From assembly GCA_903871715.1 (NCBI GenBank), contig CAIQHW010000601.1, forward strand, positions 1 through 30,959: a DNA stretch of 30,959 bases. Reading direction: 5' to 3'. Each line of letters starts with the position of its first letter. Position 1 is the first letter of the stretch. A model generated the notes under the pieces. The model was given only the letters and a program-made list of their open reading frames with translations. It had not been told where the DNA came from and ran no database searches. Below are positions 1 to 30,959 of this stretch, piece by piece. The position numbers and the translations under genes are program-made. This stretch comes from an uncultured bacterium (GTDB taxonomy: Bacteria; Bacteroidota; Bacteroidia; Chitinophagales; CAIODY01).

Positions 1-3
1 AGG

Positions 4-11
4 CAAACTTA
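4..11 (-). promoter_or_regulatory. Bacteroidota sigma-A -7 box (TAAGTTTG) for a gene beyond the left edge
   Basis: Reverse complement of caaactta matches TAnnTTTG; lies downstream of the metK terminator. Confidence 0.45.
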
Positions 12-61
12 AAATAAAATGGTGAAAGCCGTTGTAAAAAAGTAGCAGCAATTTTACTTTC

Positions 62-97
62 AAAAAAGGCAATCTGAAAAATCAGATTGCCTTTTTT
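62..97 (-). terminator. Intrinsic terminator after metK
   Basis: Perfect IR AAAAAAGGCAATCTGA-AAAA-TCAGATTGCCTTTTTT with T-tracts on both strands, about 20 nt past the metK stop. Confidence 0.85.
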
Positions 98-118
98 ACA
101 TTTTACAAACCAAACAAA

Positions 119-1354
119 TTATTTCAAACCAAATGCTTTTTTTACAGCAGGTACGTAATCTAATTTTTCCCAAGTAAAAGTTTCATACGATTTTCCATTC
201 ACTGTTTTTTTGCCTGGTGTTCGCCCCATGTGCCCGTAGCTTGCGGTTTCGCTGTATATAGGCGATTTCAATTTAAAGCGTTCGATGATAGCTGCTGGGC
301 GCATATCAAAAATGGCTTCCACCTTTTTCGCAATTTCACCATCTGTCATTTTCACTTTCGATGTGCCATAAGTATTTACATACAAACCCACAGGCGTTGC
401 TACACCAATAGCATAAGCCACTTGCACCAAAGCTTCATCGCAAACACCTGCTGCCACTAAGTTTTTGGCAATGTGTCTGGTAGCATAAGCAGCACTTCTA
501 TCCACTTTCGATGGGTCTTTGCCGCTGAATGCACCACCACCGTGAGCACCTTTTCCACCATAAGTATCTACAATAATTTTTCTGCCAGTTAAGCCTGTAT
601 CACCGTGTGGACCACCAATTACAAACTTTCCAGTGGGATTAACGTGGTAAATAATTTTGTTGTTGAATAATGCTTGCACTTTTTTCGGCAATTTTTTCAT
701 CACCCTTGGAATCAAAATCTTAATCACATCGTCTTTGATTTTTTTCAACATCGCAGGCTCTTTATCAAAATCATCATGCTGTGTTGAAACTACAATGGTT
801 TCAATTTTGATAGGTTTATTATTATCATCATATTCAATTGTTACTTGGCTTTTTGCATCGGGGCGCAAATATTTCATTTGCTTTCCTTCTTTTCTGATGG
901 CAGCCAATTCTTCCAACAATAAGTGTGAAAGTGCCAATGGAAGAGGCATGTAGGTATCTGTATCTCTTGAAGCAAAACCAAACATCATGCCTTGGTCGCC
1001 AGCTCCTTGTTCTTTGTGCAAGCCTTTGCCATCATCTACACCTTGTGCAATATCGGGAGATTGTTGATGTACTGCTACTAAAATTCCGCAGCTTTCGGCA
1101 TCAAATTTATATTCGGCTTTGGTGTAGCCAATTTTTTGAATCGTGTTTCGAATCACTTCCTGATAATCAATGTTTGCTTTGGTAGTAATTTCACCAGCAA
1201 CCACCACTTGACCAGTAGTTACCAATGTTTCGCAAGCCACACGGCTATTAGGATCTTGAGCCAACATGGCATCAATAATGGCATCCGAAATTTGGTCGGC
1301 AACTTTGTCTGGATGTCCTTCCGAAACTGATTCGGATGTAAATAAATACGGCAT
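119..1354 (-). CDS. metK: S-adenosylmethionine synthetase
   Basis: N-terminal [22 protein letters not shown]; signatures GAGDQG and GGGAFSGKD; 411 aa. Confidence 0.98.
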
Positions 1355-1397
1355 TTTCTATTTTATTTTTTGGTTGAAAAATTATTTTTAAAGATGG

Positions 1398-1405
1398 CAA
1401 ATGTA
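1398..1405 (-). promoter_or_regulatory. -7 promoter box TACATTTG upstream of metK
   Basis: Exact TAnnTTTG match about 45 nt before the ATG. Confidence 0.65.
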
Positions 1406-1452
1406 AGCAAGTGCTATCAAAATTTAAGTCGATTTTTTAGGAAAATAAAAAA

Positions 1453-2280
1453 CTAATTGTTCATCATTTCCACTTCTTCTTTTTGCATCGCTTCTTTATA
1501 AATATCCTGCCGAAGCGATTTTATCATTTCCACTTTTCGTCGGTTCAAAATTATTTTTAGCAACTCGTCTTTCACAAAAATTTCCGGCGAAATATTTTCT
1601 TTTTGCAAAAATTCTTTCACTTGAAAAAGATACGTAAACGCCGTATCATGCTGCTCTATATAACCTTTTGAAGTAGAAATTTGGGTTTGAATTTTTGCAG
1701 GAAAAATATCCGTAGCCCACCACAAATTTTCATCGAGCGAAAATTGTTGGGCAGATTTTTTACAAACTTCCTGCATTTGATTTTGGTTGATGGATGGGTC
1801 AATAAACATACGTTTAATATTCACCAAAGCCGCATCGCTGTTGGCTATTTTGATGTACGACCCCCGGGCAATATCGCTGTGCAACACAAAATCATCCTTG
1901 TGTAAATTGTAAAAATCCTCCAGCTGCTTTTCGGTTACAACTGTATCCAACTTTTGCCGCACCAACTCATTTTCATAATTGTAAATCAAAATGCTTTCTT
2001 TATAATCGTTCATTTTCTTTTCCAATTCTTTTTCATCCACATCTACATTTTGTTCCGCCTTTGAAACCAGCAACTGTTGCAGCATCCAATCGTTCACATA
2101 ATTTTTTACCGCTTGCACACTATCATTTTTTGAAACCCCAGTTTCAATAATACCATGCAAATCCGATGCGTATAAATACTTGTCATATACCCGTGCAATG
2201 GGCTTTTCACCATCGCGATTGTGCGAACAAGCAGCAAAAATTATTGCCAGTAAAATGATATTTTGGAAATGGTTTTTCAA
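1453..2280 (-). CDS. Conserved Bacteroidota lipoprotein, SurA/peptidyl-prolyl isomerase-associated type
   Basis: Lipoprotein signal ending IIFAAC; PIARVYDKYLY and YENELVRQKLDT resemble the Bacteroidota SurA-N-like lipoproteins; TTG start. Confidence 0.55.
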   Translation of the reverse strand: MKNHFQNIILLAIIFAACSHNRDGEKPIARVYDKYLYASDLHGIIETGVSKNDSVQAVKNYVNDWMLQQLLVSKAEQNVDVDEKELEKKMNDYKESILIYNYENELVRQKLDTVVTEKQLEDFYNLHKDDFVLHSDIARGSYIKIANSDAALVNIKRMFIDPSINQNQMQEVCKKSAQQFSLDENLWWATDIFPAKIQTQISTSKGYIEQHDTAFTYLFQVKEFLQKENISPEIFVKDELLKIILNRRKVEMIKSLRQDIYKEAMQKEEVEMMNN

Positions 2281-2363
2281 AAAAAATTATTTTGCAAAAT
2301 AACAAAAATCATTTCGCTGGCTTGAATTTGAAAAACGAAATTTGCATTTTGCAGGTTTAAAAA

Positions 2364-3548
2364 ATGACACTCCGAAATTTATTTTTACAACACGTGGCTC
2401 AAACCAGCGATGCACCACTGCTTTTAGAAGTGGAAAGTGCTACTGGCATTTTTATAACCGACACCAAAGGCAAGGTGTATATCGATTTGATTTCGGGCAT
2501 CGGCGTTTGTTCGCTCGGGCATTGCCATCCTGAAGTGGTGCAAGCTGTGCAATTTCAGGTGCAACAGTATATGCACACCATGGTGTATGGCGAACATGTG
2601 CAACAGCCGCAAGTGGCTCTGGCAGCCTTGCTAACGAGTGTGTTGCCCGAAAAATTAAACAGCGTTTATTTTACCAATTCGGGCAGCGAAGCCACCGAAG
2701 GTGCTATGAAATTAGCCAAAAGAATTACAGGCAGAAATGAATTTATTTCTTTCCAAAACAGCTACCATGGCTCTACACAAGGTGCTTTAAGTTTGATGGA
2801 TAATGAATATTTTACCAAAGCTTATAGTCCGTTATTGCCCCACACCAAACACTTGCAATTCAACCATATGGTTGATTTGGAGCAGATTACAACCAACACC
2901 GCAGCCGTGTTTATCGAATTGGTAAAAGCCGAAAATGGTGTGCAAGTGATGGATAAAAATTTTGCCACAGCCATTCGCCAAAGATGCAATGATACTGGCA
3001 CTTTGCTCATTTTAGATGAAATTCAAACAGGCATGGGACGAACAGGAAAATTATTTTGTTTCGAGCATTTTAATATCCAACCCGATGTGTTGTTGCTCGG
3101 CAAAGCCTTTGGCGGCGGGCTTCCACTGGGTGCATTTGTTGCTGATAAAAAATTGATGAGCACATTAAGTTACGAACCTGTGTTGGGTCACATCACCACA
3201 TTTGGTGGCAACCCAGTTTGTTGTGCCGCAGCTTTTGCTTCGCTAAATTTTTTATTAAAAAATGAATCGCTGATGAATGTTTGCAGCCGCGAAACTTTGA
3301 TAAGAACGCGACTAAAACATTCACTAATAAAAGCAGTGAGAACATTCGGGTTGCTTGCTGCCATTGAGTTAAAAGATTTTTCAACCATGAAAAAAGCAAT
3401 GGATTTGTGTTTACAAAATGGTGTAATAACCGATTGGTTTTTGTTTGCCGATAATTGTTTGCGCATTGCGCCACCACTAATTATTTCCGAACAAGAGTTG
3501 AATCAGGCAATTGATGTAGTTTTGCAATCCCTTGATGAAATAAAATGA
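2364..3548 (+). CDS. Class III PLP aminotransferase (acetylornithine aminotransferase-like)
   Basis: NSGSEATEGA, SYHGST, LILDEIQTGMGRTG, PLP lysine in DVLLLGKAFGGG, TTFGGNP. Confidence 0.92.
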   Translation: MTLRNLFLQHVAQTSDAPLLLEVESATGIFITDTKGKVYIDLISGIGVCSLGHCHPEVVQAVQFQVQQYMHTMVYGEHVQQPQVALAALLTSVLPEKLNSVYFTNSGSEATEGAMKLAKRITGRNEFISFQNSYHGSTQGALSLMDNEYFTKAYSPLLPHTKHLQFNHMVDLEQITTNTAAVFIELVKAENGVQVMDKNFATAIRQRCNDTGTLLILDEIQTGMGRTGKLFCFEHFNIQPDVLLLGKAFGGGLPLGAFVADKKLMSTLSYEPVLGHITTFGGNPVCCAAAFASLNFLLKNESLMNVCSRETLIRTRLKHSLIKAVRTFGLLAAIELKDFSTMKKAMDLCLQNGVITDWFLFADNCLRIAPPLIISEQELNQAIDVVLQSLDEIK

Positions 3549-4528
3549 AATTATTGGCGCCGCTAAAATATTTTTTTCTGTTCTTGATTGTTGTGCTTTT
3601 TTGCAATAGTTGTCGCAAAACTATTTCGCTCAACATCAGCACCATCGAGCTCGACACGTTGAGTGTGCGAAATTTTCAAGACATTGTTTTCATTTCAAAA
3701 GACACTGGATTTATTGTCGGCGGCACACGATTTAGCGATGGGCAAATCATTTCCACTTTTGATGGCGGCAACACTTGGCATTTGAAAGATTCGGTAAGCA
3801 ATTGGGTTTTGAGCAGCATCACTGCAACGCCTACTGGGCAACTGTTTGCGGTGGGCGTTACAGGAAAGATTTTCAACTCTACCAATCGTGGTAAAACTTG
3901 GAACTTGTTTCAAACCCTTGGCTGGTATGACTTGCAGCGAATTATTTGTTTTGGCGATTCTGTTCAAATGGCTGTAGGTGGTGATGGCGGCTCTGTTTCG
4001 CATGGCGTTATTCAAACATTAAAACCCAATTTTGGTGGTTGGTGGCACACTGTTTCTATTTCAAGATATGCCAACAATATTCAAATGCTAAACTTGAAAG
4101 TGGGCTACATAGCGGCTTACGGCGCAGTTTTTAAAACTATTGATGGGGGAGTTTCATGGAATATTACCGAAGCAAAAGGCGATAATTTTACAGCACTTCA
4201 CTTTTTTGATGAGCAACATGGATTGGTAATTGGTTATGAAGGAACGATTTTAGAAACCACCGATGGCGGGAATAGTTGGAACACCAAACGCAATGGCAAC
4301 AGCCCTTTCACGGCTTCGTGGGAATTTACAGACATGGCATTTAGCAGCGAAACTGTAGGATATATAGTTGGCGTAAATGGATTGCTTTTAAAAACCACTG
4401 ATGCTGGTAATCACTGGAAAAAAGCTGAATATTTTAGTGCGCAAACAATCCGCAAAATCTACATTCAAACACCACAAGCCATTTGGCTGCCAGGCGATGG
4501 AGGCACTTTGTATAAAGTATCGGAATAA
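3545..4528 (+). CDS. YCF48-like / BNR Asp-box repeat beta-propeller protein, probable lipoprotein
   Basis: Five Asp-boxes (STFDGGNTW, STNRGKTW, KTIDGGVSW, ETTDGGNSW, KTTDAGNHW); signal peptide ending near Cys; ATGA overlap with the upstream gene. Confidence 0.8.
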   Translation: MKLLAPLKYFFLFLIVVLFCNSCRKTISLNISTIELDTLSVRNFQDIVFISKDTGFIVGGTRFSDGQIISTFDGGNTWHLKDSVSNWVLSSITATPTGQLFAVGVTGKIFNSTNRGKTWNLFQTLGWYDLQRIICFGDSVQMAVGGDGGSVSHGVIQTLKPNFGGWWHTVSISRYANNIQMLNLKVGYIAAYGAVFKTIDGGVSWNITEAKGDNFTALHFFDEQHGLVIGYEGTILETTDGGNSWNTKRNGNSPFTASWEFTDMAFSSETVGYIVGVNGLLLKTTDAGNHWKKAEYFSAQTIRKIYIQTPQAIWLPGDGGTLYKVSE

Positions 4529-4584
4529 AACTTCATTAGTCCTATAACTAAAAGGTCTGAAAACCTTTAAGTTTTAAAGTGTTG

Positions 4585-4658
4585 TAGTGGGGAGCAGATT
4601 TGAACTGCCGACCTTCGGGTTATGAATCCGATGCTCTAACCAACTGAGCTACCCCACC
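4585..4658 (-). tRNA. tRNA-Met(CAT), probably elongator
   Basis: Reverse complement GGTGGGGTAGCTCAGTTGGTTAGAGCATCGGATTCATAACCCGAAGGTCGGCAGTTCAAATCTGCTCCCCACTA folds as a cloverleaf; CAT anticodon; G1-U72 pair (not the initiator C1:A72); GTTCAAAT T-loop; CCA not encoded. Confidence 0.95.
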
Positions 4659-4672
4659 ATTTTTTCGGGTTG

Positions 4673-4680
4673 CAAATGTA
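4673..4680 (-). promoter_or_regulatory. -7 promoter box TACATTTG for tRNA-Met
   Basis: TAnnTTTG match 14 nt upstream of the tRNA 5' end; a TTG lies about 21 nt further upstream. Confidence 0.7.
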
Positions 4681-4750
4681 GAAATTTTGTTTAAAACTTT
4701 GCAATTATTTTTTTGATTACTTTCAACCCTTCATTTTTTAAAAAATACAG

Positions 4751-5944
4751 ATGAATTATTTAGCTGATAGAATAAATAGATTGGGGGAGTCGCAAACGAT
4801 TCAGATGGCGAAGTTAAGCCGAGAACTAAAGGCAAAAGGTGAAGACATAATTGATTTAAGTTTGGGTGAACCCGATTTTCCAACACCGCCACACATATGC
4901 GAAGCAGCAGACCAAGCGATGAAGGATGGCTTCACACATTATACGCCTGTGGCTGGTTTTCCTGATTTGCGATTAGCCATTTCCAACAAATTTAAAAGAG
5001 AAAATGATTTGGATTATGCGCCCGAACAAATTGTGGTTTCAACAGGTGCAAAAAACAGTATCATCAATATTGTGTTAAGCATGTTGAATCCAGGTGAAGA
5101 GGCAATTATCCCAACGCCTTACTGGGTCAGCTATTCAGAGATGGTGAACTTGGCGCAAGGCAAAGTGGTTTTTATAAAATCAACTGTTGAAACTGATTTT
5201 AAAATTTCGGCTGCACAGTTAGAATCCGCTATCACAGCCAATTCTAAGCTCTTAATTTTTTCATCGCCATGCAATCCAACAGGTTCGTTTTATACAAAAG
5301 ATGAGTTGGAAGCATTTGCCAATGTGATTGCAAAACATCCAAAATTGCATGTGATTAGCGATGAAATTTATGAGCATATTAATTTCACTGGCAAGCATGA
5401 AAGCATTGCCCAGTTTGAACAAATCAAAAATCAAGTCATTACGGTAAATGGTGTTTCAAAATGTTATGCCATGACAGGCTGGCGAATTGGCTACATTGGT
5501 GCGCCTTTAGCCATTGCAAAAGCTTGCGAAAAAATGCAAAGTCAATTTACTAGCGGCACCAACTCTATCGCCCAAAAAGCCGCCACGGCAGCATTAAATG
5601 GCAGTTTAGATACAGTGAATGTGATGTTGGATAAATTTCATCAACGCCGCGATTTAGTGTATGATTATTTGAAAAAAATACCTGGCTTAAAAGTGAATTT
5701 GCCGCCAGGTGCATTTTATTTTTTCCCTGATGTAAGTTTTTATTTTGGAAAATCTTTTGGCAATCATCAAGTGAAAAATGCTGATGATTTGTGCATGTAT
5801 TTAATTCACGAAGCCAAAGTGAGTGTGGTTACAGGCAGTGCTTTTGGCGATGATAATTGCATCCGAATTTCTTATTCCACTTCGTCAGCACAATTGCATG
5901 AAGCTATGAAACGCTTGACAGTAGCACTTTCGCAGCTTCATTAA
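4751..5944 (+). CDS. Class I/II PLP aminotransferase (aspartate aminotransferase-like)
   Basis: LSLGEPDF, SPCNPTG, SDEIYEH, PLP lysine in NGVSKCYAMTGWRIG, C-terminal IRISYS. Confidence 0.93.
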   Translation: MNYLADRINRLGESQTIQMAKLSRELKAKGEDIIDLSLGEPDFPTPPHICEAADQAMKDGFTHYTPVAGFPDLRLAISNKFKRENDLDYAPEQIVVSTGAKNSIINIVLSMLNPGEEAIIPTPYWVSYSEMVNLAQGKVVFIKSTVETDFKISAAQLESAITANSKLLIFSSPCNPTGSFYTKDELEAFANVIAKHPKLHVISDEIYEHINFTGKHESIAQFEQIKNQVITVNGVSKCYAMTGWRIGYIGAPLAIAKACEKMQSQFTSGTNSIAQKAATAALNGSLDTVNVMLDKFHQRRDLVYDYLKKIPGLKVNLPPGAFYFFPDVSFYFGKSFGNHQVKNADDLCMYLIHEAKVSVVTGSAFGDDNCIRISYSTSSAQLHEAMKRLTVALSQLH

Positions 5945-6357
5945 TTTTCTTTGTTGAAAAAATTTGAAAGTTTTTCGTGTAAGACTTCTGGCATATCAAC
6001 ACGTTTCATTGTTGTTGAATCAACAAAAACTAAGGTTACTATTCCTTGATTGAGCAACTCATTTTTTTCGTTAAAAATTTCATGATGAAATTGCACTTTT
6101 GATTTTGGTAATTCATGCAAGCTAGATTTAATAGTGAGCAAATCATCATAAAAAGCTGGTCGAAAATAGCGAATACTCATTTCAACAACAGGCATCATCA
6201 CCCCCAAATCTTCCAACTGCTTATAAGTGAAACCCAAGTTCCGTATGGCTTCTGCTCTGCCAACCTCATAATATTGTGGATAGTTACCGTAATAAACATA
6301 GCGCATTTGGTCGGTCTCGGCATAGCGAACTCTGATTTGTGTGGTAGCTGAAAACAT
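5941..6357 (-). CDS. Acyl-CoA thioesterase, YbgC/FadM hotdog family
   Basis: IRVRYAETDQMRYVYYGNYPQYYEVGR motif; 138 aa; convergent 4-nt overlap with the aminotransferase. Confidence 0.9.
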   Translation of the reverse strand: MFSATTQIRVRYAETDQMRYVYYGNYPQYYEVGRAEAIRNLGFTYKQLEDLGVMMPVVEMSIRYFRPAFYDDLLTIKSSLHELPKSKVQFHHEIFNEKNELLNQGIVTLVFVDSTTMKRVDMPEVLHEKLSNFFNKEN

Positions 6358-6461
6358 GGATTTATTTTTAAAAAAGCAAAAGTGGAGAAATTATTTTGTT
6401 GAAAAAAATATTGCGAAAGTCAAATGCTTGTAGCACATTTGATGCACTTAATTTCACAGAA

Positions 6462-7649
6462 ATGAATCTCATCTTTTTTGATAACAATCATCGCCAACAT
6501 TTGTTGCCATTTACTTTTACACGGCCAATGGCTGATTTGCGTTGTGGCATTTTAACTATTCGGGAAAAATGGCAAAAACTTTTTTCTGAAACAATTTCAT
6601 CGAGCATTACCGAGAAATATTTGCAACAAAAATTTCCTTTAAAAACTGCTGTCAAAAATATTCTAATTGCTGGAAACCTTTTACCAACAAAGGATTTAGC
6701 GGATGCAATTTCTACTTTAAAAGAAAATGAAGCATTGATAAATGGCGAAGACTTATTAGCCATTTGTTTAAATGAAACTGCAACACAAGATTTTACATTT
6801 GATAAGAAATTTGAAAAAACTATTTCGTTTAATGCGGATTTCCAGATGATTACACGAGCATTTCAAATTTTTAAATGGAATGATGAGCAAATAAAATTCG
6901 ATTTTGAAATTTTAACTAAGGGCAAAAAGTCAGCGCCAATCAGCACTTCAAATCAAATTATTGCACCCGAAAATATTTTTTTAGAAGAAGAAGCAATGAT
7001 AGAATGTAGTATTTTAAACGCTTCCAATGCAAAAATGTATTTCGCAAAAGATAGCGAAGTGATGGAGGGTTCGATGATTCGTGGTTCGTTTGCATTGGGC
7101 GAACACAGTGTTTTGAAAATGGGTGCAAAAATTTATGGAGCTACCACAATCGGGCAGCACAGCAAGGTTGGCGGCGAAGTAAACAACTCGGTTATCTTCG
7201 GTTTTAGCAATAAGGCACACGATGGATTTATGGGGAATAGTGTAATTGGCGAATGGTGCAACTGGGGCGCAGACACGAACAACAGCAATTTGAAAAACAA
7301 TTATGAAGAAGTGAAATTGTGGAGTTATGTGAAGCAAAGTTTTGAAAAAACAGGCGCACAATTTTGCGGCTTGATGATGGGCGACCACAGCAAATGCGGC
7401 ATCAACACCATGTTTAACACAGGCACTGTGGTGGGCGTTTCAGCCAATATTTTTGGTGCCGGTTTTCCAAGAAATTTTATTGCCGATTTTTCGTGGGGCG
7501 GCGCACAAGGCGTAACTTCTTATCAAGTTAGCAAAGCCATTCAAACTGCAAAACTCGTTTACGAACGCCGTGGGCTTGTGTTTGACGAAGTGGAACAAGA
7601 TATTTTTGCTCACATTTTTGAAGCAACAAAAGCAAGCAGAGGGGAATAG
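6462..7649 (+). CDS. Bacteroidota GlmU-family protein (putative sugar nucleotidyltransferase N-terminus plus hexapeptide left-handed beta-helix)
   Basis: LLPFTFTRPMADLRCGILTIREKW N-terminus; GGEVNNSV, KAHDGFMGNSVIGEWCNWGA and GDHSKCGIN repeats; start moved from 6396 to ATG 6462. Confidence 0.85.
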   Translation: MNLIFFDNNHRQHLLPFTFTRPMADLRCGILTIREKWQKLFSETISSSITEKYLQQKFPLKTAVKNILIAGNLLPTKDLADAISTLKENEALINGEDLLAICLNETATQDFTFDKKFEKTISFNADFQMITRAFQIFKWNDEQIKFDFEILTKGKKSAPISTSNQIIAPENIFLEEEAMIECSILNASNAKMYFAKDSEVMEGSMIRGSFALGEHSVLKMGAKIYGATTIGQHSKVGGEVNNSVIFGFSNKAHDGFMGNSVIGEWCNWGADTNNSNLKNNYEEVKLWSYVKQSFEKTGAQFCGLMMGDHSKCGINTMFNTGTVVGVSANIFGAGFPRNFIADFSWGGAQGVTSYQVSKAIQTAKLVYERRGLVFDEVEQDIFAHIFEATKASRGE

Positions 7650-7733
7650 TAAATTATTTTTCCACAAAAATTTGAAGACACAAAGTTTCGCAAAACTTTG
7701 CGTTTCTTTGCTGCCCAAATTTTAAGAAACAAA

Positions 7734-9572
7734 ATGGACAAAAATACGGTCATTGGTTTTGTGTTGATATTCGCTTTGCTTGGCGGTTATATGTATTTGA
7801 ACCAGCCCAGCAAAGAGCAATTGGCACAACAAAAACGCCAGCAAGATTCGATTGCATTGGCGCAAAAATTTCAACAAAAAAATTATCAAGAACCAACAAG
7901 TTTGGAGAATGCAGTTGACAAAAAAATGTCGAACGATTCTCTGAAAAAGGCTATAGCTGGCGGATTTGGCAGCGGTAAAAGCAGCAACGAAACGGTGAAA
8001 GAATTGCAAAACGATGTGGTAAAAATTAGTTTAACCAGCAACGGCGGACGCATCAAACGCATCGAATTAAAAAACTACAAAACCTTTGCTGGCAAGCCTT
8101 TGGTGTTGGCTGACGAACATACTTTTTCGCAAGGCATTCAATTTTATAATCGCCAAAATATGTTGTTGAACACCAACGATTTTCAATTTGGCGATGTGGA
8201 TGCAACCACAAATTCGATTTCATTTTCTACAAAAAATGATTCGAGTGGATTTATCAAACAAACTTACACCCTGCATCCGGGCAGCTATTTGGTGGATTAC
8301 GATATTACTTTCAATGGCATGGATAAAATCATTCCTGCCAACAACAGCATTGTGGCGTTGAATGTAGATGCTACGCTGATGAAACAAGAACAGAACCGCG
8401 ATAACGAAAATCAATCTACCACCATATTTTATCATTACACCAATGATGATTACGATAAATTGGATGAAGGAAAAAATGACGAAGCAAAGCCTACTACAAG
8501 CATCAAATGGTTTTGTTTTAAACAACGATTTTTTGATGTGGCTTTAATCAGCAAAGATGAATTTACGGACACCAAATTTTCGCAAAAAAAATCTGATTCG
8601 CTTCAATTTTTGAAAAGCATGAGTGCCATGGTGATGATGCCATTTAATCATTCAGCTGACCAAACTTTTCATTTGCAATGGCATATAGGACCGAATAAAT
8701 ACAATGAATTAAAATCGTACAACATAGGACTGGAGAAGATTGTAACACTTGGTGTAGGCATTTTTAAATGGGTAAAATGGATAAACAAATTCTTCATCAT
8801 TCCTGTTTTTAATTTTTTAGATGGATTTCATTTAAGCTATGGTGTAATTATCTTAATCATTGTGTTGATTGTGCGCATGATACTATTTCCACTCAACATC
8901 AAAACCTTTACCAGCGCAGCAAAAATGCGCATTTTAAAACCTGAGTTGGATGCGCTGAGAGAAAAATTTAAAGACGATACTGTAAAATTTGGGCAAGAGC
9001 AAATGAAGCTAAACAGCAAGGCTGGTGTGAATCCACTGGGCGGTTGTTTGCCGCAATTAATTCAAATTCCAGTGTTGATGGCGATGTATTCTTTCTTTCC
9101 ATCGAGTATCGAATTGCGCCAGCAATCGTGGTTGTGGGCTACTGATTTATCCAACTACGATTCCATTTATAACTTAGGATTTTCAATTCCTTGGTATGGC
9201 AATCACATTAGCTTGTTCACTTTATTGATGACGATTACCACATACATTACTATCTACTTAAATCGAAATCAAATGAACATGAGCAGCGACCCGAACATGA
9301 AAGCCATGCAATGGATGCAGTATGTGTTTCCAATTATGTTTTTGGGATTGTTTAATAATTCGCCGGCAGCGCTTTCTTACTATTATTTGTTGCAAAATAT
9401 CACCGCCATTGCGCAACAATTAATCATCAACAAATTTTTGATTGATGAAGATAAATTGCGGTTGCAAATTGAAGAAAACAAAAAACGCCCAGCAAAAAAA
9501 TCGGGCTGGCAACAACGATTGGATGAGGCATACAAAGCTAGAGAACAGCAAGCCAAAAAAGACAGAAGATGA
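7734..9572 (+). CDS. yidC: Membrane protein insertase YidC
   Basis: N-terminal TM MDKNTVIGFVLI, periplasmic domain, then KMRILKPELDALREK, NPLGGCLPQLIQIPVL, WATDLS, LSYYY; start moved to ATG 7734. Confidence 0.96.
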   Translation: MDKNTVIGFVLIFALLGGYMYLNQPSKEQLAQQKRQQDSIALAQKFQQKNYQEPTSLENAVDKKMSNDSLKKAIAGGFGSGKSSNETVKELQNDVVKISLTSNGGRIKRIELKNYKTFAGKPLVLADEHTFSQGIQFYNRQNMLLNTNDFQFGDVDATTNSISFSTKNDSSGFIKQTYTLHPGSYLVDYDITFNGMDKIIPANNSIVALNVDATLMKQEQNRDNENQSTTIFYHYTNDDYDKLDEGKNDEAKPTTSIKWFCFKQRFFDVALISKDEFTDTKFSQKKSDSLQFLKSMSAMVMMPFNHSADQTFHLQWHIGPNKYNELKSYNIGLEKIVTLGVGIFKWVKWINKFFIIPVFNFLDGFHLSYGVIILIIVLIVRMILFPLNIKTFTSAAKMRILKPELDALREKFKDDTVKFGQEQMKLNSKAGVNPLGGCLPQLIQIPVLMAMYSFFPSSIELRQQSWLWATDLSNYDSIYNLGFSIPWYGNHISLFTLLMTITTYITIYLNRNQMNMSSDPNMKAMQWMQYVFPIMFLGLFNNSPAALSYYYLLQNITAIAQQLIINKFLIDEDKLRLQIEENKKRPAKKSGWQQRLDEAYKAREQQAKKDRR

Positions 9573-9638
9573 TTTTTTGAGCAAAATGGTTGCATTGAAA
9601 GCAAAAAATATTTTTTTGGAAAATCCATTAAAGGCATT

Positions 9639-9646
9639 TACTTTTG
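9639..9646 (+). promoter_or_regulatory. -7 promoter box TACTTTTG
   Basis: TAnnTTTG match about 50 nt before the T9SS cargo gene. Confidence 0.55.
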
Positions 9647-9698
9647 ACTTTTTAAATTTATTTCTTAATCAAAATTTAACAACAAAATACAATTTACA

Positions 9699-11906
9699 AT
9701 GAGAAAAGTTTTACTACTATTTATTGCATCTGTTTTATCTGGGGTGGCATTTGGGCAAATTTCCTTTCAGCAATTAGGTTCTGCTTCTAATTCTTTTACA
9801 GCTTTGAATCCAAGTTGCCATACCATAGCAACCAATCAAACTTTAAACACTGTCGTTTTTATTCATCGAAATAGTGTTCGTCAGTATCCTAATTTTTTTA
9901 CAGGAAATTATCGTTATGATTTTTCAGGTGATTTGGGAAACACTTTTACTTTAGATTTTGGACCCATTAATCCGCAAAACAAACCTACTAATCCAATTGC
10001 AAATAATGGAAGTCGCTATCCACAAGGGATTATTTATAATCCTGCAAGTAACACAAACCTATCTAATGCTTATCTTTTGTTTGCTGGAAGCTGGCATAAT
10101 GGGGCAGCAAGCTCTGTATGGGAGGGAATAGATAAAGGATCGGTTAATTTAAGTAATACTGCCACTACTTGGAGCGACTCTTTAATCTCAATTATCGACT
10201 CTTTAAATACTGGATTTTCACCGGCTACAAGCTTGGTTGAAGGAGCCCCTGGCGTTTATTGGACTATTGCACAAGACGGGAAAACAAATAGTGGTGCTGG
10301 CACAGGCAGCAGTATTTTAGTAATGAAAGGTGTTTATAATTCTACTACCCATGAAGTAGTTTGGGCTTTAAACAACACGATTACTCCTCCTTTTGATGAG
10401 CATAATATAGCTGGAACAAATAATGTTGCAACAGACCTTGTTGGAAATTGGAACATTGCTTTTGATAATACTGGAATGAATGGTTGGATAAATGCAGTCG
10501 GCGACATTACTAGAACATTTAATTCAAACTCTGAATATGTAGCATCTCCTATTTTCTATCACACCACAAATGGTGGCAAAACTTGGAGTGGACCAATGAC
10601 ATTTCAATTTGCTGATATAAAAATGATTGGTGATTCGCTTTTAGGTCTTCCCCGTGCTGCTGGTATAGGCGATTCAATTTATGCTGCTAATGCCATTACT
10701 GAAAGCGATTTAGTAGTGGATAAAGATGGCAATCCAAATGTTGGCATTGTTATTGGGTATGGTGCTTCACATGCCGAAGCAATTAGTACAACAACCAACA
10801 ATCAGTACATTATTAATTCGTTTGTTAATACTCCTGCCTTCTTAGTAAATTTTAGATTTGACCATTTAAAAAATAAATGGTTTTGTAATTTAATTGATAC
10901 TGTTCACAACATTGCTGCTGATTCAATTGGGTTTACCGCAAGTTCCACAGGTTCATTAGTCAATGAACCAGAAGAAAGTAGAATTCAAATGTCATTAACG
11001 CCTGATCATTCAAAAATATTTTATTCATGGGCTGATTTTAGAGGAGCCAAGAGTATGCGAAACTTCTCAAGAGATGTTTTCGTTAGAGGTTTTAATCCTT
11101 CAACAAATATGTTAACACCAGAATATTCAATTACATCAGGAACATCTTTTGACAAAGCTGGATTTTTGCATGCAGCCCCTTACACAGCTTTAAGAAATGC
11201 TTCAAACGACTCAACTATTTTACCTTTAACTGTTGCTAAATTATTTGTAAAATCTGGTACTGGAAATTTATTAGACAGCACTTGCAAATTTTTTTATATA
11301 AATGGAGCAACCTTTGCTGATGCTGATTTTACCATTAACTCTCCGAAAGATTCATTCTCTTTGCCTACAGCAAGTTTTACATCAACAAAAATAACCTGCA
11401 ACTCTTTTTATTTTGCCTCTACCTCTACTGGTGCTAATGCGTACTATTGGAACTTTAATCCAGATGTTTTGAGCACACCAACACCACTAAATTCTACAAG
11501 AGCAACAGATACCGTTTCTTATAAAACTGCAAAGAAAAATATTACTGTATGGTTAAGAGTTACCAATGCAGATGGTATTAAAGAATATGCTTTAGGGTAT
11601 GTTTCAACTTCATGCGGAGCTTCAGGAATTGAATCAATGGATAATACTTTTGGTAAAATTTCTGTTTTTCCAAACCCTACTACAGGAATGTTAAATGTTT
11701 CAATTTCAGATTTTAGTGACGCTTCAAAATTGTCAGTTTCAGTTGAAAATATGCTTGGTCAGCAAGTTGCTAGTATGCCAACTCAAACTATCAACAATTC
11801 TGCAATGATGAATTTTGATTTGAGTAACCAACCTACAGGGATTTATTTTATTAAGTTTCAAACACCAGAAGGAATATACACTCAGAAATTTGTTATCTCG
11901 AAATAA
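9699..11906 (+). CDS. Secreted T9SS type-A CTD protein of unknown function
   Basis: Signal peptide MRKVLLLFIASVLSGVAFG; Asp-box HTTNGGKTW; PKD-like PTASFT...YYWNF; CTD VFPNPTTG...GIYFIKFQTPEGIYTQKFVISK. Confidence 0.85.
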   Translation: MRKVLLLFIASVLSGVAFGQISFQQLGSASNSFTALNPSCHTIATNQTLNTVVFIHRNSVRQYPNFFTGNYRYDFSGDLGNTFTLDFGPINPQNKPTNPIANNGSRYPQGIIYNPASNTNLSNAYLLFAGSWHNGAASSVWEGIDKGSVNLSNTATTWSDSLISIIDSLNTGFSPATSLVEGAPGVYWTIAQDGKTNSGAGTGSSILVMKGVYNSTTHEVVWALNNTITPPFDEHNIAGTNNVATDLVGNWNIAFDNTGMNGWINAVGDITRTFNSNSEYVASPIFYHTTNGGKTWSGPMTFQFADIKMIGDSLLGLPRAAGIGDSIYAANAITESDLVVDKDGNPNVGIVIGYGASHAEAISTTTNNQYIINSFVNTPAFLVNFRFDHLKNKWFCNLIDTVHNIAADSIGFTASSTGSLVNEPEESRIQMSLTPDHSKIFYSWADFRGAKSMRNFSRDVFVRGFNPSTNMLTPEYSITSGTSFDKAGFLHAAPYTALRNASNDSTILPLTVAKLFVKSGTGNLLDSTCKFFYINGATFADADFTINSPKDSFSLPTASFTSTKITCNSFYFASTSTGANAYYWNFNPDVLSTPTPLNSTRATDTVSYKTAKKNITVWLRVTNADGIKEYALGYVSTSCGASGIESMDNTFGKISVFPNPTTGMLNVSISDFSDASKLSVSVENMLGQQVASMPTQTINNSAMMNFDLSNQPTGIYFIKFQTPEGIYTQKFVISK

Positions 11907-11928
11907 TCTTTGAAAAAAGTTAAATTTG

Positions 11929-11965
11929 CAGCCTTGTTGTGAAAATCAACGAGGCTGTTTTTTTT
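11929..11965 (+). terminator. Intrinsic terminator after the T9SS cargo gene
   Basis: CAGCCTTGTTG-TGAAAAT-CAACGAGGCTG stem (one G-U pair) followed by 8 T. Confidence 0.75.
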
Positions 11966-11988
11966 ATTTTCACTTTCCAAAATCAAAC

Positions 11989-13515
11989 ATGAATATATTT
12001 GGCAGCATTATCAAAAACACACTCACCTTGCGCAAGCGATTTGAACGTGGCAATGATTTAAGTCCAATTACTAAACAAAAAAAACAACTCGTTAAATTAC
12101 TCAAACAAGCCCAGTACACAGAGTTTGGGGTTCATTATCAATTCAACGAATTGTTAGAAAATAAAAAAACAGTTGAGCATTTATTTCAGCAACAAATTCC
12201 AATTTTCACCTACAATAAATTGTTTAACGAATGGTGGCATAAAACTTTAGAAGGGCAATTAAATGTATGCTGGCCTGGCAAAGTAAAATATTTTGCACTT
12301 AGCAGCGGCACCAGCGAAACAGCAAGCAAGCGCATTCCCATCACTGCCGACATGCTTAAAAATATCAAACGCACAAGCATAAGACAAATTTTAAGCCTCA
12401 CCGATTTTGATTTGCCCAATGAAACTTTTTGGAAAGGCGCACTGCTCATTGGCGGCAGCACAAAACTCACTTTCAAACATCAATATTACGAGGGCGATTT
12501 AAGTGGCATCAGCGCAAAGCACCGACCACTATGGTTTCAGCGATATTATAAACCAGGTAGCAAAATTGCTGCGCAAAAAAATTGGAACAAAAAAATCAAT
12601 CAAATTATCGAAAGCGCACCAAAATGGGATATTGGTTTTATTGTAGGCATTCCATCTTGGGTCCAATTATTGCTCGAAAAAATTATTGAAAAATATGAAC
12701 TACAAACCATTCACGACATTTGGCCAAACCTCAATCTCTATATCCACAGCGGCGTTGCGATAGACCCTTACAAAAAATCTTTTGAAAAACTGTTTTCAAA
12801 AAAAGTAACTTTTATGGAAAGTTATTTATCCAGCGAAGGTTTTTTTGCCTTTCAAACTCGACCCGACCAAGGCAGTATGACATTGATTTTAAATGGTGGA
12901 ATTTTTTATGAGTTTGTTGTTTTTGATGAAAATAATTTTGATGAAAATGGTGAAATAAAAGATGGTGTAAAAACATTTTTAATCAACGAAGTGCAAGCTG
13001 GTGTTGATTATGCGCTGCTCATTAGTACATGCGCTGGCACTTGGCGATATTTAATTGGCGATGTAATTCGGGTTGTGGATTTAGAAAAATGTGAGATAAT
13101 TATTACGGGCAGAACCAAACATTTTTTGAGCATCACGGGTGAACATTTAAGTGGAGAAAACATGAGCAAAGCTATAAGTATGACAGCCAATTATTATAAT
13201 GTAGAGTTGAATGAATATACTGTTTGTGCCGAATCTTACGGCAACTATTTTGCCCATCGTTGGTTTATTGGTTGTGATGAAACCATTGATGCCAATGCCT
13301 TGAAACATAAGCTGGATGAGCATCTTCGTGCTATCAATGATGATTATGATACTGAACGAACTTCGGCTTTGAAAGAAATTTTTGTAGAAATAATTCCTAA
13401 CCAAATGTTTTTAGACTTCTTAAAATTTGAAGGAAAAGTGGGTGCACAAATAAAATTTCCACGGGTGCTAAAAGGTGAACAATTGCAACGCTGGAAAAAT
13501 TTTATTGCGCAATAA
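11989..13515 (+). CDS. GH3 auxin-responsive-promoter family protein (adenylating acyl-amido synthetase-like)
   Basis: FALSSGTSETASKRIP, EGDLSGI, ESYLSSEGFF, RYLIGDVI, ITGRTKHF, QIKFPRV; start moved to ATG 11989. Confidence 0.9.
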   Translation: MNIFGSIIKNTLTLRKRFERGNDLSPITKQKKQLVKLLKQAQYTEFGVHYQFNELLENKKTVEHLFQQQIPIFTYNKLFNEWWHKTLEGQLNVCWPGKVKYFALSSGTSETASKRIPITADMLKNIKRTSIRQILSLTDFDLPNETFWKGALLIGGSTKLTFKHQYYEGDLSGISAKHRPLWFQRYYKPGSKIAAQKNWNKKINQIIESAPKWDIGFIVGIPSWVQLLLEKIIEKYELQTIHDIWPNLNLYIHSGVAIDPYKKSFEKLFSKKVTFMESYLSSEGFFAFQTRPDQGSMTLILNGGIFYEFVVFDENNFDENGEIKDGVKTFLINEVQAGVDYALLISTCAGTWRYLIGDVIRVVDLEKCEIIITGRTKHFLSITGEHLSGENMSKAISMTANYYNVELNEYTVCAESYGNYFAHRWFIGCDETIDANALKHKLDEHLRAINDDYDTERTSALKEIFVEIIPNQMFLDFLKFEGKVGAQIKFPRVLKGEQLQRWKNFIAQ

Positions 13516-13586
13516 ATTTTCCATTATCAACAAAAGCAAGTGTACATTTCATGCGGCTTTGCAAGCCTGCAAACACCATTCGATTT

Positions 13587-13594
13587 TAATTTTG
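13587..13594 (+). promoter_or_regulatory. -7 promoter box TAATTTTG
   Basis: TAnnTTTG match ending 4 nt before the GT2 ATG. Confidence 0.5.
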
Positions 13595-13598
13595 CTAC

Positions 13599-14726
13599 AT
13601 GAATTTTGATGTAAATTTATTATTGAGAGTGCTGCTGTTTGCGTTTTACGGAGTAGCAGGCATTCAAGTTTTATTCTACCTTTTTATTTTTAGCAGAATC
13701 ATTTTTGTAAAAAGCAAAAAGAAGGAAGATGGCTCTACAATCCCCGTTACCATTGTGATTTGTGCAAAAAACGAATTGGAAAATTTGCAAAAAAATTTGC
13801 CGGCAATTTTAGAACAAAACTATTCCAACTATGAAGTGATTGTGGTCAACGATAATTCGCAAGATGGTAGCAACAATTTTTTGAGCCACTTAAAATCGCA
13901 ATATGCGCATTTAAAAGTGATTGATATTTTGCAAGAAAGCCGAACATTTAAAGGCAAAAGATTGGCTCTGGGCTTGGGTTTGAAAGGTGCAAAACACGAT
14001 TGGTGTTTATTAACTGATGCCGATTGTGCGCCATCGGGCAGCAATTGGTTGTATAAAATGCAGCGCAATTTTAGGCAGCCAAAAGAAATTGTGTTGGGCT
14101 ATGCACCGCATCAAAAACTGTCGGGCTTTTTAAATAAGTGTATCCGATTTGAAACTTTTTTTACTGCATTTCAATATTTTAATTTTGCGCTCAGCGGCAT
14201 TCCATACATGGGTGTGGGTAGAAATATGGCTTACCAAAAGCAAATGTATTTTGATAAACGAGGCTACATGCCGCAATCAGACCGCATTTCGGGCGATGAC
14301 GATTTATTTATCAATAAAGTAGCAACGAAAAAAAATACACGAATTGAATTGGATGCCTCCACATTTATGTACTCAATGCCCAGAACTACTTGGCAAAGTT
14401 GGATGCACCAAAAGCAGCGCCACATCAGCACCGGCATTAAATACAAACCGATTCATAAATTTTTATTGGGCTTGCAAAATATCACCCAAATTTTGTTTTA
14501 TGGTTTGTTAATTCCGTTGCTTTGTTTTCGATTTCAATGGCAAATAGTATTGCTCATTTTCGGTGCAAGATTTTTATTGCAAGGCATTGATTATGCAGTA
14601 GCCATGAGGCGTTTGAAAGAAATGGATTTGTTTTGGTGGCTTCCATTTTGGGATATTTTTCAAATTTTGTACAACATAATTTTATTTCCAGCACTCATCA
14701 AAAAACCATCTACACAATGGAAATAA
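13599..14726 (+). CDS. Membrane-bound GT2 glycosyltransferase
   Basis: IVICAKNE, VIVVNDNSQD, LLTDADC (DxD), GDDDLF, QKQRH (QxxRW-like); N- and C-terminal TM helices. Confidence 0.9.
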   Translation: MNFDVNLLLRVLLFAFYGVAGIQVLFYLFIFSRIIFVKSKKKEDGSTIPVTIVICAKNELENLQKNLPAILEQNYSNYEVIVVNDNSQDGSNNFLSHLKSQYAHLKVIDILQESRTFKGKRLALGLGLKGAKHDWCLLTDADCAPSGSNWLYKMQRNFRQPKEIVLGYAPHQKLSGFLNKCIRFETFFTAFQYFNFALSGIPYMGVGRNMAYQKQMYFDKRGYMPQSDRISGDDDLFINKVATKKNTRIELDASTFMYSMPRTTWQSWMHQKQRHISTGIKYKPIHKFLLGLQNITQILFYGLLIPLLCFRFQWQIVLLIFGARFLLQGIDYAVAMRRLKEMDLFWWLPFWDIFQILYNIILFPALIKKPSTQWK

Positions 14727-15319
14727 ATCCAAAGTTTTCGGGTGTAGCAAAAGAAGATTTTGAATTGGTGCAATCGGCATTGAAGCACAATTCATCGGTG
14801 GCTTATGAAAAATTGTTGAGTAAATATAAAGACGCTGTTTTTTTTATGATGCTGAAATTGGTGAACAATCGCGATGATGCTGAAGATTTAACGATTGAAA
14901 CTTTTGGAAAAATTTTTAACACACTTGAAAAGTATAAGGCTGAATGGGCTTTCAGCACTTGGTTGTATCGCATTGCTACCAACATTGCGATTGATTTTTT
15001 GCGAAAAAAAAAGGTGGAAACTTTATCCATTCATGAACCATTGAAAAATGAAAAAGATAAAGACCATTCGCACAACATACCCGATGAAATGCCCGACCCC
15101 GAAGAAGTTTTTATAAAAAAACAACGAGCCGAAAATTTAAAAACCACGATTGAAAAATTAAACTCGAAATATCGCCAACTGATTGAGCTGCGCTACTACA
15201 AAGAATATAGCTACGAAGAAATTGCAGCGGAAATGAAAATGCCTGTGGGTACTGTCAAAACGCAGTTGTATCGGGCAAAAGACTTGTTGTTTTCTATTTT
15301 GAAAAACAATGTTTATTGA
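14717..15319 (+). CDS. ECF-type RNA polymerase sigma-70 factor
   Basis: Region 2 DAEDLTIETF...FSTWLYRIATN; region 4 SYEEIAAEMKMPVGTVKTQLYRAK; ATG 14717 overlaps the GT2 end by 10 nt. Confidence 0.92.
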   Translation: MEINPKFSGVAKEDFELVQSALKHNSSVAYEKLLSKYKDAVFFMMLKLVNNRDDAEDLTIETFGKIFNTLEKYKAEWAFSTWLYRIATNIAIDFLRKKKVETLSIHEPLKNEKDKDHSHNIPDEMPDPEEVFIKKQRAENLKTTIEKLNSKYRQLIELRYYKEYSYEEIAAEMKMPVGTVKTQLYRAKDLLFSILKNNVY

Positions 15320-15376
15320 GTTTTTGAACAAAAGGTTCATGAGAAAAATCCTGCCGTCAAAAGAAAAATTAGGTAC

Positions 15377-15384
15377 TATCTTTG
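15377..15384 (+). promoter_or_regulatory. -7 promoter box TATCTTTG
   Basis: TAnnTTTG match 16 nt before the LUD gene ATG. Confidence 0.6.
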
Positions 15385-15400
15385 AAAAAAAATTAGCTAC

Positions 15401-16072
15401 ATGCAGCCATTGAAAGCATCTGGTTCAAAAGAAAAAATATTGAAACGCATTCGCAAAGCCTTGGACGTAAAAGTGCCGCAGCCATTTGCCAATATTGATA
15501 ATCAAACCAGCGTTTATACTAACGACCATCATGGGCTTGAAATGCAGTTTGCAAAGGCATTTACAGAGTTGGGCGGCAATTTTATTTATTGCGAAGACGC
15601 ATCGGAATTTGCACAAAACTTCAACACACTTTTAGCCGAAAAAAATTGGAACAGTATTATTTGTTGGGATAAAAAATTGCTTGAATTATTTGCGCAAAAA
15701 AATATTTCACAAATCACATCTTTTCGCGACACCGCCACAGTGGATGTTTGCGATGCTGGCATCACGGGTTGCGAATTTTTAGTGGCTAGAACTGGCACCA
15801 TCACCTTAAGTTCGAAACAAGAAAGCGGAAGAACGCTTTCTATTTTTCCACCTGTGCATGTTGTCATTGCGTTTACCAATCAAGTGGTGAATGATTTGAA
15901 AGATGCCATTAGCGAGATGAAACAAAAATTTCCAGAGCGGTTGCCTTCGTTAATGAATTTTGCTACTGGTCCGAGCCGAACTGCCGACATCGAAAAAACG
16001 CTAGTGGTCGGCGTTCACGGCCCACGAGAGGTGTTTGTTTTTTTAATTGATGAAATGATGAGCGATAATTAA
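15401..16072 (+). CDS. LUD-domain protein (LutC/YkgG family)
   Basis: GITGCEFLVARTGTI, SIFPPVHVVI, TGPSRTADIEKTLVVGVHGP. Confidence 0.9.
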   Translation: MQPLKASGSKEKILKRIRKALDVKVPQPFANIDNQTSVYTNDHHGLEMQFAKAFTELGGNFIYCEDASEFAQNFNTLLAEKNWNSIICWDKKLLELFAQKNISQITSFRDTATVDVCDAGITGCEFLVARTGTITLSSKQESGRTLSIFPPVHVVIAFTNQVVNDLKDAISEMKQKFPERLPSLMNFATGPSRTADIEKTLVVGVHGPREVFVFLIDEMMSDN

Positions 16073-16123
16073 AAAGCAAAAATCGTTAACTAATTTAGGT
16101 TAATTAATTTTTAATTTTTCGAT

Positions 16124-16131
16124 TAACTTTG
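16124..16131 (+). promoter_or_regulatory. -7 promoter box TAACTTTG
   Basis: TAnnTTTG match 24 nt before the PhyH gene ATG. Confidence 0.6.
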
Positions 16132-16155
16132 CAAACAAATTTTTAGAAACAAGAA

Positions 16156-16971
16156 ATGTTAGATATCAATAAGAAGTACAAATTAGGCGCTAAAGTGGAA
16201 GACGAGCATGTGGACTTTTACAACAAATATGGCTTTGTTCATTATACCAATTTTATTACGCAAGATCAGATTCAACGTATCATTCAGTCGTTGAACGAAG
16301 GTTATGAAAAACTAATTTCCGAAGGGAAAGATTCTATTAATGGTATTCCTATTAATTATGGTTTTGATGAAACGGGTAAAGCAATTGTGCATCGTTTGCC
16401 GTACTCAAATTTAGTGGCTGATGAAGTAGCAAAATTGTATACCGATGAACGTTTTAAATTATTGGCAAAGTTTATTCCCGATTACGAATCGCGATTAGGA
16501 TTGAAAGAAAAAGATGGTGTGGTTACTAATTATTACATCAATACAGAAAATAGTAATTTCCGCCAAATGGGTTGGCATACTGATATTTCAAGGGATGTGA
16601 TGGTTGGAAAAAAATTATACCCGATGATAAATGTGGGGATTTATTTAGATGATAGCAACGAAACAAATGGTGGTTTGCGCATTATTCCATGTTCGCAAGA
16701 TCAATCAATAATGAAGATGTTGTTTGGCAAAGTTCAATTTGTAAACACCAAAAAAGATCCAAAAGAAATTATGCTTTCAGCCAAAGCTGGTGATTTAGCT
16801 TTGCACGACGGAAGAATTTGGCATCGGGTAGGAAAGTCGCCACACATAGGAGCAAAGAGCCGACGCAGAGTGATGTATGTGCCATTAATTTGTGGACCCG
16901 TAAATGAAAGACAGCCTGATGGAAGAACACCATTTTATCACAAATTAGGCAAGTTAGCAAAGTTGAAATAA
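16156..16971 (+). CDS. Phytanoyl-CoA dioxygenase (PhyH) family 2OG-Fe(II) oxygenase
   Basis: GWHTD (HxD), IYLDDSNETNGGLRIIPCS, AGDLALHDGRIWH (distal His), RRVMY. Confidence 0.85.
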   Translation: MLDINKKYKLGAKVEDEHVDFYNKYGFVHYTNFITQDQIQRIIQSLNEGYEKLISEGKDSINGIPINYGFDETGKAIVHRLPYSNLVADEVAKLYTDERFKLLAKFIPDYESRLGLKEKDGVVTNYYINTENSNFRQMGWHTDISRDVMVGKKLYPMINVGIYLDDSNETNGGLRIIPCSQDQSIMKMLFGKVQFVNTKKDPKEIMLSAKAGDLALHDGRIWHRVGKSPHIGAKSRRRVMYVPLICGPVNERQPDGRTPFYHKLGKLAKLK

Positions 16972-16988
16972 TCTATTTTAAACAAAAG

Positions 16989-17027
16989 AAAAACCTTACA
17001 GCAACAAAAAAACTGTAAGGTTTTTTT
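16989..17027 (+). terminator. Intrinsic terminator between PhyH and SDR
   Basis: AAAAACCTTACAG-11 nt loop-CTGTAAGGTTTTT, with the T run extending to 7. Confidence 0.65.
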
Positions 17028-17044
17028 ATGACAAAACTATTATC

Positions 17045-17833
17045 ATGCAAAAAGAATATGCGCTTGTAACTGGTGGCAGCAGCGGAATTGGCAAAGCCAT
17101 GTGTTTTGAATTGGCGAAGAAAAAATACAACCTAATTGTGGTTGGGCGCAATGAAAAAAACTTAAACGAGCTGCAACAAAAATTGCAAACCGAATTTGGT
17201 GTCGAGGTAATTATTTTGAAAAAAGATTTAGCAGATGCTGCTCAAACACAACAAGTGGTTGATTATGTTTTACAAAATAAAATTCCACTTTCAATTTTAA
17301 TCAACAACGCTGGATATGGCTTGTGGGGCACGTTTGAAGAATTGTCGATGGACGAACAAAACAAAATGTTGCAAGTAAATATTCATGCGGTGCTTTCATT
17401 AACGCATCAATTGTTGCCCATTTTAAAAGCACAAAAACAAGCTTACATCCTGAACGTGAGCAGCACTACGGCTTTTCAGCCGATGCCTTATTTGAATAGT
17501 TATGGCGCATCAAAAGCATTTATAGATAGTTTTACAAAAGCATTGCAAATTGAATTGAAAAAACATGCACCCAATGTGTCAGTTACCTGCCTGCTGCCAG
17601 GCGGCACAGATACTGGTTTTATAGACCGTGGCGGCTTTAATGACAAGATTAGAAAAATGGCAGACAAGGTAAATATGACACCCAAAGATGTTGCCAACAT
17701 CGCTCTGAAAGCCATGTTCAACAAAAAGTATGAAATCATTCCGGGTGCAATAAATTGGTGGAGTGCAAAAGCAGTAGGATTTATGCCAGCAAGTTTAATT
17801 AATAAAATCACCACAGAAATTTACGAAAAATAA
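17045..17833 (+). CDS. Classical SDR oxidoreductase
   Basis: TGGSSGIG, NNAGYG, ILNVSS, catalytic YGASK. Confidence 0.92.
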   Translation: MQKEYALVTGGSSGIGKAMCFELAKKKYNLIVVGRNEKNLNELQQKLQTEFGVEVIILKKDLADAAQTQQVVDYVLQNKIPLSILINNAGYGLWGTFEELSMDEQNKMLQVNIHAVLSLTHQLLPILKAQKQAYILNVSSTTAFQPMPYLNSYGASKAFIDSFTKALQIELKKHAPNVSVTCLLPGGTDTGFIDRGGFNDKIRKMADKVNMTPKDVANIALKAMFNKKYEIIPGAINWWSAKAVGFMPASLINKITTEIYEK

Positions 17834-17834
17834 T

Positions 17835-20510
17835 TTACCCCAACGTAGGCCTCAACCATTTCTCAGCATCTTCATAACTCATTCCTTTTCGTTGAGCATA
17901 ATCAGCTAATTGCGATTTATCAATTTTTCCAACGCCGAAATATTTAGCATGCGGCGAAGCAAAATACCAACCGCTCACACTTGCAGCAGGATACATTGCC
18001 AACGATTCTGTTAAAGTAATTTCAGATTGCTTGGTTGCATCAATCAACTCAAACAATTTTATTTTTTCAGTATGGTCAGGGCAAGCAGGATAGCCTGGTG
18101 CAGGACGAATGCCATTGTATTCTTCAGCAATCAATTGTTCATTGGTTAAAGTTTCTACAGTTTCATAACCCCAATATTCTGTTCTAACTTTCTTATGCAA
18201 TAATTCTGCAAATGCTTCAGCAAGCCTGTCAGCCAAGGCTTTCAGCATGATAGAAGAATAATCATCATGATTATCTTCAAATTGTTTTACGTACTTTTCA
18301 ATGCCAATTCCTGCCGTAACTGCGAATGCTCCAATGTAATCCTGAGAATTGCTTTGCTTCGGCGCAATAAAATCTGCAAGACAAAGATTTGGTTGATTAG
18401 ATGCTTTAGTTGTCTGCTGTCTTAAAAATTGCAAATTGATATTTGATGATTGTAAATTGATTTCCACATCATCTGCATCATTTGAATTGGCTTCAAAAAT
18501 TCCAAACGAAGCTTTTGCAGTCAACCATTTTTCTGAAATAATTTGCTGCAACATTTTTTGAGCATCATTGTATAAATGTGTTGATTGTTCACCAACAATT
18601 TCATCTTTTAAAATGGCAGGAAATTTTCCGTGCATTTCCCAAGTGATGAAAAACGGCGTCCAATCAATATATTCAGCTATTTCAGCCAAGTCGTAATTCT
18701 CTAAATGTTTTACACCAATGAAATTTGGTTTAGCAATTTTTTCTTTTGCCCAATCAATTTTGAATTTGTTTTCTCTTGCTTTTTCAATTGGCAATAATTT
18801 TTTGTCAGATTTTTTATTGGCAAAATCTTCTGCCAATTTTTGATATTCTGCTTTTACTTCCGAGGTAAATTTTTCTTTTTCTTCACTCAACAAAGTGGTT
18901 GAAACATTCACACTTTTCGATGCGTCCAACACATGAATCACTGCATTATTGTAGGCTGGTGCTACTTTTACAGCAGTATGCATTCGGGATGTAGTGGCAC
19001 CGCCAATCATCAATGGAATGGTAAAACCTTGACGTTGCATTTCGCTTGCCACATGCACCATTTCATCCAACGATGGTGTAATCAATCCACTCAAACCAAT
19101 AATGTCAACATTTTTTTCTTTAGCTGTTTGCAATATTTTTTCGGCATGAACCATCACTCCTAAATCAATAATTTCATAACCATTACAACCCAATACCACA
19201 CCCACTATGTTTTTGCCGATGTCGTGTACATCGCCTTTCACCGTTGCCATCAATATTTTTTTTGCACCGCCTTGGTCAAAACTTGGATTATCTAATTTTT
19301 CTTGTTCGATAAAAGGTGTAAGATATGCCACCGATTTTTTCATTACTCTGGCACTCTTCACCACTTGAGGTAAAAACATTTTTCCACTACCAAATAAATC
19401 ACCCACCACACTCATTCCAGCCATCAACGGACCTTCAATCACATGCAAAGGACGACCATACTTTTGTCGAGCTTCTTCTGTATCTGCATCAATGTATTCG
19501 ATGATGCCATTCACTAACGAATGTGTCAAACGTTCTTCCACTGTGCCTTTACGCCATGTTTCATCTTTTACTAAAACTTTTCCTTTGCTCTTAATTGTAT
19601 CAGCATGCGCAACTAATCTTTCTGTAGCATCATCTCTTCGATTTAAAATTACATCTTCCACCAACTCCAATAATTTCGGTTCAATTTCATCATAAACCTG
19701 TATCATTCCTGCATTTACAATACCCATGTCCATACCTGCTTTGATAGCATGATACAAGAACACTGAATGAATTGCTTCACGAACAACATCATTTCCTCTG
19801 AACGAAAATGACACATTACTCACACCACCACTTACTTTCACCAATGGCATTTTTTGCTTGATGATTCTTGTGGCTTCAATAAAATTCACCGCATAATTAT
19901 TATGCTCTTCAATGCCTGTGGCTACTGCAAAAATGTTAGGGTCGAAGATGATGTCTTGCGGTGCAAAACCAACTTGCTCCGTCAAAATTTTATACGCTCT
20001 TTCGCAAATCGAAACTTTTCTTTCAATCGTATCAGCTTGCCCTTGTTCGTCGAAAGCCATTACCACAACGGCTGCGCCGTACATCAAACACAATTCGGCT
20101 TCGTGAATAAATTTTGCTTCGCCTTCTTTCATCGAAATCGAATTCACAATCGCTTTGCCTTGCACACATTTCAAACCAGCCTCAATCACACTCCATTTGC
20201 TGCTGTCAATCATTATTGGCACTTTGCTGATGTTAGGTTCGCTGGCAATCAAATTTAAAAATTTGGTCATCGCAGCTTCGCCATCCAACATACCTTCATC
20301 CATGTTCACATCAATAATTTGTGCACCATTCTCCACCTGCTGCAAAGCCACAGCCAAGGCTTCATCGTATTTATCTTCTTTGATTAATCGAGCAAACATT
20401 TTCGAACCAGTTACGTTGGTACGTTCTCCGATGTTGATGAAATTAGTATCTGGTCGAAGCGTTAATGGTTCAAGTCCTGAAAGTTTTAAGTATGGATGTA
20501 TTGTTGTCAA
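17835..20510 (-). CDS. metH: Cobalamin-dependent methionine synthase, C-terminal part (pterin-binding, B12-binding and reactivation domains)
   Basis: [27 protein letters not shown] (DxHxxG), [21 protein letters not shown]; TTG start with an in-frame stop 8 codons upstream. Confidence 0.95.
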
Positions 20511-20512
20511 GA

Positions 20513-20543
20513 TGTATGAATTACGAGTTAAGAATTATGAGTT
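20513..20543. repeat. Degenerate 7-nt tandem repeat, consensus RTTAYGA, about 4.4 units
   Basis: TGTATGA ATTACGA GTTAAGA ATTATGA GTT. Confidence 0.55.
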
Positions 20544-20791
20544 TGTTTTCTTTTGAAAAAGTGTTTTTTGAAAAGAAAAAAATTCAACAAGAAAATCAAA
20601 ATGATTAAAGCATAGCAAACTAAAAAAGTAAGAATCTTCGTTTGATGGGTTGGAGAAATTTCATTTTTATCCTCATCAAACGAAGCAAACCAAGGAGCAA
20701 AAAACAACATAATCGCAAACAATAGCGATATAGCGAAACAAGCCACCAATGATACTTTGAACAGTATGTTTTTGTTTTTTTTCAAAATCAT
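20528..20791 (-). CDS. Small two-TM hypothetical membrane protein
   Basis: 87 aa with two hydrophobic stretches; start overlaps the ORF6N stop (ATGA). Confidence 0.55.
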
Positions 20792-21330
20792 TTTTTCTTT
20801 TTAAATCCTTCAATCACAGTTCTCGGTTTTGCTTCTTGTTGCAGTAGTTTATTTAGGTAATCGAAAATAGTTTTCATTTTCCTATCGTGCGATGTGAACT
20901 TAAATTCCAACTGTTCCAATTTCAAATACAAGTCTTTATGTTCTAAAATAAATCCCTTCATTTTGGTAAACAATCTGATGATTTGAATATTCACTTCGAT
21001 TGCTCTATCCGATTTCAAAACACTCGAAAGCATTGCTACGCCTTGTTCGGTGAAGGCGTAAGGCAAATATTGAGTGCCGCCTCTCTTTTCAAACTTTGAG
21101 GTCACAATTTGTGACCTCAAAGTTTCCCATTCTTCTCTAGATAGTTGAAACATAAAATCATCAGGAAACCTTTTAAGATTTCTTTTTACTGACTGTATTA
21201 AAACTTTCGTTTCAACTTCATACATTTCCGCTAAATCCCTATCCAACATAACTTTCTGACCACGAATAATAAATATTCGTTCCAATATTTGTGTGTCGGA
21301 AATAATTATTTCGGTAGATTTATTTTTCAT
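20788..21330 (-). CDS. ORF6N domain DNA-binding protein
   Basis: IRGQKVMLDRDLAEMYEVETKVLIQSVKRNLKRFPDDFMFQL, LRSQIVTS, GGTQYLPYAFTEQGVAMLSSVL, C-terminal coiled coil. Confidence 0.92.
   Translation of the reverse strand: MKNKSTEIIISDTQILERIFIIRGQKVMLDRDLAEMYEVETKVLIQSVKRNLKRFPDDFMFQLSREEWETLRSQIVTSKFEKRGGTQYLPYAFTEQGVAMLSSVLKSDRAIEVNIQIIRLFTKMKGFILEHKDLYLKLEQLEFKFTSHDRKMKTIFDYLNKLLQQEAKPRTVIEGFKKKK
21091..21125. repeat. Perfect 35-bp palindrome inside the ORF6N coding sequence
   Basis: AAACTTTGAGGTCACAA-T-TTGTGACCTCAAAGTTT (17-bp arms, 1-nt centre). Confidence 0.95.
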
Positions 21331-21351
21331 TCTAAATCGTTTTTATTCTCC

Positions 21352-21411
21352 AAAATTGGAAGTTGCAAATTGTGACTTCAAATTTCTCTAAGATTCCAAT
21401 TTGGAATCTTA
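21352..21411. repeat. Two tandem palindromes upstream of ORF6N, related to the internal one
   Basis: Unit 1 AAATTGGAAGTTGCAA-A-TTGTGACTTCAAATTT (13/16 paired, centre 21369); unit 2 TAAGATTCCAA-T-TTGGAATCTTA (11/11 paired, centre 21400). Confidence 0.85.
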
Positions 21412-21416
21412 AAATT

Positions 21417-21432
21417 CTTTGTGTCTTTGTGG
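21417..21432. repeat. 8-nt tandem repeat CTTTGTGT-CTTTGTGG
   Basis: Seen directly; abuts the stop codon of the N-terminal metH gene. Confidence 0.5.
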
Positions 21433-22458
21433 CTATACTGTTTCAAGTGTTGGCAATTCTCTCGGTTTAAACTTCTTCATATGCTCCGCCATGTGTTTAA
21501 TATGGTCAGGTGAAGTGCCGCAGCAGCCGCCAACAATATTTACCCAACCATTCACAACCCATTCATCAATCACAGCACACATCATTTCAGGCGTTTCATC
21601 ATAGCCACCAAATGCATTTGGCAAACCTGCATTCGGATAACAACTCACATAACACGATGCAATTTGATTCAATTCTTCAATGTGCTGACGCATATCAGCC
21701 GCTCCCAAAGCACAATTCAAACCAACAGAAAATGGTTTGGCATGAGCAATGGAAGTATAAAAAGCTTCTAAAGTTTGTCCACTTAAAGTTCTGCCACTGG
21801 CATCGGTGATAGTACCGCTAATCATTATCGGCAATTCAATTTGCTTGTCTTTAAAATATTTTTTCGTGGCAAAAATTGCAGCTTTTGCATTTAATGTATC
21901 GAAAATCGTTTCGATTAAAATGATGTCAACGCCGCCATCCACAAGGGCTTCCACTTGTTCATAATAGGCTTGCATCACTTCATCAAAAGTTACAGCACGA
22001 TAACCAGGATTGTTTACATCAGGAGATAGCGACAGCGTTCTGTTGGTTGGACCAATTGCTCCTGCAACAAAACGAGGTTTGTCAGGATTTTTTGTTGTGC
22101 ACTCCAATGCCGCAGCTTTGGCCAATTTCGCTGATTCAAAATTGATGTCGTAAACTTCATTTTGTAAATGATAATCAGCTTGCGCAATAGTAGTTCCACT
22201 GAATGTATTGGTTTCAATAATATCAGCACCAGCTTCCAAATATTCTTTATGAATAGCCGAAATAATATCAGGTCTTGTGATGGACAACAAATCATTATTG
22301 CCTTTCAAATCGTGCTTGGAATCTTTGAAAAATTCACCGCGATAATCGGCTTCAGTGAGTTTGTAACGCTGAATCATAGTGCCCATAGCACCATCGATTA
22401 TTAAAATGTTTTTTGAAATTGCGGCATGTAAAGCCGCTGTGGTAGCAGGTTGTGTCAT
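21433..22458 (-). CDS. metH: Methionine synthase N-terminal part (homocysteine S-methyltransferase domain)
   Basis: [20 protein letters not shown], zinc ligands GLNCALG and VGGCCGT; own TAG stop. Confidence 0.93.
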
Positions 22459-22534
22459 GTTTATTAGTTTTTATGTTAGTGAAAAAAATGTGCTTTCAAC
22501 CTAAACAATAAACAAATCCAATTGAAAGCGGTTG

Positions 22535-22542
22535 CAAATGTA
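22535..22542 (-). promoter_or_regulatory. -7 promoter box TACATTTG upstream of metH
   Basis: Exact TAnnTTTG match 76 nt before the ATG. Confidence 0.6.
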
Positions 22543-22566
22543 TGTATAAAAATGAAAAAAAAAAAA

Positions 22567-23991
22567 TTATTCCACCTTCGTAATCTTCACCATATTAGTT
22601 GGCAATTCCTTTGAAGTGGGCATGGAGCCTGTGTTTACAACCACATTATCCTTTTGAAGAAAATTTTTCTCTTTCAAAATTTTGTGAGTGCCTGCAACCA
22701 TTTCGTCAATCGTATTCATATCCTGATAATAAAAAGCAGCCCGAACACCCCAACTGAGGCTGATTTGATTCACTAATGATTTTCTATCCGTAAAAACATA
22801 CAGTGGACAATGTGGGCGAAAACTGCTCACCATAAATGCGGTGTAACCACTTCTTGTTGTTGCAATCAAAGCGTCAGCTTCAATATCGGCAGCTATTTCA
22901 GCGGCATTATAACACAAGGCATCACTCAAAAAACTTGGCGAATGTTTTTGCGGAATAAGGTTGCGATTGTAAACACCTTCTTCTTTTTCCACTTCCACAA
23001 TAATGCGTTTCATAGTTTCTACTACTAACACAGGATGCTGACCTGATGCGGTTTCGCCGCTCAACATCACTGCATCAGCACCTTCTAATACAGCACTGGC
23101 AACATCCGTAATATCGGCTCGTGAAGGCTTCGTATTTTCCATCATGCTCTCCATCATTTGCGTAGCCATAATCACAGGTTTGGCTCTGTGCAAGCATTTT
23201 CGGATGATGGTTTTTTGAATCAACGGAATTTGTTCAATCGGCAACTCAACGCCCAAGTCGCCACGAGCAACCATCACACCATCTGCCTCTAAAATAATTT
23301 CACGTAAATATTCCAACGCTTCGGGCTTTTCAATTTTCGCAATCACTTTGATAAAACTTTTTTTGCCCTGAATAATTGTTTTGATGTCAACAATATCTTG
23401 CGGCTTGCGAACGAATGAAAGCGCCACCCAATCTAGCTCTTGAGCGATGATGAAATCTAAATCAGCTAAATCTTTTTCGGTTAAACAAGGCAACGAAATT
23501 TTTGTGTTGGGTAAATTGATTCCTTTCTTGCTACGTAAAACACCGCCCTGTGGGCATTCCAGCCGCACTTGTTTATTCGCATGGTCAATTCCGATAACTC
23601 TTAATTCTATTTTTCCATCATCCACCAAAATAGTTTGACCCACTTCTACATCATCATGCAAGTTGGGATACGACACATAAATGCGTTGTGCATTGCCAAC
23701 ACATTTTTCGTTGGTAAATAAAATTTGCTGACCTGGAATTAAATGTAACTCGTTGTTTTCGATTTCACCAATTCGCAATTTTGGTCCTTGCAAATCGCCC
23801 AAAATAGCAGTGTTGTAGCCATATTCAGCATTCAATCTGCGAATGTGTTTGATGACTTCACCATGGCTTTCGTGAGTGCCATGCGAAAAATTTAATCGAA
23901 AAACATTTACGCCAGCTTTCATTAATTCATACAACATTTCGTACGAACTACAAGCTGGTCCTACTGTTGCAACTATTTTTGTTTTGTTCAT
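22567..23991 (-). CDS. pyk: Pyruvate kinase
   Basis: TKIVATVGPA, RLNFSHG, DLQGPKLRIG, IAKIEKPEA, DGVMVARGDLGVE, ATQMMESM, MLSGETA. Confidence 0.97.
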   Translation of the reverse strand: MNKTKIVATVGPACSSYEMLYELMKAGVNVFRLNFSHGTHESHGEVIKHIRRLNAEYGYNTAILGDLQGPKLRIGEIENNELHLIPGQQILFTNEKCVGNAQRIYVSYPNLHDDVEVGQTILVDDGKIELRVIGIDHANKQVRLECPQGGVLRSKKGINLPNTKISLPCLTEKDLADLDFIIAQELDWVALSFVRKPQDIVDIKTIIQGKKSFIKVIAKIEKPEALEYLREIILEADGVMVARGDLGVELPIEQIPLIQKTIIRKCLHRAKPVIMATQMMESMMENTKPSRADITDVASAVLEGADAVMLSGETASGQHPVLVVETMKRIIVEVEKEEGVYNRNLIPQKHSPSFLSDALCYNAAEIAADIEADALIATTRSGYTAFMVSSFRPHCPLYVFTDRKSLVNQISLSWGVRAAFYYQDMNTIDEMVAGTHKILKEKNFLQKDNVVVNTGSMPTSKELPTNMVKITKVE

Positions 23992-24001
23992 TTTTATTTT
24001 T

Positions 24002-24973
24002 TTACGAAGCCAAAATCTTCACCATTTTCAAAATTTCTTTGTCGATGGATGGATGTTGTTTAATTACATTTTCAAATTTTGTGTACACAATTTTATCATT
24101 CACCAATCCTGCCATCACCTGAAAGTTATTGTCCAGCAAGGCTTCTACGGCTGCAAAACCTAATCGGCTGGCAAGCACTCTATCAAAATATGTGGGCGAA
24201 CCACCACGTTGAATATGCCCTAACACCGTTGTTCGAGCATCAATATTTGGAAATTGTTTTTTCACTTTTTCAGCAATCGTTATCGCATGACCTGCATCGT
24301 CGCCTTCGGCAACAATAATAATGTGGCACATTTTTTTTCGCCGAAAATCATCTGCCAAATGTTTGTACAAATCTTCTAAATAAGTGGGTGTTTCGGGAAT
24401 TAAAATTTCTTCTGCGCCTGTTGCAATACCAGCGTTCAGTGCGATGTAGCCTGCATCTCTGCCCATCACTTCTACAAAAAATATTCTGTCGTGAGCATCG
24501 GCAGTGTCTCTGATTTTATCAATGGCATACATGGCTGTGTTCACTGCGGTATCAAATCCAATAGTGAAATCGGTGCCGCTCAAATCTTTATCAATCGTGC
24601 CTGGAACGCCCACACAGGGCACGTTGTACTCATTTTTAAAAACATTTGCACCCGTAAAAGTACCATCGCCACCAATAGCAATTAGGCCATCAATTTTATG
24701 TTTTTGTAAATTTTCAAAAGCTGTTTTTCTTCCTTCAGTAGTTTTAAAACGCTCACTGCGACTGGTTTTTAAGATAGTTCCACCAGTTTGAATAATGTTA
24801 GAAACACTATCCAAATTCATTTTTACAAACTCGTCATTTATCATTCCCTCATAACCATGCTTGATGCCACTCACTTGCAAACCTTTGCTGATAGCGGTTC
24901 TTACCACTGCTCTGATAGCTGCATTCATGCCTGGTGCGTCGCCACCGCTTGTAAAAAGGGCTATGTGTTTCAT
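24002..24973 (-). CDS. pfkA: ATP-dependent 6-phosphofructokinase
   Basis: TSGGDAPGMNAAIRAVVR, GGTILKT, IGGDGT, PGTIDKD, VEVMGR, LGHIQRGG; start moved from 25024 to ATG 24973. Confidence 0.97.
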   Translation of the reverse strand: MKHIALFTSGGDAPGMNAAIRAVVRTAISKGLQVSGIKHGYEGMINDEFVKMNLDSVSNIIQTGGTILKTSRSERFKTTEGRKTAFENLQKHKIDGLIAIGGDGTFTGANVFKNEYNVPCVGVPGTIDKDLSGTDFTIGFDTAVNTAMYAIDKIRDTADAHDRIFFVEVMGRDAGYIALNAGIATGAEEILIPETPTYLEDLYKHLADDFRRKKMCHIIIVAEGDDAGHAITIAEKVKKQFPNIDARTTVLGHIQRGGSPTYFDRVLASRLGFAAVEALLDNNFQVMAGLVNDKIVYTKFENVIKQHPSIDKEILKMVKILAS

Positions 24974-25155
24974 TTGAAAATATTTTTTGAAAACAATTTT
25001 TTGAGCCACAACAAAGATGCACAAAGAATTTTATTGCGCTCATTTCAAAATGATTGCTTATTTTTGAAACAGCAATTTATTTGCTCAATGCCTCAACAAC
25101 ACAAAATTTACTCACCGTTTTGTTGACGCCAAAAATTTTATAGAAAAATTATTTC

Positions 25156-25941
25156 ATGCAATACAACACGTTACGTGGCAAATTAAACATTAAGGAATAC
25201 GGCAGACACATGCAAAAAGTGGTGGAATATATCATCGCCATCGAAGACCGTGAAAAGCGCAACCAGTTTGCAAAATCGACCATCGAGTTGATGGGCATGT
25301 TGTTTCCTCATTTAAAAAATGTGGAAGATTTCAGACATAAATTGTGGGACCATTTATTTATCATGAGCGATTTTAAATTGGATGTAGATTCGCCTTATCC
25401 AACACCAACGCCCGAAACAGTGGTGGCAAAACCGAAGATGCTGAAATATCCGCGACATGCAGTAAAATTCAGGCATTACGGGCATAATGTAGAAGTACTA
25501 ATTGCAAAGGCATTGGCTGAAACTGATGCAGAAAAAAAAGCGCAATTTGCTGAAAGTATTGCTACGGTGATGAAAATGACTTATCGAAATTGGAATAATG
25601 AAGATGTAAATGATGATACAATTAAAGACGATTTGCGCATGATGAGTGGCAATGAATTGTATTTGGATGAAGCGCAAAGCATAAAAAATATGCAGCTTCG
25701 CCAATTTCATCGTGGTGTAGATATGAATACCAAACGACAATTTGGTGGCAATAATCGCAATCGAAATAATAACAATCGCAATCGCCCCAACAACAATAAT
25801 AGAAACAACAATGCTGCTGGAAGTGGCAGTAGTAGCGGAAATAATGGAGGCAACAACAATAATCGCCGACCAAATAACAACAATAATAATCGGCGATTTA
25901 ACAACAACAATCGCCCCAATAATAATCCACCAACGCGATAA
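25156..25941 (+). CDS. DUF4290 domain protein with an Asn/Arg-rich C-terminal tail
   Basis: MQYNT...KEYGRHMQK, DFRHKLWDHLFIMSDFKLDVDSPYP, RHYGHN, MKMTYRNWN. Confidence 0.85.
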   Translation: MQYNTLRGKLNIKEYGRHMQKVVEYIIAIEDREKRNQFAKSTIELMGMLFPHLKNVEDFRHKLWDHLFIMSDFKLDVDSPYPTPTPETVVAKPKMLKYPRHAVKFRHYGHNVEVLIAKALAETDAEKKAQFAESIATVMKMTYRNWNNEDVNDDTIKDDLRMMSGNELYLDEAQSIKNMQLRQFHRGVDMNTKRQFGGNNRNRNNNNRNRPNNNNRNNNAAGSGSSSGNNGGNNNNRRPNNNNNNRRFNNNNRPNNNPPTR

Positions 25942-25948
25942 AAAAATT

Positions 25949-25979
25949 AAAGCGGAATCAATTTTTGATTCGGCTTTTT
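25949..25979. terminator. Bidirectional terminator between DUF4290 and rnhB
   Basis: AAAGCGGAATCAA-TTT-TTGATTCGGCTTT (one mismatch) between convergent genes. Confidence 0.7.
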
Positions 25980-25983
25980 AGTT

Positions 25984-26577
25984 TTAAAATAAAGTGGGTT
26001 GCTCTTTCCATTTAAAAGTTTTGCGGTGATATTTTGTAACACCAAATTTTGCCAGCATGGCTCTGTGATGGGCTGTGGGATAGCCTTTGTTTAAATGCCA
26101 ATCATATTGCGGATGCTCACAAGCAATTTTTTCCATGAACTCATCGCGATAAGTTTTTGCTAAAATTGATGCCGCTGCAATGCTCATAAAAATACCATCC
26201 CCTTTTACAAAACATTGATGCGGAATTTGTGGAAACGGTGTAAATCTATTTCCATCAATCAACAATAATTCAGGTGTTTTTTTCAATTGTAAAACCGCTT
26301 TGTGCATGGCTTTGAACGATGCCTGCAGAATGTTGATTTTATCAATTTCGTGATTATCAACCGATGCCACCGCAAAAGCAACAGCTTCTTTTTCAATCAC
26401 TTTTCGCAAATCATTTCTAACCGATTCGGATAATTTTTTGCTGTCATTCAATAAATCGTTTTTATAGTTTTTGGGTAAAATAACAGCAGCCGCAAACACA
26501 GGACCAGCCAAGCATCCTCTGCCTGCCTCATCGCAACCAGCTTCAATTAATTTGGTTTGGAAAAATGATTTTAGCAA
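25984..26577 (-). CDS. rnhB: Ribonuclease HII
   Basis: GCDEAGRGCLAGPV, LNDSKKL, LLIDGN, VKGD, IAAASILAK, NKGYPT; TTG start. Confidence 0.96.
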   Translation of the reverse strand: MLKSFFQTKLIEAGCDEAGRGCLAGPVFAAAVILPKNYKNDLLNDSKKLSESVRNDLRKVIEKEAVAFAVASVDNHEIDKINILQASFKAMHKAVLQLKKTPELLLIDGNRFTPFPQIPHQCFVKGDGIFMSIAAASILAKTYRDEFMEKIACEHPQYDWHLNKGYPTAHHRAMLAKFGVTKYHRKTFKWKEQPTLF

Positions 26578-26675
26578 AATTATTTTGTTTGAAATTTTGT
26601 TGTAAAGAAATGAAAAAAGCTGTTTCGTTTTTCACAATAACAACATCTAAAAATCAATTTCCCACTTTATTGTTG

Positions 26676-26683
26676 TATCTTTG
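26676..26683 (+). promoter_or_regulatory. -7 promoter box TATCTTTG upstream of the DEAD-box helicase
   Basis: Exact TAnnTTTG match. Confidence 0.55.
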
Positions 26684-26827
26684 TTTCAATTATTAAAAGA
26701 AATAGTAGCTACTTTTTCAACATCTTCTCCTGTTTTAGGCTTTTACTATTTTCAATTTTACCCCAAATATTTTCATCACTCAAAATCGTTTTTCAAAAAA
26801 CGATGCAACAATTATTTTTTAAAATTT

Positions 26828-28096
26828 ATGCCCTTTCAAAACTTAAATATTATTGCTCCTATTCTTAAATCATTAAAAGAAGAAGGCTACACAACGCCCA
26901 CTCCTATTCAATCGCAAGCCATTCCTATTGTATTGCAACGAAAGGATTTATTAGGCTGTGCGCAAACTGGCACTGGCAAAACAGCTGCTTTTGCTATACC
27001 GATTTTACAATTATTAAACACCGAAAAAACAACTACGCAAAAAAGAAAAATTCGCAGTTTGGTAGTTACACCCACTCGTGAATTAGCCATTCAAATTGAT
27101 GAGAGTTTTAAATCTTATGGTCGTCATACAGGATTAATTAGCACTGTGATTTTTGGCGGTGTAAGCCAGTTTCATCAAGCCGCAGCGATAAATCGAGGTG
27201 TTGATATTTTGATTGCCACACCAGGCAGATTATTAGATTTGATACAACAACGAATTGTGTCATTAAGAGAAGTGGAAATTTTTGTTTTAGATGAAGCCGA
27301 TAGAATGTTAGACATGGGTTTTATCAACGACGTAAAAAAAATTATTGCCGCATTACCTACCAAAAGACAAACACTTTTTTTCTCGGCAACGATGCCTATG
27401 GAAATCAAAAAATTATCCGACACAATTCTTCACAACCCAACACGGGTGGAGGTTACACCAGTTTCATCTACTGCCGAAACCATCAACCAATTTGTTTATT
27501 TTGTAGATAAAGGAAAGAAAATTGATTTGCTGATTGAAGTGTTGAAAGATGAAAATATTAAAACAGCATTGGTGTTTACCCGAACAAAACATGGGGCAGA
27601 TAAAGTGGTAAAAGTGTTGCAAAAAAACGGCGTAAAATCAGCAGCCATTCATGGCAATAAAGGGCAAAATGCAAGGCAAAATGCACTTCGCGATTTTAAA
27701 GAACAGGCTATCAGAGTGCTTGTAGCAACTGACATTGCAGCACGAGGCATTGATGTGGATGATTTGCAGTTTGTAATAAATTTTGAAATTCCAAACATCA
27801 GCGAAACTTATGTACATCGCATTGGCAGAACGGGCAGAGCTGGTGCAAAAGGCACAGCCTATTCATTTTGTGATGCCGAAGAAAAAGATTGGTTTCGCGA
27901 TATTGAAAAATTGATTGCTAAAAAAATTCCAGTGGTGGAAAATCATCCATTTCCATTGTTGAATAATCATGTTTCAAAAATTCCGCCATCTGCGCAAAGA
28001 GGCGGCGGTGGTGGCAATCCCCGTCGTTCTAACTTTTCATCAGCTAATAACACGGCTGGTACTAACAATAAAAAGAAATGGTACGGTAGAAGATAG
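26828..28096 (+). CDS. DEAD-box RNA helicase (RhlE-like)
   Basis: Q motif GYTTPTPIQ, AQTGTGKT, PTRELA, TPGRL, DEAD, SAT, ARGID, HRIGRTGRAG; start moved from 26681 to ATG 26828. Confidence 0.95.
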   Translation: MPFQNLNIIAPILKSLKEEGYTTPTPIQSQAIPIVLQRKDLLGCAQTGTGKTAAFAIPILQLLNTEKTTTQKRKIRSLVVTPTRELAIQIDESFKSYGRHTGLISTVIFGGVSQFHQAAAINRGVDILIATPGRLLDLIQQRIVSLREVEIFVLDEADRMLDMGFINDVKKIIAALPTKRQTLFFSATMPMEIKKLSDTILHNPTRVEVTPVSSTAETINQFVYFVDKGKKIDLLIEVLKDENIKTALVFTRTKHGADKVVKVLQKNGVKSAAIHGNKGQNARQNALRDFKEQAIRVLVATDIAARGIDVDDLQFVINFEIPNISETYVHRIGRTGRAGAKGTAYSFCDAEEKDWFRDIEKLIAKKIPVVENHPFPLLNNHVSKIPPSAQRGGGGGNPRRSNFSSANNTAGTNNKKKWYGRR

Positions 28097-28113
28097 TGCT
28101 CAAATTTATTTTC

Positions 28114-28143
28114 AAAAAAGCAGGAAAATTTTCCTGCTTTTTT
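28114..28143. terminator. Bidirectional terminator between the helicase and pyrF
   Basis: Perfect 30-bp palindrome AAAAAAGCAGGAAAATTTTCCTGCTTTTTT. Confidence 0.85.
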
Positions 28144-28945
28144 ATGTCACATAATTTTTCATTTCGGCTGCAAACTGCTTGGCTGCAGCATTTGCTTGTT
28201 TATCAAAATCAATTCCGCTGGATGCAAAAATAATTTGACGGCTTACATTTATCAGTAACCCCACATTTTTATTCAACCCAAATTTGCACACATCAGCCAC
28301 CGAGCCGCCTTGAGTGCCCACGCCAGGCACTAACAAAAAATGATGAGGCGCAATTGCACGGATTTGTTTAAAATATTCTGGCTTGGTTGCACCCACTACG
28401 AACATGATATTTTCTTCGTTGCCCCAATGGTTTGATTGCTGAATTACTTTTTCAAAAAGTGTAGTTTTTCCATCGCCAAAAAACTGAAAATCTTTTGCGC
28501 TTTCGTTGCTGGTTAATGCCAATACGATGGCGAATTTTTCTTTAAATTTTAAAAATGGCAATACTGCATCTCTGCCCATGTAGGGTGAAATTGTTACCGC
28601 ATCACAATTCATGTTTTCAAAAAAGGCTTTGGCATATTGTTCGGCTGTATTGCCGATGTCGCCTCGTTTTGCGTCGGCAATGATGAAATGCGAACTGCCA
28701 ATATAATCAACCGTTTTTTGCAAACTGCTCCAACCTTTTGCCCCTTGTGATTCGTAAAAAGCAGTGTTGGGTTTGTATGCCACACAATGTTCTTTTGTGG
28801 CGTCAATTATTCTTTTGTTGAACTCAAAAATCGGGTCATCAAACTGTAATAAATGTTTTGGAATTTTTTCAAAATCACTATCCAAACCCACACACAAAAA
28901 ATTCTTTTTCGCTTTTATTGCTTCAACAAGTTGATGATAATTCAT
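28142..28945 (-). CDS. pyrF: Orotidine-5'-phosphate decarboxylase (subfamily 2)
   Basis: LCVGLD, AYKPNTAFYE, ADAKRGDIGNT, SPYMGRD, FVVGAT, LVPGVGTQGG, INVSRQII. Confidence 0.96.
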   Translation of the reverse strand: MNYHQLVEAIKAKKNFLCVGLDSDFEKIPKHLLQFDDPIFEFNKRIIDATKEHCVAYKPNTAFYESQGAKGWSSLQKTVDYIGSSHFIIADAKRGDIGNTAEQYAKAFFENMNCDAVTISPYMGRDAVLPFLKFKEKFAIVLALTSNESAKDFQFFGDGKTTLFEKVIQQSNHWGNEENIMFVVGATKPEYFKQIRAIAPHHFLLVPGVGTQGGSVADVCKFGLNKNVGLLINVSRQIIFASSGIDFDKQANAAAKQFAAEMKNYVT

Positions 28946-28996
28946 TCGCTTTTTTGTTTAAAAAATTGCTGCGAAAATACTTTTAAAATCAGCAGC

Positions 28997-29037
28997 AAAA
29001 AAAATCCCAATCAAAAATTAATTGGTCAGGATTTTTT
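28997..29037 (-). terminator. Probable terminator of the M43 gene
   Basis: AAAAAATCC...GGATTTTTT outer stem with an inner CAAT/ATTG pair; T-tract on the minus strand. Confidence 0.45.
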
Positions 29038-29076
29038 AAGAATTCTTTTTTATGCTTCGTCCCTCCATTCGCTGCG

Positions 29077-29092
29077 CTCATTGCGCAATGAG
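29077..29092. repeat. GC-rich 16-bp palindrome within a REP-like intergenic element
   Basis: CTCATTGCGCAATGAG, inside the GC-rich stretch at about 29052-29098. Confidence 0.6.
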
Positions 29093-29101
29093 GCTTGGAT
29101 T

Positions 29102-30535
29102 CTATTGTACAACAATTTTACGAACAATTTTATCGCCATTACTATTTATGATAGTAATAAAGTATATGCCCTTTTCAAAAGTTGGGAATTGATAACGCAG
29201 CGTATTATGAGCAACACTATTTTCATTATTTTTAAACACAAGTTTACCCAATATGTTTTCAATCACAATTTGCAAATTAGTAGCCTCTGCAACGTTTACA
29301 CTAATATTGAAATGCCCATCAACAGTGGGATTGGGGTAAATATCAATGCTTTTATCTAAGCTGATTTTTGCAACACTTTTTGTTCGCATAGAATTGGCAG
29401 AAGCAGTTAATCCAATTCTATCAGTACTTTGTGTTAGAGCCGTATGCATTCTTAAAAGTTGGTCGTTAGTAAACATCCACATTGCCCCATCATCGCTATA
29501 ATCCATAAAATTCATAAACATTTCACCATCTACATTATTATTGTACGCTCCGGCACTGCTGCAAGTGTTGACATGATAAGGATATCCAGTGCCTTGTGAA
29601 ACATAATTGGCTGTGGCAGCTGGAGGGATATCGTTGCAATAATCAGTTAAGCAATTGCCGTCGCCCCACACATGACGCAAACCAAGATAATGACCTGATT
29701 CATGAGTTAATGTTCTGCCTTTATTATATGGTGCTGCGACACTTATTGTATCGCCACAAGACATACTCCAAATCCAGCATCCATCAGTGGTTGCATTGGC
29801 ATTGCTGGAACCCCCACCATCTAATCCAGCTAAATTTGTACCACTCGGAAAAGTAGAATAACCTAACATTTGTACACTATTATTTTCATCAGTCAGCCAT
29901 ACATTAAAATATTTTGTAGGGTCCCAAATTGTGTTGGGTTTAATAGTTTGATCAAGATAACTCATTAATGTACCTTCGTCTGGTATAGATGCTGGGTTTG
30001 ACCACTTTTTAGTAATATAGCTTTCTCTATCAATGCCAGGCTCTGGTAATAGGTTTCCACTTGGGTCTTCGCTTGCTAATATAAATGAAATGCCAGTATT
30101 AGAAATGGTTACACCGTTATCATCAGGCGCAGGCAGGCTATTAGTTTGTGAATATTCGTAGAATGGCAAATGCCCATTCGCCCCCATTTGTGAATACAAG
30201 CCTGTATTGAAGCCTATTCCAGCATAGTCGTTGTTTAGTATATTTATTTGTGAAACAATTTGCGCTTGGTCTAAATTTGGATAAGTTCCTTCAGCTTCAT
30301 TGCCATAAATTATATGAAACACAACTGGAATCAAATACGATGAGGTTGATTTAGATTTTTCTTTTGCCAAATTTTGTTTGTAATCATTCACTTTTTGGTT
30401 AAACCAATTATTCCAAACCTGCGATGGAGGCTGCGTATGGCAGCGTTGTGGTCGTTTCACAATACTATTCTGGGCAAAAGAAAACAAGCCAAGTAATAAA
30501 AAGATAAGCGCAAAAATTAAAACTTTGATGCTCAT
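29102..30535 (-). CDS. M43 (pappalysin/ulilysin-type) zinc metalloprotease with T9SS CTD
   Basis: Signal peptide; putative cysteine switch RCHT; IPVVFHII; HESGHYLGLRH; Met-turn NFMDYSDD; CTD IYPNPT...GIYFITI...RKIVVQ. Confidence 0.92.
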   Translation of the reverse strand: MSIKVLIFALIFLLLGLFSFAQNSIVKRPQRCHTQPPSQVWNNWFNQKVNDYKQNLAKEKSKSTSSYLIPVVFHIIYGNEAEGTYPNLDQAQIVSQINILNNDYAGIGFNTGLYSQMGANGHLPFYEYSQTNSLPAPDDNGVTISNTGISFILASEDPSGNLLPEPGIDRESYITKKWSNPASIPDEGTLMSYLDQTIKPNTIWDPTKYFNVWLTDENNSVQMLGYSTFPSGTNLAGLDGGGSSNANATTDGCWIWSMSCGDTISVAAPYNKGRTLTHESGHYLGLRHVWGDGNCLTDYCNDIPPAATANYVSQGTGYPYHVNTCSSAGAYNNNVDGEMFMNFMDYSDDGAMWMFTNDQLLRMHTALTQSTDRIGLTASANSMRTKSVAKISLDKSIDIYPNPTVDGHFNISVNVAEATNLQIVIENILGKLVFKNNENSVAHNTLRYQFPTFEKGIYFITIINSNGDKIVRKIVVQ

Positions 30536-30568
30536 ATTATTTTTTCAAAAAAATTGTAACAAGATTTT

Positions 30569-30576
30569 CAAAGTTA
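30569..30576 (-). promoter_or_regulatory. -7 promoter box TAACTTTG for the M43 gene
   Basis: TAnnTTTG match 33 nt before the ATG. Confidence 0.6.
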
Positions 30577-30661
30577 GAATATTTTTTCAAAAGCACAAAA
30601 CTGAAAATTAAGCAGTTGATTTTTTTCTATTTCCCAAATAAAACTTCATTTTCTTTGCAGC

Positions 30662-30959
30662 ATGAATGATTTTGAAATCATGGTTGATTCGATTGAAATG
30701 CTTGATAACGCTGCGTTTCAATTATTGCAATGGGCGGCTGGCGAAAAAATATTTTGCTTCGATGCGCCTATGGGTGCTGGCAAAACCACGTTCATCAAGC
30801 ATTTGTGCAAAGTACTGCAATTTGATGGCTTGGTAAGTAGCCCCACTTTTCCCATTATTCAAGAATATGCTGGTGAAAATTTTATTTACCATATCGATTG
30901 TTATCGGCTAAAAGATGTGGACGAAGCCATAGCCGTAGGGTTGGAGGATTGTTTAGCAT
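30662..30959 (+). CDS. tsaE: tRNA threonylcarbamoyladenosine biosynthesis ATPase TsaE (partial, runs off the window)
   Basis: My translation from ATG 30662: MNDFEIMVDSIEML...APMGAGKTTFIK...VSSPTFPIIQEY...YHIDCYRL; not in the ORF track because it is truncated. Confidence 0.93.
   Translation, partial: MNDFEIMVDSIEMLDNAAFQLLQWAAGEKIFCFDAPMGAGKTTFIKHLCKVLQFDGLVSSPTFPIIQEYAGENFIYHIDCYRLKDVDEAIAVGLEDCLA

Follow-up and report, generated by a model that had tools for sequence, protein, structure and literature searches.

The closest described systems are those of the lambdoid phage repressors, with their operators OR1-3 and OL1-3 and the helix-swap results obtained with 434 and P22. Sites located inside coding sequences are also known, including lacO2 in lacZ, galOI in galE, purR boxes, the lambda O/ori-lambda iterons in gene O and parS in parB/spo0J. 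Proteins of the type studied here match Pfam ORF6N, the PADLOC phage-defence candidate PDC-S05 and PHROG anti-repressors, all of which are sequence labels, and none of which describes palindromes. Our literature searches on ORF6N found nothing about palindromes, and those combining KilA-N with palindrome and operator returned no reports.

The window analysed in this work (30,959 nucleotides, contig CAIQHW010000601.1 of an uncultured Chitinophagales bacterium) encodes an ORF6N protein of 180 residues on its minus strand (20788..21330). Pfam, PADLOC and PHROG profiles and an AF2 model describe it as an N-terminal helix-turn-helix domain followed by long C-terminal helices. The protein matches Pfam PF10543 over residues 18-104 (E 5.9e-36, 123.1 bits for a cut-off of 27.8) and the PDC-S05 profiles over residues 7-171 of 180 (E 3.5e-61), and it also matches PHROG anti-repressor profiles. 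The genetic setting is a metH operon, with no obvious defence island. The methionine synthase of this locus is split: its homocysteine S-methyltransferase part is encoded by the upstream neighbour, metH-N (21433..22458, minus strand; PF02574, E 1.3e-102), and its pterin-binding, B12-binding and activation part by the downstream neighbour, metH-C (17835..20510, minus strand; PF00809, PF02607, PF02310 and PF02965). An 87-residue membrane ORF lies between the ORF6N gene and metH-C, and its ATG overlaps the ORF6N stop codon as ATGA (20788-20794).

A sequence-only reading of this DNA had noted two tandem palindromes in the 102-nt gap between the ORF6N gene and metH-N (21331-21432), with the same core as a longer palindrome inside the gene. 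It proposed three models for them: stored cassettes of other alleles, operators of a protein whose specificity segment is encoded by its own binding site, or single-stranded DNA hairpins used by a mobilizing enzyme. As read from sequence, the gap palindromes are most likely putative binding sites for ORF6N-type proteins, rather than spare coding cassettes. We consider it probable that they are double-stranded operators of the ORF6N family, which would have arrived with the gene as one module between the split metH halves.

Both gap palindromes are odd-centred and share the CAA-W-TTG core of the internal palindrome, with their centres 31 nt apart, at 21369 and 21400, as had been claimed. The proximal, operator-like palindrome (hereafter unit 1; 21352..21386, minus strand), centred 39 nt before the ATG, reads GAAGTCACAA-T-TTGCAACTTC on the coding strand. 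It is a hybrid, with one half-site TCACAA, cognate to Gln46 of the protein by the code presented below, and one half-site TTGCAA. The distal one (unit 2; 21389..21411, minus strand), centred 70 nt before the ATG, is a perfect 11+1+11 palindrome, TAAGATTCCAA-W-TTGGAATCTTA, with arms at 21389-21399 and 21401-21411. Its core is TTCCAA on both arms, which is the Lys46/Asn43 class and non-cognate to the window's own protein, of type Val43/Gln46.

Shuffling of the gap with preservation of dinucleotides indicated that these similarities are not random. The reported 26/35 identity between unit 1 and the internal palindrome was confirmed and was reached in none of 20,000 shuffles (mean 16.7, maximum 25), and a genome-wide search (2.6 Mb) yielded a single other, unrelated 35-mer with 25/35 identity to the internal palindrome. 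The repeat finder recovered unit 2 as the perfect 11-bp inverted repeat described earlier, and 8 of 20,000 shuffles produced an odd palindrome as good. It also joined 21090-21124 in a direct-repeat family with 21351-21385 (77%, unit 1) and 21382-21416 (60%). A suspected third core, TCCAA-AA-TTGGA (21349-21360), turned out to be merely a 5+2+5 even-centred repeat over the outer arm of unit 1, and we did not count it. The in-frame readings of the units as NLKSQFATSN and ILRFQIGILE are arithmetically correct, but the units are not ORFs. The motif variants LxSQ[IF][VAG]TS and LRFQxG, which the earlier reader had put forward, do exist in ORF6N homologues.

The internal palindrome (21091..21125, minus strand) spans codons 69-80 and is a perfect 17+1+17 repeat, ETLRSQIVTSKF, found with the repeat finder and evaluated by synonymous recoding. 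Its arms are at 21091-21107 and 21109-21125, and its core, TCACAA-W-TTGTGA, is cognate to Gln46. For comparison, we used 101 ORF6N genes, collected from 30 same-order loci and 80 loci from many phyla (31-65% G+C) and anchored through the protein alignment, not through the palindrome. The same codon position is palindromic in approximately 90 of these 101 homologues. Across arm positions 1-13, Watson-Crick complementarity amounts to 73-96% (86% overall), and sliding one arm by 1-3 nt reduces it to 18-30%. Several types of base pairs are found at arm positions 4, 5, 7, 8, 10, 11 and 13. Upon synonymous recoding of the same peptides, 87 of the 101 genes scored above 99% of their recodings, and the window's palindrome scored 17 for a null maximum of 13. 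The central CAA/TTG is 93-96% complementary, the geometry is invariant across homologues, and G.T-type mismatches on the sense strand are not in excess (47, versus 76 of A.C type). Because the centre is paired and there is no G.T excess, recognition of a duplex is favoured over that of an RNA hairpin. The peptide encoded by the palindrome looks like a tolerated passenger. In the AF2 model, its residues (69-80) take in the last part of helix 65-74 and the first part of a low-confidence loop, after which come the long C-terminal helices.

Some homologues (loci L015, of genome G013, and L049) have two tandem palindromes within the coding sequence, with duplication of the motif (NLISQNATSS...NWISQIAISN). 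In the probable source sample, de Bruijn contigs break at the internal palindrome, with one contig stopping at 21098 and the next exact piece starting from 21217, a break that the 35-bp palindrome probably caused during assembly.

The sequence-only reading had suggested a survey of ORF6N loci for tandem upstream palindromes, and such a survey located units before other ORF6N genes as well, at a constant distance from their start codons. Taking as units odd palindromes with a CA..TG core and a score of 9 or more, the 150 nt that precede the gene in the 101 homologues, from many phyla, contain 1.74 per kb, compared with 0.035 per kb in the other flanks and 0.07 per kb downstream, i.e. an approximately 50-fold upstream enrichment over flanking DNA. 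At least one upstream unit is present in 18 of the 101 homologues, and in 9 of 25 same-order relatives. The centres cluster between -27 and -48 from the assigned ATG, with others between -56 and -70 and farther, and the -39 and -70 positions of the window's units fit this pattern. When compared over arm positions 4-13, 7-13 and 4-6, units were at most weakly, and not significantly, closer to the internal palindrome of their own locus than to those of other loci (p 0.16; p 0.07-0.09).

In the window's own genome (2.6 Mb), seven CAA-N-TTG palindromes score 10 or more; three of them are at two ORF6N loci and the rest are terminator-like. A scan with the core pattern likewise placed palindromes of the unit type at these two ORF6N loci only, the terminator-like ones aside. 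This distribution rules out a dispersed repeat family of the REP/BIME type.

Arrays in other genomes can combine different sequences or repeat the same one. One locus (L011, in G015, a 97% complete genome with one paralogue) harbours three upstream units of the TCG, GC and TCA classes in front of an Arg46-type gene; since this genome has a single paralogue, resident paralogues cannot explain the array. In G044 (L102 and L133), an identical 33-bp palindrome of the TTCCAA type occurs twice, approximately 98 nt apart, upstream of a Lys46/Asn43-type gene, and a weaker copy is found downstream.

The strongest argument for the operator reading comes from the relationship between these DNA sequences and the predicted recognition helix. 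In the AF2 model (mean pLDDT 75), a beta-hairpin is followed by helices 30-37 and 41-50, which together form a helix-turn-helix. A fold search against the PDB identified no solved DNA-bound relative at E below 1e-3; the best-ranked hits, to Ski/Dachshund and MarR winged-helix proteins, were weak. The predicted recognition helix, TKVLIQSVKR (codons 41-50, 21181..21210, minus strand), was delineated from the AF2 helices and from mutual information. Outside the residues encoded by the palindrome, those most strongly linked to base pairs 4-5 are residue 46 (z 33), residue 43 (z 20) and residue 47, and base pair 7 has its strongest mutual information with residue 42. In the window, the codons of the two residues that covary with base pairs 4-5 are at 21202-21204 (Val43) and 21193-21195 (Gln46), both on the minus strand.

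The triplet preceding CAA in the internal palindromes follows a simple code. TCA goes with Gln46 (42/43), TCG with Glu46 and Arg43 (22/23), (A/T)GC with Arg46 (14/14), TTC with Lys46 and mostly Asn43 (5/6), and TTG with Leu46 (2/2). The same associations appear in a second census, of 89 genes in 44 genomes, with 28, 25, 10, 2 and 1 cases, respectively, and one exception, which is a pseudogene. Phylogenetically independent pairs were taken from a tree built without these columns, and all of them agree in direction: 7 to 0 for Q/CA (p 0.016), 5 to 0 for E/CG and, for R/GC, 4 to 0, three further pairs showing no core difference.

As the code was derived from internal palindromes, the upstream units are independent of its derivation. 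Nevertheless, 48 of 80 upstream half-sites are cognate to the neighbouring protein, versus 26.2 +/- 5.4 expected, a value reached in none of 20,000 permutations; six genes that have lost the internal palindrome are included in this result. By the same code, 13 of 40 upstream units are non-cognate, unit 2 among them. The cognate core of the window's Val43/Gln46 protein is TCACAA, to which the internal site corresponds fully and unit 1 in one half. Since residues 43 and 46 predict bases of both internal and upstream palindromes, we read the latter two as predicted duplex operators of the ORF6N helix-turn-helix. Among the three models proposed earlier, the operator model best accommodates the fixed distance from the ATG and bases predicted by the neighbour's recognition helix. 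The accompanying idea of a binding site that encodes the protein's specificity segment is not supported, as residues 43 and 46 lie approximately 25 codons upstream of the palindrome-coded segment. Outer-arm positions 8-11 covary strongly (z up to 35) with residues 85-88, in the loop that follows this segment; this loop, or wing, may read the outer arms, or both may simply be inherited together as one recombination patch.

Comparison with orthologous loci revealed how the classes of the units vary. The two closest orthologues (G005 and G006; 87-88% identity) are also located between metH halves and have units at -39 and at approximately -68. The hybrid TCACAA/TTGCAA of unit 1 is identical in one of them (L005, in G006), and the other locus, L004, has a TTCCAA unit in the proximal slot. 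Over the three orthologous loci, the outer arms are constant in each slot, TTTAAG(A/G) in the distal and TT(T/G)GAA(G/A) in the proximal one. In contrast, the core triplets vary, with compensation on both arms: TTC, (A/T)CA and TCA in the distal slot; TCA/TTG, TTC and TCA/TTG in the proximal slot. Fixed outer arms combined with compensated core changes argue that the classes were switched in place and neither decayed nor shuffled. As far as sequences tell, this is the new detail of the present locus, namely a mixed-class array whose core classes are switched on both arms between orthologous loci.

The proposal that unit 2 records a paralogous specificity stands in so far as its TTCCAA core belongs to another class. 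Consistent with it, G005 has both a TTCCAA upstream unit and a Lys46/Asn43 paralogue with a TTCCAA internal site. However, only Gln- and Arg-type ORF6N genes were found in the window's own genome (84% complete), with no Lys46/Asn43 paralogue. The related suggestion that upstream units match the palindromes of other paralogues in the same genome did not fare better across genomes: 6 of 11 non-cognate units have a same-genome paralogue of the matching class, compared with approximately 4.6 expected (89 genes, 44 genomes). Such matches are thus no commoner than chance, and cross-regulation by resident paralogues, discarded as a general rule, is a lead and not a finding.

What these operators might do can be sketched as follows. 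The ORF6N protein would be a helix-turn-helix protein, presumably dimeric through its C-terminal helices. Each half-site would be read by one recognition helix, with residue 46, together with residue 43, setting base pairs 4-5 beside the invariant CAA. A dimer on unit 1, over the likely core promoter, and on the internal site as a second operator would result in negative autoregulation. Because unit 1 is half cognate and lies approximately 39 nt before the ATG over this likely promoter, negative autoregulation is the most likely function that we infer. Unit 2 might be a deliberately weak or differently tuned site, or else a site for a Lys46/Asn43-type protein, whether encoded in this genome but missing from the assembly or coming in from outside. 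The internal site could equally well act as a roadblock, which would suit a cassette that lands in foreign operons such as metH. The sequences show the sites, where and how often they recur, their presence together with the gene and the covariation of helix residues with bases; from these we infer binding, repression, dimerization, promoter overlap and the role of unit 2.

Regarding the promoter, TAnnTTTG is the Bacteroidota -7 consensus, and a candidate -7-like box read from the sequence, CAATTTTG (21351..21358, minus strand), just downstream of unit 1, matches five of its six specified positions. TTTG is also found at 21379-21382, 20 nt upstream of this candidate box. Across loci, -7-like boxes are inconsistently placed relative to the units, and a sigma-70 promoter scan is uninformative for this phylum. 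The distances between internal and proximal sites, calculated from their centres, are 233-278 bp with no common helical phase, and looping therefore has no specific support.

The genus also offers an empty site. The congener G001 has the metH genes and the small membrane ORF, and both the ORF6N gene and the palindromes are missing from it. As gene and palindromes are missing together, the upstream units appear to belong to the ORF6N module and not to metH regulation. The membrane ORF of G001, diverged but in the same position, indicates that this ORF is probably native to the site, being there despite the absence of ORF6N. The gap between the metH halves (window 20511-21450) behaves in the genus as a landing pad for small genes (loci L146-L149, in G001, G004, G007 and G003, respectively). 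It contains ORF6N in G000, G005 and G006, a 23S_rRNA_IVP gene (PF05635) in G003 and G004, and the small membrane ORF with neither of these genes in G001; in G007, from another genus, it is empty and just 78 nt long.

The second ORF6N gene of the window's genome (contig C366) is flanked by 46-nt direct repeats, 96% identical and 668 nt apart (L001:1195-1240 and L001:1863-1908), both repeating the 3' terminus of the gene before it (KIMLKFAKLMI...), an arrangement that resembles a cassette inserted with duplication of its target. We considered two repeats of the window as possible cassette ends, a 19-nt direct repeat flanking the CDS (20792-20810 and 21323-21341) and a 14-nt inverted repeat (20754-20767 and 21435-21448), and rejected both as low-complexity or chance matches.

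The alternative that survives best, although we regard it as unlikely, is that the units are hairpins or cruciforms, of single-stranded DNA or of RNA, recognized by shape by a factor acting in trans, or else signals for mRNA stability or processing, their sequence classes being incidental. The many compensatory changes that maintain arm complementarity are in keeping with it, and a perfect palindrome by itself does not tell a duplex site from an extruded hairpin. As RNA, the gap has a stable fold (-22 kcal/mol, z -4.2), a result driven by unit 2, and a scan for terminator-like structures flagged both units, only on the plus strand, antisense to the genes. Nevertheless, the central CAA/TTG would be the loop of a hairpin, where neither the complementarity described above nor a geometry that never varies would be expected, and the sense strand shows no excess of G.U-type mismatches. 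In addition, unit 1 forms no hairpin of its own in the minimum-energy fold of the sense strand, the transcribed strand has no U-tract, and a factor that reads only shape would not need the bases to be predicted by helix residues. No Rfam family scored above threshold; the best hit, to an unrelated miRNA model, had 26 bits (gathering score, 57). As immediate neighbours there are the metH genes and the small membrane ORF. The earlier model of single-stranded DNA hairpin substrates is disfavoured by these neighbours, by a centre that is paired, by a geometry that is fixed and by the code linking helix and bases. More specific candidates of this kind are not supported: ends of IS200/IS605 elements or integron attC sites, given (near-)perfect arms with a fixed 1-nt centre and no mobilizing enzyme among the immediate neighbours, and an intrinsic terminator of metH-N, given stems with three G-C pairs and no T-run after the units on the minus strand.

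Slightly less plausible still is that an earlier specificity of the locus has left behind unit 2, and perhaps the non-cognate half of unit 1 as well, as decaying relics, or that they are functionless chance look-alikes. The lack of a detected Lys46/Asn43 paralogue in the window's genome, the chance-level rate at which resident paralogues match non-cognate units and the different core triplets of orthologous loci are all compatible with this view. Nevertheless, decay would not give core changes compensated on both arms with outer arms fixed per slot. Moreover, unit 2 is perfect over its 11-bp arms, a quality rarely attained by the shuffled gap, and other non-cognate units have near-perfect arms too.

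Least of all do we favour the view, which we find very improbable, that the palindrome-coded segment is replaced, by gene conversion, from units that serve as silent cassettes or are remnants of other alleles: the divergent patch outruns the palindrome by approximately 25 nt, reaching loop sequence to which the upstream units are not homologous, no donor is found among the sampled paralogues, no recombinase is adjacent to the ORF6N gene, and the units keep a promoter-like spacing from the ATG in unrelated loci and obey the neighbour's helix code. In its favour, palindromes are known recombination hot spots, the three orthologues, otherwise approximately 90% identical, fall to 17-63% identity exactly across the palindrome and the loop after it (window 21127-21070), and the internal palindrome of L004 is 29/31 identical to its own distal upstream unit. 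A blastn search of all fetched loci and of the window's genome yielded no donor for the hypervariable patch. Logan contigs assembled for three samples, all of the same lake-water study, agree completely over 21217-21487, with no variant over the units; this uniformity is weak evidence, as contigs hide minor forms. Silent cassettes of the pilS/pilE type were rejected, as the units cover just the 31-35-nt palindrome.

Relative to L004 and L005, the hypervariable patch (21070-21127) comprises the outer arms of the palindrome and the loop, with segments TSKFEKRGGTQY, ILEVSGRGQFPKY and TSSWGGKRK. The subfamily type of the segment found there differs from one orthologue to the next, so that some recombination or fast turnover must take place.

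Returning to the operator reading, a broader and more tentative view, to which we give a minority share of our confidence, is that ORF6N genes are portable, self-contained regulatory modules, each with an operator in its own coding sequence and a two-residue code (43, 46) for base pairs 4-5. Mixed-class arrays could then sense other ORF6N-type proteins, i.e. resident paralogues or incoming phage anti-repressors, and their classes might be rewritten in place on both arms as these partners change.

Small genes of the ORF6N (PDC-S05) type are very widespread and horizontally mobile, and we describe for them a readable protein-DNA code and sites inside and before the gene. The code would permit the prediction of operators from two residues and their reprogramming by helix swaps, and it makes it possible to ask what mixed-class arrays sense. 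The "LRSQxxTS" motif is largely a translated DNA site, and because of this nucleotide constraint, analyses of residue covariation or of motifs in the ORF6N family can mislead. The array of the window is in itself fairly ordinary, and the unusual part is the family-wide internal site.

Among known systems, REP/BIME elements resemble the window's array in being short, imperfect tandem palindromes in an intergenic gap. Unlike them, the ORF6N palindromes are not found genome-wide, one copy is intragenic, and they covary with the neighbouring protein. As with lacO2, galOI, the purR boxes, lambda O and parS, the site lies within a gene, sometimes the regulator's own, and would act with or besides promoter sites. 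Whereas those are single-lineage cases, the ORF6N site is found at the same codons in approximately 90% of homologues from many phyla, and it shapes the amino acids that it encodes. Replication-origin or centromere roles such as those of lambda O and ParB have no support for ORF6N. The resemblance to the lambdoid systems lies in tandem palindromes of unequal quality over a promoter, which is a candidate here, and in helix-turn-helix proteins whose specificity is set by a few solvent-exposed residues of the recognition helix, with heteroimmune classes among relatives. Unlike the lambdoid repressors, ORF6N belongs to that family neither by sequence nor by fold, its arrays mix specificity classes, and one of its putative sites lies within the regulator's own coding sequence, at a codon position fixed throughout the family.
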